Assembly (NCBI GenBank): GCA_947085475.1
Contig: CAMTWP010000009.1
Location: 124-64,123, forward strand
Source of the DNA: an uncultured Novosphingobium sp.
Lineage (GTDB): Bacteria; Pseudomonadota; Alphaproteobacteria; Sphingomonadales; Sphingomonadaceae
DNA length: 64,000 bases
Direction of reading: 5' to 3'
The notes under the pieces: model-generated
What the model saw: only the letters and a program-made list of their open reading frames with translations
Databases searched by the model: none
Told to the model about the DNA's origin: nothing
In this document: in pieces, positions 1-64,000 of the stretch
Layout of the letters: the number at the start of each line of letters is the position of its first letter
Position numbering within the stretch: position 1 is the stretch's first letter
Translations under genes and position numbers: made by a program

Positions 1-3000
1 AGGAGCTCAAAGCCAACCTCGCCAACACCAAGCCTTACAAGCAGTGGATCGAAAACCTGCGCATCCGCCTGGACGACGTGGAAACGCCGGTGGCCGGGGA
101 ATCCGCGCAGGAGCTGCCGATCGGCCAGACCGAACCACAGTCCACCGGCAGCGAGCGCGTGGCGCCCGAGCTGCTGGACCGCCAGCAGGCCTTTGGCTAC
201 ACCCAGGAAGACCTCAAGTTCCTGATCAGCCCGATGGCGGCCAACGGCGAAGAAGGCATTGGCTCCATGGGCAACGACAGCCCGCTCGCGGTGCTGTCCG
301 ACAAGGACAAGCCGCTCTACAACTACTTCAAGCAACTGTTTGCGCAGGTGACGAACCCGCCGATCGATCCGATCCGCGAAGAATTGGTGATGTCGCTGGT
401 AAGCATGATCGGGCCGCGCCCGAACCTGCTTGGACAAGACGCTGGCAGCCACAAGCGCCTTGAAGTCGATCAGCCGATCCTGACCAACGAAGACATCGCC
501 AAGATCCGCTCGGTTGAAGCGGCGCTTGATGGTGCGTTCCGTACCGGCACGATTGACACGACCTGGGCCGCTTCGTCCGGGGCTGATGGTCTTGAAATGG
601 CGATCAAGGAAATGTGCTGGGCCGCCACCGAAGCGGTGCTGGCTGACAAGAACATCCTGATCCTGTCGGACCGTGGCCAGAACGAAGATCGCATTCCCAT
701 GCCAGCGGCGCTGGCCACGGCTGCGGTGCACCAGCATCTGGTGCGTCAGGGCCTGCGCATGCAGACCGGCCTTGTCGTTGAAACCGGCGAAGCGCGCGAA
801 GTGCATCACTTCTGCGTGCTGGCAGGCTATGGCGCTGAAGCGATCAACCCGTACCTCGCGCTGGAAACGCTGGAGCAAATCCGCGTTGCCAAGGAACTGC
901 CGCTTGAGCCCAAGGATGTAAAAAAGAACTACATCAAGGCCATCGGCAAAGGCATCCTCAAGGTCATGTCCAAGATGGGCATTTCGACCTACCAATCCTA
1001 CTGCGGCGCTCAGATCTTCGACGCGGTCGGCTTGTCGAGCGAATTCATCGAAGCATACTTCACCGGTACGGCCACCAGCATCGAAGGCGTTGGCCTTAAG
1101 GAAGTCGCGGAAGAAACCGTGCGCCGTCACGCTACGGCCTATGGCAACAACCCGATTTACAAGAAGATGCTCGATGTTGGCGGCATGTACCAACTGCGCT
1201 TGCGCGGTGAGGAACACGCTTGGACGGCATCTAACATTGCCAACCTGCAACACGCGGTGCGCGGCAATACGTCTGAAAAGTACAAGGAATTTGCCCAGTC
1301 GATCAACGATCAGTCCGAACGTCAATTGACCATTCGCGGGCTGATGGAATTGAAGAAGGCTGATCAGCCTATCGACATTTCCGAAGTTGAACCCGCCAGC
1401 GAAATCGTCAAGCGTTTCGCCACGGGCGCAATGAGCTATGGCTCGATCAGTTGGGAAGCGCACACCACGCTGGCTGTGGCGATGAACCGTATTGGTGGCA
1501 AATCGAACACCGGCGAAGGCGGTGAAGATCCTTCGCGGTTCAAGCCGATGGCCAATGGCGATTCCATGCGCTCGGCGATCAAGCAGGTCGCTTCGGGCCG
1601 CTTCGGCGTGACCGCAGAATACCTCGTCAATGCTGACGATGTTCAGATCAAGATGGCGCAGGGCGCAAAGCCCGGCGAAGGTGGTCAGTTGCCGGGCGAC
1701 AAGGTCGACAAGACCATTGGCAAGACGCGCCACTCCACACCGGGTGTCGGCCTGATTTCGCCGCCGCCGCACCACGACATCTACTCAATCGAAGATCTCG
1801 CGCAGCTCATTCACGATCTCAAGAACGTGAACACGGGCGCGCGCATTTCGGTCAAACTGGTGTCTGAAGTGGGCGTTGGCACGGTGGCTGCGGGCGTTTC
1901 GAAGGCGCGCGCCGATCACGTGACGATTTCGGGCTACGAAGGCGGCACGGGCGCATCGCCGCTCACCTCGCTGACGCACGCAGGGTCGCCATGGGAAATC
2001 GGCCTTGCTGAAACCCAGCAGACGCTGTTGCTCAACAACTTGCGCAGCCGTATTTGCGTGCAGGCCGATGGCGGCATCCGCACCGGACGCGACGTTGCGG
2101 TTGCTGCGCTGCTTGGCGCCGATGAGTTCGGCTTTGCCACCGCACCGCTGATTGCGGCGGGCTGCATCATGATGCGCAAGTGCCACTTGAACACGTGTCC
2201 GGTCGGCGTTGCGACGCAAGACCCTGAGCTGCGCGCGCGCTTCACCGGTCAGCCGGAACATGTGATCAACTACTTCTTCTTCGTAGCTGAAGAATTGCGC
2301 GCGATCATGGCCGAGATGGGCTTCCGTACCATTGCCGAAATGGTCGGTCGGGTGGATCGCCTCGATACCAACAAGGCGATCCATCACTGGAAGCTTGAGG
2401 GCATCGATCTATCCAAGCTGCTGCACAAGGTTGAGCCGGTTGAGGGCACGACCCTGAACTGGAGCGGCACTCAGGATCACGGCCTCGAAGCGGCGCTTGA
2501 TCAAGACCTGATCAAGGCCAGTGCTGCGGCGCTGGACAGCGGGCAGGCTGTGCGTCTCGAACGCAGTGTGAACAACGTAAACCGCACGGTCGGCGCGATG
2601 CTTTCGGGCGTCGTTGCCAAGAAGTATGGCCACAAAGGCTTGGCCGACAACACCGTCCACGTCTCGTTCAAGGGCGTGGCAGGCCAGTCGTTCGGCGCAT
2701 TCCTTGCGCATGGGGTCACGCTCGATCTCGTCGGCGATGCCAATGACTATGTCGGCAAGGGCCTTTCAGGCGGCCGCGTGATCGTGCGCCCACCAGCGCA
2801 CGTTGAACGCGATCCGTCAGAGAACATCATCGTTGGCAATACCGTGCTGTACGGCGCAATTGCGGGCGAGGCTTACTTCAATGGCGTGGCCGGTGAACGC
2901 TTTGCGGTGCGCAATTCAGGCGCAGTAGCGGTGGTCGAAGGTACGGGCGATCATGGCTGCGAATACATGACCGGCGGTGTTGTTGCGGTGCTGGGCAAGA

Positions 3001-3395
3001 CTGGCCGCAACTTTGCCGCAGGCATGTCGGGCGGTGTCGCTTACGTCTATGACGTGGATGGCAACTTTGCTGACCTTGCCAACAAGGCGATGGTCGATCT
3101 TCTGCCAGTCTCGGCTGAGCGTGACGAAGACGATGGTGCAGGCCGTCCGCAACAACGCGGCGTTGACGTGTATGACTATGGCATGGGCGATATGCTCTAT
3201 CACGATGCAGAACGTTTGCGCATACTGGTCGAACGTCATCATCTCCATACCGGCAGCAAGCGGGCTCGCGAAATCCTCGACAATTGGGCTGAGGTTCTGC
3301 CGAAGTTCGTCAAGGTGATGCCGCGCGATTATGCGCGCGCCCTGCGCCAGATGGAGGCCGAGCGCCTCGAAGCTGCGTCCGTCGCGGCTGAATAA
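1..3395 (+). CDS. gltB: glutamate synthase large subunit, C-terminal ~1130 aa (5' end outside window)
   Basis: Frame is open from the window edge ([19 protein letters not shown] precedes the first Met at 78). Synthase/FMN domain motifs are present ([36 protein letters not shown]), followed by the C-terminal GXGXG domain. gltD follows 13 nt later. Confidence 0.95.
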
Positions 3396-3408
3396 GGGTT
3401 AGATTATC

Positions 3409-4842
3409 ATGGGTAAGGCAACCGGCTTTCTCGAAATCGACCGCAAGGACCGCACTTACGATGCGCCTTCGGAGCGACTGAAGCACTATCGCGAATTCGT
3501 CATCCCGCATGACGCATCGGGGCTGAAAGGTCAGGCGGCGCGCTGCATGAACTGCGGCATTCCGTACTGTCACAACGGCTGTCCGGTGAACAACCAGATC
3601 CCGGACTGGAACCACTTGGTCTATGAGAACGATTGGCGCGAAGCGTTGACCAATCTTCATTCGACCAACAATTTCCCTGAATTCACCGGCCGTATCTGTC
3701 CCGCTCCGTGCGAGGCTGCGTGCACCTTGAACATCGTTGACCAGCCGGTCACGATCAAGTCGATCGAATGCGCGATCGTCGACAAGGGGTGGAAAGAGGG
3801 TTGGATCGAGCCGCAGGTTGCCGCCAAGAAAACGGGTAAGTCGGTCGCTGTTGTCGGTTCTGGCCCCGCAGGCATGGCTGCGGCGCAGCAATTGGCACGC
3901 GCCGGTCACTCGGTCACGGTGTTCGAAAAGAGCGACCGGATCGGTGGCTTGATGCGCTACGGCATTCCTGACTTCAAGATGGAAAAGACGCACATCAACC
4001 GCCGCGCGATGCAGATGGAGGCCGAAGGCGTTCAGTTCCGCACTGGCGAGGAAGTTGGCGTAACCGTCTCATTCGCGTCATTACAGCAAAACTTCGATGC
4101 TGTGGTGCTTTCGGGCGGTGCGGAAGACCCGCGCGGGCTTGGCATTCCCGGCGCGGAACTGCCCAGCGTTCGCATGGCGATGGAATTTCTGACACAGCAG
4201 AACAAGCGCAATGCAGGCGACGATGAATTGCGCGCTGCGCCGCGCGGTTCGTTGCTCGCCACGGGCAAGCATGTTGTTGTCATTGGCGGCGGCGATACTG
4301 GTTCTGACTGTGTTGGCACATCGAACCGCCAAGGCGCGGCTTCGGTCACCCAATTGGAAATCATGCCCAAGCCGCCCGAAAAGGAAGACAAGGCGCTGAG
4401 CTGGCCCAATTGGCCGTTGAAGCTGCGCACGTCGTCGAGCCATGAAGAAGGCTGCGAGCGTGAATTTGCCGTGCTGACCAAGCGCGTGGTTGGCGAAAAC
4501 GACGTCGCTGGCCTCGAATGCGTCCACGTTGAGTGGGTAAATGGCCAGATGCAGGAAGTCGCCGGAAGCGAATTCACGATCAAGGCTGACCTGATCCTGC
4601 TCGCCATGGGCTTTGTCGGTCCGCGTAAACAGGGCCTGATCGAACAGGCTGGCGTTGAGCTTGACCCGCGCGGCAACGTCAAGGGCAATGTGGTTGATTA
4701 TAAGACCAGCGTCGAGAACGTCTTCGCTTGTGGCGATATGCGCCGCGGCCAAAGCCTCGTCGTCTGGGCCATTCGCGAAGGTCGCCAGTGTGCCCGCGCG
4801 GTGGACGAAGCCTTGATGGGTGTCAGCGAATTGCCGCGCTGA
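3409..4842 (+). CDS. gltD: glutamate synthase small subunit
   Basis: 477 aa. Has N-terminal Fe-S Cys clusters ([23 protein letters not shown]) and two dinucleotide folds ([23 protein letters not shown]). Classical position after gltB. Confidence 0.95.
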
Positions 4843-4869
4843 TTTTCACCGCGACACAGAATTAAGAAA

Positions 4870-4897
4870 GGGGCGTCCGATGTGGCGCCCCTTTTTT
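4870..4897 (+). terminator. Rho-independent terminator of gltBD
   Basis: GGGGCG / CGCCCC stem with a 10-nt loop, followed by TTTTTT, 28 nt after the gltD stop. Confidence 0.8.
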
Positions 4898-4985
4898 GTT
4901 GCTGAACCGCGCGTTGTCCAGGCCAAGGCTGGGGCCGGTGTCGGAAGCGCGTAATCGCAAAAGTTGGGCACGAGTGAGAGGTAGT

Positions 4986-5094
4986 GGGCCCCGGCCTTCG
5001 CCGGGGTGACGGCGATATTTGACGGCATAATGCTTTGAACAAAGCTATCCAGAGTGCTTAACTCCACCCGTCATCCCGGCGAAGGCCGGGATCC
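4986..5094. repeat. inverted pair of REP-like hairpin repeats (CCCGGCGAAGGCCGGG core)
   Basis: Copy 1 is at 4986-5012 (GGGCCCCGGCCTTCGCCGGGGTGACGG). Copy 2 is at 5068-5094 (CCGTCATCCCGGCGAAGGCCGGGATCC), in opposite orientation. Each copy is itself a GC hairpin. Confidence 0.7.
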
Positions 5095-5192
5095 AATACG
5101 CCAGTGTGGCATCGCAAAAATAGCGCAATGGCGTGAGGTTAGAGACCGTGCCTTTGCCGAGGTGAGGCAATTCGGGATGCCGTTAAAAACGC

Positions 5193-6521
5193 TCAGCCAT
5201 CCGCCTCAACATCAACCACCACAGCAGCCTTGCGGCGGCTGACCAGCAGCTTGTCGATCTTGCGGCCGTCCATATCGACCACTTCAAAGCGCCAGCCCTG
5301 ATCGTGGAAGTGTTCGCCTTCGCTGGGCAGGCGTTTGAGCACGGACAGGCAGTAACCTGCGGTCGTGGCAAATTCCCGGTCGTCGGATAAGTCGAGGCCG
5401 AGCCGGTCAGCCAAAGCATCGGCGGGCAGCCCGCCGGAAATGAGCAACGAGCCGTCCTCGCGCTCAACCACCATCGGGCTATCGCCAGCATCGCCATGAC
5501 CGACAAAATTGCCCGCAATCGCAGCGAGCAAATCTGCCGGTGTGACGATGCCCTCAAGATGGCCGTATTCATCGTGGACCAGTGCAACGGCCACTTCGGC
5601 CTGCTGGATCATCGTCAGCGCGTCCATTGTGTCGAGTTGATCGGGCACGATGGCGGGCTTTTTCATCAAGCGGCCCAGCTGAACCTTCCGGCCGCGCAAC
5701 AATGTGGACAGCACATCGCGCACTTTGACAACGCCAACGATCTTGTCGACCGAACCATCGGCTACCAGCAGTAGCGAATGCGGACTGTCTTCGATGGCGG
5801 CGCGCAGTTCGATTTCGGGGGCGCGGCGTTCAATCCAGTGCAATTCGGTACGCGGCGTCATCACTTCGCGCACCGGGCGTTCAGCCAAGCGCATGATGCC
5901 ACTCATCAACGCGCGCTCTTCTTCCTCGATCACGCCAGAACGGGTCGCTTCGGCGAAGATCATGTGAAGTTCTTCGGCGGTTACGTCCTGATCGGTTGCT
6001 TGCTTAAGGCCCATCATCCGGATCAGCAGGCTTGATGATTTGTCGAGGGTCCAAACGAACGGCGCGGTAATCCGCGACATCATGGCCATGGCAGGAGCAG
6101 CGATCTTGGCGATGGGTTCAGCGGCGCGCAGCGCCAGTTGCTTGGGCACCAGTTCGCCGACGACCAAGCTGAGATACGTGGTGATTGCGATAACGATGGC
6201 GAAACCGGCGTCGTCGGCAAAACGTTCAGGCACGCCCCACACGATCAGGCGCTCAGCCGTAGGTCCGCCAAGGCTTGAACCTGAATAGGCGCCCGCGATG
6301 ATACCAACCAGCGTGATGCCTATTTGAACGGTTGAAAGAAATTTTCCGGGGTCAGCCGCAAGTTCGATTGCGATCTTGGCGCCTTTGCTGCCTTCTTCGG
6401 CGGCGACTTTCAGCCGCGCTGTGCGCGCAGAGACGATCGCCAGTTCCGACATGGAAAACAAGCCGTTGAGCACAACGAGGCCCAAAATGAGCAGTACATC
6501 GGACCAAGGATAAGGTGTCAC
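5193..6521 (-). CDS. DUF21/CBS/CorC_HlyC family membrane protein (hemolysin-like, TlyC/CorC type)
   Basis: N-terminal TM region with SMSELAIVSAR, a CBS pair, and a C-terminal transporter-associated domain. I place the start at GTG 6521; the maximal ORF reaches 6593. Confidence 0.85.
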   Translation of the reverse strand: MTPYPWSDVLLILGLVVLNGLFSMSELAIVSARTARLKVAAEEGSKGAKIAIELAADPGKFLSTVQIGITLVGIIAGAYSGSSLGGPTAERLIVWGVPERFADDAGFAIVIAITTYLSLVVGELVPKQLALRAAEPIAKIAAPAMAMMSRITAPFVWTLDKSSSLLIRMMGLKQATDQDVTAEELHMIFAEATRSGVIEEEERALMSGIMRLAERPVREVMTPRTELHWIERRAPEIELRAAIEDSPHSLLLVADGSVDKIVGVVKVRDVLSTLLRGRKVQLGRLMKKPAIVPDQLDTMDALTMIQQAEVAVALVHDEYGHLEGIVTPADLLAAIAGNFVGHGDAGDSPMVVEREDGSLLISGGLPADALADRLGLDLSDDREFATTAGYCLSVLKRLPSEGEHFHDQGWRFEVVDMDGRKIDKLLVSRRKAAVVVDVEADG

Positions 6522-6697
6522 GCTGGCTGCCCTAACAGATTTGAACGCAAAGGCGAAGGGGGCAGAAAAAGTTCCATATCGCGGCGGCTGCACAATCTGT
6601 TCGGGAACCGTTCAGTTAAATTGGGCTTATCTTAACTGTCAAAAGGGCTTTTCGTTGCTTATGATTGCGACGGAGTGTTGATCCAAGGGGACAGGAA

Positions 6698-7390
6698 ATG
6701 AATATTCGTCGCGTTATGATGTCGAGCGTTTGCGCGGTTTCGCTGATCGGCCTGTCGGCTTGCGTCACCGATCCCAACACGGGTGAAAGCAAAGTTTCAC
6801 GTACCGCGATTGGCGGCATCGGCGGCGCGCTTGGGGGCGCATTGCTGGGTGGTCTGATTGGTGGCAAGACCGGACGCATCGTGGGTGCAGGTCTCGGCGG
6901 CGTGGCAGGCGGTGTGATTGGCTATCAGAAAGACAAGCAGATCAAGGAACTGCGCGAACAGACCGCAGGCACCGGCATTGACGTTAGCGAAACCGATGGC
7001 GGCAATGCGATCCTCGTCAACTTGCCAAACGGCGTCACGTTCGATGTCGACAGTTCAACCGTGCGGCCTTCATTTGCTGCCACGCTTGATCGTGTTGCGC
7101 AGTCGTTGACGCAATACCCCAATTCGCTGATCGACGTTTACGGCCACACCGATTCGACGGGTTCGGATGCGTACAATCAGGCGCTGTCGGAACGTCGCGC
7201 CCGCGCCGTTGCTGATTACCTGACCTCGCGCGGTGTCGGCTATGCCCGCATCCGCAGCCAGGGCTTTGGCGAATCCCAACCAATCGCTTCGAACGACACC
7301 GAACAGGGCCGTTCGTCCAACCGCCGCGTCGAAATCAAGATCGTTCCGATCAGCCAGGATGATGTGAACGCTGCTCGCACCGGCAACTGA
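6698..7390 (+). CDS. OmpA-family lipoprotein with glycine-zipper region
   Basis: Lipobox LIGLSAC, a Gly-rich zipper (GGIGGALGGALLGGLIGG), and an OmpA C-terminal peptidoglycan-binding motif (GHTDSTGSDAYNQALSERRA...NRRVEI). ATG at 6698 preceded by GGA. Confidence 0.9.
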   Translation: MNIRRVMMSSVCAVSLIGLSACVTDPNTGESKVSRTAIGGIGGALGGALLGGLIGGKTGRIVGAGLGGVAGGVIGYQKDKQIKELREQTAGTGIDVSETDGGNAILVNLPNGVTFDVDSSTVRPSFAATLDRVAQSLTQYPNSLIDVYGHTDSTGSDAYNQALSERRARAVADYLTSRGVGYARIRSQGFGESQPIASNDTEQGRSSNRRVEIKIVPISQDDVNAARTGN

Positions 7391-7413
7391 TTCCTCTCTA
7401 TAGACAGAACAAG

Positions 7414-7444
7414 CGGCGTCGCTCTTTCGGGGCGGCGCCGTTTG
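7414..7444 (+). terminator. Rho-independent terminator
   Basis: CGGCGTCGC / GCGGCGCCG stem followed by TTTG, 24 nt after the OmpA-family stop. Confidence 0.65.
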
Positions 7445-7523
7445 CTATGTGGCACATACGATTCTCGGTTGACCACCAAGGCCCCCCACTGGCATCGGCT
7501 GTTCCAGCAGGAGACAATTCGAC

Positions 7524-8519
7524 ATGCCCATTCAACGCCGCGCGATCAACGGGCACCTGACCAATCCGGTTGGCCTTGGCTGTATGTCGCTGAGTTGGGC
7601 CTATGGTGGGCGGCCAAGCACCGAAGATGGTTTGCGACTGCTCCATCGTGCAATCGACATCGGCTACGATCATTTCGATACCGCGCGGCTCTATGGTTTG
7701 GGCCATAACGAAACGCAGGTTGGCAATGCGCTGAAAGGGCGGCGCGATAAAGTCTTCCTCGCATCGAAGATGGGCCTGTTTGCATCGGGCGAAAAGCGCG
7801 GGGTTGATTGCCATCCCGATACGATCCGCAGCGAAATCGAAATCTCGCTCAAGCTGCTGCAAACCGATCATATTGATTTGTATTACATGCACCGCCGCGA
7901 TTTTGCCGTGCCGATCGAAGATTCGGTGGCTGCGCTTGCCGACCTTGTGAAAGAAGGCAAGATCGGCAGCATTGGCTTGTCGGAAATGTCGGCGGACACT
8001 TTGCGCAAAGCCCATGCTGTTCACCCGATTGCAGCGATGCAGACCGAATATTCGCCGTGGACGCGGCAGGCGGAAATCGCCGTGCTGGATGCGTGCCGTG
8101 AACTTGGCACCACCTTCGTTGCGTTTTCACCGGTTGGCCGTGGGGCGCTGGCCAATGGCATAAGCGATCCCGATGCGTTGGAGGATACAGATATCCGCCG
8201 CGGGATGCCGCGCTTTATGGGCGATAACTGGCCGAAAAATCTGGCACTGATTCAGCAGTTCAATGCAATCGCGGCACGTGAATCTGTTACGCCTGCGCAA
8301 TTGTCCCTGGGGTGGGTGCTCTCGCGCGGAGATCACATCGTTGCGATCCCCGGCACGGCCAAGATCGCGCATCTGGAAGAGAACATTGCGCGTTGGGATT
8401 GGGAAATGCCCGTTGCCCTCGTCGCCGAAGTGGACGCACTTATCAATCAGCAGACCGTAGCTGGCCACCGCTATGCCGGGGCAATCAGGCCAACAATTGA
8501 AACTGAGGACTTTGCCTAA
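7524..8519 (+). CDS. aldo/keto reductase
   Basis: 331 aa. AKR motifs present (FDTARLYG, LYYMHRRD, GLSEMS, IPGT). AGGAGA RBS upstream of the ATG. Confidence 0.9.
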   Translation: MPIQRRAINGHLTNPVGLGCMSLSWAYGGRPSTEDGLRLLHRAIDIGYDHFDTARLYGLGHNETQVGNALKGRRDKVFLASKMGLFASGEKRGVDCHPDTIRSEIEISLKLLQTDHIDLYYMHRRDFAVPIEDSVAALADLVKEGKIGSIGLSEMSADTLRKAHAVHPIAAMQTEYSPWTRQAEIAVLDACRELGTTFVAFSPVGRGALANGISDPDALEDTDIRRGMPRFMGDNWPKNLALIQQFNAIAARESVTPAQLSLGWVLSRGDHIVAIPGTAKIAHLEENIARWDWEMPVALVAEVDALINQQTVAGHRYAGAIRPTIETEDFA

Positions 8520-8522
8520 GCT

Positions 8523-9305
8523 TTAGTCTGAGACGGACTTTGCGGCCCGGTCGGCCAAGCGTTCAATGGCGGCAGCGTGGATAGCAGGCGCTGTAACGAG
8601 CAGCCCGAACGCGCGAGGATCGCGTTTGTTGAACGAGATCGGTTTGCCGAACACGTCGCTGGCCGCAGCGCCTGCTTCGCGCGAGATTAGCGTGGCTGCG
8701 GCAATGTCCCATTCAAAGCCCCAGCGGATGGTGGCCAGCAGGTCAGCCTCATCCGCGCCGACCATGGCGATGCGCAGCGCGATGGAGTTGGGTTTATCGA
8801 CCGTGACAAGGTCCGAATCGATTCGCGCCAGACTATCGGCGGGAACGCGCGATCCTGCCAATTGCGCCCTGCTGCTGGCAATCAGCTTTTGTCCATTGCG
8901 GATCGCACCTTGTCCGGCAACGGCAGACCAATATTCGCCCCGAGCAGGCGCGCTGAGGATGCCGAGCAACGGTCGGCCTTCGCTGATCAGCGCCACGGAG
9001 ACGGACCAACCGGGCCGCCCGCGCACAAAATCGCGGGTGCCGTCAATCGGATCGACCAGCCAGCACAGGCCCTTGTCCAACCGCTCCGGGTGATCAACCG
9101 TTTCTTCGGAAAGCCAGCCAGCAGAAGGCAAAAGCGCGCCAAGTTCGCGTTTAAGGAAAGTGTCCACCGCGATATCGGCTTCGCATACCGGGCTGCCGGG
9201 GACCTTTTCCCATACCTTCAAAGCATGGCCATGGCCGGGCCATTGGGCGAGTGCCATGGCGCCAGCTTGGGCGACAATCTGGTTGAGGCGGTCGTGATCG
9301 ATCAT
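8523..9305 (-). CDS. inositol monophosphatase / 3'(2'),5'-bisphosphate nucleotidase (CysQ-like) family protein
   Basis: IMPase motifs present (WLVDPIDGTRDF, WDIAAA). Start chosen at ATG 9305 (MIDHDRL); the upstream part of the 335-aa ORF is R/C-rich and looks non-coding. Confidence 0.85.
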   Translation of the reverse strand: MIDHDRLNQIVAQAGAMALAQWPGHGHALKVWEKVPGSPVCEADIAVDTFLKRELGALLPSAGWLSEETVDHPERLDKGLCWLVDPIDGTRDFVRGRPGWSVSVALISEGRPLLGILSAPARGEYWSAVAGQGAIRNGQKLIASSRAQLAGSRVPADSLARIDSDLVTVDKPNSIALRIAMVGADEADLLATIRWGFEWDIAAATLISREAGAAASDVFGKPISFNKRDPRAFGLLVTAPAIHAAAIERLADRAAKSVSD

Positions 9306-9528
9306 GGTACTTTTAATCAGGTGGGCCTTCTTAAAGGGTGGCGCAAGACGCATTCCCCCTCGACTTTGGTTTAGGGAGGCGTTTAGGCCCCTTTTCAAGC
9401 TCTCTTCGCTGTGCTTTAGGCGTCGGGACTCAAAGCACCAACGGCGGTGCATACCTTTGCGCCAACGGCGGCGTTCGTTGGCTCGATTGGTCGCTCGGCC
9501 GGGGCCTATTGCATAGCGAGGATCACAC

Positions 9529-10728
9529 ATGAACGTTCATGAATATCAGGGCAAAGAACTCCTTGCGAAGTTTGGCGTTGGCATTCCGGCAGGTATCGCC
9601 GCATTGACGGTTGAAGAAGCCGTTGCAGCAGCCAAGCAACTTCCCGGACCGCTGTACGTGGTCAAGGCGCAGATCCACGCTGGTGGTCGCGGCAAGGGCA
9701 AGTTCAAGGAACTGCCAGCCGATGCCAAGGGCGGCGTGCGCCTGGCCAAGAGCATCGATGAAGTTGAAGCATTCGCCAAGGAAATGCTCGGCAACACGCT
9801 CGTCACCATCCAGACGGGTGAAGCTGGCAAGCAGGTTAACCGCCTGTACGTCACCGATGGCGTTGATATCGAAAAGGAATACTACCTTTCGATGGTTGTT
9901 GATCGCGGAACAAGCCGCATCGCGCTGATCGTGTCGACCGAAGGCGGCATGGACATTGAAGAAGTCGCGCATTCGACGCCAGAAAAGATCGCCACGATCA
10001 TCGTCGATCCGGTTGAAGGCTTCATGCCGCACCACGGCCGCGCTGTTGGCTTTGCGCTGGGTCTTTCGGGCGATCTGCACAAGCAGGCCGCCAAGATTGC
10101 TGGCCAGCTTTACAACGCATTCGTCGCGCTCGATTGCGACATGCTCGAAATCAACCCGCTGGTGGAAACGAAAGACGGTAACCTGCTGGTCCTCGACACC
10201 AAGATGAGCTTCGATTCGAACTCGCTCTATCGTCACCCCGACGTTTTCGCGCTTCGCGACGAAACTGAGGAAGATCCAGCTGAAATCGAAGCCAGCAAGT
10301 ACGACCTTGCGTACATCAAGCTGGATGGCAACATCGGCTGCATGGTGAACGGCGCTGGTCTTGCCATGGCGACGATGGACATCATCAAGCTGAACGGCGA
10401 ATTCCCAGCCAACTTCCTTGACGTGGGCGGCGGCGCCAACAAGGAAAAGGTCACCGCAGCGTTCAAGATCATTCTTCAGGATCCTGCCGTGAAGGGCATT
10501 CTCGTCAACATCTTTGGCGGGATCATGAAGTGCGACATCATCGCTGAGGGCATCGTTGCAGCGGCCAAGGAAGTGAACCTTTCGGTTCCGCTGGTCGTTC
10601 GCCTCGAAGGCACGAACGTCCAGCAGGGCAAGGACATTCTGGCAAACTCTGGTCTGCCAATCGTCGCTGCCAACGATCTCGGCGATGCCGCCAAGAAGAT
10701 CGTTGCTGAAGTGCGCGCGGTCGCCTGA
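9529..10728 (+). CDS. sucC: succinyl-CoA synthetase beta subunit
   Basis: 399 aa. [13 protein letters not shown]-terminus, ATP-grasp region, and a C-terminal CoA-ligase domain ([15 protein letters not shown]). Confidence 0.97.
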
Positions 10729-10754
10729 CCTCTCGTATTACCGCGATAAGCAAA

Positions 10755-10782
10755 GGGGTGTCGGGCAACCGGCACCCCTTTT
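10755..10782. terminator. bidirectional hairpin between convergent sucC and GNAT genes
   Basis: GGGGTGTCGG-GCAA-CCGGCACCCC (10-bp stem, one mismatch), followed by TTTT. Confidence 0.75.
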
Positions 10783-10827
10783 GCGTTGGGGCTGGTGATA
10801 CAACCTATACTGCGATTTCACGTGCGG

Positions 10828-11292
10828 TCAGGCGATAGCCAGAGTCAGACACTGGCTAAAGTCGTCATTGGTGTAATCGGCAAAAGCCTCGCAGTTGACG
10901 AAGCCGTGTTTGCGGTAAAGGCTCAGCGCGGGTTCGAACGCTGGCCCTTGCCCTGTTTCAAGACTGACGCGCACATAACCGCGCGCCCTCGCCACATCCA
11001 GCAAGTGCAGCAGGATTGCCTCGCCCACACCTTTGCCCAGCCAATCCGGGGCGGTGCGCATCGATTTCAGCTCACCGTGGCTATCATCGATGCCTTTGAT
11101 AGCGCCCATTCCGGCAAGTTTACCGCCCACCCATGCCGAATAGAATGTGACACCGGGTTGCCGCAGCTTTTCCACCGGAAGGGCATGGACTTTGCAAGCG
11201 GGGGAACTGGCGTGCATTCCGGACAAATGCAATGCGACCAATTCGCGAATAGCTTCGCCAGCAAGATCATCCTCTGCAATCTGCAAATCCAC
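10828..11292 (-). CDS. GNAT family N-acetyltransferase
   Basis: 154 aa. Acetyl-CoA binding motif region present (RTAPDWLGKGVGEAIL...ARARGY). GTG start. Confidence 0.85.
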   Translation of the reverse strand: MDLQIAEDDLAGEAIRELVALHLSGMHASSPACKVHALPVEKLRQPGVTFYSAWVGGKLAGMGAIKGIDDSHGELKSMRTAPDWLGKGVGEAILLHLLDVARARGYVRVSLETGQGPAFEPALSLYRKHGFVNCEAFADYTNDDFSQCLTLAIA

Positions 11293-11294
11293 TC

Positions 11295-12260
11295 TTACCC
11301 CCCGGTATGCTTGTCCGCCTTGCGTTTGCCAAAGCGCATGCCCGTTTCCAGACGGGCACGCAGTTGGGCGTAATAGGCCTCAAGGAACGCGCGCTCGTCG
11401 CCTGATCCGGCGCTCCAGCCGATCTTGCGGCAGATCGTCTGGGCAACGTCGATGATGGCTTCGTCACGGTTTTCGCGCAGCACACGTTCCAACGTTTGCA
11501 GTTCGAATTCGCCATATACGGCAAGGTCTTGGGCACTGAAGAGGTATTGCGCACCGGTTGTTTGTGAATGTCCGCGCGCGCCCCTGCTGATGGATAGGGC
11601 CTGTTCCAGCTTGCGCTTGGGCGCTTCGACCACCCACGTTCCTGCAATCAGATCGCCACAGCGCAAGCGGTCGCGGTTGAAGAACGGGAACAGCGCGAAG
11701 ATCAGGAACCACACAACGCCCGCCCAACTCGCTAAGCTGGCATCGACTTCATCAACCCATGCGGTCACGATGAAAACTAATGGCATGAACAATTCGATGT
11801 CGCGCACCAGATTGCGCGCGATGACTGCCTCGGTGGTCAACCGCGCACCATTGCTTGCGCTGCCGCGTGCAGCCACGCGAATTCCGACGATGCGCTTTCC
11901 CGGTGTCGCACCGCGCGGGCCTAGTTCAAAATACAGGAACCACGCATTGCGGAACAGGAACAATGCGATGATCCACACGACGGCGAGTGCCTGCACCGCA
12001 CGGGCGGCTGGGCCCTTTCCGCCCTCCAGATCGATGCCCGCGCCCTCGGCGATCTTGAACAGGATCAGCGACATTCCGATCATCGCGCCGACAATCATCG
12101 CCAGATCAATCATCAATGCACCGGCCCGTGCCCCGCGCGAAGCGAGCAGGAACGGCAGCAGTACGCCTTCCGGCGTGATGACCATCCGCCGCCGCTTGCC
12201 CTCGAAATCAAGCGGGGTGCGTGGCGCAGACTTGCGGCGGAGGGAAAGGGATAGTGCCAT
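11295..12260 (-). CDS. RDD family membrane protein
   Basis: TM segments plus a C-terminal NRDRLRCGDLIAGTWVV RDD signature. Its start overlaps the upstream stop (TAATG). Confidence 0.8.
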   Translation of the reverse strand: MALSLSLRRKSAPRTPLDFEGKRRRMVITPEGVLLPFLLASRGARAGALMIDLAMIVGAMIGMSLILFKIAEGAGIDLEGGKGPAARAVQALAVVWIIALFLFRNAWFLYFELGPRGATPGKRIVGIRVAARGSASNGARLTTEAVIARNLVRDIELFMPLVFIVTAWVDEVDASLASWAGVVWFLIFALFPFFNRDRLRCGDLIAGTWVVEAPKRKLEQALSISRGARGHSQTTGAQYLFSAQDLAVYGEFELQTLERVLRENRDEAIIDVAQTICRKIGWSAGSGDERAFLEAYYAQLRARLETGMRFGKRKADKHTGG

Positions 12261-13342
12261 TACACGCGCACGCCGCGGCGGAATGCGAAGAAATAGCCGA
12301 TCCAGAACACCAGCATGAACCCGCCTACCGTGAACCGGGCGGGCGTTGTATCAACCAATTGGCGGGCAAAACCTTCCAGCACAGCGGCCACGATCAGCAT
12401 CAGTACCACCCCGGTCATTACGAGCGCCGCGCGCCGACCGGCACTGGCTGCGGCATCAAGGATCGAGGCGTGGCCCGGAAATGCCATCGCCCGGCCAATG
12501 TGCAGGCCTGCGGCACCTGCCAGCATAATCGCAAAAAGCTCGGTCGTGCCGTGGATCGAGAGCCAGCCGACAAAATCAAGCAGCAGGCCCTTGCCATGAT
12601 AGAGCCACAACATGGCGCCCAACAGCGCGGTGTTGTGAATGAGCAGCAACATTGTGGGCAAGCCGAAAGCAAAGCCGAGCGCAAAGCACAGGATCGATAC
12701 TTGCGCATTGTTGCTGAATAGACTGGCGGCAAAAACGCTCATCCCGTCCTGATCCTGATCGCCGAACAATGTGCCGCGCAGCACCTCCTGGCTGGCTCCG
12801 GGTACGCGCTCATCGGCAAATCCAGCTGAAACCAGCGAATAGTACCAATCCGGGTTGGACGCGACGAGCAGCCAGCCAACGGCTGTGCCCGCCACCATCA
12901 AGGCCAGTGCGATCAGAATTTCAGTCCCCATAGCGCGCACTGCCGCGCTCCATTCCCCGCCAAGGAAGCGTTTGAACCATGACCACAGCGATGCGCGGGG
13001 GCCGTACACGAGGAACCATGCGCGTTGCGTCAGGGCTTCGAGGTAGGCGATCAGCGCGGCATCAAGTGAGGTTTCGCGCGCAATCGAAAGGCTGGATGCG
13101 GCTGTGCGATACAGTGCGGGCAGGGCGAGCAGATCGTCATCCGAAACGCGGCGCAGGCGGCCAGCTTCCATCTGCGTAACGATATTTTCAAGGCGCTTCC
13201 ATTCGCCTTCACGCTCCAGCCGGAACCGGTCAGATCGCAAGGCAGCCTGTTCTGCCGCAACCGCCTGTGCGGGGGCCTTGGAAAACCATCCGCCGATCTT
13301 TTGGACGATTGTTGGGGCCGGGATTGCAGGGCCTTGCGTCAT
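12260..13342 (-). CDS. stage II sporulation protein M-like (DUF95) membrane protein
   Basis: SNNAQVSILCFALGFAFGLP...HGTTELFAIMLAGAAG signature. ATGA overlap with the upstream gene. Confidence 0.8.
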   Translation of the reverse strand: MTQGPAIPAPTIVQKIGGWFSKAPAQAVAAEQAALRSDRFRLEREGEWKRLENIVTQMEAGRLRRVSDDDLLALPALYRTAASSLSIARETSLDAALIAYLEALTQRAWFLVYGPRASLWSWFKRFLGGEWSAAVRAMGTEILIALALMVAGTAVGWLLVASNPDWYYSLVSAGFADERVPGASQEVLRGTLFGDQDQDGMSVFAASLFSNNAQVSILCFALGFAFGLPTMLLLIHNTALLGAMLWLYHGKGLLLDFVGWLSIHGTTELFAIMLAGAAGLHIGRAMAFPGHASILDAAASAGRRAALVMTGVVLMLIVAAVLEGFARQLVDTTPARFTVGGFMLVFWIGYFFAFRRGVRV

Positions 13343-14667
13343 CCGATCCGCCCTTCGCGCTTGACCGCAAGGTAGGCGTCAAGCAGGCGCGTGCCGATCT
13401 TGTCATGCGGCGCCTCAACCACGCGCACGCCGATGTGGCGCAGCCGCTGAAGCACCAAAGCACGCTGCCGGATGAGCGAGTTTGCGGTGACAGATTGCGC
13501 AACGCTGTCCATGTCCTCGACCGGCGCGGACACGATCCGCGCAAGGTCGGCGTCGGTCATCACCACGAACAGCACGACATGACGTTCTACCAATCGCCCG
13601 ACATTCTCGACCATCAGTTCGGCACTGGTGGGATCGGCAAAATCGGAAAACAGCACGATCAGCGAACGGCGTTGCAGGCGGGCGGCCAGCGTTGACAGGG
13701 CAAGCGTGAAGTTCGCTTCGCCGGGGTGATAATCCAAAGCTGCCGCAGCGCGTTGCAACCGCGCAAAATCGCGGCTTGAGGTGACAAATGGCGTGGCAAC
13801 TTCAGGACGCGCGGCAAAGCCGAACAGGGCGACGCGGTCTTGCGCCTTCAATGCGACATAAGCGGTGGTCAGCGCAGCGGTTACCGCCCGGTCGATGCGC
13901 GGCAAACCATCGATAGGTTCGCACATCGCTTGCCCGCAATCGAACGCGAAGACGATCTGGTTGTTGCGCTCAACCTCATATTCCTTGGCATAGAGGCGGG
14001 CATGGCGGGCCGAACTTTTCCAGTCGATCCGGCGGCGGTCCATACCGGGTTCGTATTCGGCCAGCGCCTCAAATTCGGTGCCTTCACCGCGAATGCGCCG
14101 CGCGATCAGGCCGAATTGGGCATCGCGCAGGAAGATTTGCAGCGCGGAGCTGCGCACCGGGGCGATGTTGGGCCAAATGCGGACGGCATTGTCCAACGCG
14201 CGGGCCGTCTGGCGATGCGCCAGCCCCAGCGGGCCGGTCCAGCGCAGCCACACGCGGCTTACCGTGCCGGTGCCGCGCCGGTTGGGGTGCAAGGTGGTGC
14301 CCCCGCTCCACGCGCCGTCCTGAGGCGTCAGGGCAAGGGCGATGCGGCCTCCGTCTGCAAGCCGTGGGTCGCATTCCAACGCGGCTTCGGCGCGCGCGCG
14401 CGGGCCAGCGCGGGTGAGGTCTGCAAGCACGGTGAGGGCTGCTGCTTCGCCGACTTCGGCATCGGCAGGCACGATCACCCGCAAATCCGCAAGCGTCCCG
14501 GCAAACAGTCCGTCGAGCAGGATCAGCACCAGCAGCGCCCCGCCAAGCGCAGGCGCGGCGATCCAAGCATCCGGCGTCGTTGCGGCCAAGATCAGCGCGA
14601 GGGGGGCAAGCCCTGCGACAATCAGCACCGCAGTCCGCGTTGGAAGCAAGGCGGCAGGTCGGCTCAA
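13339..14667 (-). CDS. DUF58 domain protein (vWA-like)
   Basis: [34 protein letters not shown] motif typical of DUF58 partners of MoxR. TTGA overlap with the MoxR stop. Confidence 0.85.
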
Positions 14668-15629
14668 CGTGGCGCTTCCGTGCTTTCCACCAGTGCGGCA
14701 ACAATTGCTTCAACCTGCTTGCCCTCAATCTCGGCCGCAGGGCTGAGCAGCAGGCGGTGGCGCAGGACGGCGGTGGCAAGGGCCTTTACGTCGTCCGGGA
14801 TCACATAGTTCCGGCCATCCAGCGCGGCGCGGGCGCGGGCAGCGCCTGCCAGCAGCACGGCGGCGCGGGGCGATGCTCCGGCGACAAGATCGCCGGTTTC
14901 GCGTGTGGCACGGACCAGCCGAACCACGTAGTCGACAATCGATTCGGCCAACGTAACCGAAGCCACGGCAGCATTGGCGCGCGCCAGTTCATCGCCATCG
15001 GTCACGGCAACGATGCCCATTTGCGCAGGTTTGGCCGCACCGCGTCCCTCACCATAGCGGGTGACGATCCGCGCTTCTTCCTCAGCGGAGGGATAGCCGA
15101 CCAGCAGCTTGAACAGGAAGCGGTCAAGCTGCGCCTCGGGCAGGGGATAGACGCCCTGGCTTTCAATCGGGTTTTGCGTGGCAACCACCATGAACCGGTC
15201 CGACAGCGCGTGCGCCTCGCCGTCAAGCGTCACCCGGCGTTCCTGCATCGCTTCGAGCAATGCGGCCTGCGTTTTGGGCGGGGTGCGGTTGATTTCATCG
15301 GCCAGTAGCAATTCGTGGAAGATCGGCCCGCGCGTCAGGGTGAACTGGCTGGTCTGGAAGTTGAACAAGTTGGAACCCAGAATATCGCCCGGCATCAGAT
15401 CAGGCGTAAACTGGATGCGCCCGAAATCGAGGCCGAGCGAGGCGGCAAGGCATTGCGCGAGAAAGGTTTTGGCGGTGCCCGGAGGCCCCTCCAGGAGGAC
15501 ATGCCCGCCTGCAAACAACGCGACAAGCAGGTGATCAAGCACCTCTGTCTGCCCGACCACGGCCTTGCCCACTTCGCCGCGAATCTTCGCCGCCAGTGCG
15601 CCAAGCTCCTCAAGGGTCATTTCGCTCAC
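14664..15629 (-). CDS. MoxR-like AAA+ ATPase
   Basis: Walker A ([11 protein letters not shown]), Walker B (LLADEINR) and the MoxR-type C-terminal helical region. GTGA overlap with the upstream gene. Confidence 0.93.
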
Positions 15630-16906
15630 GTCAGGTCCTTCTCGATTTGGTGAACCACGGCAGCGCGCCGGGTTAACTCATGGGGTTTGCGCGCACTGCG
15701 CAAATGCGCAGCAGCGGCGGAAAAGCGGGGTCCGGCAAAGCCGCGCCGGTCTTGGGCGGCATCAATCAGCTTCTCGACCATGTCCGCCGATTGGCTGCGC
15801 GGCAGGCCCAGTGCCAGCGCCAGTCGCTCCCGCGCGGCATCAGCATAGGGCGCGGCGACAAGGTGGACGCGGCCCGCGCGGCGGATGAGGCCTGCGGCAT
15901 TGGCCACCAGCGCGACTTTGCCATTGGCGATCTCTGCCCCGTTTTGCAGAGCTGGTCCAAAGCGGTGAAACGCGCGCCATGCCACCGCCAATGCCGCAAG
16001 TATCAGGCACAGTGTGGCGGCCAGAAACGGCGGCTCAAATGCTAGGGTCAACAAGTTGCGGCGTGCGCCAAAGCCATTGAACGTCATGTCAAAAGCAATA
16101 GGCTGAGAGCGGTTGTCTGCCGTGGCAAGAATCAGATCACGCGCCAGCAGAGCGGTTGCCTTGTCAGCAAGACCCCAATTGTCGAGCAGGTCCGGCTCAA
16201 ATACCAGCACTACAGGAAAGCGGTCTTCATCTTCGCCGCCGTAACCCGGATCGATTCCCGCCAGATCGTTGAGTGCGGGGTAATAGCCATCGTCATCCAG
16301 CCACGCGGCGAGCATTTTGCCATTGCCAGCGTTGATGATCGGCACAAGTCCGGTGCCGGATCCTGTCTCTACCCGCCGATCATCGGGAAGTGGTCCGCGC
16401 CGCGTCCCCACGCGCCAGCCGCCGATTGGGGGTGACTTCTCGCTGCCTATATCCACCGTCACATTGTCGGCAAAGCCGATCCAGTTGGGTGCCGACGTAG
16501 CGATAATCTGCACCCAGCCGCGCTTGGCCTTCTGAGCGTTCACACCGACCGCCAGCCATTTTGGCGCAATTACCAGCGTTGGCCCGACATAGCGCCGTGC
16601 ATCGACGACTTTGGCGATCTCCTTGCCGTCCGCTTCGGCAGGAGGTGTTAGAATCAGCAATCCGGGCTGCGTATCAATCGTCTGACGGTTGCGCACATGG
16701 ACAACATCCAGGCCCTCAGCCTCAAGTATTCGCGCAATTCCGGCATAACCATTGAGGCCGTGTCCACCAACATGCGCGCCGCCATTGTTGCCGCTGCCGC
16801 CGGTATTGTTGCCGAGAAACCAAAGCAGCGCGACGAAGGCCAGCGCGCCTACCAGCAGCATTCCGATCACGGTGCTGCGCGGGAAAGGGGATGCGGCGGC
16901 GGTCAT
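15626..16906 (-). CDS. DUF4350 domain membrane-anchored protein
   Basis: N-terminal TM segment, a [16 protein letters not shown]...LLILTPP segment, and a second TM near the C-terminal third. ATGA overlap with the upstream gene. Confidence 0.7.
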
Positions 16907-17601
16907 GCTGCGGCCTCAAGCCGTTCCAGCGCGAATCGGGCATAGGCCGCGCGCGCTGTCAGCCAGTCACCCGAATCGAGGCGACGCAGAGCGTAGCGGG
17001 CGCGTTCGACAAGGCCCGCAATTTCGGCAAAGGCGTGGCGGGCGCTTTGCGGCAAGGCGGTGATCGCGCCGATTTCGCGCGCGGTGCTGGAGGGCGAAAG
17101 CCAATCAGGCCGCGCGCTGGCAATCTGGCCAATACTGCGCTGAAGCAACAAGTGCGCAGCTTCGTCAAAGCGGCCTTCACCCGCCAGCCGATCAGCATCT
17201 TCGAGCAGGGCCAGTGCCTCTTCGCGCGCGGGCGTCCAATCGGGTGCAGGTGCTTTGATTCTGCGCTTGCGCTCTTTCCAAAGCGGCCAAAGCAGCACCC
17301 ACGCGATCCACACGGCGCCAATCGCCGCGCCGATCATCAGCGCCATTTCGACCCAGCTCCAGCTTGCCCCCAGCACGCGTCCAAAGGGGGAAAAGAGCCA
17401 TTCGAGGAAGCGGCCAAGCGCCTTCAGCCATTCGGGCGTAACGGGTGCGGGATCGGGCGGGACGGGCGCGAACTGGATGTCACCGGCATCGCGCAGAGAC
17501 GCCCATGCCTTTTCTGCCGCCGCAGCGTCATCGCTTGAAGTGTTTGCCGCTGCCGGTGCCGTCACGCTGGCAGTCGTTGCACGCAGACGCGCGTCCGGCA
17601 A
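16903..17601 (-). CDS. DUF4129 domain membrane protein
   Basis: Central TM segment, then a helical LLEDADRLAGEGRFDEAAHLLL...TAREI...YALRRL region typical of DUF4129. TTG start, 6 nt after the pheA stop. Confidence 0.7.
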   Translation of the reverse strand: MPDARLRATTASVTAPAAANTSSDDAAAAEKAWASLRDAGDIQFAPVPPDPAPVTPEWLKALGRFLEWLFSPFGRVLGASWSWVEMALMIGAAIGAVWIAWVLLWPLWKERKRRIKAPAPDWTPAREEALALLEDADRLAGEGRFDEAAHLLLQRSIGQIASARPDWLSPSSTAREIGAITALPQSARHAFAEIAGLVERARYALRRLDSGDWLTARAAYARFALERLEAAA

Positions 17602-17607
17602 GTATTA

Positions 17608-18498
17608 CTAACCCCGAATGCGCTCCATTGGGTAAGTTCCAAGCATCCGCAAATGCTTAGCGAAATACCTAAGCTCTTCGAACGCGCGGTCCACTGCTGG
17701 ATCGCCCGGAGCGCCGACAATATCGGCGAAGAATTCCGTCGCGGCAAAGCTGGCCCCGCGCTGGTAGCTTTCCAGTTTGGTCATGTTCACACCATTCGTG
17801 GCAAAGCCGCCCAGCGCCTTGTAAAGCGCGGCAGGTATATTGCGCACTTCGAATACGAACGTGGTCATGGCAGGGCCTGTGATGCTTGCGGCATCAAGCG
17901 GGGTCTTGGACAAAATCACGAATCGCGTGGTGTTATCGTGCGCGTCCTGAACATCGTCCTCGATCACTTTGAGTCCGTAAAGCTCGGCGGCGATTCGCGG
18001 GGCCAGCGCGGCAACGCTGGGATCGCCCAATTCAGCGACATAGGCCGCAGCGCCTGCGGTGTCGGCATAGCTCATCGGCACAATGCTGCGTTCCCGCAGA
18101 TAGAATCGCGATTGGCCCAAGGCTTGTGGATGGCTGTAGGCGGCGGTGAAGGGCCCATCGCCCAGCGCCATCAGGCTGGCGTTTATCTCAAGGAAGTGCT
18201 CGCCCGTGATCGACAAATCACTTTCAGGTAGCAGGAAGTGAATGTCTGCCACGCGCCCGTGCTGAGAATTTTCGATGGGTATAATCGCTTGGCCTGCGCG
18301 CCCTTCCTTCACCGCATCCAGCGCATCTTCGAAAGAAAAGCACGGCAGCGGCAGGCAATCTGGCAAGGCTTCCAACGCGGCCCGGTGCGAATTTGCGCCC
18401 GGAGCGCCCTGAAACGATACCGCACGCGCCGGATCAGCGGCTGCGGCGGCTGCCATTTGTTCAACAAGGACGAGCGCGGGGGCGGGATAACTCTTCAT
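17608..18498 (-). CDS. pheA: prephenate dehydratase
   Basis: PDT domain (FQGAPGANSH...IPIENSQHG...TRF) and a C-terminal ACT domain (ESYQR). Start at ATG 18498. Confidence 0.9.
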   Translation of the reverse strand: MKSYPAPALVLVEQMAAAAAADPARAVSFQGAPGANSHRAALEALPDCLPLPCFSFEDALDAVKEGRAGQAIIPIENSQHGRVADIHFLLPESDLSITGEHFLEINASLMALGDGPFTAAYSHPQALGQSRFYLRERSIVPMSYADTAGAAAYVAELGDPSVAALAPRIAAELYGLKVIEDDVQDAHDNTTRFVILSKTPLDAASITGPAMTTFVFEVRNIPAALYKALGGFATNGVNMTKLESYQRGASFAATEFFADIVGAPGDPAVDRAFEELRYFAKHLRMLGTYPMERIRG

Positions 18499-18667
18499 GA
18501 TGCCTGCGCGATTAAGCGTCTGTGACCCATGCGGCAAGGGCGCGATGGCGCTTCTTATTCATTTTGCGAGTCAAAGCATCTTGCGCTTGGGCGGGGGGCT
18601 GACTAGAGCGTGCCGCAACTCGCGCGGGGGTCGGCAGGGTGTCGGCGTGCGCCATTGGGGTTCGTAA

Positions 18668-19294
18668 ATGGACGACCGTTTCAACACCATCGCAGGATGG
18701 GCTTTGTTCGGGGGCATTGTTGCTCTGGGGCTTTCCAGCCTTTCGGGACACTATTTCCTCGCCGATAAGGAGCATCGCCCTGAGAAGATGGGCTATGCAA
18801 TCGAAGGCGTAGAAGAAGAAGCAGGCGCAGGGGCTGCAAAGGATCTTCCTTTGCCGAACCTGCTTGCCGCTGGTGATGTCGCCAAGGGTGAGGCTACTTT
18901 TGCCAAGTGCAAAGCATGCCACACTGCCGTTCAAGGCGGCGCAAACGGCATCGGCCCGAATCTCTATGCCATCGTCGGCAAGCCTGTGGGCAAGCACGTC
19001 AGCGGTTTTGCCTATTCAGCAGATCTTGCTGCCAAGGGCGGAAACTGGGACTTTGCCACGCTTGATACATGGCTGAAGAACCCCAAGGCGTTTGCCGCTG
19101 GCACCAAGATGTCGTTCGCGGGCCTTGCCAAAGGCGAAGACCGCGCCAACGTCATCCTTTATCTCAACTCGCTCGGTTCGAACCTGCCGCTGCCAGCGCC
19201 CGAAGCGGCACCAGCAGCCGATGCAGCGCCAGCCGATGCCGCGGCCTCTGACGCTGCTGCAGAAGCAGCGCCTTCGGAAGCTGCTGCGCAATAA
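18668..19294 (+). CDS. membrane-anchored class I cytochrome c with Ala/Pro-rich C-terminal tail
   Basis: N-terminal TM segment, CKACH heme-binding motif and distal Met (GTKMSFAGL). The last ~40 aa are low-complexity A/P/E. Confidence 0.9.
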   Translation: MDDRFNTIAGWALFGGIVALGLSSLSGHYFLADKEHRPEKMGYAIEGVEEEAGAGAAKDLPLPNLLAAGDVAKGEATFAKCKACHTAVQGGANGIGPNLYAIVGKPVGKHVSGFAYSADLAAKGGNWDFATLDTWLKNPKAFAAGTKMSFAGLAKGEDRANVILYLNSLGSNLPLPAPEAAPAADAAPADAAASDAAAEAAPSEAAAQ

Positions 19295-19315
19295 GACTGC
19301 GCGACGTGAATCAAT

Positions 19316-19351
19316 GCAAAAGGCGTCGGGAGCAATTCCGACGCCTTTTGC
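19316..19351. terminator. bidirectional terminator, 14-bp perfect stem
   Basis: GCAAAAGGCGTCGG-N8-CCGACGCCTTTTGC lies between convergent genes. A/T runs are embedded on both sides. Confidence 0.85.
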
Positions 19352-19372
19352 ATTGTTGTGGCAGCTTGTGCG

Positions 19373-19816
19373 TCAGACGGGGCAGGCGGTCGCCATAATC
19401 GTTTCGCCAAGCGACTCTGGTTCGACCGGTTCATATCGATCGGCGCTATCGCTAGGCACTGCGTTGCGGGCCAGCACTTTGCCATTGGCTGCGTAATCCG
19501 TGGCGGCGGCAATCAGCATGCGGCGGCCTGTGCAATCGTATTGAAACAGGATGACCTTGCGCCCGGCATCAATGCCTGATGTGCCGGTGTGATCGAACCC
19601 GGCCCAGACCTGCCGTACGGTAAAGCTGCGCTCGGCGCTGGGCGGCAACTCGCGGACCGATTCGGGCCGCACCAAAACTTCGGTGCGATCCTCGGCCACC
19701 CCGATGATTTTCCAATCCGCGCTCCAACCTTGCGCTGCAGCCTCGCCGGAGAAGCCAAGGAGAGCAAGAGGAAGAAGCAATTTGCGGACGGTCATCATCG
19801 GGAGGCTCCGGAACAT
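19373..19816 (-). CDS. secreted hypothetical protein (surface-adhesin-E-like pattern)
   Basis: Signal peptide (LLLPLALLGFSGEAAAQ) and consistent codon usage. No firm family assignment. Confidence 0.6.
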   Translation of the reverse strand: MFRSLPMMTVRKLLLPLALLGFSGEAAAQGWSADWKIIGVAEDRTEVLVRPESVRELPPSAERSFTVRQVWAGFDHTGTSGIDAGRKVILFQYDCTGRRMLIAAATDYAANGKVLARNAVPSDSADRYEPVEPESLGETIMATACPV

Positions 19817-19927
19817 TCGGGTAATGTTTCGATAACCATATCTGTGCCCCGCGCGACTAAGGGGTTGTACGTAAGTCCCGCGATGCGACAGCTGCCGTGG
19901 TTAATCCTAACGGCGGCCTTTGGCTGC

Positions 19928-20596
19928 CTACTCCTGCCGCCCTTTGAAGCCTTGGGCGATCACATACCATTCGGACGAATCCTTGCGGCTGGATGGCGGC
20001 TTGGCGTGCTTCACTGTAGTGAAGTTCTTTTTGAGGATCGTCAGCAGTTCAGCGTCGGTCCCTCCGGCGAAGACCTTGGCGATAAAGGCCCCGCCCGGCG
20101 CCAGCGACGTGATGGCGAAATCCACCGCCGTTTCAACCAGGCCCATCGTGCGCAAATGGTCGGTTTGTTTATGGCCCACGGTATTTGCCGCCATGTCACA
20201 CACCACCAGATCGGGCGGACCATCCAACGCGCCTTGTAGCGCCGCTGGCGCTTCGTCGGCCATGAAGTCCATCTCGAAGATGATTACGCCCTCGATTGGC
20301 TCGGTTGGCAACAGATCGATGCCCACGATCTTGGCCGACGGAGCCTTTTTGCGCACAACTTGCGCCCAGCCGCCCGGCGCAATGCCCAGATCGACAACGC
20401 GCTTTGCATTGCGCAGCAGGCTGAACTTTTCGTCCAGTTCAATCAGCTTGAATGCGGCACGGCTGCGCCAACCTTCGGCGCGGGCCTGCTTTACATAAGG
20501 GTCGTTGATCTGGCGGGTGAGCCAGCGTGAAGATGAGGCGGTGCGCTTTTTTGCGGTGCGCAGGCGCTCGTTCGGGTCTTTGCCGGATCGGCTCAT
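19928..20596 (-). CDS. rlmE: 23S rRNA (uridine2552-2'-O)-methyltransferase
   Basis: FtsJ motifs present (SRAAFKLIELD, VVDLGIAPGGW, VVCDMAAN). 4-nt overlap with the upstream ppx-family gene. Confidence 0.93.
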   Translation of the reverse strand: MSRSGKDPNERLRTAKKRTASSSRWLTRQINDPYVKQARAEGWRSRAAFKLIELDEKFSLLRNAKRVVDLGIAPGGWAQVVRKKAPSAKIVGIDLLPTEPIEGVIIFEMDFMADEAPAALQGALDGPPDLVVCDMAANTVGHKQTDHLRTMGLVETAVDFAITSLAPGGAFIAKVFAGGTDAELLTILKKNFTTVKHAKPPSSRKDSSEWYVIAQGFKGRQE

Positions 20597-21894
20597 GCTG
20601 TAAAATTCCGTTGTTGGGCAGGCGGGCGGGCAGGTTCGCCAACCCCTGCCATAAGGCTGCGCAAGATACCTTCGCGAATACCGCGGTCAGCAATGCCAAG
20701 GCGGTCTGCCGGCCAAATATCGAGGATGGATTCGAGGATGGCGCAGCCCGCCACGACCAGATCAGAGCGTTCGCGCCCGATGCAGGGCACCGCCACCCGC
20801 TCGGCATAGGACATTTGGGCAAGGCTTTGGCTGATCGCGCGCATCGAATCGGCAGGAACAATCAGGCCGTCCACCGCGCGCCTGTCATATTGCGGCAATT
20901 CCAGATGCAGACTGGCCAGCGTGGTAACGGTGCCGCTGGTGCCAAGCAGGCGGATGCGCTGCTGTGCTTTTGCCACATCGCGCATGGGCGCAACGCGCAC
21001 CGCAAAGTCAGCGAAGCCTTCGTCCACGCAGCGGCGCATTTCGGCATAAGCCTCAGCGCGCGCTTCGGGGCTGTCAGCAATTGGCCCCACGCTTTCGGTG
21101 AGCGAGACAACACCCCACGGCGCGGATTGCCAATCGAGGATGCGGGGCACGGTTTCGCCCGTTTCCACCAGCACCATCTCGGTTGATCCGCCGCCGATAT
21201 CGAAGATCATCGCCGGGCCATCACCCTGTTCCAACAGGATGTGGCAGCCCAGCACCGCCAGACGTGCCTCTTCCTGCGCGGTGATGATATTCAGGCGGAT
21301 TCCGGTTTCTGCACGCACCCGTTCGATAAAATCAGCGCCGTTGGTGGCGCGGCGGCACGCTTCGGTCGCCACCGAACGCGCCAGATGAACATTGCGCTTG
21401 CGCAACTTGTCGGCGCAAACGTGCAGCGCGGCCAGCGCGCGGTCCATCGCTTCATCCGAAAGCCGCCCGGTCTGCGCCAATCCTTCGCCCAAACGCACCA
21501 CGCGGCTAAAGGCATCAATCACCACGAAGTGCTCGCCCGAAGGCCGCGCGATCAGCAACCGGCAATTGTTGGTGCCAAGATCAATCGCGGCATAGGCTTG
21601 CCGATGATGGGGCAGAGGCTTTTGCCAAGGAGTTGTACCACGTTCAGGCGTGATAGCAGGAGCGCCAGTTTCCATGGCACGCGCAAGCGTTTCCGCTGCG
21701 TCTTGCGAAATGTCCACCCTTGGCGGGGGTGGGCTGATCGTGCCAGCCGATGTGGGCGGGAGGCTGCTCCCGGCATTGTTGCGGCTCGGTCGGGGCTTGC
21801 TTCGCCCCTTCTTCCGGCTGCTTTTGTTTTTGCCGGCCTGATGTTTGCCGGATTTCACGCCTTGCCCAGTGGCTGGCGGAAGGTTTTCCGCCAT
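20593..21894 (-). CDS. Ppx/GppA family phosphatase with basic low-complexity N-terminal extension
   Basis: ASKHA-fold motifs present (AAIDLGTNNCRLLI, IFDIGGGSTE). Start taken at ATG 21894; the maximal ORF reaches 21954. Confidence 0.85.
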   Translation of the reverse strand: MAENLPPATGQGVKSGKHQAGKNKSSRKKGRSKPRPSRNNAGSSLPPTSAGTISPPPPRVDISQDAAETLARAMETGAPAITPERGTTPWQKPLPHHRQAYAAIDLGTNNCRLLIARPSGEHFVVIDAFSRVVRLGEGLAQTGRLSDEAMDRALAALHVCADKLRKRNVHLARSVATEACRRATNGADFIERVRAETGIRLNIITAQEEARLAVLGCHILLEQGDGPAMIFDIGGGSTEMVLVETGETVPRILDWQSAPWGVVSLTESVGPIADSPEARAEAYAEMRRCVDEGFADFAVRVAPMRDVAKAQQRIRLLGTSGTVTTLASLHLELPQYDRRAVDGLIVPADSMRAISQSLAQMSYAERVAVPCIGRERSDLVVAGCAILESILDIWPADRLGIADRGIREGILRSLMAGVGEPARPPAQQRNFTA

Positions 21895-22013
21895 GTTTCG
21901 AATTCGCTTATGTTTTCCCGCGCTGCATGATGCCTGCCGGGTACTTGACGGCAATGCTAGCGATGCCGCGCCCTGCCCGCAAGGCCAGCCCCCAAAAATG
22001 CCGTTTCCCGTGC

Positions 22014-22042
22014 TTGACTCAGGGTTTTTCCCCGCCTAATTG
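22014..22042 (+). promoter_or_regulatory. sigma-70-type promoter of tRNA-Gln
   Basis: TTGACT-N17-TAATTG followed by a GC-rich discriminator (CGCTCCC), ending ~12 nt before the tRNA 5' end. Confidence 0.6.
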
Positions 22043-22053
22043 CGCTCCCACAT

Positions 22054-22127
22054 TGCCCCGTCGTCTAATGGTAAGACACCGGTTTCTGATACCGTTTATC
22101 GAGGTTCGAGTCCTTGCGGGGCATCCA
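22054..22127 (+). tRNA. tRNA-Gln (anticodon CTG), CCA encoded
   Basis: 7-bp acceptor stem (TGCCCCG/CGGGGCA), anticodon loop TTCTGAT, T-arm CGAGG-TTCGAGT-CCTTG, 3' TCCA. 74 nt. Confidence 0.9.
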
Positions 22128-22132
22128 CTTTC

Positions 22133-22173
22133 TGATGTATTCCATCAACCTATGCCCAAAAATTCCACTTGGG
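22133..22173. repeat. left-end terminal repeat plus one subterminal ATTCCAC motif
   Basis: GTATTCCAT at 22137-22145 and AATTCCACTT at 22161-22170. The segment 22154-22173 mirrors CAAGTGGAAT...TTTTTGGGCA at the right end. Confidence 0.7.
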
Positions 22174-22352
22174 TAATTTGCGGCATTTTCCCCCGTTATC
22201 AGATGGCTAGTCTATGCTGCTTGAGCGGGAAGTCCGGCATTTTTAATCTCTGAATATCCTGCCAGCATCCCGACATACAAACCAAGTGCCTGCTTCAAAG
22301 ACCAGGCCCATCCACTCGGAACGCTCTGGGCCACTGTCAAAAACGCATGCAC

Positions 22353-22384
22353 AAAAAAGCGGCCACCAGTTACCCGGTAGCCGC
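22353..22384 (-). terminator. Rho-independent terminator of the six-gene island operon
   Basis: On the minus strand: GCGGCTACC-N8-GGTGGCCGC followed by TTTTTTG, ~96 nt after the last stop codon. Confidence 0.75.
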
Positions 22385-22479
22385 CCAATGATGTTGCCAG
22401 TGATTTCCGGAAATGGAAAACGCGACTTTGAAAAGTCAGCTCAAGCGAGTGCTGCCCGTTCCGAAATCAGAATGGTCAA

Positions 22480-23232
22480 CTACTTATCAGTCAATGCTCT
22501 GGCGCCGTTGCGGTGAGCCAACTCGCCCCATTGTTCCCAATGGATGGAACGCTCGCACAACCAGGCAAAAAGCAGATCACGTGCGCGGGAATCCCTGAAG
22601 GCAATCGACCAAACGACGCGGCTCATAGGCATGCCGCCCGAATCCTTGGTGTATAAATCGAGGTGGGAAAACTTGATCAGGAACTGCTTGGCAACGCTTT
22701 CCCTGAAAACCCGATTTGCACGGGCTGGCCACTTTGCCGCTATCTTCTCAGCTTGGGCCAACAGTTCTTCGGAAACCGGAGATGTGTCGCCGACTTCAAG
22801 CCGGATCTCGCGCATGGACAATGATTCGTGATCTTTTTCCCGCGTGAGTTTAAGCATCTTTATCACTGAGTGGCCGAAAGTAGTAATCACCATATATTTG
22901 CGACCAGAACGAGCGCCGTCGTATGCCACAAGGCCAACTTCAACTAGCCAATTACCATAGAAGGTTTGAAAAAATTGGCTGCCATCAAACAGGCTATCAA
23001 CTTCCGCCCATCCAAGACAACCATCTTTATCAATGACCTTCAGGGCTCGAAAAAGTAACTCGCCTTCATCTTCAGAGCGCTTCCAAACTGACTTTGGCCA
23101 AAGTCCATCGAATAACGCATTGCGAACCGATGGCCATGCTTTGCCATTTTCATCGAGAACGCGGTCTCCGTCCCGCATAAGCCACCATCCCCACGGCATG
23201 CAGCGTTTTATCCGTTTGTCGTTATCCATCAT
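22480..23232 (-). CDS. hypothetical protein (island operon gene 6, 250 aa)
   Basis: Start ATGATG overlaps the upstream TGA (ATGATGA). W-rich and non-repetitive. No family recognised. Confidence 0.65.
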   Translation of the reverse strand: MMDNDKRIKRCMPWGWWLMRDGDRVLDENGKAWPSVRNALFDGLWPKSVWKRSEDEGELLFRALKVIDKDGCLGWAEVDSLFDGSQFFQTFYGNWLVEVGLVAYDGARSGRKYMVITTFGHSVIKMLKLTREKDHESLSMREIRLEVGDTSPVSEELLAQAEKIAAKWPARANRVFRESVAKQFLIKFSHLDLYTKDSGGMPMSRVVWSIAFRDSRARDLLFAWLCERSIHWEQWGELAHRNGARALTDK

Positions 23233-24059
23233 TTTCCGCTCTCCTTTTCCTGCGTATCTTCCGGCTGGAGTCCCATCGGCGGTAAAGTCGGGCCATTTCG
23301 GGCAGGCATCGGCAGGCAAAGTTCGATAGCCGAAAGTTGGGAAGCGAGGTTGAGCACCTCATTCACGACATAGTCGTCATCCCGGTAAACTGGTCGAACC
23401 CCGTCAACCGTCAGATTGCGGTATTTCTTTGGAATCAAATCGCCGATATGATTGCAGTCAAAGCCAAGCCACCAAGCGTCATCGTGAGGCTTATGATCCG
23501 TGGCGTTGGTGCCTGGAACGGTCTTTCTATAGGTAGGACGGAAGGTCACGTGACAAACGCGAACAGCCTCGCCTTTCACCCATACGACGCGGGTGGCGGG
23601 GACATCACAGGGCTTACTGTAAGTCAGCCCACCATGAATCTCGATACCCAGATCAGATGGAATGGCATCATGATCAAAGCCATAAAGCGGATGTGAGCGT
23701 GGCAATCCTACGAATCCCCGAAGGTAACCGTCCTCGGCATCGCGCATAATGATGCATTCGTAGCCTGTTTGGGGATCGAGCCAGGCAACCTTGTCAGCCT
23801 CTCCCCGCTTACGATGGGCCCGACGCAGATGGGGATCGACGAAATAGACCGTGGCCTGATGAAGCACGTGATTTTCCGTGCGATAGTCATAGCCCGTGAC
23901 ACGAGCGACGTTCTCTTGGGTGATCACTTCTTGAGGGGTGAGCGTGACGGGAACGAGAGCTGTGCCTGGTGTAACGGAAGCAGGCGTGATCAGTCTTTCG
24001 GTGGGGACGACGGCAACCGGCAGGTTCTTCACTGCAGGCTTCTTCTTTATCGGAGGCAT
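23229..24059 (-). CDS. hypothetical protein (island operon gene 5, 276 aa) with His/Asp-rich motifs
   Basis: Long ORF with GGA RBS. Contains motifs IHGGLTYS and WWLGFDCNHIGD. No family recognised. Confidence 0.65.
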   Translation of the reverse strand: MPPIKKKPAVKNLPVAVVPTERLITPASVTPGTALVPVTLTPQEVITQENVARVTGYDYRTENHVLHQATVYFVDPHLRRAHRKRGEADKVAWLDPQTGYECIIMRDAEDGYLRGFVGLPRSHPLYGFDHDAIPSDLGIEIHGGLTYSKPCDVPATRVVWVKGEAVRVCHVTFRPTYRKTVPGTNATDHKPHDDAWWLGFDCNHIGDLIPKKYRNLTVDGVRPVYRDDDYVVNEVLNLASQLSAIELCLPMPARNGPTLPPMGLQPEDTQEKESGK

Positions 24060-24242
24060 GGGCGTTTTCCTTTCGGGGATGGAAAATCGGTCAGGACTGA
24101 TCGAAAAGCTCTGGCCGAGACGAAATCAGGGACGAGGTTTCTGGGTGATGATCGTGGCTGCAGGCATTCAGCGCCTGATGACGATTGGGTCTGGGGATTT
24201 GCGGGATACGGTGTCGTCAAGCCCACCATTCACCCCACAACT

Positions 24243-24758
24243 TCACCGTTTCAGCAAAGCCTGAACAGGATCAGAAGGCACCCAAACCTTGGTCCGTTTG
24301 TTCTGGCATGAGGCGGCAAACGGTGTAACCGCGCCATTGACCATGAGCTTTTCGAAATCCCTCCACCATTGGTCGGGAAGGTTATCGGCTGAAAGGATGT
24401 CCCACAGAAGAGTGCGGGCGTAAGCCAGTTTGGCAACTTCAACCGCAAACTTGTCAGCTATTTCCCTATCACGGAAAATCGGCACGCATCGACGCAAGAG
24501 GTGTGCACCTTCAAACAGGATACGAATGCCGTCGTCGGCTGGGCTCACGTCCATAATGCGGATATCATGGGGATCAGTGAAGGAGGATGAAAGCAAGTCC
24601 TTCAAGGGACGACCTACAGCGGAGACAGCGACGTTCTCGGGTATGTCTCCTTCAACATAGAACCTGCCGTAACGTTTGCCCCATTTTCCTGGCAGCATTT
24701 TTAGATCGAGACGCGTTGCCTGGTCTGGGCCTTTTGGCCAAAGGATCTGGGCCTGCAT
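24243..24758 (-). CDS. hypothetical protein (island operon gene 4, 171 aa)
   Basis: Co-directional ORF, 33 nt after gene 3. No family recognised. Confidence 0.6.
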   Translation of the reverse strand: MQAQILWPKGPDQATRLDLKMLPGKWGKRYGRFYVEGDIPENVAVSAVGRPLKDLLSSSFTDPHDIRIMDVSPADDGIRILFEGAHLLRRCVPIFRDREIADKFAVEVAKLAYARTLLWDILSADNLPDQWWRDFEKLMVNGAVTPFAASCQNKRTKVWVPSDPVQALLKR

Positions 24759-24791
24759 TGTTCGCCTGATGTGGGAATATAGGAGAAATGG

Positions 24792-25088
24792 CTATTTTCC
24801 CGGTGGTAATGATCCCAGTGGGCGCAAGGGATCTATCAAAGACACCTTTGTGTATCCCACATCACAATCCAGCAATCTGTCAAACGCATCGTATCGTTCT
24901 GCGTCAGAAGAATGAGAGCCCAAACTCTGAACAGCGTCCAGGAGACACGCAGAGACCCGGAGCCATTTCGGCATTGGCTGTCCCGGGCCCAACGACCGCC
25001 AGACACGTGTGAAAGCAAGCCAATCGATGCCGGCATCAATACTTTCGCCGGGATGATCATGAACAATGGAAAAAGGATTGATCGTCAA
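24792..25088 (-). CDS. hypothetical protein (island operon gene 3, 98 aa, TTG start)
   Basis: Its TTG start overlaps the TGA of the preceding 31-codon ORF (TTGA). Confidence 0.5.
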   Translation of the reverse strand: MTINPFSIVHDHPGESIDAGIDWLAFTRVWRSLGPGQPMPKWLRVSACLLDAVQSLGSHSSDAERYDAFDRLLDCDVGYTKVSLIDPLRPLGSLPPGK

Positions 25089-25180
25089 CGGATAAGCCCC
25101 TCGGCAATCACTAACGGGTAGAGATGACGCACGACATCTCCCCCGACCGCATCAGAGCGGTCAAGCGCATGATCTTTCAT
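25085..25180 (-). CDS. possible 31-aa micro-ORF (island operon gene 2)
   Basis: ATG at 25180 preceded by AAGGAAA at 8-nt spacing. Encodes MKDHALDRSDAVGGDVVRHLYPLVIAEGLIR. Its stop overlaps the next start. Below the ORF-track size cutoff. Confidence 0.35.
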   Translation of the reverse strand: MKDHALDRSDAVGGDVVRHLYPLVIAEGLIR

Positions 25181-25234
25181 GATTTTGGTTTCCTTACGAG
25201 CGAGCCCTAAGCAGGGTCAGATCTCTGGTCAGGA

Positions 25235-25975
25235 TCACTTGGCAATGCGGTGTTCGATATCCACCGTGAAGTTTTCATGCCGTTGGAAATCATTATCCAC
25301 TTCAAACTTGCGGATGATTTCGGACAAAACATTCGGCACCAACGCCAATACCATGGGATCAGCCGGGAAAAAGCCCAACCTGATGCGCGCTTCAGAAGCG
25401 GCGTTGGCCCCGTATCGTCCAACCAGATGACCGTGAATGTTTTTCGGTTCACGGGTTATCACCGCATGGAATGCATTGATGATGTGCTGGTCATCCTTGA
25501 AACAGATCATCGCGGTGTAAAGCCGGGGTTGGCCTGCATAAAAGATCAAGGGCGAGTCACCATTATTGGCACCAGAAGACTTTGACTTCTTTTTGCCACG
25601 GGCCTGTTCACCGTCATTGTCTGCCAACAGATCATCAAGGGCGAGCGGATCAACATCAACGCCTAATGACAGACCATGCATCAGCACGCTTCGAAGGCAG
25701 TGTTTGTGCTCAAGGCAGGCTTCCATGGCTGTCCGACCTTCAAAAACCCTGAGCGGTGACAGCATCCACGACATGGGATCGACGTTCAAGCCGTCTCTGG
25801 CAAATCGGCCACCTGCTTCAGCAGCAGTCAAAGCCAACCGGACCAATCCGCGCTGTGTGACGAAAACCAATTTGTCATCGGGCTGATCTGGATCCAGCGG
25901 ATCGGGAAAAGACTTCAGTGGCGGCGGCAATTCAGCAGCGAACGGTCTTATTGCGGTAATGACATTCATAGCCAT
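25235..25975 (-). CDS. hypothetical protein (island operon gene 1, 246 aa) with DUF2384-like (Xre/MbcA/ParS antitoxin toxin-binding) segment
   Basis: AGGAGA RBS immediately before ATG 25975. The segment DPMSWMLSPLRVFEGRTAMEACLEHKHCLRSVLMHGLSLGV resembles the DUF2384 consensus. A Lys/Ser linker follows, then an unassigned C-terminal half. Confidence 0.65.
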   Translation of the reverse strand: MAMNVITAIRPFAAELPPPLKSFPDPLDPDQPDDKLVFVTQRGLVRLALTAAEAGGRFARDGLNVDPMSWMLSPLRVFEGRTAMEACLEHKHCLRSVLMHGLSLGVDVDPLALDDLLADNDGEQARGKKKSKSSGANNGDSPLIFYAGQPRLYTAMICFKDDQHIINAFHAVITREPKNIHGHLVGRYGANAASEARIRLGFFPADPMVLALVPNVLSEIIRKFEVDNDFQRHENFTVDIEHRIAK

Positions 25976-26039
25976 TCTCCTGTCGCCAGGTTTGACATTC
26001 CAAGTCAGCAGGTGGGGGCGACACCACGAGGCAAAAGAC

Positions 26040-26068
26040 CATATAGAGAACATAGAAAGATATGTCAA
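26040..26068 (-). promoter_or_regulatory. candidate sigma-70 promoter of island operon
   Basis: On the minus strand: TTGACA-N17-TATATG. The -35 element lies inside the inverted repeat at 26059-26084. Confidence 0.5.
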
Positions 26069-26084
26069 TAGTTCTCGACATATC
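26059..26084. promoter_or_regulatory. 8-bp perfect inverted repeat, candidate ArsR-family operator
   Basis: GATATGTC-N10-GACATATC sits in the 188-bp divergent region between the operon and the ArsR gene. Confidence 0.45.
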
Positions 26085-26163
26085 GACATAATAGCTCTAG
26101 GGGGGCGTCAAAATAATAGGGGAGGAGCTTTGATTGGGCGGGAAAGTTCCCTAGAATAAGGAT

Positions 26164-26457
26164 ATGGAAAAAATGAATGCCCTCGAAGTCATGAGCGCCC
26201 TTTGCCAATCAACGCGCATGAACGTGGTGAGCCTATTGGTTAAGGCTGGGGCTGATGGAATGGCAGCAGGAGCATTGGCAGATGCAACCGGCAGCTCTCA
26301 CAATACCATGTCCGCTCATCTCGCCATTCTGTTTCGGGCAGGATTGGTAGAGTCTGAAAAGCAGGGGCGGAGCGTTGTCTACAGAGCAAAGGTTGAGGCT
26401 GTTCGCAAGTTGGCGGCATTTCTTCAGGATGTTGCTGATGGACGATTGCCGGCGTGA
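26164..26457 (+). CDS. ArsR/SmtB family transcriptional regulator
   Basis: 97 aa. Winged-HTH pattern (ALCQSTRMNVVSLL...AGALADATGSSHNTMSAHLAILFRAGLVESEKQGRSVVY). Divergent from the island operon. Confidence 0.85.
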   Translation: MEKMNALEVMSALCQSTRMNVVSLLVKAGADGMAAGALADATGSSHNTMSAHLAILFRAGLVESEKQGRSVVYRAKVEAVRKLAAFLQDVADGRLPA

Positions 26458-26541
26458 ACAACCTATAAACCCACTTCAACCAGTTTGGACACTAGCCCAT
26501 TCAATAAATAGAATTCGGGAAAATTTACTTTCAATAATTTT

Positions 26542-27465
26542 TCAGATTTTCCGCTCCATGCAAGTTTCAGATGATATGATTTCTCCATCCCTTTTATCGA
26601 AAACATAGATCATTGCATCTGCCCAATTCGTATAATTTTCTATCGACAACTTAAGATCCCCGTATTTCCAATATTTGGAAACAACTGTCGTAAATCCCGG
26701 ATAGGTGAGTATCTCCTTTTGTTCATGTATCTTTCTTGTATATATCGGACCAACATGTCCAGTTTTTTTTAAGGTCGGGAGAGATGGAGCGATGGAAAAT
26801 TTCACCGCAATGCCAATATTGTTTCCAATCTTTAAGGATTTTGCCCTTTCTGAATCCATCACAATTTCAGAATTAAATGTGCAGTATGCTGCAAAATTTT
26901 CAGTGTATTGATATGCCCCAGTATAATGCCAAACCATCGGATTATAACCGTACTTATAGGAATTTTCGGTCAACTTTTCTAAATAGAAATGTTTTAGAGT
27001 TGCAATGACACTCATTTTATGTGTGTCCGCGTTGTATCTTAATTCTAAGTCAAAAGAATTTGCGTAATTGTAGGGAATTATAAGGAATGTATTCCCATAT
27101 TTTTCTGAAAAGACTTTGTAGTCATTATTCGATTTCAATCGCCCCTGATATTCATCAGTCGTTTCGAATTCATTTTTCTCTAATGTTTTAGCTAGATTGT
27201 ACAAAGCAGAATACAGGACACTCATATCATGTCCTTTACTCAAAAGATCAGAAGATTTAACTTTGCCATCAAATTTAAATGGAATAAATTTATCACTCTT
27301 CGTTACAGGTTCTTCCACATTACTAAATTTTCTAAATAAATCTGCAAAATCTTGACTCGATATCGCTTGCTCAATTCCAGAATTTGAGGAATCTTCGCCG
27401 AGCGCAACGTCAGAGCTAAACCCAAGAAAGCTCAGTGCCAACAGAAGGCTTACCGGCTTTTGCAT
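26542..27465 (-). CDS. secreted hypothetical protein encoded by strongly AT-rich DNA
   Basis: Signal peptide MQKPVSLLLALSFLGFSSDVALG. N/K/Y/F-rich composition. Sampled 60-nt lines are ~30-38% G+C, against ~60% or more in the flanks. Confidence 0.7.
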   Translation of the reverse strand: MQKPVSLLLALSFLGFSSDVALGEDSSNSGIEQAISSQDFADLFRKFSNVEEPVTKSDKFIPFKFDGKVKSSDLLSKGHDMSVLYSALYNLAKTLEKNEFETTDEYQGRLKSNNDYKVFSEKYGNTFLIIPYNYANSFDLELRYNADTHKMSVIATLKHFYLEKLTENSYKYGYNPMVWHYTGAYQYTENFAAYCTFNSEIVMDSERAKSLKIGNNIGIAVKFSIAPSLPTLKKTGHVGPIYTRKIHEQKEILTYPGFTTVVSKYWKYGDLKLSIENYTNWADAMIYVFDKRDGEIISSETCMERKI

Positions 27466-27639
27466 TTTGAACCCTCTGCCTGCTATAAATGCCTTCCGAC
27501 CTAACGACGACAGTTTCCTTATGCAACGGCTGAAAACAGGTGAACTCCATACGCTCAAAGATCAGATCCTTCATGACCGACATCGAAAACGGCTGGATTT
27601 TGGCACGATATGGTCTGACTTTTCCGTTTTGACACCGGT

Positions 27640-28218
27640 TCAGGTTGCTTGAACACCATGCTCCATGGCTCGTCCAATAATCCGAGCTTTCACATCGTCA
27701 GTGGCTGGAAAGATCATGTAGCCGCTATCGAGATCACCCAGCATCATTGATTGATCTCTTGAACCAAGTCGCCAATGCATAGCCACTAGCAGACAGAGCA
27801 TGGCATCCAGACGGTCTTGATCTGCCTTGGTAGGAGGATCTCGGTCAATTTCTGACGCACACCACGCCGCAGCATCTTCGACATTGAACGATTTGAAATG
27901 TGAGGCGGCGGCTGTGGCAACTTTTTGCCAGTCCTCCAGCCGGAATGTTTGTTTGCGACTAGGGTTATAGCGTGGACCAGAGAGGCGGTGGAAAAACTGG
28001 GGATCAAGTGAGGGCAGCGCCAGTGCCGGGAACACCTCTATCACGTGAATGCCGGTTGTGGCAGTTCTGGCTGCTTCTGGGTTCTCGATTGCATTCAGCC
28101 TGCCAAGGAAGCTCCAGATGGGTGAGGCATCGCAAAACATTCCGACTTTGCCACGGTTAGCCACCCCTCGTGATGGCATCGTTTTCGGTGTTCGATATGG
28201 TCTCCCGTTTAGGAGCAT
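27640..28218 (-). pseudogene. DUF429 (RNase H-like nuclease) C-terminal fragment, frameshifted relative to upstream ORF
   Basis: VIEVFPALALPSL and DRLDAMLCLLVA match DUF429 core motifs. The N-terminal catalytic part is missing from this frame. It overlaps 28157-29068 by 62 nt. Confidence 0.55.
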
Positions 28219-29068
28219 CGATCATCAAAATGCCTGCGGTTTGAAGCCGGTCGACCTCTGAAGTTTCCATAGCCCAAGGGAAGCGTAGGCTCTGTTGTGC
28301 TTCTTGCGCGACTTGACTGACCAGCTGCTTTTCGAGGGCTTCGGTGGAAACCGCGAGCCCTTTGCGCATGATGTCGAACAGGATTTTAAAAAGCTCAGCT
28401 CGTGTTTCGACACTGGCCTGTTTTAAGAAGTCGTTGTGAGCGAAAAGCTCATTGTCTTTGGCAAGTTCCAAAAGGCCGGGAAACCGAACTTCGATGAGTT
28501 TCAGGTCTTCCAAATTCGGATTGGTGTAACGCCAGCCCCTGCGAAGATCGCTCCAAACCCGGTGTGCGAGCACTTTTGTTACTGCGTTCTCGGCCTGTTC
28601 GAACGCAATGATGCCGCGAGCGTTGGGGTTGCCCATCCATTCGACGAGGCGTTCTTTGTTTTCTCGATTGAAGCCTAAAGCCTGACGAACAGCGTCACCA
28701 AATTTTTGATGTTCGAGGCCACGACCACCAGCATCTTGCACGGCTTTCAACAGTCCGGCCCTGAGTAAAGTTACAAAGATAAAATCGTTAAAGTGACCAG
28801 ACTGTAGCGCAGCATCTTGGCGGTTATCGGTGAATCCGAGAAGCTTACGCTGAAACTCCCCCAAGGAACCGTCGCTGTGCATTGCCCGAAGGAGGGCTGC
28901 CGTGATCAAAGTGGTGGCAGAACTTCGGCCTTCAGCCGAAAGGCTGGCGAGTTTGGTTCGTTCACGAGCTTGTGATGTCGGGATATTTTTGCAGGCTGCG
29001 CAAAAACGATGTGGCCCCACAAAGAACCAAGCTTCGATCCCTTCGCCATTCACTTGACCGTCACCCAT
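28157..29068 (-). pseudogene. fragment of a helicase-associated (DUF1998/DrmB-like) protein, N-terminally truncated
   Basis: FCAACK...LLGFTDNRQDAALQSGHFNDF resembles the motif found after the Zn-ribbon region of DUF1998-type helicase partners. No helicase core lies upstream. The tail (ILMIDAP) may continue into DUF429 after a frameshift. Confidence 0.5.
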
Positions 29069-29497
29069 ATAAAATCGAATGGCGTTCCCAGAGGCCAGGA
29101 GACCCCAGGCATTTCACGTATTTCCCGGACTGCGTGATGATGCGCCGAAATGGGCGTGTCGTGCTCATCGAGGTTAAGAGAACCGAGAACGACCTTAGAG
29201 ACCCAGAATACCGGGAAAAGCTGGCTCAGATACGAGTGGCTGAATGGGACGACAAAGATCAATGTCTTGCTTGAACAGCTCAAGCCGACCGGAACACGGC
29301 CACTGGCATACCAATATGAGGACGCAGACAGGGCGGCTCGAAAATGCGCGACCGTGACAGAGCTAATCTATCACCACGAACTCACGGCACCGGAAATTTC
29401 GAAAATGCTTCGCGAGCATAAGATTCCAGAGGTCATGCCTAAAGGATGGTGTCGGAAAAAACTGATAGAACTTGGGCTTTTACCAAAGCAGCCTTGA
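28972..29497 (+). pseudogene. TnsA-like PD-(D/E)xK endonuclease remnant (N-terminally truncated, frameshifted near 29215-29240)
   Basis: HFTYFPDCVMMRRNGRVVLIEVK fits the Y-PDF...EVK core of TnsA N-terminal nucleases. The second frame carries the continuation (YEWLNGTTKINVLLEQL) and a helical C-terminal region. Confidence 0.45.
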
Positions 29498-29527
29498 TGC
29501 AATCAAAGACTAAAAATCAGTCCACAG

Positions 29528-29555
29528 CCCCCTCCATCGCGAGGGGGTTTCTTTT
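29528..29555 (+). terminator. Rho-independent terminator
   Basis: CCCCCTC-CATCGC-GAGGGGG followed by TTTCTTTT. Confidence 0.7.
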
Positions 29556-29580
29556 GAGCAGGGCTAGAGGGCTAGCGAAT

Positions 29581-29708
29581 GTTGGATAGAGCAAGTGGAA
29601 TAAAATGGCGTTTTTGGGCAGAATGAAGTGGAATAGGAAAAACTGCCTAAGTGGAATTATATCGTTATATCATGGGCTTGGCTGGATAAGTTTTGTTGGA
29701 ATACATCA
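29581..29708. repeat. right-end array of six (G/T)TGGA(A)TA motifs ending in the terminal inverted repeat
   Basis: TTGGATAGA at 29582, GTGGAATAA at 29595, GTGGAATAG at 29628, GTGGAATTA at 29651, CTGGATAAG at 29682, TTGGAATAC at 29696. All are in the same orientation. Confidence 0.75.
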
Positions 29709-29789
29709 TTTCCTTTCAATTTCTGACAAATTGCGGCCAGTTGCATGGCCCCCTTGCGCTTTTGCGCCTTTGGCCCGACTTATGGGGGC

Positions 29790-30671
29790 ATGACAGAAGA
29801 AGAAAAGCAGCACGATCTGACCAAGCGCAAGTTCTACAAGGCCGAGCAGGAAGCCGGTTTTGCAGACAGCCAGCCCAAAACCACCCCGCAGCAACAGGAT
29901 CCGGCCTATCGGCTGGCGTTTCGTGATACAGACTTCCTCCTGCGCGAAGAATTGCGGCCGGTGCGGTTCCAGTTGGAACTGCTCAAACCCGATATGCTGC
30001 TGGATGAAGCGGGGATCGGTTCAACGCTGGTGATTTACGGATCAGCGCGGATTCCATCGCCAGATATGGCTGAGGCCGCGCTGGCAACGGCGACGACGCC
30101 TGAGAAAAAAGCGGTTGTCGAACGGCTGGCGGCCAAGGCCCAATATTACGAAGAAGCGCGCAAACTGGCGCATAAGGCCAGCAGTTGCGGCATCGTTGAG
30201 GATGGCAAGCGCCAATTCGTGATCTGTTCAGGCGGCGGGCCTTCGATCATGGAAGCGGCCAATCGCGGTGCAGAAGAAGCGGGCGCGGAATCGATCGGGC
30301 TGAACATCGTTTTGCCGCACGAGCAGGCCCCCAACAGCTTTGTCACGCCGCATTTGTCGTTCCAGTTCCACTACTTCGCACTGCGCAAGATGCATTTCCT
30401 GCTGCGCGCCCGCGCCGTGGCGGTGTTTCCGGGTGGGTTCGGCACATTCGATGAATTCTTCGAACTGCTGACGCTGATCCAGACTGGCAAGATGAAGCCG
30501 ATCCCGATCATGCTGTTCGGCAAGGATTACTGGAACCGCGTCATCAACTTTCAGGCCTTGGCCGAAGAAGGTGTGATCAATTTTGAGGATCTGGAACTGT
30601 TCACGATGGTCGAGACCGGCGATGAGGCGTGGGCGCACATCGTGAAGTTTTACGATCTCGATTGCGGGTAA
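29790..30671 (+). CDS. LOG family (TIGR00730) Rossmann-fold nucleotide-binding protein
   Basis: GGGPSIMEAANRGA and PGGFGTFDEFFE motifs. ATG at 29790 (MTEEEKQ). Confidence 0.85.
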   Translation: MTEEEKQHDLTKRKFYKAEQEAGFADSQPKTTPQQQDPAYRLAFRDTDFLLREELRPVRFQLELLKPDMLLDEAGIGSTLVIYGSARIPSPDMAEAALATATTPEKKAVVERLAAKAQYYEEARKLAHKASSCGIVEDGKRQFVICSGGGPSIMEAANRGAEEAGAESIGLNIVLPHEQAPNSFVTPHLSFQFHYFALRKMHFLLRARAVAVFPGGFGTFDEFFELLTLIQTGKMKPIPIMLFGKDYWNRVINFQALAEEGVINFEDLELFTMVETGDEAWAHIVKFYDLDCG

Positions 30672-30683
30672 TCTAACGCGGTA

Positions 30684-31430
30684 TCAGCGGATCGCCTGAT
30701 GGCCCAGCGGGCCGTGGCCTGCGCCAAAGCCGGGCGCGGCGAGCAAGGCGGCGCGGACGAATTCACGGGCATCCTCAACCGCCTCTTCCAGCGGAGCGCC
30801 CAACCCAAGGAACGTCGCAATTGCGCTCGACATGGTGCAACCGGTGCCGTGGGTGTGCCGGGTGACAATGCGCGGCGCGGTCCAGATTTTTTCGGGCAGA
30901 CCGGGCATGACCAGCCGGTCGGTAACGTCAGGCCCCACAGTATCGCCGCCCTTGGCGATATAGGCGATGCCGCGCGTATGCATCGCTGTATCTCCGCCCA
31001 AGGCCACCAGTTCGGGCACATTGGGCGTGGTCAGGGTCGCGAGCGCCATCAACCGTTCGAATGCGGCGATGGTGGCGGCGTCAGCAAGGGTTGCGCCGCT
31101 GGTGGCGATCATCACCGGATCGAAAACGATGGGGACTGACAGGCCCTCCAACTTGTCAGCGACAACTGAGGCGATTTCTGCCGAACCGAGCATCCCGATC
31201 TTTACCGCATCGACGCCGATGTCTTTCAAGCAGGCGTCGATTTGCGCTGCCACCATAGCCGGATCGACTGCCAGCACCGCATGAACGCCCGTCGTATCTT
31301 GCGCGGTCAGCGCGCAGATCGCGGTCATCGCATAGCCGCCGAGCATGGTGATCGTTTTGATGTCAGCCTGAATGCCAGCGCCGCCGCTGGAATCGGAACC
31401 GGCGATGGACAGGATGCGGGGAGGGTCCAT
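30684..31430 (-). CDS. thiD: hydroxymethylpyrimidine/phosphomethylpyrimidine kinase
   Basis: ILSIAGSDSSGGAGIQADIKT N-terminus and HGTGCTMSSAIA anion hole. ATG at 31430. Confidence 0.92.
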   Translation of the reverse strand: MDPPRILSIAGSDSSGGAGIQADIKTITMLGGYAMTAICALTAQDTTGVHAVLAVDPAMVAAQIDACLKDIGVDAVKIGMLGSAEIASVVADKLEGLSVPIVFDPVMIATSGATLADAATIAAFERLMALATLTTPNVPELVALGGDTAMHTRGIAYIAKGGDTVGPDVTDRLVMPGLPEKIWTAPRIVTRHTHGTGCTMSSAIATFLGLGAPLEEAVEDAREFVRAALLAAPGFGAGHGPLGHQAIR

Positions 31431-31431
31431 G

Positions 31432-31656
31432 TTATCCTTTGAACTTGCGTTCAGTTGATGGCGGGTTCTTCGCGTGCAAGGCCTTGGCACGGGTGGGGCG
31501 GTCCATCAGTTCGCCGCTGCAATTGGGGCAGCGATCATCCAGCGCATCGGAACATTCGGCGCAAAAGGTGCATTCGAACGAGCAGATGAACGCGCCGGGG
31601 GCATCGGCGGGAAGATCGGTTCCGCAGCGTTCGCAATCGGGGCGCATGTCCAGCAT
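31432..31656 (-). CDS. DUF1272 domain (Cys-rich zinc-ribbon) protein
   Basis: 74 aa. MRPDCERCGTDL...CSFECTFCAECS...CPNCSG pattern. Confidence 0.8.
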   Translation of the reverse strand: MLDMRPDCERCGTDLPADAPGAFICSFECTFCAECSDALDDRCPNCSGELMDRPTRAKALHAKNPPSTERKFKG

Positions 31657-32993
31657 CAGGCGGCCTTTCGCACAGCATTGCAGATTTGATCGACCACGGC
31701 CTCGACCTCGACCGCGTCGTCACCTTCGGCCATCACGCGGATCACAGGTTCGGTGCCTGACGGGCGGATGACCAGACGGCCCCTGCCGACAAGCCGTGCT
31801 TCGGCCTCGGCAATGACATCCTTGACGCTTTGTGCTTCCAAAGGCTTGCCGCCGGCAAAGCGCACATTCTTAAGGATTTGCGGCACCGGATCGAACTGGT
31901 GGAGCAATTCGCTGGCGGGTTTGCCCGATGATACCATGGCAGACAGCACCTGCAGCGCAGCGACTGTTCCATCGCCCGTGGTGGCGTGATCGGTCAGGAT
32001 CATGTGCCCCGATTGTTCACCGCCCACGTTGAAGCCGCCGCTGCGCATCCTTTCGAGGACATAGCGGTCGCCCACCGAGGTGCGTTCCAGCGTCAATCCT
32101 TGGGCGTTGAGGTGGCGTTCGAGGCCAAGATTGGACATCACTGTGGCGACCACGCCGCCACCGCGCAGCTCGCCGCGCCCGGCCAGTTGCGTGCCGATCA
32201 GCGCCATGATTTGATCGCCGTCCACCGTCTGGCTCTTTTCGTCGACCACGATCAGGCGGTCTGCGTCGCCATCCAGCGCGATGCCGATGTCGGCGCGGGT
32301 TTCGCGCACTTTGGCCTTGATCGCGTCAAGGTGGGTGGACCCGACGTTGAGGTTTATGTTCTTGCCATTGGGTTCAACCCCCATCGCAATTACTTCGGCA
32401 CCCAGTTCCCACAGCGCAGATGGCGTGACGTGATAGGCCGCGCCATTGGCGCAATCAATCACGATACGCAGGCCATCCAAACGCACGTTGTCGGGCAGGC
32501 TGGCTTTTACCGCATGAATATAGCGCCCGCGTGCATCCTCGATCCGGCGGGCACGGCCCACTTGCGTGGCATCGGCCAGCGCCATGTCCTGTTCAAGCAT
32601 GGCTTCGATGGAGAGTTCGGCGTCGTCCGAAAGTTTGAAGCCATCGGGGCCGAACAGCTTGATGCCGTTGTCTTCAAACGGGTTGTGGCTGGCCGATATC
32701 ATCACGCCCAAATCGGCGCGCATGGAGCGGGTAAGCATGGCAACCGCAGGCGTGGGCATTGGCCCCAACAGCACCACGTCCATCCCGACAGAGGTGAATC
32801 CCGCCACCATCGCGCTTTCCATCATGTAACCGGACAGGCGCGTGTCTTTGCCGATGACCACGCGGTGGCGGTGATCGCCGCGCTGAAAATACGTGCCCGC
32901 AGCTTGCCCCACCTTCATCGCGGTGGCGGCGGTCATTACGCCGGCATTTGTCCGGCCCCGGATACCATCGGTGCCAAAGAACTTGCGTGCCAT
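31656..32993 (-). CDS. glmM: phosphoglucosamine mutase
   Basis: FGTDGIRG N-terminus, active-site SASHNP, Mg loop DGDADR. ATG at 32993. Confidence 0.95.
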
Positions 32994-33078
32994 GGAACAG
33001 TTTTTCCCTATCGTCGGCGCCATCTTGGGCGGCTTGCTGCATTGCTATGCTTGCATGTGTAGCTAATGTCACCTCAAC

Positions 33079-34350
33079 ATGACCTTACCGACTCCTGAAA
33101 AATCGTCCACGGCTCTGCCTCCTATCGCGCAAGTACCTGCGATGTGGACGTTTATTGGCCTTGTCGGTGGGATGATTGGTGGGTTGGCAGTCGCGTTTTT
33201 GACGCCGGATGCCTTGCCAATCGTGCAAACCTGGGTGCAGCCCGTGGGCGACATGTGGTTGCGTGCGCTTCAGGCCACGATTGTTCCGCTGGTGGTCGCG
33301 CTGTTGTTTACAGGCGTCACGCAAACTGTGGCGATGGCCAGTGCGGGGGCAATGGCGCGGCGCAGTTTGGGCATGTTTCTGGGCTTTCTGACTTTCAGCG
33401 CGGGTGTGGCGATTGTCGTCACACCTTTGCTGCTGTCGGTTCTGCCCATCTCGGCAGAAGCAGGCGCGGCTTTGCGCAGCAGCTTGGGTGCAGCGCAGCC
33501 CGGCCCCGTGCCCGGTGTTGCCGAATTCCTGCGGTCTATCGTACCGACCAACGTGATTGATGCTGCTGCCAATGATCGGATGCTGCCGCTGATCCTGTTC
33601 ACATCGGTGTTCGCGCTGGCGGTGTGCAAGCTTGCAGGGCCGCAGCGTGAGGTGATGACGACGTTTTTTGCAGCCCTTGCCTCGGCCATGTTGGTGGTGA
33701 TTGGCTGGGTACTGGCGCTTGCCCCCATTGGAGTTTTTGCCCTCAGCATGGCCGTAGCTGCCACTAGCGGCACGGCGGCCATCGGCGCTTTGGCGCACTA
33801 TGTCGGGATTATATTGCTGACAGGATCGGTGGTGGTGATCGCAGGCTATGTGTTTGCCGTAGCCATTGCCCGACAGCCTTTGGGGCGGTTTGCCCGCGCG
33901 ATGCTGCCGGTGCAAACGATCGCGCTGTCCACCCAGTCATCGCTCGCTTCGCTGCCTGCGATGCTGGGGGCATGCCGGAACCTTGGCGTGCGCGAAACCA
34001 CGTCGGAATTTGTGATGCCTCTGGCCGTGGCGCTGTTCCGCGCGACCAGTCCGGCGATGAACCTTGCCGTCGCGATTTACGTGGCGCATCTTTACGATGT
34101 CACGCTGACGCCGATGGTGCTGGTTTCGGCGTGGATCGTGGCGATTTTAGTGTCGTTAAGCTCGGTCAGTCTGCCCGGATCAATCAGCTTTGTGGCATCT
34201 GTTGGCCCGATTGCGATTGCGATGAATGCGCCGGTTGCGCCATTGGCACTGCTGGTGGCGGTGGAAGTCCTGCCTGATCTGATCCGTACCATTGGCAACG
34301 TGACCATGGATGTGGCGGTGACTGCGGCAGTTGATCGCAAGGTTCCATAG
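33079..34350 (+). CDS. dicarboxylate/amino acid:cation symporter (DAACS family)
   Basis: 423 aa, polytopic. QSSLASLPA and other GltP-family-like segments. Confidence 0.8.
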   Translation: MTLPTPEKSSTALPPIAQVPAMWTFIGLVGGMIGGLAVAFLTPDALPIVQTWVQPVGDMWLRALQATIVPLVVALLFTGVTQTVAMASAGAMARRSLGMFLGFLTFSAGVAIVVTPLLLSVLPISAEAGAALRSSLGAAQPGPVPGVAEFLRSIVPTNVIDAAANDRMLPLILFTSVFALAVCKLAGPQREVMTTFFAALASAMLVVIGWVLALAPIGVFALSMAVAATSGTAAIGALAHYVGIILLTGSVVVIAGYVFAVAIARQPLGRFARAMLPVQTIALSTQSSLASLPAMLGACRNLGVRETTSEFVMPLAVALFRATSPAMNLAVAIYVAHLYDVTLTPMVLVSAWIVAILVSLSSVSLPGSISFVASVGPIAIAMNAPVAPLALLVAVEVLPDLIRTIGNVTMDVAVTAAVDRKVP

Positions 34351-34471
34351 CTTCTCAAGCGGCTACCTGTAACCGACTGAAATAGAAGGTCTGCGCCGCG
34401 AAGTGGCGGCAACCGATGCGCGTCTCGCGCGTTGAGTGTGAAACGCAATTTCACGAGGACGTTGACTGCCC

Positions 34472-35071
34472 ATGGCTATTATCCTGCCCCCTCTGCCTTA
34501 TGCTGAAGACGCGCTTGCACCAGTCATTTCGGCCATCACCTTGCAAACCCACCACGGCAAACATCACAAAGCCTATGTCGACAAGACCAACGCCGCTATT
34601 GAAGATTCAGACCATGCCAATGCCAGCCTTGAGCAGATCATTGCCGCCGCGCAGGCTAATGGCGACACGAGCCTGTTCAACAATGCAGCGCAAAGCTGGA
34701 ACCACGCCTTTTACTGGAACAGCCTATCGCCCGAAACGTCAGCGCCAACGGGCAATCTGGCCAGTGCCATTGAGGCATCGTTTGGTTCACTTGAGGCACT
34801 GAAGGCCGAACTTCTGGCCCAAGGCACAGCCCATTTTGCATCAGGCTGGGTGTGGCTGCTGGCGCGCGGCGGCAGCCTGGGCGTTGAACAGACACACGAT
34901 GCCGCAACATTTGCCACAGGCGATGCCAAGCCCGTGCTGGTGATCGACTTGTGGGAGCATGCCTATTATCTCGATCACAAGAATGTGCGCCCGGAATACC
35001 TTAAGGGCGTCATCGAGAAGCATCTGAACTGGGAATTTGCTGCTGAAAACTTCAGTCGCGATGGCACGTAG
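34472..35071 (+). CDS. sodB: Fe/Mn superoxide dismutase
   Basis: LPPLPYAEDALAP, HHGKHH and DLWEHAYYLD motifs. Confidence 0.95.
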   Translation: MAIILPPLPYAEDALAPVISAITLQTHHGKHHKAYVDKTNAAIEDSDHANASLEQIIAAAQANGDTSLFNNAAQSWNHAFYWNSLSPETSAPTGNLASAIEASFGSLEALKAELLAQGTAHFASGWVWLLARGGSLGVEQTHDAATFATGDAKPVLVIDLWEHAYYLDHKNVRPEYLKGVIEKHLNWEFAAENFSRDGT

Positions 35072-35073
35072 GT

Positions 35074-36249
35074 TTATCCGGGCTGATCTTCATGAACCGG
35101 GTCGTCTTCGTCCATCCCGGCGAGGCGGCCCGGCTTGAACAGAGCCTCACCGAACATGAAGCCGACAATGTTGGGTTTGCCAATATGATCGAGCAGGGCG
35201 GCAACCGTCAGCAAGATCGGCACAGATAAAAGTGCCCCCAACACGCCCCAGATCCATGAAAAATAGCTTATAGATATCAGGATCGCGACGGGGTTGAGCG
35301 TGAACCGGGCACCCAGAATTGCGGGCGTCACAACGTTTGATTCGATGGCATGGAGCCCAAGGAACGCCAGCATCGGGATTAGGCCGACCGCAACGCTGGG
35401 GGCCGTGCCAAGGCCGACCAGCCCGATCAGGCCCATGAACATCAGCGGGCCGATATAGGGCAGGAAATTGAGCGCAAAGGCGAGCCCGCCCCACATGATC
35501 GGCGCGCTCAAGCCAAAGGCCCAAGCACCTGTCGCGACGATTACGCCCACACCCAAATTCACGAGTGCCACGGTAAAGATGTAGCTGCTGACGCGCTCCT
35601 GCACATCACGCAGCACCCGTGCGAGGCGGACCGAGGCGCTGAAGGAATGGCGATCAAGCAGCACCCGCCGCTTCATCCGGATCCGGGATTCGATCATGAA
35701 GAATGTCATCAGCAGCGTCAGGATGACTTCAAGGATGACGCTCGGCGTGGCAAAGGCGACTTGTTCGATCACAGACGGGCTGGCCAAGACCACTTCGCGT
35801 GTGGAGCCGCTGCCGGTGATCCGGGCGAGCTGGCGGTTAACATCCGCAATCCACGAAAGATTTCCGCGCAATTCGGTAAACCGCCGCGCCACTTGTCTTG
35901 ATAAGGCGGGAACTTGATCGACCATCACATAGGCCGGTTGCAGGATCAGCAACAATGCCACCAGCACGATGGCAATCATCGCCAAAATCGCGACGAATGA
36001 CGCGAGCATGTTGGGCAGGCCCAGCCGGGTCAGGCGATCTGCCATCGGTGATACGATGATCGTAAAAATCATCGCCGTGACCGGAGGCAGAAACACCACC
36101 GACCCGATTGAAAGCACGAACGGCAGCGCCAAAAACAACCCCAATCCCAGCAGCAAGACAATGGCTGACTGCAAACGCGCACGGCGATCATGCAAATCCG
36201 TTGCTGGTGGCAGGATAGCATGCTGGTCTGGCGGGATGGATGGATTCAC
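35074..36249 (-). CDS. AI-2E family transporter (PerM-like)
   Basis: 391 aa, polytopic. LNFLPYIGP and VSYFSWIWGVLGALLSVP-type motifs. Confidence 0.85.
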   Translation of the reverse strand: MNPSIPPDQHAILPPATDLHDRRARLQSAIVLLLGLGLFLALPFVLSIGSVVFLPPVTAMIFTIIVSPMADRLTRLGLPNMLASFVAILAMIAIVLVALLLILQPAYVMVDQVPALSRQVARRFTELRGNLSWIADVNRQLARITGSGSTREVVLASPSVIEQVAFATPSVILEVILTLLMTFFMIESRIRMKRRVLLDRHSFSASVRLARVLRDVQERVSSYIFTVALVNLGVGVIVATGAWAFGLSAPIMWGGLAFALNFLPYIGPLMFMGLIGLVGLGTAPSVAVGLIPMLAFLGLHAIESNVVTPAILGARFTLNPVAILISISYFSWIWGVLGALLSVPILLTVAALLDHIGKPNIVGFMFGEALFKPGRLAGMDEDDPVHEDQPG

Positions 36250-36391
36250 CGGTTGGGCAGCCTCGAAACAGAAAAGCGCAATGTAATGCGCAATTCTTCA
36301 TTCACTGCCAGAGCTTAGCGATCAAGTGGTGCTTTGCTATGCAACCGCGATTTGACAATCCGCGTGGCGCAAATGCCCCGTCGGACGGTTG

Positions 36392-37012
36392 TCAGTTCTG
36401 GTGTCCGTGCAGCACGGTACGGTCCAGCTCGCCCATGATTGCAGTATGAGCAACCGCGTCGGACGTGCTGCGGCGCGGGATCTGACCGGTTTCAATCATC
36501 AACGTTAGCGCGGCCCGCGCACGACCGACACGGCTTTTGATTGTGCCAACTGCGCAGCCACAAATCTTGGCCGCTTCTTCATAGCTGAATCCCCCAGCAC
36601 CCACGAGAAGCAGTGCCTCGCGCCGTTCAGGGGGCAGCGTCAGCAGGGCGCGGTGCATGTCTGATAAATGCATCGGTCCTTCCTGTGCAGCCGGTGCCAC
36701 AAGAATGCGTTCCGCCACGGTTTCATCATAATCTCCGCGGAAGCGATTACGGCGCATATCGGTAAGGTAGGCATTGCGCAAAATGACGAAAGTCCAAGCG
36801 CGCATTGACGTACCGGGTTCAAAGCGTTCTTGTGCAGCCCACGCCTTGAGCAGGGTTTCCTGCACAAGATCATCGGCCAGATCGGGGCGGCCGCACAGAC
36901 CGCGCGCAAAAGCGCGCAGATGCGGAATGACTCCCGTCAATTCGCGTTTGAACGCGATCGGATCAATCGCCGGGCGCGGCGACATGTCTGCCTCAGCCAT
37001 TTGACGGGTCAT
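36392..37012 (-). CDS. ecfG: ECF sigma factor, EcfG type (general stress response)
   Basis: Sigma-70 regions 2 and 4 (DLVQETLLKAW, FSYEEAAKICGCAVGTIKSRV). Overlaps the upstream nepR. Preceded by a GGAAC-N16-CGTT promoter. Confidence 0.88.
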   Translation of the reverse strand: MTRQMAEADMSPRPAIDPIAFKRELTGVIPHLRAFARGLCGRPDLADDLVQETLLKAWAAQERFEPGTSMRAWTFVILRNAYLTDMRRNRFRGDYDETVAERILVAPAAQEGPMHLSDMHRALLTLPPERREALLLVGAGGFSYEEAAKICGCAVGTIKSRVGRARAALTLMIETGQIPRRSTSDAVAHTAIMGELDRTVLHGHQN

Positions 37013-37166
37013 CCAGTTTATCGAGCAACTGGGCGAAGCTATCGGGCAATGGCTCGTCTACGACAGAATCGTATAATCGCTTGAGCCCGTCCGCCCATTC
37101 AGGGGAGCGCGGTTTTGCGCCCTTCCGGTTCTTTTGACCGGCAATCATCGGCTTTTCTTTCGACAT
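36993..37166 (-). CDS. nepR: anti-sigma factor NepR
   Basis: 57 aa with GLKRLYDSVVDEPLPDSFAQLLDKLD, the NepR signature. Sits immediately upstream of, and overlapping, ecfG. Confidence 0.8.
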   Translation of the reverse strand: MSKEKPMIAGQKNRKGAKPRSPEWADGLKRLYDSVVDEPLPDSFAQLLDKLDDPSNG

Positions 37167-37292
37167 TCGCTCTGACAACGCCTCCCCCTCCAGGGCCAAT
37201 CCAAAAACAGACCGCAACGGCGCGGCAGATGCGTTTCCTACACCACTGACACTGTCCAGAAAGAGGAATTGCCAATGGTTCTTCAGATGCGG

Positions 37293-37317
37293 AACGATAT
37301 GCAGCGCCGTCGGTTCC
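37293..37317 (-). promoter_or_regulatory. EcfG-dependent promoter of nepR-ecfG
   Basis: On the minus strand: GGAAC-N16-CGTT (plus strand AACG 37293-37296, GTTCC 37313-37317). Confidence 0.75.
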
Positions 37318-37346
37318 CATTCTGGTGAGACGTAAATGCATTTCCT

Positions 37347-39095
37347 TTGCGGCGTGGCCGGTTAAGTGAAAGGAGCGCGACTGTTTCGGACGGGGTCGTG
37401 GGTGTGGGAGGAATGACGCGCGCAATGGAAAAGCTTCTTGCCATGAAGAAGCTGACGCCTCGTTGGTACGAACGCTTTCCGCGTGGTGTGCCGGTGGGCA
37501 TCTTCGTGATGACCATGGCCGTTGCGCTGTTGAGCGTTTTTGCCATCGAAAACGCCGAAGATCAGCGGCAAACCGCCCAGATTGCTCAAACAGCCCAAGC
37601 CGTTGCATCAGGTCTGGAGCGGCGCAGCAACACCAACACCGCCTATTTGCGGTCGAGCGCAGCCTTGTTCGCGACGCAGGAAATCGTAGAAGCGCCGCTG
37701 TTTCGTACTTTTATCAAGCAGTTGCACCTTGAAGGTCGTTATGTCGGGTCGGATGGGATTGGCTGGGCCATGAAGATGGACCGCGCTTCTGTTCCGATTG
37801 TTGAAGCGATCATGCGCGCCGGTACCAAACCGGAATTCGCGGTCCGTCCCAAACCCGTGACAGAACGAACTGCGGTGGTGCCGGTGATGTTTCTTGAACC
37901 GGACTCCACCCGCAACCGCCGCGCCATCGGCTTTGACATGTATTCCGAGGTCACACGCCGCGCGGCAATGGATGCAGCGGAACGCAACGGCCAGCCCACA
38001 GCCACCGGGCGCGTGACACTTGCCCAGGAAGCAACGCCTGATGGACCGGCGGGCTTCCTCGTTTACATGCCCGTGTTTGCGCTTCAGCCGGAAGGGGGGC
38101 GATACAAGCTGCGCGGCTTTGTTTACTCTCCGTTCGATGCACAGACGTTTTTGAAAGCATCCATAGATGCGACGCGCCTCGAAGGGGCGGGCGTGCGGTT
38201 GTACGATATTACGCCCAAGGGCCTAAGCCTTATGGCAGAAGTGGCGCCTGTCGAACAATCCAGTGGCATCGTGCGGCGCGAGGTCGAGATTGCAAGTCAT
38301 CGGTTCATGATCGAAATTGCAGCACCGGCAACCCCAATGTTTTCAACGATGTCGGGCATGACTTTGCTGTTTGGCCTGTTGGTGGCTACGCTTTTGCTGG
38401 TTCTGGCGCGCTTGCTGACACAGCAAGCCGCAGAAGACCGGATTGCGCTGGCGTGGTTCGAGCAACAGTCTTCCATCCGCAATTCACTGACGCGGGAGCT
38501 GAATCATCGCGTCAAGAACACGCTGGCCAATGTGTTGTCGATCATTTCGCTCACCCGTCGCCGCGCGACCACGTTGCCCGAATTTGCCGATAGTCTGGAA
38601 GGCCGCATCCGCGCGCTTTCAGCAACGCATGATCTGCTCACGCAGTCTGATTGGGGCACAACGCCGGTCGCGCTGGTTATCCGGGCAGAGCTTGCGCCCT
38701 ATGCTCAGGATGTGTTGCGCCATTTGACAATGGACGGTCCGGATGTGGAGCTGGCCCCTAATGATGCGCTTTCGCTGGGCCTCGCCGTTCATGAACTGGC
38801 TACCAACGCCGCCAAATATGGCGCGCTCAGCGTCGAGCAGGGCCGCGTTTCGATCCATTGGGAAATCGCTGGTGAGAATCTGGCGCGTGTGGAATGGATC
38901 GAGACCGGTGGTCCGGTGATCGATGCTGAACAAAAGCGCAAGCGCGGCTTTGGCACCGAATTGATCGAGAAGATCGTGGCGCACGAACTGCGCAATCCGG
39001 TCGATTTGCGCTTTGAACCTGAGGGCGTACGCTGCACCCTGTTGATACCGGTGCGCCGCCGCAATAGCTTTACAATGCGGCAAGGCCGCACCTGA
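37347..39095 (+). CDS. CHASE-domain HWE/HisKA2-type sensor histidine kinase (PhyK/Pak-like)
   Basis: TM segment, periplasmic CHASE-like domain (NRRAIGFDMYSEVTRRAAMDAA...GFLVYMPVF), second TM, H-box ELNHRVKNTLANV, N-box HELATNAAKYGA. True start may be ATG 37413 or 37440. Confidence 0.85.
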   Translation: MRRGRLSERSATVSDGVVGVGGMTRAMEKLLAMKKLTPRWYERFPRGVPVGIFVMTMAVALLSVFAIENAEDQRQTAQIAQTAQAVASGLERRSNTNTAYLRSSAALFATQEIVEAPLFRTFIKQLHLEGRYVGSDGIGWAMKMDRASVPIVEAIMRAGTKPEFAVRPKPVTERTAVVPVMFLEPDSTRNRRAIGFDMYSEVTRRAAMDAAERNGQPTATGRVTLAQEATPDGPAGFLVYMPVFALQPEGGRYKLRGFVYSPFDAQTFLKASIDATRLEGAGVRLYDITPKGLSLMAEVAPVEQSSGIVRREVEIASHRFMIEIAAPATPMFSTMSGMTLLFGLLVATLLLVLARLLTQQAAEDRIALAWFEQQSSIRNSLTRELNHRVKNTLANVLSIISLTRRRATTLPEFADSLEGRIRALSATHDLLTQSDWGTTPVALVIRAELAPYAQDVLRHLTMDGPDVELAPNDALSLGLAVHELATNAAKYGALSVEQGRVSIHWEIAGENLARVEWIETGGPVIDAEQKRKRGFGTELIEKIVAHELRNPVDLRFEPEGVRCTLLIPVRRRNSFTMRQGRT

Positions 39096-39129
39096 CGGCG
39101 CGGCCTTGAAGGGATTGTAAAAGAAAGAC

Positions 39130-39927
39130 TTAATCGAGCGGGCGGCTGGATCCAAAGAACAGGGCCTGACTGATCGCGGTGCGCACAGTCTGTTCCTGAA
39201 ACGGCTTGGTCACCAAATAAGTCGGTTCTGGCCTATCGCCGGTGAGCAGGCGCTCAGGGTAGGCGGTGATGAAGATGACCGGCACGGAACCCATTTGCAG
39301 AATGTCCTCCACAGCATCGAGGCCTGAGCTGCCATCAGCCAACTGGATGTCAGCCAATACCAGACCCGGTTTTTCACGGGACACGATTTCGAGGGCCTGA
39401 GTCCGCGTTGCGGCCATGCCGCAAACATCGTGACCGAGTGATCTGACCAGATCTTCAAGCTGCATCGAAATGAGCGGCTCATCTTCGATGATCAAAACCG
39501 ATGTTGCAGATTCGCGGTCGATCTCTGCAATGGCATCCTGCACGAGGCCTTCGACATCATCGGGTTCACGTTCCATGATATAGGCCGCGTCATTGATGCT
39601 GAAATCTTCCAGCGTGGTTAGCAACAATGCCTGGCGGTTGGCCGGAGTCATCGCAGCAAGCCGTTCCTGTGCTGCTGCTTCATGCTGGCCAAGCGAGCCT
39701 GATGAGCGGTCAACCGTATCGACATAAGCGGTCGACCACACACGATTGAAAGCGTGATAGAGTTGTGGCCGGCCTTCACCGATCAATTCCCGCAAAGCCT
39801 TATCGGCCAATGCAGCTTCAAGCGTCGCGCGGACAAATGAGTCGCCCGCGGTCTGGCTGCCCGTTAATGCGCGCGCATAGCGCCGAAGATAAGGCAGTTG
39901 ATTGGCAACTTTGGCACCAAGAGACAT
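39130..39927 (-). CDS. phyR: anti-anti-sigma response regulator PhyR
   Basis: Sigma-like N-terminal domain (LPYLRRYARALTG) fused to a receiver domain (LIIEDEPLI...LADIQLADG...TKPF). ATG at 39927. Confidence 0.9.
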   Translation of the reverse strand: MSLGAKVANQLPYLRRYARALTGSQTAGDSFVRATLEAALADKALRELIGEGRPQLYHAFNRVWSTAYVDTVDRSSGSLGQHEAAAQERLAAMTPANRQALLLTTLEDFSINDAAYIMEREPDDVEGLVQDAIAEIDRESATSVLIIEDEPLISMQLEDLVRSLGHDVCGMAATRTQALEIVSREKPGLVLADIQLADGSSGLDAVEDILQMGSVPVIFITAYPERLLTGDRPEPTYLVTKPFQEQTVRTAISQALFFGSSRPLD

Positions 39928-39960
39928 TCGTACCCCTTCCCGAACAGGATCCTGACGATC

Positions 39961-39986
39961 AACGCACGAAACTGTTGTCCGGTTCC
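39961..39986 (-). promoter_or_regulatory. EcfG-dependent promoter of phyR
   Basis: On the minus strand: GGAAC-N17-CGTT (plus strand AACG 39961-39964, GTTCC 39982-39986), ~34 nt upstream of the start codon. Confidence 0.75.
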
Positions 39987-40027
39987 CGCTATCCGACAAG
40001 GAGAAAGCACTGATTTAGGTTCTGACC

Positions 40028-40405
40028 CTAGTTCACTGCAATCAGGTCCGCCCATTCCGCCAAAACTTCCGACGATACCGGTTTGCGGAATTGTGCCGCA
40101 AATTCATAACCTTCGGGGGTCGCATCACGTTCAAATCCGGAACTGATTGCCACCGCGCAGCCCATTTGATGTAATTGCAGGGCAAGGTCGAGCGAGATGC
40201 CATCGGGTAATTGCAAATCGAGCAGTGCAGCGGTCGGCCGGCGCTTCTCGATCAAATTCCGCGCACCTGCCAGAGTTGCGGCGACCATCACATCGAACCC
40301 GCGCGTTTTCAAAGCGTCCTCGATGGCCATAGCAACCAGCACGCTGTCTTCCACTACCAGAATGAGCGGGGTTATTGTTTTTGTATTCAACACGTTCGCG
40401 CTCAC
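40028..40405 (-). CDS. single-domain response regulator (SdrG-like position next to phyR)
   Basis: 125 aa, receiver only (ILVVEDS...LLDLQLPDG...RKP). Confidence 0.8.
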   Translation of the reverse strand: MSANVLNTKTITPLILVVEDSVLVAMAIEDALKTRGFDVMVAATLAGARNLIEKRRPTAALLDLQLPDGISLDLALQLHQMGCAVAISSGFERDATPEGYEFAAQFRKPVSSEVLAEWADLIAVN

Positions 40406-40534
40406 CCCTATATGCCGTACAGGTGATACGGCACATTGTGAGAACCAACGCTGTCATTTGACATAGCGAAAGTTCAGCTACCGTGTTGCGATTTGAGCGA
40501 CGGATCAGAACCGACGTCAGAGTGTGGGGAAAAT

Positions 40535-41305
40535 ATGGCGCGAGACGATGAGAATGCCGGGATTATCGGCGATACACAAGTGCGCTGCGAAACCTGCCCG
40601 CTGATCGCGTGCGATGGTTTGCGGCAGCCGCCTGCTGATTTGCGCCTTTGGATCGCGGCTTTCCGGCAGGGCGAAGCGCGGTATGTTCGCGGTGAACAGG
40701 TTTTTGATCAGGGTGCCCGGCCTAAGCATTTGTATACAGTGCTGAGCGGTGTGCTGATGCGTACACGTTTGCTGGAAGATGGCCGGCGTCAGGTTATCAA
40801 TTTCATGTTCCCTGGTGATTTCATCGGGCTTCAAGCTGCACTTGATGGTGAAATGAGCCACGCGGTAGAGGCGGTAACTTCGGTCACCCTGTGTGCGTTC
40901 TCGCGCGATCGCTTTTTCGACATGGTCGCCAGCCAGCCGCGCCTTGCGTTCGATATGACCTGGCTTTCCGCACATGAAGAAGCCGCTCTTGAAGAGCACA
41001 TCGTATCGCTAGGGCAGCGTAACGCGCGCGAGAGGATGGCAGCTTTGGCCGTGTTCCTCGTGCAGCGTGCACTGGATACCGGTCTTGCGCCTGACGGGAC
41101 GCTGACCATTACCGTTACGCAAGGGCAGATTGCCGATATGCTGGGGCTGTCGCTGGTTCATACCAACCGCACTTTGCAAACTTTGCGCAGGCTTCAACTC
41201 GTCGATTGGACAATCAACGCGATCCGCATTCCCAATATGGAAGCGGCAAGAGAGTTTGCCGGAATTGACAGCAATTCAGTTGGTCTGCCACGCCCCTACA
41301 TCTAA
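40535..41305 (+). CDS. Crp/Fnr family transcriptional regulator with N-terminal Cys cluster
   Basis: cNMP-binding-like beta-roll and a C-terminal HTH (GQIADMLGLSLVHTNRTLQTLRR). Cysteines at C18, C21, C26 and C120. ATG at 40535 with GGGGA RBS; a TTG alternative lies at 40493. Confidence 0.8.
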   Translation: MARDDENAGIIGDTQVRCETCPLIACDGLRQPPADLRLWIAAFRQGEARYVRGEQVFDQGARPKHLYTVLSGVLMRTRLLEDGRRQVINFMFPGDFIGLQAALDGEMSHAVEAVTSVTLCAFSRDRFFDMVASQPRLAFDMTWLSAHEEAALEEHIVSLGQRNARERMAALAVFLVQRALDTGLAPDGTLTITVTQGQIADMLGLSLVHTNRTLQTLRRLQLVDWTINAIRIPNMEAAREFAGIDSNSVGLPRPYI

Positions 41306-41357
41306 AGAAAATTTCCTAGCCAATGAAATTAAAGGATAAAAAATTTTCGAGAGCTTG

Positions 41358-41382
41358 GGAACTGCAAACCGGGATGCTCGTT
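41358..41382 (+). promoter_or_regulatory. EcfG-type promoter in an intergenic region
   Basis: GGAAC (41358-41362), N16, CGTT (41379-41382). No plausible protein gene lies downstream. Confidence 0.7.
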
Positions 41383-41387
41383 TTATC

Positions 41388-41474
41388 CATGTCACCACCG
41401 AGACCCCCCCTCCCGTCCAAGCGGTGGTGATACGATCCCGAAGGTCCTCGTCGGAAACGACGGGGACCTTTTTT
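41388..41474 (+). ncRNA. candidate EcfG-dependent small RNA (GsrN-like)
   Basis: Starts just after the promoter. 8-bp stem CACCACCG/CGGTGGTG holds a 21-nt loop containing CCCCCCCTCCCG, followed by a terminator (GGTCCTCGTCG-GAAA-CGACGGGGACC-TTTTTT). 5' end is approximate. Confidence 0.55.
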
Positions 41475-41482
41475 GAGGTCGA

Positions 41483-41526
41483 GCGTCCCGGCTGCGCCTC
41501 ATGGTGGCGCAGCCGGGACGCTTTTT
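41483..41526 (+). terminator. second, 16-bp perfect-stem terminator hairpin
   Basis: GCGTCCCGGCTGCGCC-N7-GGCGCAGCCGGGACGC followed by TTTTT. Lies between the sRNA candidate and the convergent response-regulator gene. Confidence 0.75.
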
Positions 41527-41532
41527 CATTTC

Positions 41533-41991
41533 TTAGCCAAAATGCGACAGCGCGCCGCGGATTCGTCCGAACAGGCCGGCAGGTTTGTGGCGATAGACCA
41601 ACGCGATCAGTTCTTCGGTGCGGAACGGCTTTGCCAGAACATGACCGAGCATCGCGGCAGAAGGCGGGATCGATTCAGGCGTTCCGGTGGTAAACACGAC
41701 AAGCGGCCGCGCTTCGCCCAATTGCATCGCCAGTTCGGCCAAAGCCCAGCCATCGTCGCGGTCAGCCAGATGCACGTCCAGCACCAAGATGGACGGCACC
41801 GCGCGCCCCAGATGCTCCATCGCTTCGGCTATACTGGCGCAAGTTACGACCGGGTCAGCCCCTGCATCTGTCAATGCCTCGGCAATATCGAGCGCGATCA
41901 GTCCGTCATCCTCAACCACAAGCGCATGGCCCAGTGCTCTCCGTCTTGGAGGAGGCTTGGGTTTGGCCCGGCCGTGGTCATCGTTGGTCAA
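41533..41991 (-). CDS. single-domain response regulator
   Basis: 152 aa. Receiver fold (ALVVEDDGLIA...VLDVHLADRDDG...AKPF) with a basic N-terminal tail. Confidence 0.8.
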   Translation of the reverse strand: MTNDDHGRAKPKPPPRRRALGHALVVEDDGLIALDIAEALTDAGADPVVTCASIAEAMEHLGRAVPSILVLDVHLADRDDGWALAELAMQLGEARPLVVFTTGTPESIPPSAAMLGHVLAKPFRTEELIALVYRHKPAGLFGRIRGALSHFG

Positions 41992-42073
41992 CGTCTTGGT
42001 CCCCGCCTGCTTTGCTGATCAAACGCGAAAGACGCCATCAGCGTTCCGAGAGAAGACCTCAACCCGGCTGAAA

Positions 42074-43231
42074 TCAGAGCGGCTTGTCGTATATCACGTA
42101 AGACTTGTTCACTGTGCTGTTGATTGCCTCGGCAATGGCATTCATTCCTTGATTGTCTTCGAGGATCCATCCGATTTCACCGCGCGTTGCACCATATTCG
42201 CGGATGGCGTTGCGGCGAATGTATTCGATCATCATGAATGCCAACTGGCTGGCCATGCGCGATGATTGCAGCCGCTTACGGACACCCATCAGCGGCACAC
42301 GCATGGTCCGCACTTTGGGCTTGCGCAGCCATAGCAGCAGCTTGGCCCAATTGAACGGGAGCAGCTTTCCGCCCATCGGTTTGATCACTTCATTAAGGTC
42401 TGGCACGGTCATCATGAAGGCCACCGGCTCGCCTTCATATTCGGCGATCATGATCAGATCTTCGCGCACGATCGGCTTGAACTTTTTGCCCGCGTATTTG
42501 ATCTCGGCATCGCTGAACGGCACAAACCCCCAGTTTTCCGACCATGCATCGTTCAAGATGTCGAGGATCAGCGCCGCCTCTTCGTCGAATTTTGATCTAT
42601 CGACATTGCGAATGCGGATCTTCGCATTCTTTTCGCCCGATTGGATGATGCGCTGGATAAGGGGTGGGAATTCGTTGCGAACGTCCAGTTCGTATGTGTT
42701 CAGCGTCTTGGCTGGCAGGTATCCCAGCGCCTCGATATAATGGCGATAACGTTCGGGCTGATGGCCCATCATCACCGTCGGCGGGTGATCAAAGCCTTTG
42801 ACCAACTGGCCCGGCTCTTCCCAGATAGACATCGAAAGCGGGGCCAGCACCCGCGTCATGCCCTTTTGCCGCAGCCACTCTTCGGCATGCGCGATTAACG
42901 CTTGCGCCACGGGTTCGTCCTCGGCTTCAAGCATACCCCAGTTGCCAGTGCCCGGACCCATGCCCTGTGATGCATCCATCGCGACAGCCAGATGATCGAT
43001 ATGCGCCGAGATGCGGCCCACGACGGCTCCCGCGCGCCTGGCAAGGAACAATTGCACGTCGGCATGATCGAAAAACGGGTTCTTGCCCGGCGTAATCAGC
43101 TCCTCGGCTTCCATGCGCAGTGGCGGCACCCACGACGAATCGGATGCGTTCAGGCGATAGGCTAGATCGAGAAAGGCCTTTCGGTCAGCCTTGCCGGAAA
43201 CGGGAGTGATGATTACTTCACTAGGAGCCAC
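42074..43231 (-). CDS. large GNAT-fold acyltransferase-like protein of unknown substrate
   Basis: Conserved-looking IITPVSGKADRKAF...WVPPL N-terminus and a C-terminal GWILEDNQGMN segment. GTG 43231 is preferred; the maximal ORF reaches 43360, leaving only 23 nt to the divergent gene. Confidence 0.7.
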   Translation of the reverse strand: MAPSEVIITPVSGKADRKAFLDLAYRLNASDSSWVPPLRMEAEELITPGKNPFFDHADVQLFLARRAGAVVGRISAHIDHLAVAMDASQGMGPGTGNWGMLEAEDEPVAQALIAHAEEWLRQKGMTRVLAPLSMSIWEEPGQLVKGFDHPPTVMMGHQPERYRHYIEALGYLPAKTLNTYELDVRNEFPPLIQRIIQSGEKNAKIRIRNVDRSKFDEEAALILDILNDAWSENWGFVPFSDAEIKYAGKKFKPIVREDLIMIAEYEGEPVAFMMTVPDLNEVIKPMGGKLLPFNWAKLLLWLRKPKVRTMRVPLMGVRKRLQSSRMASQLAFMMIEYIRRNAIREYGATRGEIGWILEDNQGMNAIAEAINSTVNKSYVIYDKPL

Positions 43232-43383
43232 GTTCTTGCCTTTGTTTGCGGGTAAGTGGGTTTCGTCGGCGAACTGCGGTTCAATTCGGCACATTGTCAA
43301 GCCACAGGACGCAGGTGGGAGCATCTTGGGCGAAATTGACCGGCAAAAGCTGGGTCGCAAGGGTTAAACTGGAAATTCACGGC

Positions 43384-44478
43384 ATGATTGCAACCGATAC
43401 TCTCACCGCCCCTCGCGCTTCGTCCGACGCGCAGCCATCGCTGCCCAAGGGTTTGGCGGGAACACCTGATGACAAAGAGATGCTCCGTGCCGCGGTGGAA
43501 CTCACCCGCGATATCGCCACCGCGCGGCCTGCGATCTATTGGCCCGATATGTTGGTGTCTGCCACGCTCGGCTATGCCGCGCTGGCAGGTGCAATCCTGC
43601 TCGAAAGTCCGGTTTACGCCGTTCTTTCCGGCATCGTTTCGGCGCTGGCACTCTATCGTGCCCTGCTGTTCATCCACGAACTGACGCACATCCACAAGAC
43701 GGCGTTGCCCGGTTTTCGCTTTGCGTGGAACTTGCTGGTCGGCATTCCGATGCTGATCCCGTCGTTGATGTATGAAGGCGTCCACACCTTGCATCATGCG
43801 CGCACCCGCTATGGCACCGTGGATGACCCCGAATATATGCCGCTGGCCTTGATGAAGCCGTGGGCGTTGCCTTTGTTCACCGTTACTGCCCTGCTGTTGC
43901 CGGTCGGACTTTTGATCCGTTCTGCGGTGCTGGTGCCATTGGGCGTCATCATTCCGCCTTTGCGCAAGCTGGTGTGGGAACGTGCATCATCGCTTTCAAT
44001 CAATCCCGAATTCCGCCGCCGCGCGCCCGAAGGCGAATTTGCGCAGATGGTGTTCTGGCAAGAGCTTGGTGCATCCGCTTGGGCGATGTTCTTGATCTGG
44101 TGGAGCGCAACGCATTCATGGCGCCCGCTGCTGATCGGCATTGCAGTCGTTTCGCTCACCGCCTTGCTCAACCAGATCCGCACGCTCGTGGCGCATTTGT
44201 GGGAGAATGAGGGCGAGGCGATGACCGTGACCGGGCAATACCTCGATTCGGTCAACGTGCCGCCGCCTGCGCGTCTGGCACCGCTTTGGGCACCGGTGGG
44301 CTTGCGCTATCACGCGCTGCACCACCTGCTGCCGTCGATGCCTTATCATTCGCTGGATGAGGCGCACCGCCGCATTACCGCCGAACTTGGGCTGTCGTCG
44401 ACCTATCAGAAATCGAACTATCCGGGCCTTCTGCCACTGGTCGGGCGCTTGGCGCGCAGCACGATGATGCCGCGCTAG
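43384..44478 (+). CDS. fatty acid desaturase/hydroxylase family membrane protein
   Basis: Three His boxes (HELTHIH, HTLHHARTRYG, HALHHLLP) and TM segments. ATG at 43384. Confidence 0.85.
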   Translation: MIATDTLTAPRASSDAQPSLPKGLAGTPDDKEMLRAAVELTRDIATARPAIYWPDMLVSATLGYAALAGAILLESPVYAVLSGIVSALALYRALLFIHELTHIHKTALPGFRFAWNLLVGIPMLIPSLMYEGVHTLHHARTRYGTVDDPEYMPLALMKPWALPLFTVTALLLPVGLLIRSAVLVPLGVIIPPLRKLVWERASSLSINPEFRRRAPEGEFAQMVFWQELGASAWAMFLIWWSATHSWRPLLIGIAVVSLTALLNQIRTLVAHLWENEGEAMTVTGQYLDSVNVPPPARLAPLWAPVGLRYHALHHLLPSMPYHSLDEAHRRITAELGLSSTYQKSNYPGLLPLVGRLARSTMMPR

Positions 44479-44747
44479 AGCCAGATGACACAGGATTGCC
44501 CCACCGGGACGGAGCCGATTTTGGCTCAGGGCAAGGAATGAGGAGGGAGCCATGCTGCCGCATAGTGACCGACGAGAGACGCCGCACACTGGGCCAAAAG
44601 CGGCCCGCCCCTTCGGGGTTGCTCTGTGAGGCCCGCCGCCCGCGTCACGTCGCTGGCACGGGCAACCAGCCCGCGCTGCACGACGTTCCTTGACGGCGAA
44701 CCTCACAGAACAATCACGGTGGGTCAATCCGATGTCATCTGGCTCTA
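44476..44747. mobile_element. MITE-like element with 15-bp perfect terminal inverted repeats
   Basis: TAGAGCCAGATGACA at 44476-44490 and its exact reverse complement TGTCATCTGGCTCTA at 44733-44747. A nested imperfect inverted repeat lies inside (TGCTCTGTGAGG / CCTCACAGAACA). No credible ORF inside. Confidence 0.55.
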
Positions 44748-44752
44748 AGTCG

Positions 44753-45853
44753 TCATTCTTCGGTGCGGATCAGCACGGTCTCACCGATGAAGAAGAACAG
44801 CAGGAACGGCGCCCAAGCGGCGAGGAACGGCGGGTAAGCGCCAAAATTCCCCATGGCTAGCGCGGCATTGTCAAACACGAAATAGGCAAAGCCCAGCCCC
44901 ATTCCGATTGCCGCGCGCACGAACAGCTGGCCCGAACGCGCAAGCCCGAAAGCAGCCACGGCGCCTAGCAGCGGCATAAGCATCGCCGATAGCGGCCCTG
45001 AAAGCTTGTGCCACCACTTGCCTTCCAGTTCGGTCGTGCGGAAGCCGGCTTCGCGGATCGCGGCGATTGAAGCATTGAGTTCGGTCAGTGATTGCGCGTC
45101 TGCATCCACTTTGCTGATCACCACTTGCACCGGCTCAACTGATTTGGCGAAGACCTGATCAGTGGACGAACTGGTCTTTCGCGCACTTTGCACATCAAAC
45201 ATCACCGGCTGGCGCAAGCGCCATCCCGGATTGGCGTAAGCAGCGTCCTGCGCGGTGACAATCTCGGTGACCATGCCGGTAGGGTCACGCCGATACCAGC
45301 TTACCCCTGTCATGCGCATCGCTTTGCCATCACCGGCCACGGTGCGTGCAAACAGGATGTTCGGCCCGTCTTGCAACCAGACATTCGTCTTTATGGCGGA
45401 TTCCTTGGGGATCGGCCCGTAATCGACGTTCTGCCATGCTTTGAGCGTTGTGCTTGATCGTGTGACCACACGTTCGTTGAAGGCAAACGTCACTGCCGAC
45501 GTTACCGCAGCCACCAAAAACAACGGCGCCAGCACTTGGTGCGCTGAGAGCCCGGCCGCTTTCATGGCCACCACTTCGCTGTTCTGGTTCAGCGTCATCA
45601 ATGTGATGATCGTGGCCAGCAGCACGGAATAGGGCAAAAACCGGCTGATCAGTTGCGGCATGCGCAGCGATACATATGTCAGGAGTTCAGCCTGACCGTT
45701 GCCCGCAGCAGCCGTCACTTTGCCGCTTTCGCTCAACAGATCGAGCATTTGCAGGATCAGCACCAGCATCAGCAGCACTGCCACAATACGGACGGCAAAC
45801 ATTTTGCCGATGTAAAGCGCGAGCGTGCGCGAGGGGAAAAACTCAAACTGCAT
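44753..45853 (-). CDS. lptG: LPS export ABC transporter permease
   Basis: YjgP/YjgQ permease architecture. Starts MQFEFFPSRTLALYIGKMF. Overlaps the lptF end by 11 nt. Confidence 0.9.
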   Translation of the reverse strand: MQFEFFPSRTLALYIGKMFAVRIVAVLLMLVLILQMLDLLSESGKVTAAAGNGQAELLTYVSLRMPQLISRFLPYSVLLATIITLMTLNQNSEVVAMKAAGLSAHQVLAPLFLVAAVTSAVTFAFNERVVTRSSTTLKAWQNVDYGPIPKESAIKTNVWLQDGPNILFARTVAGDGKAMRMTGVSWYRRDPTGMVTEIVTAQDAAYANPGWRLRQPVMFDVQSARKTSSSTDQVFAKSVEPVQVVISKVDADAQSLTELNASIAAIREAGFRTTELEGKWWHKLSGPLSAMLMPLLGAVAAFGLARSGQLFVRAAIGMGLGFAYFVFDNAALAMGNFGAYPPFLAAWAPFLLFFFIGETVLIRTEE

Positions 45854-47102
45854 CGGGTGCCTCGCTGCCCAGACCCTGTCCGCTTTGTGCGGAAGCAGGT
45901 TCATCACGCAGGCGCTTTCGCGCAAACAGCTTGCGCATTGTCCGCGAGATCCTTGCAAAGCCTGCTTCCAGCGCGCCAATCGGTTGCCCGCCCGGCACAT
46001 AGGCAATCCGCCAATACATCCACACGATCATTATGGCGAACAGGGCAAACGGCCCCCACAGCGCAAGGATCGGATCGACCCGGCCAAGCGCCGCCACATC
46101 CTGCCCATATTGATTGACCTTGTGATAAGCCACCACCAGCACGATCGACAGGAATATGCCCAGTGCGGACGTTGACCGCTTTGGCGGCACGGCCAATGCC
46201 ACCGCCAGCAATGGCAGCAGGAACATCATCACCACCTCGACGAGCCGGTAGTTCAGGCTGGCCTGCGTCTGATTGCGCAACTCTTGCGAGGTGTTGTCAT
46301 TCCAGCCAATTCTCAGCAATTCGGGCAGGAAGTATTCCTTGTCGGCATCGCCGCGCTGGCGGAATTGCTCGATCTTGGGCAGATCAATCGGCAAATCATG
46401 GCTGGCAAAGCTGAGCACGCGCGGTGACGTGATGTTTGGCCCATCCTGCACGATCTGACCGTCGGTCAGCCGCAAGATGACCGTATCCGGGCTTTCGCGA
46501 TTGGCAAAGAACCGGCCTTCGCGCGCAGAAATGACCATGACCTGGCCATTGCCGGTCTGAATGCGCGCGAAGATACCGCGCAAATCGCGGCCTTCGTCGC
46601 GGCTGGAATCAACGCGCAAAGCCGTGCGGTCTTGCAGAGAGTTGAATTCGCCCACGCGGATTGACGCACCAAGCGCGCCAGAGCGCAATTCAAACTGTAG
46701 CTGTTCGTAATAATAGCGCGATAACGGCTGGAGATAGCTGACAATCAACAAGTTGAGCGCGGCCAGAACAATCGCAAACATGTAGGGTACGCGCAGCAGC
46801 CGGGTGTAGGACAAGCCCACCGCGCGCATCACATCCAGCTCGGAACTCATCGCCAGCTTGCGGAACGCAAACAAGATGCCCAGCATCAGGCCCAGCGGAA
46901 TCGCAAGGCTGGCATATTCGGGCAGCAAGTTTGCCAGCATCTTGAAAACGACGCTGACCGGCCCGCCTTGTGTTGCCACAAAGTCAAACAGTTTCAGCAT
47001 CTTGTCGAGAACCAGCAACGACGCGGCGAGCACGAACACCGAAAGCATCGGCACGAACACCAGCCGGGCGATATAGCGATCAGTGGCGGTAAAAAGTTTC
47101 AA
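45843..47102 (-). CDS. lptF: LPS export ABC transporter permease
   Basis: YjgP/YjgQ family (DRYIARLVFVPMLSVF N-terminus). Paired with lptG. Confidence 0.9.
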   Translation of the reverse strand: MKLFTATDRYIARLVFVPMLSVFVLAASLLVLDKMLKLFDFVATQGGPVSVVFKMLANLLPEYASLAIPLGLMLGILFAFRKLAMSSELDVMRAVGLSYTRLLRVPYMFAIVLAALNLLIVSYLQPLSRYYYEQLQFELRSGALGASIRVGEFNSLQDRTALRVDSSRDEGRDLRGIFARIQTGNGQVMVISAREGRFFANRESPDTVILRLTDGQIVQDGPNITSPRVLSFASHDLPIDLPKIEQFRQRGDADKEYFLPELLRIGWNDNTSQELRNQTQASLNYRLVEVVMMFLLPLLAVALAVPPKRSTSALGIFLSIVLVVAYHKVNQYGQDVAALGRVDPILALWGPFALFAIMIVWMYWRIAYVPGGQPIGALEAGFARISRTMRKLFARKRLRDEPASAQSGQGLGSEAPDAV

Positions 47103-47299
47103 GGTAGCGCGCGATCAACCAGAGTGTTGAAACCGAAATCTGTTTCGCACCGTACTTGCCACCAGCGGCATGAACAGCGCATTTCGCCGGACTAGCCGTA
47201 TCGCCGGGCGCGGGGAAGGGAAAAGCGGCATTCTGCGTCACACCCTATCGTAAGTTATTCAAATGCCATATCTTAAGAAAGTGGTGTGAGCACAGGTGA

Positions 47300-47758
47300 T
47301 TGGAGAATTCTCTCGTGTCCAATAAGCACGCAGGCAGCGCATGGTGGGCTTGGGCAGCGAAGGCTGAGCCGGATCAAGACTTCTATAACGATCTGGCTGA
47401 TTGGTGTGAGCAACTCGATCTCTCGGACCAACGGTCGGGATTCGATCGCGTGCTGCGCGAGATCACCGACTTTGGCTCCGCACCTGAAGGGTCGCGTGAA
47501 AGTATTGCCAGCCAGTGGATTACTATGCTGGTTGATACAGGCGCATTTGAAAGTGCCGCCATTGCGCTCATTCCGCGAACGGCCACTTTTAATGGCTGCA
47601 GAATGAAGGACGGCACCTTTGTGGCGCAAGTTATCCTCGATGGCAGTGCTGGCGCTCATTCGCGCAATGCGCGTAGCCTTTCCATGGCGTGGCTTGCGGC
47701 GCTGTTACGTGCCTTTGCGCGCCAATCGGCAGAAGCCAAGGGCGCGCAGATCCATTGA
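47300..47758 (+). CDS. hypothetical protein
   Basis: 152-aa ORF with TTG start (GTG 47315 alternative). No family recognised. Confidence 0.45.
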   Translation: MENSLVSNKHAGSAWWAWAAKAEPDQDFYNDLADWCEQLDLSDQRSGFDRVLREITDFGSAPEGSRESIASQWITMLVDTGAFESAAIALIPRTATFNGCRMKDGTFVAQVILDGSAGAHSRNARSLSMAWLAALLRAFARQSAEAKGAQIH

Positions 47759-47783
47759 TTGTGGAAGTCAGAGTTTTGTAAAA

Positions 47784-48134
47784 TCAGGCTTTTTCTAGCG
47801 TGCACTGCAGCGGGTGCTGGTTTTGCCGGGCAAAGTCCATCACCTGATTGACCTTGGTTTCAGCGATTTCATAGGGAAATACGCCACAAACCCCGACGCC
47901 GCGCTGGTGCACATGCAGCATCACGCGGGTGGCCTGTTCCAGATCCATATGGAAGAAACGCTTGAGCACCATCACCACGAATTCCATCGGGGTGTAATCA
48001 TCGTTCAACATCAGCACTTTGAACTGGTTCGGCTTTTTGGGCTTGGCGCGAGTTTTGGTGGCGATGCCGACTTGATCGTTCCCGCCCGGTCCGCGCGAAT
48101 CATCATCCTCGGCACAGCGAGGAGCGTCGGACAT
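47784..48134 (-). CDS. clpS: ATP-dependent Clp protease adaptor
   Basis: [20 protein letters not shown]...[13 protein letters not shown] core. Start at ATG 48134; a terminator at 48243-48276 rules out the longer ORF. Confidence 0.9.
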
Positions 48135-48242
48135 GTCCGGTTGGGCGAGGCGATGCAGTAGCATGATCGTTCTAATATCGCATTCCCTGCCGCATAGGAC
48201 AAGAGGTCGCGGGGGGCAGGTCTCTGGAAATCTGCTAAAATG

Positions 48243-48276
48243 AAAAACGGACCGGAGGCCCAAGGCACCCGGTCCG
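48243..48276 (-). terminator. Rho-independent terminator of the phasin gene
   Basis: On the minus strand: CGGACCGG-N13-CCGGTCCG followed by TTTTT. Confidence 0.7.
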
Positions 48277-48336
48277 CATTTTCACATCTTGACCGCATCA
48301 GCGGAAACATTGCTGTTCCGCCGTGCTGACGGACAA

Positions 48337-49200
48337 TCAGGCAGCAGTCTTGATCTTCTCAACCGCAAGGCTGACGCGAGTCGAGATTGGCTGGAATGCT
48401 TCGTTGACCAGCTTGAGCATGGCTTCGCTGTTCTTCGAGCTGGCAGCAACGGCCGCGTCGAAGTTCTTGCGCATCAGAGCAGACTGCTTTTCGAAGAATT
48501 CGGTTGGTGACTTGACGGCAACGAGGTCCTTGACGTCAGCGGTCATGGCTTCGAACGAAGTCTTGGTTTCTGCAACATAACCCTTGGTCATGTCCTGAAG
48601 GCCCGAAGCAAGGATCTTGCTCGATTCAACCATGGCTTCGACGTTGCCCTTGGCAAAAGTGCCGGCATCGCCAAAAGCAGCCTGAGCCTTTTCCTGAGCG
48701 CCCTTGAACGCGGTCTGCATCTTGTCGGTGAATTCTGCTGGTGTCTTGGTCATAGCGAACAGTTCCTTCCTTGCTGCCGGAGCTTTTGCGCTGCCGACAA
48801 ATGTTTTCACGCTGGGCGTCTTAGCCCGTGGAATGGCGGTGGAAGGACGCTTGCTCGCGGGCTTCACCGCAGGCACCGGTGCAGCTGCTGCCTTTTTGGG
48901 CAACTTCGCGGGTGGGGCCTTGGTAATGATATTGACAGGCTTGGCGTTCAATTTGGGCGCCTTTGCCGGTTTGGTTGGCTTGGCAATTGCTGCAACTGGC
49001 GCAGCAACAGGTTTCGCCGGAATTGCCGTCGGAGTAACGGCCTTGGCGATTACCTTCGCGGCTTTTGCTGGCTCGCTTGGTTCCACAGGCACCGAAACTT
49101 TCGGTGCAGGCGCTTCAATCGCCGCAACAGGTGACAATGCAATGACAGGCTCCACCACAGGGATAGGCTCATTCGTGCTGTCCATCACTTTATCGACCAT
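48337..49200 (-). CDS. phaP: phasin family protein with long Ala/Pro/Lys-rich N-terminal extension
   Basis: The C-terminal ~130 aa matches the phasin pattern (FKGAQEKAQAAFGD...FEKQSALMRKNFDAAVA). The N-terminal ~150 aa carries AKP/PAK repeats. AGGAG RBS 8 nt before ATG 49200. Confidence 0.85.
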   Translation of the reverse strand: MVDKVMDSTNEPIPVVEPVIALSPVAAIEAPAPKVSVPVEPSEPAKAAKVIAKAVTPTAIPAKPVAAPVAAIAKPTKPAKAPKLNAKPVNIITKAPPAKLPKKAAAAPVPAVKPASKRPSTAIPRAKTPSVKTFVGSAKAPAARKELFAMTKTPAEFTDKMQTAFKGAQEKAQAAFGDAGTFAKGNVEAMVESSKILASGLQDMTKGYVAETKTSFEAMTADVKDLVAVKSPTEFFEKQSALMRKNFDAAVAASSKNSEAMLKLVNEAFQPISTRVSLAVEKIKTAA

Positions 49201-49352
49201 CTTGGCAACTCCTGCTTTCAAATGTGACGCTGTCCCGAATGGGCAAGCTCCACTCTTGCTGCACTGCACAAAATAGGTCTCGCGGCGATAAAGTCAACAG
49301 AAATGTTGCAGTGCAGCATTTCTGAATGGCGACAAATAGTTGCAGCGCCGAA

Positions 49353-51233
49353 TCAGCGAGTCCGGACGTAGCGTCCCGGCGCATCTTCGATGACGCGGTC
49401 GCCCTTGCCACCGGGAACGCGCTTGCCCTTGGCTGCAATCTTGCCAGGGGCTTGTCCGGCAATCCATTCTATCCAGTCCGGCCACCAGCTGCCCTTGGTT
49501 TCCGACGCGCCGCTGATGAATTTTTCAAGCGTAGATCGCTCATCAGGATTGAGCCAATATTGATATTTGCCCAATTCCGGCGGATTTACCACGCCAGCAA
49601 TGTGCCCCGAACCTGCCAGCACAAAACGCCAGTCGCCTGCCAGATGTTGCGTCAATTTCCATACGCTCTGCGGCGGTGCAATATGGTCCTCGCGGCCGGC
49701 CTGAATATAGCAGGGTGTTGCAATGCGGCGCAGATCAATCGGCGTTCCATCGGCCTCCAGCGAATCCGGCATCGCAAGCCGGTTGTCGCGATAAAGGTCG
49801 CTCAAATAGGATCTGTGCCATTTGGCTGGCAGGTTGGTGGTGTCACCATTCCAGTGCAGCAGATCAAACGCCGGATATTCATCACCCAACAGGTAATTGT
49901 TGATCACATAATTCCAGATCAAATCCGATGGGCGCAGGGAATTGAATGTGGCGGCCATGATCCGCCCGTCCAGATAGCCGTCGGTCGATAGGTTTTCGAG
50001 CATCTTGATTTGCGCGTCATCTATGAAATTGCGCAGATCGCCCGAAAGCTCAAAATCAACTTGAGCGGTAAAGAAGGTCGCGCTTGCTACCTTGTCGGCC
50101 TGATCGCGCCGCGCCAGAATCGCCAGTGTTGCGGCAAGGGTCGTACCTGCAACGCAATAGCCGATGGTATGGACAGCAGGCACTTTCAGACGGTCGCGCA
50201 CATGGTCAATCGTTTCGATTTGCGCGCGGATGTAATCGTCCCACATCACTTCGGCCATCGATGCATCGGCGGATTTCCACGAAACCACAAACACGCTCAA
50301 GCCCTGCGCCACAGCCCAGCGGATGAAGCTTTTCTGCGGGTTCAGGTCCAAGATATAGTATCGGTTGATCCACGGCGGGAAAATCAACAGCGGGGTTTCG
50401 AACACTTCACCGGTCGTCGGGGTATATTGGATCAACTGATACAGCGGCGTTTCATGCACCACCTTGCCCGGCGTAACCGCAATGTTGCGGCCCAGTTCAA
50501 ACGCCAGGGGATCGGTGTGGGTAAGTTGCCCTTTGCGCAAATCGCCCAGCAAATGCTCAACGCCTTTGACCAGATTCTCGCCCTTGGTCGCCATCGTCCG
50601 TTCGATCACGATCGGATTGAGCAGCGGGAAGTTTGCTGGTGACAGCGCATCGGTCAGCACTTTGGTCGCAAATATCAGTTGTTCTTTGCGTTCAGGTGGC
50701 AGACCTTGCGCATCCTGCGCCATTGTCTTCAGGTTTTCGGACAGGAACAGATAGGTTTGGTGGATCAGCGCAAAGGCGGGCTGATCGTGCCAGCGTTTAT
50801 CGGCAAAGCGGCGATCCTTGAGCGGCAAATCTGGTGTCGTTAAGTTGCTCGCCAAAGATCCGCTTGCAAACTGACCCAAGACCGAAGTCCACAGCGCCAT
50901 GCCTTCGTTCCAAAGCCGAACTTGTGTTTCGGCTTGTGCGATCGGCAACTGGCCTGCCATCGACATGAATGTCTGCGTCCATTTGCCAATGTCGCCCATC
51001 TGCGCCAGCATCGGCTCGATTTTGCCCGATTGCTCAGCATTGAAATCGAGCCACATTTTCTGAAGCTTGGCTGCTGACATAGCCCAGTGCTGCAAATCGG
51101 CAGGATCAGGTGCGGCGCTTTCCGCGCCTGCTGGCATCAACGGCGCAAACATCGCGCGCATCGCTTCACCCTGTTGGCGGAACAGATCTTCAAAAACGAC
51201 CGGATCCGTGATCGTCTTGTCCGTCATGTACAT
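49353..51233 (-). CDS. phaC: class I poly(R)-hydroxyalkanoate synthase
   Basis: 626 aa. Lipase-box-like GYCVAGT with catalytic Cys. N-terminal PhaC domain. Confidence 0.93.
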   Translation of the reverse strand: MYMTDKTITDPVVFEDLFRQQGEAMRAMFAPLMPAGAESAAPDPADLQHWAMSAAKLQKMWLDFNAEQSGKIEPMLAQMGDIGKWTQTFMSMAGQLPIAQAETQVRLWNEGMALWTSVLGQFASGSLASNLTTPDLPLKDRRFADKRWHDQPAFALIHQTYLFLSENLKTMAQDAQGLPPERKEQLIFATKVLTDALSPANFPLLNPIVIERTMATKGENLVKGVEHLLGDLRKGQLTHTDPLAFELGRNIAVTPGKVVHETPLYQLIQYTPTTGEVFETPLLIFPPWINRYYILDLNPQKSFIRWAVAQGLSVFVVSWKSADASMAEVMWDDYIRAQIETIDHVRDRLKVPAVHTIGYCVAGTTLAATLAILARRDQADKVASATFFTAQVDFELSGDLRNFIDDAQIKMLENLSTDGYLDGRIMAATFNSLRPSDLIWNYVINNYLLGDEYPAFDLLHWNGDTTNLPAKWHRSYLSDLYRDNRLAMPDSLEADGTPIDLRRIATPCYIQAGREDHIAPPQSVWKLTQHLAGDWRFVLAGSGHIAGVVNPPELGKYQYWLNPDERSTLEKFISGASETKGSWWPDWIEWIAGQAPGKIAAKGKRVPGGKGDRVIEDAPGRYVRTR

Positions 51234-51388
51234 CCCCTGCCATTGTTTGGAGTCTATCTATACACACGATGTGACAGCTTGTTAGCCCTGTTAGCGAAGT
51301 TGAGAGCAAGGTTTCCACGCCATTGCATTTGGCGTAAGGGCATCAATTGCGGCGCTCCTGCCGTGCCTATCCATACGAGTAAACACCC

Positions 51389-52588
51389 GTGGACGAAGAA
51401 TTCTACCGCATGAAGCGACTGCCGCCCTACGTTATCGCTGAAGTTAACGCGATGCGGGCCGCGGCGCGCGCCGCCGGTAGAGACATTATCGACCTGGGCA
51501 TGGGCAACCCTGATTTGCCACCGCCTGCGCATGTCATTGATAAGCTGTGCGAAGTGGCGCGCAAGCCCGATGCACACGGCTATTCTGCCTCGTCGGGCAT
51601 TCCGGGCGTGCGCAAGGCACAGGCCAATTATTATGGCCGCCGCTTCAATGTCGATCTCGATCCTGAAACCGAAGTCGTGATGACGATGGGGTCCAAGGAG
51701 GGGTTGGCCAGCCTTGCCACGGCGATTACCGCGCCGGGCGATGTCGTGCTTGCGCCGAACCCCAGCTATCCGATCCACACTTTCGGATTCATCATCGCAG
51801 GCGCAACGATTCGCTCTGTGCCGACCACGCCGGATGAGCGGTATTGGGATTCACTGGATCGCGCGATGAAGTATTCTGTCCCGCGCCCGTCAGTGCTGAT
51901 CGTCAATTACCCATCAAACCCCACTGCCGAAACGGTTGACCTTGCGTTCTATGAACGGCTGGTTGCCTGGGCGAAGGAAAACAAGGTCTGGGTCTTGTCC
52001 GATCTTGCCTATTCCGAGCTGTATTTCGATGGCAACCCAACGCGCTCCATTCTTGAAGTGCCAGGAGCCAAGGATATCGCGGTGGAATTCACCTCGATGT
52101 CCAAGACTTTCTCGATGGCCGGGTGGCGCGTCGGCTTTGCTGTGGGCAACCCGCACCTGATCGCCGCACTCAAGCGGGTGAAATCATACCTTGATTACGG
52201 CGCGTTCACGCCGATTCAGGCCGCAGCTTGCGCCGCGTTGAACGGTCCACAAGATATCGTGGCCAAGAACCGTGAACTGTATCAAAAACGCCGCGATGTG
52301 ATGGTCGAAGCGTTCGGACGTGCCGGTTGGGACATTCCCAGTCCCAAGGCGTCGATGTTTGCCTGGGCACCGCTTCCGCCTGCATTGCAGCACCTTGGCA
52401 GCCTCGAATTCTCCAAGCAATTGCTCACCCATGCCGAAGTGGCCGTGGCCGCAGGCGTTGGCTATGGTGAAGACGGTGAAGGCTATGTGCGAATCGCCAT
52501 GGTCGAAAACGAACAGCGCCTCCGTCAGGCCGCGCGCAATATCAAACGCTACTTGCAGTCGATGGGCGTCAATTCCTCAGCCGCTTGA
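51389..52588 (+). CDS. PLP-dependent aminotransferase, class I/II
   Basis: RLPPYVIAEV N-terminus, NYPSNPT, and the SMSKTFSMAGWRVG PLP-lysine motif. GTG start. Confidence 0.9.
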   Translation: MDEEFYRMKRLPPYVIAEVNAMRAAARAAGRDIIDLGMGNPDLPPPAHVIDKLCEVARKPDAHGYSASSGIPGVRKAQANYYGRRFNVDLDPETEVVMTMGSKEGLASLATAITAPGDVVLAPNPSYPIHTFGFIIAGATIRSVPTTPDERYWDSLDRAMKYSVPRPSVLIVNYPSNPTAETVDLAFYERLVAWAKENKVWVLSDLAYSELYFDGNPTRSILEVPGAKDIAVEFTSMSKTFSMAGWRVGFAVGNPHLIAALKRVKSYLDYGAFTPIQAAACAALNGPQDIVAKNRELYQKRRDVMVEAFGRAGWDIPSPKASMFAWAPLPPALQHLGSLEFSKQLLTHAEVAVAAGVGYGEDGEGYVRIAMVENEQRLRQAARNIKRYLQSMGVNSSAA

Positions 52589-52611
52589 GCGTATTTTCTG
52601 ACACTATGCCG

Positions 52612-52652
52612 ACGGCCCTTTCCGCCATGCGCGGGAAGGGCCGTTTGCTTTT
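52612..52652 (+). terminator. probable Rho-independent terminator
   Basis: ACGGCCCTTTCC...GGAAGGGCCGT stem followed by TTGCTTTT. Confidence 0.6.
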
Positions 52653-52733
52653 GCATTGCCACATCGCATCAGGACGCTGGACCGCAAGCGAATGGTTGGG
52701 CACGATGGCCCCCGATAACTCATAAAGCAGCGG

Positions 52734-53558
52734 ATGCCAGCCATGACCCATGCAACCCAGAACCTCCACGATCGCGTAACCATCACGGTTGAGGATCACG
52801 TTGCGCATGTGTTGCTGGACCGGGCAGACAAGATGAACGCGCTCGACGATGCGATGTTCGATGCAATTATTGCGGCCGGGCATCACTTGCACAATGCCAA
52901 GGGTGTGCGCTGTGTCGTTCTGTCGGGCGCGGGGCGTGGGTTCTGCGCCGGGCTTGATCTTGCAACCATGGCCGATCCAGACCGTTGGGGTGAGAGCGGC
53001 AATTTAATTGATCGCACGCACGGCAAGGCCAATCGTCCGCAGCAATGTGCCATGGTCTGGCGCAACTTGCCGATGCCGGTGATCGCGGTGGTCCACGGTG
53101 TGTGTTTCGGCGGTGGCTTGCAAGTCGCCAGCGGTGCCGACATTCGCTTTATCGCGCCCGATTCGCGACTTTCGATCATGGAAGTGAAGTGGGGCCTAAT
53201 CCCGGACATGGCGGGCTATGTCTTGTGGCGCGGCAATGTGCGCGATGATGTGCTGCGGGAATTGACATACACCCACCGGGAGTTCAGCGGCGAAGAAGCG
53301 GTGGAACTGGGTTTTGCGACCCACGTCAGCACAGATCCGCTGGCAGACGCGATGGCCATGGCCAAAGACATCGCGGGCAAAAGCCCAACGGCGGTGCGCG
53401 GCGCAAAGATGCTTTCCAACCGCACGCCCGATATGGACGTGGAAGATGTGCTCATGGCCGAATCCAAGGCCCAACACGAATTGATGTATTCCAAAAACCA
53501 GATCGAAGCCGTGCGCTCGGGCATGGAAAAGCGTGCGCCGGAATTCGTTGATCCATGA
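52734..53558 (+). CDS. enoyl-CoA hydratase/isomerase (crotonase) family protein
   Basis: Oxyanion-hole segments (GRGFCAGLDL, VHGVCFGGGLQVA). Confidence 0.88.
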   Translation: MPAMTHATQNLHDRVTITVEDHVAHVLLDRADKMNALDDAMFDAIIAAGHHLHNAKGVRCVVLSGAGRGFCAGLDLATMADPDRWGESGNLIDRTHGKANRPQQCAMVWRNLPMPVIAVVHGVCFGGGLQVASGADIRFIAPDSRLSIMEVKWGLIPDMAGYVLWRGNVRDDVLRELTYTHREFSGEEAVELGFATHVSTDPLADAMAMAKDIAGKSPTAVRGAKMLSNRTPDMDVEDVLMAESKAQHELMYSKNQIEAVRSGMEKRAPEFVDP

Positions 53559-54940
53559 AGGCCATTCACGATCCGCATGGCGCGCTGACAGCAGGTCTGG
53601 CGGCAATTCGCGCGCAGTACCAAGTGCCGCAGGGCTTTCCGCCGCAAGTCCTTGCTGCGGCTGAAGCGGCGTCCACGCGCGCGCTTACCGATCATGCGGA
53701 TCGCACCGCCATTCCGTTCGTCACGCTCGATCCGGCTAGCTCGACCGATCTGGATCAGGCGTTCTGGATCGAAGCATCGGGCAATGACCTGATCCTGTTC
53801 TATGCCATTGCCGACGTAGCGTGGTTCGTCGATGATGGTGACGCTGTGGACGTAGAGGCGTGGAAGCGCGGTGAGACGGTGTACTTGCCCGATGGCAAGG
53901 CGGGGCTTTACCCGCAAGTCCTGTCCGAACGCGCGGCCAGCCTTTTGCCTGATGGCCCGCGCGCCGCAGTAATTTTCACGGTTCGCCTCGCCCCCCATGG
54001 CATCGCAACGCTGGAAGGTGCAGAACGTGCGCTGATCCAAAGCCGCGCCAAACTGGCCTATGACCGCGTAAAGGACGCTGATCTTCCGCCTGTTTTTACA
54101 GACTTCGCCGCGCGGATGGACATCGCCGAAGGTGCACGCGGGGCGGTCCGCGTCGATCCGCCCGAACAGGAAGTCGAAGCCTTGGGTGAGGGGCGCTACG
54201 CCCTTGCTTTCCAACCCCTGCTCGCATCCGAACGCCACAATGCCGCGCTCTCGCTTTCGGCCAATCTCGCCATCGCCGCCGCGCTTCAGCAGGCGGGCAC
54301 CGGCTTGTTCCGCGTGATGGCAGGCCCCAGCGCCAAAGCTTTGTCACGCCTGCATACCACTGCCGCCGGCTTGGGGCTGGATTGGCCGGAGGGCACCGAT
54401 CTCAAGACACTTGAGCGCACGCTGGAACCGGACAAGGCCCACCATGCCGCGTTCATGCTCGCCATCCGCCGGGCGGGGAATGGCGCGGGCTATGCGCCAT
54501 GGATTCCCGGCGTCACCCCTTGGCACGAGGCGATTGCTGCCACCTATGCTCACGCCACAGCACCCTTGCGCAGGCTTGCAGACCGTTATGTCATTCGTGC
54601 CACGCTGGCGGTGATGAAAGGCCAGCCAGTCCCTGATGCAGTGGAAGACGCCTTTCGCCGCTTGCCCACCGTCATGGCCAAATCCAGCGCCACCGCAGGG
54701 CAGATTGACCGCGCGGTGATCGATCTTGCCGAATCCGTGATGCTCCATGGCCGCGAAGGCGAACGCTTTGCTGCTTGCGTTACCGACACAGATGGCGAAT
54801 CGGCGCGCGTGCAATTGCTCGATCTGCCCGTAGTCACCCGCGCCAAAATTCCCGGCGCCAGCCCCGGTCAGCGCATCACATTGCGACTGGAAGCCGCAGA
54901 CATCGCCGCGCGCCGGCTATTCTTCGCCCCCGCAGACTGA
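53555..54940 (+). CDS. RNB domain ribonuclease (RNase II/R-like, lacking N-terminal CSD)
   Basis: FVTLDPASSTDLDQAF and YAHATAPLRRLADR RNB catalytic motifs. 4-nt overlap with the upstream gene. Confidence 0.85.
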   Translation: MKAIHDPHGALTAGLAAIRAQYQVPQGFPPQVLAAAEAASTRALTDHADRTAIPFVTLDPASSTDLDQAFWIEASGNDLILFYAIADVAWFVDDGDAVDVEAWKRGETVYLPDGKAGLYPQVLSERAASLLPDGPRAAVIFTVRLAPHGIATLEGAERALIQSRAKLAYDRVKDADLPPVFTDFAARMDIAEGARGAVRVDPPEQEVEALGEGRYALAFQPLLASERHNAALSLSANLAIAAALQQAGTGLFRVMAGPSAKALSRLHTTAAGLGLDWPEGTDLKTLERTLEPDKAHHAAFMLAIRRAGNGAGYAPWIPGVTPWHEAIAATYAHATAPLRRLADRYVIRATLAVMKGQPVPDAVEDAFRRLPTVMAKSSATAGQIDRAVIDLAESVMLHGREGERFAACVTDTDGESARVQLLDLPVVTRAKIPGASPGQRITLRLEAADIAARRLFFAPAD

Positions 54941-55014
54941 TCCCATGCAAGAACCACTTGCGGCACAGGCCGCTTCGGGCTAACCGCCCCGAACCACGCA
55001 GCACCTGCGATCGA

Positions 55015-55088
55015 GGCCCGATGGCGGAGTGGTTACGTACCGGATTGCAAATCCGTTTACGCCGGTTCGATTCCGGCTCGGGCCTCCA
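55015..55088 (+). tRNA. tRNA-Cys (anticodon GCA), CCA encoded
   Basis: Acceptor stem GGCCCGA/TCGGGCC, anticodon loop TTGCAAA, T-arm CCGGTTCGATTCCGG. Near-colinear with E. coli tRNA-Cys as I recall it. Confidence 0.9.
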
Positions 55089-55394
55089 GCTTCTTCAGAT
55101 ACTTAGCTTAAATGACAATGACCCTTAGCCCCTTGTGGGGGACGACGTGGGGGACATAATGTTGCGCGGGGGTATTTAGACCCTCTAATCCATCGGTTCC
55201 CAAATGCGATATTGACCCAGCCGTGCATTGAAATCGTCAGTCATGCGCGAAACAGGAAGGGTTACATCCAAATGCGTCCACGGATAGGACTTCCGGTCTA
55301 GAGGTGCGGGCTTCATGTGCATGCTGATCTTTGCGCTTCAGGAGGTAAAAAACTATGCAGTACTAAGTGCGCTGTCTGAAATTGGAGTTAGAAT

Positions 55395-58300
55395 TTAGCG
55401 CCCGTCGCCAACGAGGGAGAATGGTGCCCAGAACGATGGATGTTCAGCTTCTTTAGCCGGGTCATCGCGGATCGCACGCATTGCGGCTTGCAAGGCTTGG
55501 GCCCGCGAAACACCAGGTTCCTTTGCACGACGCAGGGTCTCAACGGTCATTTCAGCTGCGATATCGTCATAAACAGGCCAGTGGCTGATCAACAAAGTGG
55601 GGGCTCCGGCATAGAAAAAGGTTCGGGCTAGTCCGGAAAGGCTTGCTTCTCCACTGTTGGCAGGGGCAGCCGTGTTGCACGCAGAAAGGATGACCCATTG
55701 CGTTGCAGACAAGTCTAGCGACAGCACTTCAGACGCTGCGAGATAGCCGTCATCGCCGCTGGATGCCTTGACCGGCGGAGTAAAAACAAGCCCCGGTTCT
55801 GCGCGCCCCATTGCACCACTTTCGGCTGCTGTCAGGCCGTGCGTCGCAAGGTGCAGAATAGCCGTTGCCGAAAGGTCAACCGATCGGATGGCACTCTCGG
55901 TCATGGCATCTTGCAAGTAGAGCTTGAAATTGGGCGTATCGAACATGGTTTGCATCGCTTGTAACTCGCGAGCAGTGCCTGCCAGTCGCGAAAGTCGGCG
56001 CAGTCGGGCAGGGTCCATCAGCGGCGTCCCTGCCTCGCTGATGTCTTCGCCGATCAAACTAAGAGGTTCAATTAGAGGTGCGCTTCCCGTCCCCCGTGCG
56101 CCACGGATGCTGGTTCTTCCTCCAAGCAGCGGATCGCCAAAGCCCACAAAGCTCGCGTGCTGAGCCCCACCTTGGCTTTTGCGCCGGTTGCCACTCCGCA
56201 AGTAGCCAAGGGATTGCAACGAAGGGATCTGGATGAGCGCGTGGGCGTCCGCAAACCACGGTGTATGGCGCAGTGTTTCGGGGGCCTCGTCGTCAGAATT
56301 TGCCAATGGTGGCTCAGTCACCAGCACACCAAACGGAAGGCTGGCCAACGAACCGGATGCAGCAATGTAAAGGTGCGTGTAGCCTTTGATCGCTGCGTGT
56401 ATCGGCCGTATCAAGCCCATGTAGAGGTCGTTTGCTGTCTTTCGATCAAACCCCGGAGGCCCTTGCGTCGCTGATCCAGCAGGATCGAGCTGCGCACGCA
56501 GTTTGGCTACCATCGCGTCGACTTGGCCGATAGCCAGGTCACTGCGATGCCAGGTCAAGCCATGGCGGGTAACCACCATCAGATGCGTGCCATACCGTGT
56601 CGGCACAATTTGCAAAACCGCTTCATCGGGCCGGAGCAATTTCTGCACGGCTTTTTGCGACAGCGGCTGAGGGCGGATGATGGCGAAGTATTTGGGGGAA
56701 CGAACGGCAAGCTGTGCGTCAATTGCGGCAATATCTGCATCAATCTGACCCAGCCTTGCGTCAAAACGCTCTCTCCGCGCAGCGGCATCTGCGCCGTCCG
56801 AGGCAAGAATACGATTAAGTTGGCTTTCAACGGTTCGCCATTCTTCGGTCAGGCTTTGGCGTTGGCGTGCAAGCTCACCAACACCATTGCTCTCTGCGAT
56901 CCGGTTGGCCGCTTGTAATGCAACGGCTTGCGAGGTGCTGCCCGCTTGCATATCCTGAAGCGCGGCAAACACTTCCGCACGCAGGCGTTTCAAGGCCCCT
57001 TCATCCGGCGGTGTGGCTCCGGCTGCCAGACCCTGTGTTTGAAGCCCAGGTCCGGCAGACCAAGCGGCATCCGCAAAGAAACCATAATACCCTCGGCCCG
57101 CGGACAATTCGCGTTCGCGCTGGTCCGTGCGACGAACTTCGTTGCCACCGCTAATCGTGCGGTTGCGAAGCAAGGTTACAGCGCGCCCGAATGATGTCAG
57201 TGCCAAATGGGCACGTCCAGCTTGCGCTAATTGTCCAAAGCCCAGATTGCCCAGTGCGACGAGCGTGTCGGGATGTTTCTCGCCCAACGTTTCCTTGCGG
57301 TGCGCCAGAACCAGACTGTCGAGCACTTCTGCATCGGCGGCCCGACCAAGTTCGCGCCAGTCGGACGCGAGGTTTCCCATGATGCTAAGCGTCCGCGGAT
57401 GTTTTTCGCCCAAAGCTGACAAGCTATTTGCAAGCGCCTGCCGATCAAGGACCTCAGCTTCCGACACACGGCCCAAAAAATGCAGGTTCAACGCCAAATT
57501 GCCCGCGCTAATCAGCGTGTCTGGATGCCTTTCGCCCAAAGTTTCCCTACGCAAGACCAGAGCCTGGCGGTTCAGTGGTTCAGCTTCGGAAAAGCGGTTG
57601 AGCGCCAAAAGCGTGAGCGCAAGATTGCTAAGGCTGCTTAGCGTGGCCGGATGTTTCTCACCCAGCACTTCAGTTCGCAACATCCAGGCGCGGCGATCAA
57701 GTGGTTCGGCTTCAGCAGCGCGGCCCAGCGCACTGAGGCTTGATGCCAAATTATTCAAACTGTTCAGTGTCCCGGGATGCTTTTCACCGAGAACCTCGAT
57801 GCGTAGTGCAAGTGTGCGCCGGTCTATTTGCTCGGCTTCCTCAGTTTGTCCCAAATCCCGCAGCGACATCGCCAAGTTGTTCATGCTGATGAGCGTTTCG
57901 GGATGCCTTTCGCCCATCGTTTCGATGCTCAGCGCCAATCCACGGCGGTCAAGTTCTACGGCTTCGTCTGGACGGCCAAGGTCTCGTAGATTTCCGGCAA
58001 GGTTATTCAAACTGGTAAGCGTAGCGGAATGCTTCTCGCCAAGAACCTCGGTTCGCAGACCCAAGACGCGGGTATTGATGCCTGCTGCCTCTTCGGCTCG
58101 GCCAAGTGCACCAAGCGTTGTGGCCAGATTGTTGTAACTGGTCAGTGTGTCAGGATGCTTTTCACCCAATTGCGCAATCCGCAAACTCAATGCCTGGCGG
58201 TTTAGCGGCTCGGCTTGTGCAGCACGGCCAGCCGCTTTCAAGTTGACGGCATGGTCATCCAGAGCGCGGGCATAGTCTGTCGATTGCTCGCCACTGTTGC

Positions 58301-58520
58301 GGGCTACCAGCGCAACCACGCGGGAAGATGCGGCAATCGCACGATCATAATCACCAGCCTGCCACGCCGAGTAATCTTCAATTCGAAGGCGCTCGATCTC
58401 AGCAGAAGTTGTCTCGGCTGATGCCGCGCCTTGTATCCTTGTCGCAGGCGTCACTGCGCCAAGAGGCTGGCAGATAGAAATTGCCATGGTCGAAGCAATT
58501 GTGAGGATGCGAATGCTCAT
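55395..58520 (-). CDS. secreted TPR-repeat CHAT-domain (caspase-like) protein
   Basis: Signal peptide (MSIRILTIASTMAISICQPLGA), eight 42-aa TPR units, a helical linker, and a C-terminal CHAT domain with ILHLATHG (His) and VILSACNTA (Cys). ATG at 58520. Confidence 0.88.
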   Translation of the reverse strand: MSIRILTIASTMAISICQPLGAVTPATRIQGAASAETTSAEIERLRIEDYSAWQAGDYDRAIAASSRVVALVARNSGEQSTDYARALDDHAVNLKAAGRAAQAEPLNRQALSLRIAQLGEKHPDTLTSYNNLATTLGALGRAEEAAGINTRVLGLRTEVLGEKHSATLTSLNNLAGNLRDLGRPDEAVELDRRGLALSIETMGERHPETLISMNNLAMSLRDLGQTEEAEQIDRRTLALRIEVLGEKHPGTLNSLNNLASSLSALGRAAEAEPLDRRAWMLRTEVLGEKHPATLSSLSNLALTLLALNRFSEAEPLNRQALVLRRETLGERHPDTLISAGNLALNLHFLGRVSEAEVLDRQALANSLSALGEKHPRTLSIMGNLASDWRELGRAADAEVLDSLVLAHRKETLGEKHPDTLVALGNLGFGQLAQAGRAHLALTSFGRAVTLLRNRTISGGNEVRRTDQRERELSAGRGYYGFFADAAWSAGPGLQTQGLAAGATPPDEGALKRLRAEVFAALQDMQAGSTSQAVALQAANRIAESNGVGELARQRQSLTEEWRTVESQLNRILASDGADAAARRERFDARLGQIDADIAAIDAQLAVRSPKYFAIIRPQPLSQKAVQKLLRPDEAVLQIVPTRYGTHLMVVTRHGLTWHRSDLAIGQVDAMVAKLRAQLDPAGSATQGPPGFDRKTANDLYMGLIRPIHAAIKGYTHLYIAASGSLASLPFGVLVTEPPLANSDDEAPETLRHTPWFADAHALIQIPSLQSLGYLRSGNRRKSQGGAQHASFVGFGDPLLGGRTSIRGARGTGSAPLIEPLSLIGEDISEAGTPLMDPARLRRLSRLAGTARELQAMQTMFDTPNFKLYLQDAMTESAIRSVDLSATAILHLATHGLTAAESGAMGRAEPGLVFTPPVKASSGDDGYLAASEVLSLDLSATQWVILSACNTAAPANSGEASLSGLARTFFYAGAPTLLISHWPVYDDIAAEMTVETLRRAKEPGVSRAQALQAAMRAIRDDPAKEAEHPSFWAPFSLVGDGR
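57195..58292 (-). repeat. 126-bp-period tandem repeats encoding the TPR array
   Basis: GEKH/GERH recurs at ORF residues 137, 179, 221, 263, 305, 347, 389 and 431, exactly 42 aa apart. Confidence 0.85.
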
Positions 58521-58924
58521 CGTTACTTGGCTCAATGCAAAGTGCTCCGCCGGTAATACCGAGGTGTGTGCCAATGTTCTGGCAAATGCTCAATGTTTCA
58601 ATCCAACGTCACGATTACCAGCAACCACTGGGTTATGCAGGACTTTTCCTCCACAGAATCTGCTCAGGGCGGGTTGCGTAGCGACCCATCAAAGCAATCT
58701 TACATTGAGCAGACGCAGGCATGAACACTTCCATGCGCACTGAGCCTTGCGTCTCCGCTTCTGGTGACGATTGATAGCGCGGGCTTGATGCCTCGCGCAG
58801 AAGTGCTTTGAAGGTTTCTGCCAGAATCTATACGGGGCCCGGATTGGTCACTTCAGTCGACTCACTCTCAGCTTCCGCGCCTAGCAGCTCATACAAAGGC
58901 AGATCGTCAGGATTTCGAATTAAA

Positions 58925-59755
58925 ATGAATTATCGCCATTCCTACCATGCTGGCAATAGTGCCGATGTCGTGAAGCACAGCATGCTGATCGCCCTCGTGC
59001 GGGCCTTGCAGCTCAAAGAGAGCGCGCTGACCCTGATCGACACCCATGCCGGCTGCGGGTTGTACAACCTTGGCGGCGAGGAGGCCCAACGCACCGGCGA
59101 GTCCACGCAGGGCGTGCTGATGGCTCTTGCCGACCCGAACCCCTTGCTGAACGATTACCGCGCCGCCGTTCAGGCGGTGAATACCGGGGCCGAGCCGCAC
59201 TTCTACCCCGGCTCGCCACGGATTTTGGCGCAACTTCTGCGCCCGCAGGATTTCCTGATCTTGAACGAAAAACATCCCGAGGACGCCTATACCCTGCGCG
59301 GCGCGATGCGCGGCACGTCCGCTGCCGTGCATGAGCGAGACGCTTACGAGCTTTGGCTGGCGATGCTGCCGCCCCGCACCGCGCGCGGCGTAGTGCTGGT
59401 CGATCCGCCGTACGAGCAGACGGATGAACGCGAACGTATCGCAACCACCCTTGCCGCCGCTCACCGCAAATGGGCGCATGGCGTGTCGGTGATCTGGTAT
59501 CCGCTGAAAGACCGCGCCACGCATTGGCGCTGGAGGGAGCAATTACGCAAGCTCGGCATCCCGAAATTGCTTCGGGTGGAGCATTGGTTGTACGATAGCG
59601 ATCAGCCTGGAATCTATAATGGCGCGGGCCTTTATATCCTCAATCCGCCCTACGCCTTTACGCAGGCGCTGCCGCCCTTGCTGGAAGCCTTACGCGCCGC
59701 GCTGGCGCCCGAGGGGCATAGGGGCGAGATCACAACCGATTGGTTGAGCGATTAA
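58925..59755 (+). CDS. rlmJ: 23S rRNA (adenine2030-N6)-methyltransferase
   Basis: MNYRHSYHAGNSADVVKH N-terminus and VLVDPPYE catalytic motif. ATG at 58925. Confidence 0.9.
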   Translation: MNYRHSYHAGNSADVVKHSMLIALVRALQLKESALTLIDTHAGCGLYNLGGEEAQRTGESTQGVLMALADPNPLLNDYRAAVQAVNTGAEPHFYPGSPRILAQLLRPQDFLILNEKHPEDAYTLRGAMRGTSAAVHERDAYELWLAMLPPRTARGVVLVDPPYEQTDERERIATTLAAAHRKWAHGVSVIWYPLKDRATHWRWREQLRKLGIPKLLRVEHWLYDSDQPGIYNGAGLYILNPPYAFTQALPPLLEALRAALAPEGHRGEITTDWLSD

Positions 59756-60302
59756 AACAACCTGTCATCGCCTCTTTTCCCAAGGGAGGAATTGCCGCGC
59801 TGCAGGTTGCAAACAAAGCATCTCACGAGATTTGCCGCTGTCGGCCGCTGACTGATTGAGGAGCGATGCATCAGTGCGCAATTCCAGCCTTCAGACACGC
59901 TCCACTGCAGATCGCTTCGCAGTTCCTACTCATACTGATACATGCCGACGTTGACGATACCGGAAAGCTTGTGGATGTTGGTCAAGCTTCAGTGCCTGGC
60001 AGGTTTACCACCACAAACCGACGAGCGGTTACTGATTGGCAGGCACCTGAACGACTTGCTTTAAGGCGGTTTTCACCGCAGTGATCCTCTTGGTGAGACC
60101 GACTGTTCCCAACCAGCTTCTGTCGTTTTGATGCAGTGCCAAGAATGTCGGCATACACTATAACCAGTCATCAGGGTTCATACGTTTCGGCGCTCGCGCG
60201 GGAGCTTATTTGTCGCGAGAGAGTATAGCTTTCAGGCTTACCAATGCCCCGCCCCGTTGCAGGCAACAGCCTCTGGTTCTTTGTCTCAAGGAGCGCTTTG
60301 GC

Positions 60303-60812
60303 ATGACATCACGAATGACACCGACAGAAGAAGCTGCCGCAATAGACGTGCCGGAACCTGCGGGCGGGTGGGGCTCATTGAAGGATATCGCGTCAATCGA
60401 GCTGTCGCAAGCAGCCGGTCCGGGGGCAATCAACACACTTGCCCACCTCAACAAGCCTGACGGTACGGCTTGCACATCGTGTGCGTGGATCAAGCCGCCG
60501 ACCCCGGCACCGCTGGAATTTTGCGAGAACGGGGCGAAGGCAACGCTTTGGGACCTGACGAGCGCGCGGGCCAGGCCCGATTTTTTCAAAAAACAGGCGG
60601 TCAGCGCGCTGAGGGATTGGAGTGCATACGATCTGGAGAAGGAAGGACGGCTGACCGAGCCACTGCGCTACGATCCATCAACAGACCGTTACCTGCGCAC
60701 GACCTGGGCCGAGGCCTTTGCGGCTATTAGTGACAAGTTGAAGCACACAGATCCCGAAGCGATGACGTTCTATACCAGCGGAAAGGCCGCGCTTGAGCCG
60801 AGCTACCTTTAG
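60303..60812 (+). pseudogene. N-terminal ~170-aa fragment of a YdeP/FdhF-like molybdopterin oxidoreductase
   Basis: PAGGWGSLKD...CTSCAWIKPP...EFCENGAKA...FYTSGKA matches the N-terminus of ~760-aa YdeP-type enzymes. The ORF terminates prematurely and the remainder is absent. Confidence 0.6.
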
Positions 60813-61359
60813 GCAGCCTTTGCACGCATGCTTGAACCTGCGGCGATCCACCCATACTGGCCAGTGCCTTTGATTCGAGGCCGACCTTGCCGAGTGCTGA
60901 ATTAATGAAGCCGAGCACCGTCGACAACGCTACCTTTGCGCCTTCGGCGCGGTCCGTTGTGACGGCAAGAAGCTTGAGCTTGCCTGCGAACTTGTCCGGC
61001 GTGGGCACGGCAAAGACAGGCACATCGACCATCAGGAAGTCCTGAGCAGCGCCTTCCGCGCCGGGAAGCCGCTCACCTGAAACACGCTCAACCTTCAGCG
61101 CGATGCCACGCGGAAGTACGACATTGTCGTCGAGAATGTCGCCGGGATTGGTCGAAATGCGCAAGGCGGCGGGATAAGTTCCGGGATTGGCGAACAGGCC
61201 CTGCGCCTTGGCATGAACCGCACGAACCGCGTGGCCATAATCCTCGGCAGTGGTCACCAGAATGTGGTCGAACGACTTTTCGAGGCTGGCATCCGTTTCG
61301 GCTTCGTCGGGTTGCAGTTGTTCGAGTTCAGGGTGAAAGCGAAGCGGGGGAGCAATCAT
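60727..61359 (-). pseudogene. catalase-related (heme, non-canonical) family protein, apparently C-terminally truncated
   Basis: HAVRAVHAKAQGLFA...LRISTNPGD...PRGIALKV...QDFLMV resembles the N-terminal half of ~350-aa catalase-family proteins. The last ~35 aa are out-of-context sequence that overlaps the convergent fragment. Confidence 0.45.
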
Positions 61360-61369
61360 TGGGCGCCTT

Positions 61370-63604
61370 TCAGGCTGGCGACACCAAGGGGTCGGGAAGA
61401 TAGGGGATGATCTTGTCTAGCGTGAGCGGGAAGCTGCGCACGCGCGCGCCACAGGCGTTGTAGACCGCGTTGGCCAAGGCACCAGCCGCCCCGCAAATGC
61501 CAAGTTCGCCCACGCCCTTCGCCTGCAGCGGGCTTGCTGCGGCATCGCGTTCTTCCAGCAGGATCACATCGAGCGCAGGCACATCGGCATGAACCGGCAC
61601 ATGATATTCGGCGAGATCGTGATTGACGAGGTGGCCATCGCGGATGTCGAAGACCAGTTCTTCAGTCAGCGCACTGCCGATGCCCCAGACCATGCCACCC
61701 AAGCACTGCGAACGCGCGGTCTTGGCATTGAGCACCCGACCGAAGCCGAACGCGCCCGTCATGCGGCGCATGCGCACCTCGCCGGTGAAGGCATGGACGG
61801 CAACCTCGGCGAAGAACGCACCGTAGCTGGCCTGTGAAAAATCCTTGAAGGTCTTGCCTGGCTTGATCGAGCCGATCTTGGCGATGTCCTTGCCGTTGAG
61901 GAGATCGGTAAGCAGGCGCTGCGAACCGGCATGGCTAGCGATGCCATCCTTGATTTCTAGCTCTTCCACATCGCAAGCAATCGTTTTGGCAAGCTTCTTA
62001 CGGATCGCCTCGCAGGCGCGCATGACGGCAGAGCCAGTCGAGATCGCGCCGAAGCTCCCGCCCGATCCGGCACCCGGTGGCAGGGTAGTATCGCCCAAGA
62101 CGACCTGCACCTTGCTGATCGGCAAGCCCAGCATTTCACCCGCGATCTGGCCGAGAATGGCATAAGTGCCGGTGCCGATGTCGGTCTGATCGGTTTCGAC
62201 CAGCGCGGTTCCGTCAGCCTTGAGTGTAACCCGGGCCTCGGCGGGGATCATCACATTGACGCGTGCGGCGCTCGCTACTCGCATGCCTATCCACCAGTCG
62301 CCATCGCGGGTCTTGCAGGGCGTAGACTTGCGCTTCTCCCAGCCGAACTGTGCCGCACCCTGTTCCAGTGCCTCGACCAGCATCCTCGAGGAATAAGGCT
62401 TCCCTTTGACCGGGACTTTGGCGGCTATGTTGCGCTTTCTCAGTTCGATCGGATCAATGCCGACCTTTTCGGCCAGCTCGTCCATCGCGGCTTCCAGCAC
62501 CTGCATGCCCACGGCTTCGCCCGGCGCGCGGACGGAGCCCGCCGTCATGCGGCAAATCCGCGCGACCTCAACCTTGAGCAGGCGGTTTTCGCCGCCATAG
62601 AGGAATTCTGTTGCCTGCGTGACTGGTTCCGCAAAGTCCTCATCGGGCAAGTTGGAAACATGGGCTTCGTGGCCGAGGCCGATAAGCCTGCCCGCCGCAT
62701 CGGCAGCAAGACGCACCCGCTGGCGCGTTTCGGATCGGCGCATCACGGTCTGGAAGACCTGCTGCCGCGTCATCACCACGCGGACCGGGCGGCCCAGTTC
62801 CTTGGCCGCAATAGCTGCCGCCACGGCTTCATGCGTAATGCCCAGCTTGGAGCCAAAACCACCGCCCACATAGGGCGCGATGATCCGTACCTTTTTCGGC
62901 GAAATCGACAGGCAATCGGCGATCTCTTTCACATTGAAGGCCAGCATTTGATAGCTGCCCCGCAGGATCAGTTGGTCGTCCTGCCACTCGGCAATCGTCG
63001 CGTGCGGCTCCATCGCGGCACTGGCGTGGCCGGGAGTGTCGTATGCGACATCAATGCTGAACGCGGCGTCGCGCATCGCCTGATCCAGATCCCCGCCTTT
63101 CACGGGTTTGCTGTCCGACGGTGTTTCTACCTCTGCCTCCGGGCTTTCGGGGGCAAACGGCACCGCAATTTTGGCGCTTTCGTATTCAACTTTCAGCGCA
63201 AGCGCGGCATCGCGTGCCTGCTCAAAGGTTTCGGCCACGACGAGCGCTACAGGCTGTGCAAAGTAATCGACTGTCTGCACATCCTGCACAGGTGCCTTGC
63301 CCGCAGTTCCCTGTGTGGAACGGCGAACCATTGCCTTATGGGCAAGCACGGCCAACACACCGGGCATGGTCATCACTTCGTCACTTTGGATGGTCTTGAC
63401 CGTGCCTTGCGGAACGTCTGCCAGCACCAGCACGCCTTCGACGCAGCCTTCGATCTTCCACTCAGCGGAGTAAGTGGCCGTGCCGCTGACCTTAAGCGGA
63501 CCTTCCGGGCGGTCGAGCGGCTTGCCGATCACGCCCTGCTTCATCGTGTCGAGCAGATTGCGCTCGTCGGGCGTGTTGTACATGTCGGCCAAAGTCATGC
63601 GCAT
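61370..63604 (-). CDS. xanthine dehydrogenase family molybdopterin-binding subunit (aldehyde oxidase/CoxL-like)
   Basis: 744 aa. Has the a/b hammerhead and Mo-cofactor binding segments (GGGFGSK, GVGELG). Confidence 0.9.
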   Translation of the reverse strand: MRMTLADMYNTPDERNLLDTMKQGVIGKPLDRPEGPLKVSGTATYSAEWKIEGCVEGVLVLADVPQGTVKTIQSDEVMTMPGVLAVLAHKAMVRRSTQGTAGKAPVQDVQTVDYFAQPVALVVAETFEQARDAALALKVEYESAKIAVPFAPESPEAEVETPSDSKPVKGGDLDQAMRDAAFSIDVAYDTPGHASAAMEPHATIAEWQDDQLILRGSYQMLAFNVKEIADCLSISPKKVRIIAPYVGGGFGSKLGITHEAVAAAIAAKELGRPVRVVMTRQQVFQTVMRRSETRQRVRLAADAAGRLIGLGHEAHVSNLPDEDFAEPVTQATEFLYGGENRLLKVEVARICRMTAGSVRAPGEAVGMQVLEAAMDELAEKVGIDPIELRKRNIAAKVPVKGKPYSSRMLVEALEQGAAQFGWEKRKSTPCKTRDGDWWIGMRVASAARVNVMIPAEARVTLKADGTALVETDQTDIGTGTYAILGQIAGEMLGLPISKVQVVLGDTTLPPGAGSGGSFGAISTGSAVMRACEAIRKKLAKTIACDVEELEIKDGIASHAGSQRLLTDLLNGKDIAKIGSIKPGKTFKDFSQASYGAFFAEVAVHAFTGEVRMRRMTGAFGFGRVLNAKTARSQCLGGMVWGIGSALTEELVFDIRDGHLVNHDLAEYHVPVHADVPALDVILLEERDAAASPLQAKGVGELGICGAAGALANAVYNACGARVRSFPLTLDKIIPYLPDPLVSPA

Positions 63605-63607
63605 GGG

Positions 63608-64000
63608 TCAGGCCCTTCCGATTCGGGTGGCTTCGTTCAACGTGGCGGCCAGCGCGCGCGCGACGAGCGGGATCTTAAAATCGTTCTCACCAAAGCCTTG
63701 CGCGTCTATGAGCAGGACTTCGGCCGCTTTTGCGAAGAGCGCTGGACTTGGCGTTTCGCCGATCAGCACTTGCTCAACTGCCGGATCGCGCCATGGCACA
63801 GTTCCAAGACTGCCAAAGCCAAGTGCGCAACGCGCAATGCGGCCCTGTTCCATCGTAAGGTCCACAGCCAGAGAGACCAGCGCAAAGGCATAGGACGCAC
63901 GGTCCCGCACTTTGCGGTAAAGCTGCACGCCGCCTGTGGGAGAGGGAAGCCGCACAGCCGTTATGAGTTCGCCCGCCTCGAGCACATTGTCGCGCGAGGG
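63608..64000 (-). CDS. xanthine dehydrogenase family FAD-binding subunit, C-terminal part (5' end outside window)
   Basis: CO dehydrogenase flavoprotein C-terminal domain pattern (YRKVRDRASYAFALVSLAV). Stop is 3 nt before the Mo-subunit start. Confidence 0.85.
   Translation of the reverse strand, partial: PSRDNVLEAGELITAVRLPSPTGGVQLYRKVRDRASYAFALVSLAVDLTMEQGRIARCALGFGSLGTVPWRDPAVEQVLIGETPSPALFAKAAEVLLIDAQGFGENDFKIPLVARALAATLNEATRIGRA

What the first reader, a model, noticed from the sequence alone, without database searches (positions are those of the whole stretch)
22133..29708. 7.6-kb inverted-repeat-bounded element 5 nt downstream of tRNA-Gln, with no intact mobility gene
TGATGTATTCCA (22133-22144) and TGGAATACATCA (29697-29708) are exact reverse complements, 15/16 when extended to 16 bp. 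TTTC abuts both outer edges (22129-22132 and 29709-29712), which could be a 4-bp target duplication. A second shared block, CAAGTGGAAT...TTTTTGGGCA, occurs inverted at 22154-22173 and direct at 29591-29620. Everything between is AT-richer than the ~60+% GC flanks. The intact neighbours are tRNA-Gln and a LOG-family gene. I found no integrase, DDE transposase or duplicated tRNA 3' end, and the only mobility-related trace is a decayed TnsA-like nuclease. The ends look like those of multi-site transposons (Tn7/Mu/IS21 style), but the element appears immobilised or mobilised in trans. It carries unassigned cargo.
Basis: seen in the sequence. Interest (0 to 1): 0.75.

Follow-up and report, generated by a model that had tools for sequence, protein, structure and literature searches.

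The report
Gutted Tn7-like transposon beside tRNA-Gln
The 7.6-kb block is a real, precisely bounded insertion: a Tn7-like transposon of a little-known Sphingomonadaceae lineage that kept both ends but lost its transposase genes by internal deletion, so it is an ordinary decayed mobile element with one odd detail, a 4-bp instead of 5-bp target duplication.

Summary
TGATGTATTCCA/TGGAATACATCA bound a 7,576-bp AT-richer block (22133-29708) that starts 5 nt after tRNA-Gln. Two Novosphingobium contigs with about 95% identical flanks have the empty site (…CCAC TTTC CTTTCA…). Removing the block plus one TTTC restores that site without a gap, so this is a discrete insertion with a 4-bp duplication.

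The "frameshifted TnsA-like gene" is a deletion junction. A TnsA core (aa ~102-178) is fused at ~29231-29241 to the last 86 codons of the fourth gene of a tnsA-tnsB-tniB(tnsC)-X operon. Intact relatives in Sphingomonas-type genomes carry that operon, followed by a terminator hairpin and a multi-site right end. Their binding sites sit at the same offsets from the terminus (~8, ~76, ~108) as in the window (6, 74, 107).

The element is therefore a tnsB/tnsC-less derivative of a Tn7-like transposon. Its cargo is unknown genes, an ArsR pair shared with a relative, and fragments of defence genes. It cannot move by itself. I could not tell whether the deletion came before the insertion (mobilisation in trans) or after it (decay in place). 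I found no second copy. Interest is modest. The unusual points are the 4-bp duplication and the poorly described family.

The parts
22054..22127 (+). tRNA-Gln(CTG), intact. It is the left neighbour of the insertion and is not duplicated.
   Evidence: ARAGORN; Rfam tRNA 56.8 bits.
22129..22132 (.). Left copy of the 4-bp target-site duplication TTTC.
   Evidence: The empty site has a single TTTC at this position.
22133..22184 (+). Left end. Terminal inverted repeat TGATGTATTCCATCAA (22133-22148), terminal bipartite site ATTCCA-N8-TGCCCA (22136-22161), and a second site with ATTCCACTT (22162-22170).
   Evidence: (I15, I11).
22357..22386 (-). Terminator-like hairpin (13 pairs plus a T run) closing the minus-strand cargo genes just inside the left end.
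22480..23319 (-). Cargo ORF, 279 aa (TTG start uncertain). No family match.
23229..24059 (-). Cargo ORF, 276 aa. Matches phage family phrog_2164 (unknown function, E 4e-22).
24243..24758 (-). Cargo ORF, 171 aa. No family match.
25235..26089 (-). Cargo ORF (284 aa as listed, 244 aa as called elsewhere). It is divergent from the ArsR gene. It is homologous (26% over 201 aa, E 5e-18) to the gene in the same position beside an ArsR-like gene in a full-length relative (L068).
26164..26457 (+). ArsR/SmtB-family regulator, 97 aa. Its homologue is paired the same way in L068.
26542..27558 (-). 338-aa ORF in a 35% GC segment. No family match. Compositionally distinct from the rest of the element.
27640..28218 (-). 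5'-truncated DUF429 / PDC-S44 candidate-defence gene. It matches profile positions 100-270 of 277, with homology over about 27640-28161.
28196..29062 (-). Internal fragment (about aa 542-848 of ~1704) of a giant DEAD/DEAH, DruE-like helicase. It is 49% identical to the helicase of Sphingomonas sp. MM-1 plasmid pISP0.
29020..29241 (+). tnsA remnant: only the catalytic core (PD…EVK). It corresponds to aa ~102-178 of ~290-aa TnsA-like proteins, and the N-terminal ~100 codons are missing.
29231..29497 (+). Last 86 codons plus the stop of the family's fourth transposition-operon gene (347 aa in L056), fused out of frame to the tnsA remnant. The deletion junction is at about 29231-29241.
   Evidence: (47% over 86 aa, running to the C-terminus, E 3e-25).
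29526..29549 (+). Terminator hairpin after the operon remnant. Hairpins are visible at the same position in L060 and L068; they were read by eye and not scanned.
29579..29708 (-). Right end. Four sites with ATTCCA at offsets 6, 51, 74 and 107 from the terminus, and terminal inverted repeat 29693-29708. It is collinear with the right ends of L056, L059, L060 and L068.
29709..29712 (.). Right copy of the 4-bp target-site duplication TTTC.
29745..30671 (+). LOG-family gene, the right neighbour. It probably starts at 29790. It is host DNA and lies next to tRNA-Gln in all empty relatives.

Best explanation
Window 22133-29708 is a 7,576-bp, internally deleted derivative of a Tn7-like transposon. The transposon belongs to a Sphingomonadaceae lineage whose intact members encode TnsA, a divergent TnsB, a TniB/TnsC-type ATPase and a fourth protein of 347-622 aa.

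How it arrived: it entered a Novosphingobium chromosome by TnsB-type cut-and-paste transposition into a pyrimidine-rich site (CTTTC CTTTC) 5 nt downstream of tRNA-Gln. It duplicated TTTC on insertion.

What it keeps: both ends are intact. The left end has a terminal site plus one clear subterminal site. The right end has four sites, and each site is a bipartite ~23-bp motif, ATTCCA-N8-T(G/A)(C/T)CCA. A deletion of about 5.6 kb, measured on the closest relative, fused the tnsA core to the last 86 codons of the fourth gene. That deletion removed tnsB and tnsC. Further deletions truncated tnsA at its 5' side and two cargo defence genes.

Shown: the insertion boundaries, the target duplication, the empty site, the deletion junction, the end homology and the absence of tnsB/tnsC.

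Inferred: that the repeats are TnsB-binding sites, and that the element is now immobile unless a cognate TnsABC is supplied in trans. I slightly favour arrival as an autonomous element followed by decay in place. The order of deletion and insertion is not determined.
For: - Empty site and gapless reconstruction with exactly 4 bp removed. Flanks are 93.5-95.3% identical to the empty contigs. More distant relatives are also empty.
- Terminal inverted repeat and subterminal 9-mers are confined to the two ends.
- The TnsA core is 43% identical to P0122, and the family hits Pfam Tn7_TnsA-like_N.
- Contexts of five TnsA subfamilies (the loci of P0122, P0127, P0157, P0154 and P0140) all show tnsA, a 752-783-aa gene, TniB/AAA_22 and a fourth gene.
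- The 752/766-aa proteins hit solved TnsB structures (E 1e-19 and 7e-9).
- Window ORF 29141-29494 aligns to the C-terminal 86 aa of the L056 fourth gene.
- Precise right termini of relatives are defined by 99.9%-identical copies with different flanks.
- Site offsets and layout (gene stop, hairpin, ~130-bp multi-site end) are conserved between the window and relatives.
- The ORF/ArsR divergent pair is shared with L068.
- No tnsB/tniB homologue occurs in the 64-kb window.
Against: - The duplication is 4 bp, whereas Tn7-like elements characteristically make 5 bp (PMC11014353).
- The termini read TGA…TCA, not the TGT…ACA of Tn7-like elements and of the relatives L059, L060, L068 and L082. L056 reads TGC.
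- The TnsA remnant is only ~75 aa, with 43% identity to the nearest relative. End similarity outside the half-sites is modest (15/26 for the terminal site against L056).
- No left end of any relative could be located. The family's own duplication length and left-end structure are therefore unknown.
- No second copy of these exact ends was found in three large collections. Those searches required exact matches.
Confidence: 0.8

Rival explanations
1. Non-autonomous mini-element. The deletion of tnsB/tnsC happened before this insertion. The already gutted element was then moved to the tRNA-Gln site by TnsABC supplied in trans from an autonomous relative in the same cell, as with mobile insertion cassettes or laboratory mini-Tn7.
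For: Both ends and the duplication are perfect while the interior is heavily rearranged. Related autonomous elements are evidently active, with 99.9%-identical copies and at least 5 different right flanks.
Against: - No second copy of these ends was found in the window, 185,579 species genomes, JGI metagenomes or IMG/VR. All hits look like chance matches in coding DNA.
- All public contigs carrying element proteins come from the same locus.
- No tns genes occur in the 64 kb available.
Confidence: 0.3
2. Integrase-type genomic island at a tRNA gene. The TTTC repeats are the crossover core of attL/attR, the inverted repeats are core-type recombinase sites, and the ATTCCACTT copies are arm-type sites. 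The integrase gene has been lost.
For: - The island is adjacent to a tRNA gene.
- The reconstructed joined ends would form a 12-4-12 palindrome.
- Repeated subterminal motifs are also typical of attP arms (general knowledge of lambda-type sites).
Against: - No tRNA 3' segment is duplicated and the insertion lies outside the tRNA.
- Four bp of identity is shorter than the 6-8-bp overlap of tyrosine recombinases.
- No integrase or remnant is detected.
- The right end is collinear with ends of TnsA/TnsB/TniB elements that insert at many unrelated sites.
Confidence: 0.03
3. Cassette derived from an IS21-type (or other IS) element: multi-repeat ends and a 4-bp duplication made by an IstA-like transposase. 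The TnsA fragment would then be unrelated debris.
For: A 4-bp duplication and multiple terminal repeats are classic for IS21 (own knowledge). The duplication is not the 5 bp of Tn7.
Against: - No istA/istB trace is present.
- The remnant operon end, the hairpin and the site offsets match the right ends of the TnsA/TnsB/TniB family.
- The accessory pair is shared with that family.
Confidence: 0.04
4. Chance inverted repeat inside an ordinary variable region.
For: A third exact copy of the 12-mer occurs by chance at 53482.
Against: The empty site has boundaries exactly at the repeat, the composition steps at the same points, and the clustered 9-mers lie only at the ends.
Confidence: 0.01

Closest known systems
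Tn7 and Tn7-like transposons (heteromeric TnsA+TnsB transposase, TnsC/TniB ATPase, target selector; e.g. Tn7, Tn6022, Tn6677)
   Same: - Relatives encode TnsA-like, TnsB-like and TniB-type proteins in one operon.
- The ends carry several ~20-bp repeated sites: four close together at one end and fewer at the other.
- The termini are TG…CA.
- Cargo includes defence-gene material and a regulator.
- The insertion lies in an intergenic spot just downstream of a conserved gene, leaving that gene intact.
   Different: - The window copy has no tnsB or tnsC, and only fragments of tnsA and the fourth gene.
- The duplication is 4 bp, not 5 bp (PMC11014353).
- The terminal triplet is TGA, not TGT.
- In this lineage the tns operon reads outwards, and its last gene abuts the multi-site end. 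In Tn7, tnsA starts next to the right end (own knowledge).
- The fourth protein shows no TniQ/TnsD signature.
- TnsB is too divergent for the Pfam rve model.
- The insertion is 5 nt from the tRNA, against 30-33 nt for tRNA-homing CASTs (PMC10293859). The end next to the tRNA is the one with few sites.
Mobile insertion cassettes / mini-transposons (transposon ends around passenger genes, no transposase, moved in trans)
   Same: Intact inverted-repeat ends, a target duplication, passenger genes and no transposase.
   Different: Only one copy is known, and no partner element has been identified. The remnant gene fusion shows it is a recent deletion derivative rather than a streamlined cassette.
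IS21 family
   Same: A 4-bp duplication, TG…CA termini and multiple subterminal repeats.
   Different: No IstA/IstB is present. The gene remnants and the end architecture belong to a TnsA/TnsB/TniB lineage.
tRNA-associated integrative islands
   Same: It sits immediately beside a tRNA gene, is AT-richer than the host and carries accessory or defence-type genes.
   Different: No integrase is present and no tRNA 3' end is duplicated. The element has inverted rather than direct terminal repeats.

Membership tests
Tn7-like transposon | TnsB-type DDE transposase gene | tested here: not met
   No homologue occurs in the element or the 64-kb window. It is present in all five sets of relatives, with PDB TnsB hits at E 1e-19 and 7e-9. 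The window copy is therefore a derivative, not a functional member.
Tn7-like transposon | TnsA-like endonuclease gene | tested here: inconclusive
   Only a ~75-aa catalytic-core remnant remains (29020-29241). Pfam Tn7_TnsA-like_N gives E 7e-4, below the cut-off. It is 43% identical to P0122, and the family hits the Pfam model. It is a pseudogene.
Tn7-like transposon | TnsC/TniB AAA+ regulator gene | tested here: not met
   Absent from the window. Present in relatives as PF05621 TniB, E 8e-16.
Tn7-like transposon | TniQ/TnsD-type target selector | tested here: inconclusive
   The window keeps only the last 86 codons of the family's fourth gene. That gene has no Pfam, NCBIfam or PDB sequence match in relatives.
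Tn7-like transposon | Asymmetric ends with multiple transposase-binding repeats | tested here: met
   The right end has four sites and the left end has two clear sites. Offsets are shared with relatives. Binding itself was not tested.
Tn7-like transposon | Terminal 5'-TGT…ACA-3' | tested here: not met
   The window has TGA…TCA. Relatives L059, L060, L068 and L082 have TGT, and L056 has TGC. The TG/CA dinucleotide is kept.
Tn7-like transposon | 5-bp target-site duplication | tested here: not met
   It is 4 bp (TTTC). Reconstruction is gapless only when 4 bp are removed. A 5-bp duplication followed by a 1-bp loss in the C/T run cannot be excluded.
Non-autonomous element mobilised in trans | Intact ends without a transposase | tested here: met
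Non-autonomous element mobilised in trans | Several copies at different sites, or a cognate autonomous element in the same genome | tested here: not met
   No other copy was found in the window or in three collections by exact pattern. The rest of the host genome was not available.
tRNA-targeting integrase island | Integrase gene and duplicated tRNA 3' segment as attL/attR | tested here: not met
IS21 family | istA/istB genes | tested here: not met

The most novel reading that the evidence does not exclude
The element and its relatives may define an undescribed Tn7-like lineage of Sphingomonadaceae. Its features would be:
- a TnsB so divergent that standard models miss it;
- a fourth protein unrelated in sequence to TniQ/TnsD;
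- a tns operon that reads out towards the multi-site end;
- a preference for (C)TTTC pyrimidine-rich targets instead of a fixed attachment gene;
- a transpososome that joins the target with a 4-bp rather than a 5-bp stagger.

The window copy would then be a natural 'mini' version that shows the minimal cis requirements.
Probability: 0.25. Interest if true: 0.55.

Novelty: new member of a known kind. Interest (0 to 1): 0.35.

Why it matters
For genome annotation, this explains a 7.6-kb strain-specific island next to tRNA-Gln as a dead or dependent transposon. Three ORFs should be read as pseudogene fragments, not genes: 27640-28218, 28157-29068 and 28972-29497.

For transposon biology, the element gives a naturally minimised pair of ends for a barely characterised TnsA/TnsB/TniB lineage. 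Members of that lineage are demonstrably active in metagenomes. It also raises one concrete, testable oddity, the 4-bp duplication. If general for the lineage, that would mean a different target-joining geometry from all studied Tn7-like systems. Otherwise this is an ordinary example of mobile-element decay.

Tried and rejected
**Searches for other copies**
- Exact-pattern scans for other copies of the ends (TGATGTATTCCA-N10-40-ATTCCACTT) gave 9 hits in genome contigs, 7 in viral contigs and 32 in metagenome contigs. All are single matches in unrelated, mostly low-GC coding DNA without extra repeats, close to the ~8 chance matches I estimated by hand for the genome collection.
- Megablast and blastn of the whole element against PLSDB plasmids found only the helicase fragment.
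- tblastn of a relative's TnsB against plasmids found nothing.

**Homologue searches**
- A word-indexed homologue search with the concatenated 'TnsA-like' ORFs found nothing. The exhaustive representative search was needed.
- phmmer of the remnant against the PDB gave nothing meaningful.

**Left ends of relatives**
- I tried to locate the left ends, and hence the duplication length, of relatives L056, L059, L060/61/63, L068 and L082. The methods were inverted-repeat search, mismatch search with the right terminus, half-site regular expressions, local alignment and searching for the flank motif.
- None was convincing.
- A left-end-like stretch at L060 ~6748 has plausible half-sites but no matching duplication.

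**Look-ups of exact proteins**
- The exact 279-aa and 276-aa products are not on record.
- The 171-aa product returned only the same locus.

**Weak or abandoned lines**
- A position matrix built from the four right-end sites recovers the left terminal site as the best non-training hit. Apart from that hit it mostly scores AT-rich DNA, so it is weak support only.
- I first thought that TnsA homology continues past the 'frameshift'. I dropped this once the downstream ORF matched the C-terminus of a different gene.
- Literature searches found no description of Tn7-like elements in Sphingomonadaceae.

Full report
**1. The observation**

The sequence features are all present.
- TGATGTATTCCA lies at 22133-22144, and its reverse complement lies at 29697-29708. 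The repeat is 15/16 over 16 nt.
- TTTC abuts both outer edges.
- tRNA-Gln(CTG) ends at 22127, 5 nt before the block.
- A 9-mer, ATTCCACTT, occurs once just inside the left boundary and three times just inside the right boundary, always pointing inwards. It occurs nowhere else in 64 kb (4 found, 0.38 expected).
- GC drops from ~0.61 to ~0.51 exactly between the boundaries, with a 35% GC pocket at 26.3-27.6 kb.
- A third exact copy of the 12-mer sits inside a coding region at 53482 and has none of the other features. This shows the 12-mer alone would not be proof.

**2. It is a discrete insertion**

The LOG protein to the right identifies the host as Novosphingobium.
- Two metagenomic contigs (L019, L020) have flanks 93.5-95.3% identical to the window. 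They carry Ppx–tRNA-Gln–LOG with nothing in between and read …GGGGCATCCAC TTTC CTTTCACC….
- Removing 22133-29708 and one TTTC from the window gives a gapless 233/236 match. Removing 3 or 5 bp instead needs a gap.
- More distant relatives (84% and 80% identical flanks) are also empty.
- Contigs 100% identical to the window carry the element at the same place.

**3. Gene content**

No ORF in the block matches an integrase, DDE transposase or AAA+ regulator. The left two-thirds holds apparently intact genes:
- ORFs of 279, 276 (phrog_2164), 171 and 98 aa, all on the minus strand and closed by a strong terminator at 22357-22386;
- a divergent pair made of a 244/284-aa ORF and an ArsR-family regulator;
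- a 338-aa ORF in the low-GC pocket.

The right third is debris:
- a DUF429/PDC-S44 gene lacking its first ~100 codons;
- a 303-codon internal piece (about residues 542-848) of a ~1,700-aa DruE-like DEAD/DEAH helicase, 49% identical to one on Sphingomonas plasmid pISP0, where it sits with a second helicase-related gene, an N-6 DNA methylase and an HNH endonuclease;
- the 'TnsA-like' ORFs.

**4. The TnsA-like trace is a deletion junction**

A word-indexed search found nothing. An exhaustive HMMER search of ORF 28906-29271 found ~290-aa proteins that hit Pfam Tn7_TnsA-like_N. The closest is P0122, 43% identical over residues 102-175.

A profile of these proteins recovered about 40 clusters, several from Sphingomonas. 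Their genomic contexts are uniform. The order is:
- a ~310-aa gene;
- a divergent ~350-417-aa gene;
- tnsA;
- a 752-783-aa gene;
- a TniB/AAA_22 gene;
- a fourth gene of 347-622 aa.

The 752/766-aa proteins have no Pfam rve hit. They do match solved TnsB structures over the catalytic region (E 1e-19 and 7e-9). TniB is clear (E 8e-16).

The second window ORF (29141-29494) is not TnsA at all. Its residues 31-116 align at 47% identity to the last 86 residues of the fourth gene of L056, right up to the stop (E 3e-25). The apparent frameshift at ~29231-29241 is therefore the scar of a deletion. On the L056 map the deletion spans ~5.6 kb. It removed the tnsA 3' half, tnsB, tnsC and most of the fourth gene. 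No tnsB or tniB homologue exists elsewhere in the window.

**5. The ends belong to this family**

Right termini of relatives can be placed to the base because 99.9%-identical copies have different flanks:
- P0157-type elements end …GGTGAAACCTGACA| with at least five different right flanks;
- P0154-type elements end …AGTGAAACGTGACA| with two different flanks.

L059, L082 and L056 show the same architecture.

In L060 and L068 the last operon gene is followed by a hairpin. In all the relatives it is followed by a ~130-bp end. The sites in that end are bipartite, (T)TC(A/C)AC-N6-8-(C/T)GC(T/C)CA, at about 8, 76 and 108 nt from the terminus.

The window has the same layout:
- stop at 29497;
- hairpin at 29526-29549;
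- sites ATTCCA-N8-T(G/A)(C/T)CCA at 6, 51, 74 and 107 nt.

Against the closest relative, L056, even the second half-sites coincide in offset: TGCCCA at 89-94 in the window and 90-95 in L056, and at 121-126 in both. The terminal 26 nt are 15/26 identical.

The ORF/ArsR divergent pair of the window is also homologous to a pair in the L068 element. More than the right end is therefore shared.

**6. Mechanism**

Shown:
- the insertion boundaries, the duplication and the empty site;
- the loss of tnsB/tnsC by deletion;
- the homology of the ends.

Inferred from what is established for Tn7-like elements:
- the repeats are TnsB-binding sites;
- TnsA+TnsB excised the ancestor and joined its CA-3' ends to staggered positions in the target;
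- TnsC and a selector chose the target.

Without tnsB and tnsC the present copy cannot transpose. With both ends intact it could in principle be moved by a cognate machinery in trans.

Two histories fit:
- arrival as an autonomous element and then decay in place, which I favour slightly given four separate truncation junctions and no second copy;
- deletion first, then mobilisation in trans.

Nothing available discriminates between them.

Target choice:
- The insertion is 5 nt from the tRNA, with the few-site end next to it. This is unlike tRNA-homing Tn7-like CASTs, which insert 30-33 nt downstream (PMC10293859).
- Relatives insert at many unrelated sites.
- Right flanks of family members often begin with a pyrimidine-rich (C)TTTC: window TTTCC, L059 CTTTCTG, L082 CTTTCCG, L069 TTTCTAT, L061 CTTCCTC.

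A sequence or structure preference therefore seems more likely than recognition of tRNA-Gln.

**7. Comparison with known systems**

The element works like, and descends from, a Tn7-like transposon. As a member it fails several tests:
- it has no tnsB or tnsC;
- its termini are TGA…TCA rather than TGT…ACA;
- its duplication is 4 bp, whereas 5 bp is characteristic (PMC11014353).

A 5-bp duplication followed by loss of one C in the C/T run cannot be excluded.

The lineage itself differs from Tn7. Its operon reads outwards to the multi-site end, and its fourth protein has no recognisable TniQ/TnsD signature. I found no paper describing Tn7-like elements in Sphingomonadaceae. That is a limited search, and NCBI already labels one member as a TnsA-domain protein.

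The other candidate explanations are disfavoured:
- IS21 shares the 4-bp duplication and multi-repeat ends, but not the genes or the end architecture.
- An integrase island is excluded by the lack of an integrase and of a tRNA duplication.
- Chance is excluded by the empty site.

**8. Verdict**

It is a gutted Tn7-like transposon, which is an ordinary kind of object. Two points are worth a specialist's glance: the 4-bp duplication, and the poorly characterised but evidently active family it belongs to.

Noticed in passing
window 53482-53493: A third exact copy of TGATGTATTCCA lies inside a coding region (…ELMYSKNQIEAV…). It has no subterminal repeats or composition change. It is apparently a coincidence despite its low prior probability.
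   Followed up: partly
window 23916 (inside ORF 23229-24059); loci L076-L081: Logan unitigs from five different sequencing runs are 100% identical to the window but all stop at exactly 23916. A sixth stops at 23976. The exact 276-aa and 279-aa products are not on record anywhere. This suggests an assembly-graph branch, meaning a variant or alternative left part of the element in those samples.
   Followed up: partly
right flanks: window 29709-; L059 18007-; L082 17561-; L069 10578-; L061 16150-; L068 15774-: Insertions of this transposon family often have a pyrimidine-rich (C)TTTC motif immediately outside the right terminus. Flanks read TTTCC, CTTTCTG, CTTTCCG, TTTCTAT, CTTCCTC and ACTCCTC. 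This hints at a target-sequence preference.
   Followed up: partly
L060 6690-6751, L061 6690-6751, L063 14-75: Copies of the P0157-type element share a 58-62-bp stretch containing a hairpin (TAGCGGAC…GTCCGCTA) at the left edge of the conserved block. Unrelated DNA lies further left. L061 and L063 share this left side but have different right flanks. This may be a repeated target, part of the element, or flank exchange between copies.
   Followed up: partly
window 26300-27600: A 35% GC pocket inside the element holds a 338-aa ORF with a hydrophobic N-terminal segment and no family match. It probably has a separate origin from the rest of the cargo.
   Followed up: no
window 27640-29068: Fragments of a PDC-S44 (DUF429) candidate defence gene and of a DruE-like giant helicase lie side by side. 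The intact helicase homologue on Sphingomonas sp. MM-1 pISP0 sits next to a second helicase-related gene, an N-6 DNA methylase and an HNH endonuclease.
   Followed up: partly
window 29745-29790: The LOG gene is 293 aa in nearly all relatives, so its start is probably the ATG at 29790, not 29745. The transposon's right end now lies about 80 bp upstream of it, replacing the tRNA-Gln-proximal DNA that precedes it in empty genomes.
   Followed up: no
window 33000-34500: AT skew of about -0.3 is sustained over ~1.5 kb, far from the values in the rest of the window.
   Followed up: no
L082 16401-17560: In the P0140-type relative, a SocA_Panacea-domain gene and a 138-aa ORF lie between the fourth transposition gene and the right end. 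Cargo can therefore sit on that side too.
   Followed up: no

What the first reader, a model, noticed from the sequence alone, without database searches (positions are those of the whole stretch)
22480..25975. Compact six-gene operon of unassignable proteins as transposon-like cargo: candidate undescribed system
Six co-directional ORFs of 246, 31, 98, 171, 276 and 250 aa run from a TTGACA-N17-TATATG promoter (26040-26068) to a strong terminator (22353-22384). Two junctions have overlapping stop/start codons: TTGA at 25085-25088 and ATGATGA at 23227-23232. Good Shine-Dalgarno sequences precede genes 1 and 2. Apart from a DUF2384-like stretch in gene 1, I recognise no known domain, transposition function or conjugation function. 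The operon sits on a mobile-looking element beside remnants of helicase/nuclease genes and has its own divergent repressor-like gene. That is the usual context for phage-defence, anti-defence or toxin-antitoxin-like cargo. One 183-nt untranslated gap (24060-24242) interrupts the otherwise tight packing.
Basis: partly seen in the sequence, partly recalled or inferred. Interest (0 to 1): 0.8.

Follow-up and report, generated by a model that had tools for sequence, protein, structure and literature searches.

The report
Decayed copy of uncharacterised Sphingomonad cassette
The "six-gene operon" is a partly broken copy of a repressor-controlled gene cassette of unknown function that recurs in Sphingomonas-type bacteria: only three of the six reading frames are whole genes, and the cassette's one recognisable enzyme, an exonuclease, has been deleted.

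Summary
The six minus-strand ORFs, the promoter-like site, the terminator and the divergent ArsR-type gene are all present as described. They are not six genes.

Relatives from about 50 Sphingomonadaceae loci carry a conserved module: a divergent ArsR-type repressor, then g1, a DnaQ-like DEDDh exonuclease, g5 and g6. A small subgroup adds a 350-aa protein ("g350").

In this window, a Novosphingobium MAG:
- "Gene 2" is the first ~30 codons of the deleted exonuclease gene.
- "Genes 3 and 4" are one 5'-truncated g350 gene split by an in-frame TAG.
- Gene 6 ends at a TAG nonsense codon 13 codons early.
- g1, g5, g6 and the repressor gene look intact.

The g5–g6 pair is the mobile core. It also occurs without g1 and the exonuclease, under an XRE-type regulator. 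g1, g5, g6 and g350 match no Pfam, NCBIfam or PADLOC family. g5 has a phage-associated fold with invariant Cys/His residues. g6 shows a weak winged-helix signal.

A defence role rests only on context. This copy is a relic, or at best a reduced version, carried on a dead transposon-like island next to tRNA-Gln.

The parts
26164..26457 (+). Divergent ArsR/SmtB-family winged-helix repressor gene (97 aa), intact
   Evidence: Pfam HTH_20 1.3e-11. NCBIfam NF033788 64.3 bits, cutoff 55. A homologous divergent gene (44-56% identity) sits upstream of the operon in L002, L004, L005 and L006, and a divergent HTH_20 gene occupies the same position in L009, L010 and L011. An arsR homologue is present in 20 of 24 dereplicated metagenomic clusters.
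26040..26084 (-). Promoter-like TTGACA (26068-26063)-N17-TATATG (26045-26040), overlapped by the palindrome GATATGTC-N10-GACATATC (26084-26059). Candidate ArsR operator over the -35 hexamer.
   Evidence: Sequence. The hairpin is listed. TTGA(C/A)AT and the -10 ATAT columns are conserved in the arsR-g1 intergenic regions of five relatives (alignment A7). Operator function is inferred.
N-terminal domain (~res 20-125) of a family that also occurs as stand-alone 115-175-aa proteins, plus a C-terminal domain of unknown function.
   Evidence: Full-length 44-48% identity to g1 homologues in L002, L004 and L006. 281 representative clusters. One family member carries both the g1 N-domain and an RNase_T domain, and PF09722 is hit only weakly.
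25085..25180 (-). 'Gene 2': a 31-codon stub, the N-terminus of the deleted DnaQ-like DEDDh exonuclease gene
   Evidence: 13/23 identities, in register from Met1, with exonuclease residues 6-28 of L002. It occupies the syntenic position directly after g1. The full exonuclease (292-294 aa; RNase_T; NF006615 4e-80) is present in relatives.
24792..25118 (-). 'Gene 3': middle fragment of the 350-aa accessory gene (g350). It lacks the first ~65-77 codons and ends at in-frame TAG 24792-24794.
   Evidence: tblastn of L002 and L004 g350 aligns residues 65/73-346 continuously over 25118-24249, through the stop. Alignment A8.
24243..24791 (-). 'Gene 4': C-terminal part of the same g350 gene (same frame as gene 3)
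   Evidence: 25088-24758 = 330 nt, so the frames match. The window's K*PFLLYSHIRRT aligns with PLLLYSQRRRT in L002.
24060..24242 (-). 183-nt non-coding spacer between the g350 remnant and g5. No RNA element detected.
   Evidence: No Rfam match. Fold z-score -0.08.
23229..24059 (-). g5, intact (276 aa). Phage-associated fold. Invariant residues D89, C102, R106, H123, P124, H142, G143, G144, C151, C169, H170, W197, G199, F200, D207.
   Evidence: 66-72% identical to L001, L002 and L004. phrog_2164 4e-22. AF2 pLDDT 76, pTM 0.75. No PDB match. BFVD matches at 6e-6 to 1e-3 to phage and giant-virus proteins, including one named DUF7448. Invariant columns from A3.
22441..23232 (-). g6 (250 aa up to TAG 22480-22482). 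The original ORF continued 12 more codons to TGA 22441-22443. Translationally coupled to g5 (ATGA overlap).
   Evidence: Alignments A1 and A2 show relatives 9-13 aa longer. tblastn homology continues in frame past the TAG (sequence). AF2 pLDDT 76. Weak winged-helix matches at E 0.03-0.1.
22357..22386 (-). Intrinsic-terminator-like hairpin ending the operon
   Evidence: 13-bp stem, 8 GC pairs, T tract.
22133..29708 (.). 7.6-kb low-GC island (42-54% GC against ~60%) inserted 5 bp after tRNA-Gln. Terminal inverted repeats TGATGTATTCCA(T/A)CAA, subterminal AAGTGGAAT repeats, and TTTC on both flanks. Carries the operon plus gene remnants.
   Evidence: GC profile. tRNA. Inverted repeats I7 and I9. 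The four exact AAGTGGAAT copies lie only at the island ends. End alignment. Related Novosphingobium MAGs have consecutive accession numbers for LOG and RlmE, with one gene between.

Best explanation
SHOWN. The locus is a partly decayed copy of a modular, horizontally exchanged Sphingomonadaceae cassette. The cassette consists of a divergent ArsR/SmtB-type repressor and an operon: g1, a DnaQ-like DEDDh 3'-5' exonuclease, g5 and g6. One subclade adds a 350-aa protein.

In this Novosphingobium genome the cassette is cargo of a dead transposon-like island next to tRNA-Gln. It has suffered three lesions:
1. A deletion or rearrangement joins exonuclease codon ~30 to g350 codon ~65-77 (ORF2/ORF3).
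2. A TAG nonsense codon lies inside g350 (ORF3|ORF4).
3. A TAG nonsense codon lies 13 codons before the end of g6.

Only the repressor gene, g1, g5 and the slightly shortened g6 remain whole.

INFERRED.
- The functional core is the translationally coupled g5-g6 pair.
- g6 (winged-helix-like) binds nucleic acid.
- g5 (phage-type fold with an invariant Cys/His/Asp cluster) is a metal-dependent enzymatic or sensing partner.
- The exonuclease and g1 are an accessory effector/regulator pair.
- ArsR keeps the operon off by binding the palindrome over the -35 hexamer.
- The most likely role of the intact cassette is a repressor-controlled, nucleic-acid-directed conflict module: phage or mobile-element exclusion.
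- The copy in this window is a relic or, at best, a reduced g1 + g5-g6 version.

My confidence is about 0.85 for the anatomy and decay, and about 0.35 for the defence-type function.
For: Anatomy and decay:
- Relatives L001, L002, L004 and L006 have the order g1 - RNase_T exonuclease (292 aa) - g5 - g6 - g350. L002, L004 and L006 also have a divergent arsR upstream.
- Window ORF3 and ORF4 both map to g350, and ORF2 maps to the exonuclease N-terminus.
- The g6 TAG is followed by in-frame homologous codons.
- The same decayed structure is 100% identical in six independent metagenome contigs.
- The closest relative (87%) is broken differently: its g5 lacks ~33 codons and is fused to a fragment that I read, from knowledge of the family, as an HsdR C-terminus.

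Module conservation:
- g5 lies directly upstream of g6 in 31 of 32 dereplicated clusters.
- Exonuclease, g1 and arsR are each present in 20 of 24 clusters.
- L006 and L004 share 95% nucleotide identity across arsR to g350, with unrelated flanks.
- L047 and L029 share only the 1.65-kb g5-g6 segment. L029 has an XRE-type regulator instead of ArsR, and no g1 or exonuclease.

Components:
- The exonuclease is NF006615 at 4e-80 and PolC/DnaQ-like.
- One member of the g1 family carries both the g1 N-domain and an RNase_T domain.
- g5 fold and invariant residues.
- g6 winged-helix signal.
- Conserved promoter and palindrome.

Context:
- Zorya lies next to L001.
- A DruE-like helicase lies next to L006, and a fragment of it lies in the window.
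- HipA and HNH genes lie next to L011, and integrases next to L006, L009 and L099.
- A variable region begins about 750 bp downstream of g6 in S. melonis.
Against: - There is no functional evidence of any kind.
- g1, g5, g6 and g350 match nothing in PADLOC.
- Only 2 of 81 metagenomic and viral loci have an integrase within 7 kb, and neighbours were not scored systematically for defence genes. The defence-island argument therefore rests on a handful of loci.
- The g6 winged-helix match is weak (E 0.03-0.1, TM ~0.45).
- The g5 metal-site idea rests only on invariant Cys/His residues in a model of medium confidence.
- The gene order here (g350 before g5) differs from all relatives, so the history of the rearrangement is not resolved.
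- The truncated pieces might still be translated from the TTG and ATG restarts.
Confidence: 0.6

Rival explanations
1. One reading: an intact, compact six-gene novel system in which all six ORFs are genuine separate genes.
For: All six ORFs are open, co-directional and tightly packed, with stop/start overlaps. The same structure is identical in several metagenome samples.
Against: ORF2 aligns in register with the start of a 292-aa exonuclease. ORF3 and ORF4 align colinearly, through a TAG, with single 350-372-aa proteins in five homologues. No relative has these as separate genes. The identical metagenome copies are the same strain (100% nucleotide identity), so they give no evidence of selection.
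Confidence: 0.04
2. The cassette serves a mobile element or prophage rather than the host. It would be an accessory DNA-processing or counter-defence module carried at the att-proximal end of integrative elements: an exonuclease, a DNA-binding protein and a phage-type domain.
For: The g5 domain is a phage family (phrog_2164; BFVD matches). In Streptococcus phage Javan414 it sits in the replication/early module. Cassette copies abut integrases in L006, L009 and L099. Three copies lie on IMG/VR contigs. L001 adds a PolB-exo-like gene.
Against: Most copies have no integrase within 7 kb. The IMG/VR copy L098 is followed by ordinary host-type genes such as a rhamnosidase and an acyltransferase. A host-type ArsR or XRE repressor with its own operator suggests an autonomous, tightly silenced module, which is more typical of toxic immunity effectors.
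Confidence: 0.2
3. A toxin-antitoxin-like addiction module. g1, through its DUF2384-like N-domain, would act as an antitoxin or adaptor neutralising a toxic partner (the exonuclease or g5), with ArsR as transcriptional control.
For: There are weak, in-register similarities of the g1 N-domain to Xre_MbcA_ParS_C. One family member carries both the g1 N-domain and an RNase_T domain. The exonuclease has been lost repeatedly (window; the L029 clade), as expected for a costly toxin.
Against: There is no RES, ParT or MbcT-type toxin. The PF09722 signal is below threshold (0 hits for the window protein; 2 of 40 homologues at 6e-3). g5-g6 persists without g1. Four or five genes of 240-350 aa are atypical for TA modules.
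Confidence: 0.1
4. A lineage-specific housekeeping or stress function, for example DNA repair under an ArsR-type stress sensor, that merely happens to sit near variable regions.
For: It is widespread in Sphingomonas: at least 199 g6 clusters. Many copies have no obvious mobile genes nearby. The exonuclease is DnaQ-like.
Against: Contexts are unrelated between species (L005, L008, L009, L010). Nearly identical modules occur with different flanks. It is patchily present: GTDB representative genomes yielded a single locus with the patterns used. Copies decay repeatedly.
Confidence: 0.06

Closest known systems
Repressor-controlled accessory nuclease cassettes of defence islands (candidate systems such as the PADLOC 'PDC' entries; Cas-associated DEDDh exonucleases)
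   Same: The operon is compact and horizontally mobile, with a dedicated divergent wHTH repressor. In intact copies the effector-like enzyme is a DEDDh exonuclease (PADLOC DEDDh 2.2e-25, PDC-S48 6e-12). Some copies lie beside Zorya, a DruE-like helicase, TA genes and integrases.
   Different: No component other than the exonuclease matches any PADLOC model. The window copy has no exonuclease at all. No phenotype is known.
Xre/MbcA/ParS (DUF2384) antitoxin family, PF09722
   Same: The g1 N-domain has an in-register W-x3-P-x5-G-x3-(I/M) core. Two of 40 homologues give sub-threshold PF09722 hits.
   Different: No Pfam hit for g1 itself. No match to any solved structure sequence with a family profile. 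No Xre HTH and no RES-type toxin partner. g1 has an additional conserved C-terminal domain.
phrog_2164 / DUF7448-like phage proteins
   Same: g5 residues 88-245 match phrog_2164 at 4e-22. The AF2 model matches phage and giant-virus proteins in BFVD.
   Different: The phage proteins are mostly 110-290 aa and of unknown function. g5 has an extra N-terminal beta-meander and a basic tail, and is always paired with g6. Pfam models, including DUF7448, give no hit for g5 or its 50 homologues.
Tn7-like transposons inserted downstream of conserved genes or tRNAs
   Same: The island starts 5 bp after tRNA-Gln. It has TG...CA termini, a 16-nt terminal inverted repeat and several subterminal repeats in inverted orientation at both ends. 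It also has a weak TnsA-like N-terminal fragment.
   Different: No tnsB, tnsC or targeting genes remain. The flanking repeat is 4 bp (TTTC), not 5 bp. The TnsA-like match is below Pfam's cutoff and points toward the nearer end.

Membership tests
ArsR/SmtB transcription factors (divergent regulator, 26164-26457) | Winged-helix HTH_20/HTH_5 domain scoring above the curated cutoffs | tested here: met
   Pfam HTH_20 44.7 bits (cutoff 27). NCBIfam NF033788 64.3 bits (cutoff 55).
ArsR/SmtB transcription factors | Metal- or ligand-sensing site, and operator binding that represses the adjacent promoter | not testable with these tools
   Only a palindrome over the -35 hexamer (26059-26084) and its partial conservation in relatives. 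No binding data.
DUF2384 / Xre_MbcA_ParS_C (PF09722), for g1 | Significant match to the PF09722 profile | tested here: not met
   No hit at E <= 1 for g1. Two of 40 family members hit at E ~6e-3, below gathering. hhalign against one weak PF09722 protein from locus L010 gives probability 23%.
DUF2384-type toxin-antitoxin systems (Xre-RES, ParST, MbcTA) | Adjacent RES/ParT/MbcT toxin gene and an N-terminal Xre HTH in the antitoxin | tested here: not met
   No such domains in the window proteins or in the operon proteins of L001, L002 and L004 that were scanned.
DnaQ-like DEDDh 3'-5' exonucleases (NCBIfam NF006615 / Pfam RNase_T) | Complete exonuclease domain with the DEDDh motifs | tested here: not met
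   Met in relatives (NF006615 4e-80, RNase_T 1e-11). The window keeps only 31 N-terminal codons, upstream of the catalytic domain.
Known or candidate anti-phage systems (PADLOC-DB v2.0) | Match of the component proteins to system models | tested here: not met
   No hits for g1, g5 and g6 or their relatives, or for full-length g350 homologues. Only the relatives' exonuclease hits generic DEDDh and PDC-S48 models.
Anti-phage defence systems in general | Statistical enrichment next to known defence genes; protection phenotype | not tested
   Only anecdotal neighbours: Zorya (L001), a DruE-like helicase (L006 and the window fragment), HipA and HNH (L011). No enrichment statistic or assay was possible.
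phrog_2164 phage protein family (g5) | Significant profile match plus a shared fold | tested here: met
   phrog_2164 4.1e-22, covering profile positions 19-128 of 135. Foldseek BFVD matches at 5.8e-6 to 1e-3.
Tn7-like transposons (the island) | tnsA/tnsB/tnsC genes; terminal inverted repeats with multiple transposase-binding repeats; 5-bp target duplication | tested here: inconclusive
   Inverted repeats and subterminal repeats are present. Only a weak TnsA-like fragment remains (20.6 bits against cutoff 26.5). No tnsB or tnsC. The flanks share 4 bp, TTTC.

The most novel reading that the evidence does not exclude
The translationally coupled g5-g6 pair is a previously undescribed two-gene immunity or exclusion module. 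g5 would be a phage-derived metal-binding fold with no solved structure, and g6 a winged-helix partner. The pair is kept silent by interchangeable repressors (ArsR or XRE) and is optionally armed with a g1 + DnaQ-like exonuclease pair and a 350-aa accessory. Repeated loss of the exonuclease, as in this window, would reflect its cost.
Probability: 0.3. Interest if true: 0.6.

Novelty: new variant of a known kind. Interest (0 to 1): 0.42.

Why it matters
The window itself holds a relic, so it is a poor experimental candidate. It does point to a real, conserved cassette that is absent from Pfam, NCBIfam and PADLOC. That cassette is found in at least 40 dereplicated Sphingomonadaceae lineages and has a clear modular structure: a core g5-g6 pair, an optional g1 + exonuclease pair, an optional 350-aa gene, and swappable repressors. 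If an intact copy shows phage or mobile-element exclusion, it would add a new system built around a phage-type fold with no solved structure.

The case also shows how pseudogene fragments can pass for a tidy multi-gene operon when read from sequence alone.

Tried and rejected
- Pfam, NCBIfam, PADLOC and PHROGs scans of all six ORFs and of neighbours. The only hit was g5 to phrog_2164.
- PDB sequence searches with single proteins and with family profiles for g1, the g1 N-domain, g5, g6 and g350. Nothing below E 0.3.
- Foldseek against PDB. g5 gave nothing (best E 0.8). g6 gave only weak MarR/DtxR-type winged-helix matches.
- Pfam scan of 51 g5 homologues. Nothing.
- hhalign among the g5, g6 and g350 families, to look for internal paralogy. 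They are unrelated.
- blastn of the whole island against plasmids. Only the helicase fragment matched.
- tblastn of g5 against phages and plasmids. One phage and two plasmid hits, all annotated as hypothetical.
- Rfam scan and folding of the 183-nt gap. No RNA element.
- Exact-sequence look-ups of g5, P0001, P0002 and P0050 failed, so the closest relative's locus (the contig carrying P0002 and P0007) could not be read.
- The genome-contig scan returned only one distant Sphingobium locus.
- Literature searches (DUF7448; Sphingomonas/DEDDh/ArsR; DnaQ-like exonuclease/anti-phage) found no description of this cassette.
- An integrase-type island with tRNA-derived direct repeats was considered and rejected. 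No direct repeat of the tRNA 3' end and no integrase are present.

Full report
OBSERVATION

The six minus-strand ORFs exist at the stated coordinates. TTGACA-N17-TATATG lies at 26068-26040, and the TTGA and ATGA stop/start overlaps are in the sequence. A 13-bp-stem, T-tailed hairpin lies at 22386-22357.

The divergent gene at 26164-26457 is a bona fide ArsR/SmtB-family regulator: HTH_20 1.3e-11, and NF033788 above its cutoff. None of the six ORFs matches Pfam, NCBIfam or PADLOC. Only ORF5 ("g5") matches a PHROG of unknown function, phrog_2164 at 4e-22.

The 183-nt gap has no Rfam match and folds no better than shuffled sequence.

SETTING

GC content falls from about 60% to 42-54% between about 22.1 and 29.7 kb. 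The low-GC block starts 5 bp after tRNA-Gln (22054-22127).

The block is bounded by inverted repeats TGATGTATTCCA(T/A)CAA at 22133-22148 and 29693-29708. Subterminal AAGTGGAAT repeats occur exactly four times in 64 kb, all at the two ends. TTTC lies on both flanks.

Inside the block are gene remnants:
- A 303-aa piece that is 85% identical to residues ~551-852 of a 1719-aa DruE-like helicase.
- An N-terminally truncated DUF429/PDC-S44 gene.
- A weak TnsA-like fragment.

Housekeeping proteins place the window in a Novosphingobium MAG. In a related MAG, LOG and RlmE have accession numbers two apart, which is consistent with the island being an insertion. So the "transposon-like cargo" setting is right, and the element is dead.

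WHAT THE SIX ORFs ARE

ORF6 ("g6") has only five close relatives among 5.8 billion clusters. Their contigs show a conserved order: a g1 homologue (234-244 aa), an RNase_T exonuclease (292 aa), a g5 homologue (275-276 aa), a g6 homologue (259-263 aa) and a protein of 350-372 aa. A divergent HTH_20 (ArsR-type) gene lies upstream in two of them, L002 and L004.

tblastn shows that window ORF3 and ORF4 both map to the 350-aa protein ("g350"), at residues ~77-155 and ~177-346. They are in the same frame. They are separated by TAG 24792-24794, and homology reads straight through it: K*PFLLYSHIRRT against PLLLYSQRRRT.

ORF2 (MKDHALDRSDAVGGDVVRHLYPLVIAEG...) aligns in register from Met1 with the exonuclease N-terminus (MIIEELGRDDAAGMNGVRQLFPLVLEEG...). 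It sits directly after g1, where the exonuclease gene lies in relatives.

g6 stops at TAG 22480-22482. Twelve more homologous codons follow in frame, down to TGA 22441-22443.

So the exonuclease gene is deleted to a 31-codon stub. That stub is joined out of frame to a 5'-truncated g350, g350 carries a nonsense codon, and g6 carries a late nonsense codon. g1, g5 and the repressor gene are full length. g1 probably starts at ATG 25969 and is 244 aa.

The same decayed structure is 100% identical in six metagenome contigs. The closest relative (87% identity) is broken in another way: its g5 lacks ~33 codons and is fused to a fragment that I read, from knowledge of the family, as an HsdR C-terminus.

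THE FAMILY

A profile search finds at least 199 g6 clusters. Those that carry a source name are almost all from Sphingomonas, and all are annotated as hypothetical. g5 has 52 clusters. g1 has 281 representative clusters.

I ran a census of 78 metagenomic and 3 viral loci, dereplicated to 39 g6 clusters:
- g5 lies directly upstream of g6 in 31 of 32 clusters with enough flank.
- Exonuclease, g1 and arsR are each present in 20 of 24 clusters.
- g350 is present in none.

L006 and L004 share 95% nucleotide identity from arsR to g350, with unrelated flanks. The module therefore moves as a unit.

One clade has only g5-g6, with a divergent XRE-type HTH regulator and an SNase gene upstream. L047 and L029 share only the 1.65-kb g5-g6 segment, at 89% nucleotide identity. 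The g5-g6 pair is therefore the core, and g1 + exonuclease and g350 are optional arms.

COMPONENTS

- Exonuclease: NCBIfam NF006615 at 4e-80; PolC/DnaQ-like DEDDh.
- g1: the N-domain (residues ~20-125) also exists as stand-alone small proteins, and one family member carries both it and an RNase_T domain. Its link to DUF2384 is weak.
- g5: AF2 pLDDT 76, pTM 0.75. It has no PDB neighbour. It matches phage and giant-virus proteins in BFVD at 6e-6 to 1e-3, including one named DUF7448. A phage homologue sits in a replication/early module. Invariant residues are D89, C102, R106, H123, H142-G-G, C151, C169-H170, W197-x-G-F and D207, which suggests a metal site (inference).
- g6: AF2 pLDDT 76. It gives only weak MarR/DtxR-type winged-helix matches.
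- g5, g6 and g350 are mutually unrelated.
- The arsR-g1 intergenic region keeps the -35 and -10 elements across five relatives, and an imperfect palindrome over the -35 hexamer.

MECHANISM (INFERENCE)

An ArsR-type, or in one clade XRE-type, repressor silences an operon whose core is a DNA-binding protein (g6) coupled to a metal-dependent enzyme or sensor of phage-type fold (g5). Most copies add a DnaQ-like exonuclease and its probable partner g1.

Three things together point to a nucleic-acid-directed conflict module (phage or mobile-element exclusion) as the most likely role, at about 0.35:
- Tight repression.
- Modular exchange.
- Placement at variable regions next to Zorya, a DruE-like helicase, HipA/HNH genes and integrases in several loci.

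The rivals are an element-serving DNA-processing or counter-defence module (about 0.2), a TA-like module (about 0.1) and a lineage-specific repair function (about 0.06).

Two weaknesses stand out. Integrases lie within 7 kb in only 2 of 81 loci, and no enrichment statistic or phenotype is available.

VERDICT

This window holds a relic with three intact genes and three gene fragments, and it lacks the module's only recognisable enzyme. I rate novelty as a new variant of a known general kind: a repressor-controlled accessory cassette on mobile DNA. Interest is moderate. Any follow-up should use intact relatives, not this copy.

Noticed in passing
window 22128-22215 and 29590-29717: The island ends have a Tn7/Mu-like architecture. 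There is a 16-nt terminal inverted repeat (TG...CA), and AAGTGGAAT repeats occur three times at the right end and once, inverted, at the left end. TTTC lies on both flanks, and the insertion is 5 bp after tRNA-Gln. No transposase genes remain.
   Followed up: partly
window 28157-29068 (-): A 303-aa ORF is an internal fragment (85% identity to residues ~551-852) of a 1719-aa DEAD/Helicase_C/MZB DruE-like helicase. The full-length helicase lies about 5 kb from the same cassette in L006 and L007, but in the opposite relative orientation. Helicase and cassette may travel together.
   Followed up: partly
window 27640-28218 (-): An N-terminally truncated DUF429 gene matches PADLOC candidate PDC-S44 at 1.7e-71, covering profile positions 100-270 of 277. 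This is another decayed defence-candidate gene on the island.
   Followed up: no
window 26542-27558 (-): A 338-aa ORF in the lowest-GC stretch (~43% GC) has a hydrophobic, signal-like N-terminus and no family match in any library. Other assemblies call it as 307 aa.
   Followed up: no
window 23916 (inside g5), loci L013, L014, L016, L017: Four independent metagenome contigs of the same strain all end at window position 23916, about 144 nt into g5. This is close to where the nearest relative's g5 (P0007) is fused to a foreign N-terminus. It may be a strain-level junction or a recombination hotspot.
   Followed up: no
window 24792-24794 and 22480-22482: Both in-frame stops that interrupt conserved coding sequence (in g350 and in g6) are TAG. 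With two events this is not statistically meaningful. Read-through was not examined.
   Followed up: no
window 29745-29789: The LOG-family ORF downstream of the island is 15 codons longer (308 aa) than its 293-aa orthologues. The extra codons run toward the island end, so the true start is probably ATG 29790.
   Followed up: partly
L001 10818-13841: One relative carries two divergent g350 paralogues in tandem, followed by a DNA_pol_B_exo2-type exonuclease gene. ZorA/B/C genes and a cut-off 997-aa ORF lie immediately upstream of its cassette. This is an expanded variant of the module.
   Followed up: partly
L029 4539-5765 and related loci L028-L050, L069, L085: A clade with g5-g6 only has a divergent XRE-type HTH gene and a secreted SNase/Excalibur nuclease gene upstream. 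A variable insertion site lies just downstream of g6.
   Followed up: partly
window 55015-55088: A second tRNA gene (tRNA-Cys) is followed by a 1059-aa minus-strand ORF and a modest GC dip. It was not examined for another island.
   Followed up: no

Follow-up and report, generated by a model that had tools for sequence, protein, structure and literature searches.

A predicted EcfG-dependent small RNA with a C-rich loop at the general stress response locus of Novosphingobium and Erythrobacteraceae

To our knowledge, GsrN of Caulobacter is the sole characterised post-transcriptional arm of the alphaproteobacterial general stress response (GSR), and as far as we know BLAST detects it in Caulobacteraceae only. 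The locus studied here belongs to a 64-kb window (the whole stretch of Novosphingobium DNA that was analysed) and raises the question of whether such an arm is also encoded in another lineage. A sequence-only reading of the window had proposed an unannotated, GsrN-like small RNA (sRNA) under EcfG control in a gene-free interval beside the stress-response genes. It had stated that GsrN exposes a 5' C-rich loop and that its homologues often lie near the GSR locus, and both points agree with the published work (PMC5869019). GsrN is sigma-T dependent and activates katG and osrP by pairing of its 5' C-rich loop with their G-rich leaders (PMC5869019, 10.1101/344820), and gsrN homologues are usually found near the GSR locus (Tien et al. 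2018, PMC5869019). For Erythrobacter litoralis, the same authors report 'no apparent gsrN-like gene' (PMC5869019).

We wanted to define the surroundings of the candidate. By its closest protein matches, the window belongs to Novosphingobium. The genes found around it are given below.

36392-37012, minus strand: ecfG (sigma-70 r2/r4 domains, Pfam)
36993-37166, minus strand: nepR (PF18557)
37347-39095, plus strand: CHASE-HWE histidine kinase gene (Pfam)
39130-39927, minus strand: phyR (E = 6.5e-81 to the Caulobacter PhyR structure 3n0r)
40028-40405, minus strand: single-domain receiver gene (Pfam)
40493-41305, plus strand: Crp/Fnr regulator gene (Pfam)
41390-41474, plus strand: candidate RNA (our own analysis)
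41533-41991, minus strand: second single-domain receiver gene (Pfam)
42074-43360, minus strand: gene of a GNAT-like protein (Pfam)

The host interval is indeed free of genes and corresponds to a 227-nt gap (41306-41532) between the Crp/Fnr gene and the response-regulator gene of the receiver type. Inside it, the following elements were recognised.

41340-41347, plus strand: A/T-rich block AAAATTTT, about 10-18 nt 5' of the -35 element
41358-41362, plus strand: -35 element GGAAC of an EcfG (ECF15)-type promoter (sequence, orthologues)
41379-41382, plus strand: -10 element CGTT, 16-nt spacer after the -35 element (41358-41382 overall)
41390-41474, plus strand: predicted sRNA transcript of about 84-85 nt (covariance model R1, fold)
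41390-41432, plus strand: 5' hairpin, 11-bp stem around a C-rich loop (fold, RNAalifold, covariation)
41401-41421, plus strand: C-rich loop of 21 nt, AGACCCCCCCTCCCGTCCAAG = AGACCCCCCCUCCCGUCCAAG (sequence; unpaired in all folds)
41433-41442, plus strand: single-stranded linker CGAUCCCGAA, carrying a conserved GAUCCC
41443-41474, plus strand: intrinsic terminator, 11-bp G+C-rich stem, GAAA loop and U6 tail (fold, covariation)
41481-41528, plus strand: second hairpin of 18 bp (41481-41523) and T-run (terminator scan)

The GGAAC-N16-CGTT promoter proposed at 41358-41382 can be read directly in the sequence, and the A/T-rich block in front of it is possibly an UP-like element. The 8-bp hairpin with a 21-nt loop that had been described (41393-41400 with 41422-41429) turned out to be the core of a longer stem, in which UGUCACCACCG (41390-41400) pairs with CGGUGGUGAUA (41422-41432). 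The apical part of the loop, CCCCCCUCCC (41405-41414), includes the anti-Shine-Dalgarno (anti-SD) core CCUCC and is possibly closed by a 3-bp GAC/GUC mini-helix. The terminator consists of the hairpin GGTCCTCGTCG-GAAA-CGACGGGGACC at 41443-41468 (5' arm in the RNA, GGUCCUCGUCG), with T6 in the DNA and U6 in the RNA at 41469-41474. It is supported by folding and covariation; a simple terminator scan missed it and listed the second hairpin (41481-41523) alone. This second hairpin is very stable and fills the space between the sRNA terminator, which it follows directly, and the stop codon of the convergent receiver gene, and many orthologous Novosphingobium loci carry a comparable one 3' of the sRNA. 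It may or may not belong to the sRNA gene: it could act as a back-up terminator in tandem with the first, or be shared (bidirectional) with the convergent response-regulator gene.

The 85-nt RNA folds with -43.3 kcal/mol (z = -5.05), none of 200 shuffles being equally stable, and its MFE and centroid structures are concordant for the 5' hairpin. The covariance model R1 finds a single full copy in the whole window, at 41388-41474 (92.6 bits, E = 2e-20). Two further R1 matches, at window positions 52593-52647 and in Brevundimonas (L164 2875-2960, the 3' end of phyR), were rejected as second copies and are gene-end terminators. The promoter pattern GGAAC-N16-CGTT occurs twice in the 64-kb window against 0.59 expected, and at least two occurrences were found in 11 of 100 shuffles, meaning that the count by itself is not significant. 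Its second copy (37317-37293, minus strand) stands in front of nepR-ecfG. Reading GGAAC-N17-GTTCC, the nepR-ecfG promoter (37291-37317) is a palindrome, and the CHASE-HWE kinase gene (37347-39095), transcribed divergently, lies on its other side. A possibly bidirectional EcfG site has been described between nepR-ecfG and gsrP in E. litoralis (10.1101/641647), and this arrangement matches that of the palindromic promoter of the window (10.1101/641647).

A 13-codon open reading frame (MSPPRPPLPSKRW) is present inside the window copy, from an ATG at 41389, near the predicted 5' end, to a TGA at 41430. Its reading as a small protein was rejected, since the ATG is missing from most orthologues and the frame varies with the length of the C-run (6, 7 or 8). 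This indicates that the element is not a coding gene.

The distribution of the element was studied in three samples of loci. Sample 1 (L001-L024) was fetched through the Crp protein alone and covers Novosphingobium, Qipengyuania, Croceicoccus, Alteripontixanthobacter and Pseudopontixanthobacter. The element was found directly 3' of the crp stop codon in 23 of these 24 loci, the remaining one ending with its contig, and the block was composed of the GGAAC promoter, an identical loop (23/23) and a terminator differing in sequence. Sample 2 (L025-L143) was obtained by a scan for the exact loop core, with one genome per species, and yielded at least 119 loci. Selection by an exact pattern biases the apparent invariance of the loop in L025-L143, a bias from which the Crp- and PhyR-anchored samples are free. 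Among the matches listed, every genome has one copy and belongs to Novosphingobium or to genera of the Erythrobacteraceae (Erythrobacter, Qipengyuania, Porphyrobacter, Citromicrobium, Croceicoccus, Tsuneonella, Pelagerythrobacter, Altererythrobacter and others). Sphingomonas, Sphingobium and Sphingopyxis account for none of the matches listed, in a scan that did not sample these genera specifically, and the genome sample is one without E. litoralis itself. Two MAG contigs labelled 'Marinomonas sp.' (L066) and 'Synechococcus sp.' (L081) bear an Erythrobacteraceae-type sRNA and are probably binning contaminants. Sample 3 (L202-L280) was fetched through the PhyR receiver domain alone. There, R1 found the element at the same phyR-divergent position in every Erythrobacteraceae/Novosphingobium locus and found nothing in Caulobacteraceae, Parvibaculum, Pelagibius, Algimonas, Parasphingorhabdus and two other Sphingomonadales MAGs. 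Neither an R1 match nor a candidate made of an EcfG promoter and a C-run was detected in L252, L273 (Parasphingorhabdus) and L274. A second Novosphingobium clade, which includes N. kalidii, N. barchaimii, N. malaysiense and strain BW1, has seven diverged copies (L242-L247 and L249; about 4220-4410, minus strand) that R1 scores at 38-47 bits. When distinct contigs are counted from the matches listed and the anchored loci, the carriers of the element amount to about 150 Novosphingobium/Erythrobacteraceae species.

To look at the linkage of the RNA to the stress-response genes, the 119 pattern-derived loci among the matches listed were oriented on the RNA and searched with the proteins of the window. 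PhyR was encoded upstream on the opposite strand in 103 of the 119 listed (median distance 247 nt, minimum 68 nt), indicating that divergent transcription of phyR and the RNA is the usual arrangement. The kinase gene, nepR and ecfG were found farther upstream in the loci listed. The site had thus been correctly placed beside the stress-response locus, given the identity of ecfG, nepR, the kinase gene and phyR in the window and this divergent neighbourhood in most listed loci. Downstream, on the opposite strand, the second receiver gene was present in 65 of the loci listed and the GNAT-like gene in 101. In the lineage of the window (38 of the loci listed), crp and sometimes also a receiver gene are inserted between phyR and the RNA, and the promoter of the RNA is retained with or without the crp insertion. 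We also observed an Fe/Mn superoxide dismutase gene (34472-35071), which lies past ecfG at a distance of about 1.3 kb; of the 119 loci listed, 13 have a relative of this gene inside the 8-kb locus.

The anatomy of the gene was compared in 117 non-redundant copies. Every copy has kept GGAAC (117/117), 115 have a 16-nt spacer, and in 111 the core begins 15 nt from the -10 element. The -10 element reads CATT in 93 copies, CGTT in 16 (window included), CGTA in five and AATT in two. As CATT prevails, recognition by EcfG is less certain outside the window's own clade; in several Erythrobacter-group loci the nepR promoter reads CGTT while the sRNA -10 element is CATT in most orthologues. The upstream block remains at least 70% A+T across the 117 orthologues, with the consensus AAaa.ttt. 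Conservation starts at T[G/A]TCACC, 8-9 nt 3' of the -10 element, and the Rfam model of GsrN begins at about the same distance after its CGTT. On the basis of this onset and this distance, the 5' end of the RNA would lie at 41390/41391.

Both helices were recovered in the RNAalifold consensus. In a covariance-model alignment of 58 sequences, 97.8% of the cells were paired, against 89.3% after shuffling and 30-51% when the partners were slid. Both-sided, compensatory changes were seen in 16 of 24 pairs, namely the 13 of 13 terminator pairs and three pairs of the 5' stem, so that the terminator first proposed at 41443-41474 is supported by compensatory changes as well as by folding. In the 5' stem, G-C, G-U and A-U exchanges were found among orthologues, and three loci (L255, L207 and L233) have rebuilt this stem from other bases, fully compensated and with the C-rich loop intact. 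Every variant folded gave the same two hairpins with the C-rich segment unpaired. The loop follows the near-invariant consensus AGACCCCCC(C)UCCCGUCCAAG. In the sample fetched through PhyR only, it is exactly of this form in 21 of 35 copies, most others being one to three bases off and the rest C-rich. The second Novosphingobium clade has a rearranged and still C-rich loop, e.g. GCUCCCCCCACCCCCCCGCAAC (CUCCCCC-A-CCCCCC-GCAA), and even there the GAUCCC linker is kept; this linker may offer a second site for pairing or a site for a protein or an RNase. Most copies of that clade show CUCAAAGUUU instead of the U-tract after the terminator stem, which leaves it in doubt how these transcripts would be terminated, or if they are terminated at this point at all. 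Altogether, elements conserved as a unit of fixed spacing by phyR in about 150 genomes, with both helices covarying, have the look expected of an EcfG-driven, trans-acting sRNA gene. The general traits of trans-encoded sRNA genes are found as well: an own promoter and terminator, an intergenic position, covarying helices and the lack of a conserved open reading frame.

We then asked whether this gene is GsrN. The gene is unannotated. In the Rfam search that the sequence-only reading had called for, no family was found at gathering thresholds in the region or in two orthologous loci, and two tRNA genes (22054-22124 and 55015-55085) were the window's only matches at this level. Sub-threshold matches to CC2171, ctRNA, ncS54 and Pxr in permissive scans were rejected as terminator-driven. 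For GsrN itself, we used a pattern made of the EcfG promoter and of the loop rebuilt from the target sites of Tien et al. 2018. It gave 58 matches, 50 of them in Caulobacter/Brevundimonas/Phenylobacterium-type loci, the other eight being chance matches in unrelated taxa. Genuine GsrN loci are scored at 88-103 bits by RF01529 ('CC3552'), and since Rfam assigns the recovered loci to this family, RF01529 is GsrN. In a permissive scan of 141 nt of the window (41340-41480; gathering score 50 bits), RF01529 gave no match at E <= 10. In the other direction, R1 gave 13-19.5 bits, full-length, on short-form copies of GsrN and nothing on the long form. These short two-hairpin variants, of about 70 nt, were observed in Phenylobacterium and two MAGs (L168 3378-3485, L181 4611-4720 and L184 1420-1529). 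They have an EcfG promoter, the loop ACGCCCCCCGACUU and a terminator, without the internal hairpin of Caulobacter GsrN; they were undetected by RF01529 at gathering score and no phyR was found within 8 kb of them.

The likeness to GsrN (Caulobacter crescentus CCNA_R0081; RF01529) includes, as far as the sequence tells, the sigma-EcfG/sigma-T-type promoter GGAAC-N16-CGTT, with the reservation that the -10 element is CATT in 93/117 orthologues. It extends to a 5' hairpin showing a run of 6-7 cytosines (here 41401-41421, unpaired, on a covarying stem), to an end at an intrinsic terminator, and to a single copy usually located beside phyR/nepR/ecfG, from which in the window it is separated by crp and a receiver gene. 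The two-hairpin layout of the short forms (L168, L181 and L184) is identical to that of the window RNA. Contrarily, no sequence or covariance-model similarity was detectable, and the loops, GACGCCCCCCGACUUGA in GsrN and AGACCCCCCCUCCCGUCCAAG in the window, have the C-run alone in common. Long-form GsrN, of about 105 nt, has one more hairpin inside and undergoes Hfq-influenced processing that yields a stable 5' isoform; the window RNA is about 85 nt with two hairpins. Moreover, gsrN follows phyR on the same strand at a distance of about 450-750 nt, whereas the window RNA lies upstream and divergent, on the other side of phyR, and the hosts are Caulobacteraceae for the former and Novosphingobium/Erythrobacteraceae for the latter. 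The label GsrN-like therefore stands for architecture, location and, at the level of sequence, regulation, but the RNA has neither an RF01529 score nor the GsrN loop GACGCCCCCCGACUUGA. Could it all the same be a true orthologue of Caulobacter GsrN, both coming from one ancestral GSR sRNA that diverged beyond recognition? The common promoter type, the exposed run of 6-7 C in the 5' hairpin loop, the linkage to phyR, the identical layout of the short forms and their weak full-length R1 scores (13-19.5 bits) speak for it. We consider this unlikely, given that RF01529 is silent on the window at E <= 10, that the loops are unlike outside the C-run, that gsrN is downstream of phyR on the same strand while the window RNA is divergent and upstream, and that R1 scores an RNA of the CC1840 family higher than any GsrN.

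By model score in both directions, the closest family is that of CC1840 (RF01521), both values being sub-threshold. RF01521 aligns full-length with window positions 41386-41469 at 17.4 bits (E = 1.8; gathering 50), which does not make the RNA a member, and R1 gives 30.9 bits on a genuine RF01521 member, L181 5630-5716 (minus strand), itself scored at 53.5 bits by RF01521. The likeness consists of a 5' hairpin loop with CCCGUCC...AAG by a CGG stem, followed by a linker and a terminator. The L181 member differs in that its upstream region shows no EcfG-type promoter. The CC1840-family loop, CUCCCGUCCCUCGAAG, resembles that of the window RNA, and the resemblance could be a convergence of C-rich loops. 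The Caulobacter member of the family is probably CCNA_R0044, which a table of PMC5869019 describes as a 'complex medium expressed sRNA'. The CC1840-family sRNAs of L181 (5630-5716, minus strand) and L184 (432-522) lie about 1 kb from a short-form gsrN. The alpha-r14/cuckoo/CcsR RNAs (RF02344) are also alphaproteobacterial stress-induced sRNAs with C/U-rich, anti-SD-like hairpin loops, and alpha-r14 aligns weakly and full-length with the window (19.7 bits, below the gathering score of 58.8, hence no membership). The cuckoo family, known from Rhizobiales and Rhodobacterales, has two to four adjacent hairpins each with CCUCCUCCC and, in Rhodobacter, an RpoHI/HII promoter (PMC4615179), whereas the window RNA has one C-rich hairpin and a terminator, the motif CCCCCCCUCCC and an EcfG-type promoter. 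Literature searches for such an sRNA in Novosphingobium, Erythrobacter and Sphingomonas found none. SuhB of Sphingopyxis granuli, linked to stress in a 2025 preprint, was rejected as a counterpart, as it is LysR-regulated, largely independent of the GSR regulon and without tie to the window RNA. Since no Rfam family reaches its gathering score and the comparisons with GsrN, CC1840 and cuckoo all failed, we regard the element as a new sequence family. From its sequence, it is a previously uncatalogued and genuine sRNA gene family, GsrN-like in regulation, architecture and location and not a demonstrable homologue of GsrN.

What would this RNA do? We judge it likely that it is an EcfG-dependent sRNA of the GSR locus whose C-rich loop pairs with G-rich or SD-like sites in mRNAs; its transcription, its dependence on EcfG and its action by base pairing are what we infer from this analysis. 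Under stress, phosphorylated PhyR would capture NepR and free sigma-EcfG, and RNA polymerase with EcfG would initiate from the GGAAC-N16-CGTT promoter at about 41390/41391 and stop at the intrinsic terminator at about 41474. The RNA is predicted to fold into a 5' hairpin showing about 20 C-rich nucleotides (core CCCCCC(C)UCCC), a GAUCCC linker and a U-tailed terminator hairpin. The loop (41401-41421), with its CCUCC anti-SD core, would be the seed for target pairing and would bind G-tracts or GGGAGG-like stretches located in leaders or ribosome-binding sites of mRNAs. Such pairing would alter translation or stability of the targets, and the GSR would gain a level of post-transcriptional control like the one that GsrN provides in Caulobacter. 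Candidate sites for a chaperone (e.g. Hfq), a nuclease or a second seed are the terminator with its U tail and the conserved single-stranded linker GAUCCC.

Targets were looked for in two ways. In a duplex scan of the whole window, the loop performed no better than the reversed-loop control (-34 kcal/mol for the control and -33 kcal/mol for the loop). The leaders of the phyR, ecfG, kinase, receiver, GNAT-like and desaturase genes across orthologous loci showed no excess of complementarity over controls. A G-rich element, CCCUGGAGGGGGAGGCG (GGAGGGGGAGG), was observed at 37180-37207 (minus strand). It precedes the nepR ATG by 14 nt and shows complementarity to the sRNA loop over 8 nt. The element is kept in the closest Novosphingobium clade only (7/83 loci), which makes it at best a clade-specific feedback site.

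A different main action, namely binding or titrating a protein (a poly-C/ssRNA-binding protein, a chaperone or a ribonuclease) with mRNA pairing being secondary, would fit the loop and GAUCCC linker, which are almost invariant across genera and stricter than a seed with many targets needs, as well as the lack of a target signal in the window and leader scans. We hold it to be quite improbable, because the neighbourhood suggests no protein partner and the C-rich apical loops of GsrN, cuckoo/CcsR and RNAIII pair with G-rich or SD sequences (PMC5869019, PMC4615179). In addition, the second Novosphingobium clade reorders the loop, which stays C-rich, and this is easier to reconcile with pairing to G-runs than with a specific protein site. 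Hardly credible is a DNA-level element without functional RNA (a binding site of a regulator, or a block that punctuates phyR and the adjoining genes as promoter or terminator), as the location in the regulatory region adjoining phyR might suggest, since 16/24 pairs show compensatory changes where slid controls are 30-51% paired, G-U pairs are tolerated on the sRNA strand, promoter and U-tract terminator frame the block at fixed distance in about 150 genomes, and the block keeps its place relative to its own promoter when crp is inserted between it and phyR.

An EcfG-dependent sRNA acting through its C-rich loop would mean that the GSR has a post-transcriptional arm also in a lineage that was believed to lack one, and Rfam would gain a missing family. 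It would also offer a natural comparison with GsrN, as the two RNAs may have targets in common (catalase, osmotic-stress proteins or the regulators themselves) or the design alone. The existing E. litoralis mutants and the RNA-seq set GSE126532 make the sRNA directly testable. Tentatively, and with considerable doubt, C-rich-loop sRNAs could have arisen independently at the GSR locus, as GsrN in Caulobacterales and as the window RNA in the Erythrobacter/Novosphingobium lineage. If this is true, the near-invariant loop might act broadly on GGGAGG-type ribosome-binding sites, which could include feedback on nepR-ecfG, and an EcfG-driven riboregulator directed against G-tracts or SD sequences would be a module that recurs in the GSR under selection.
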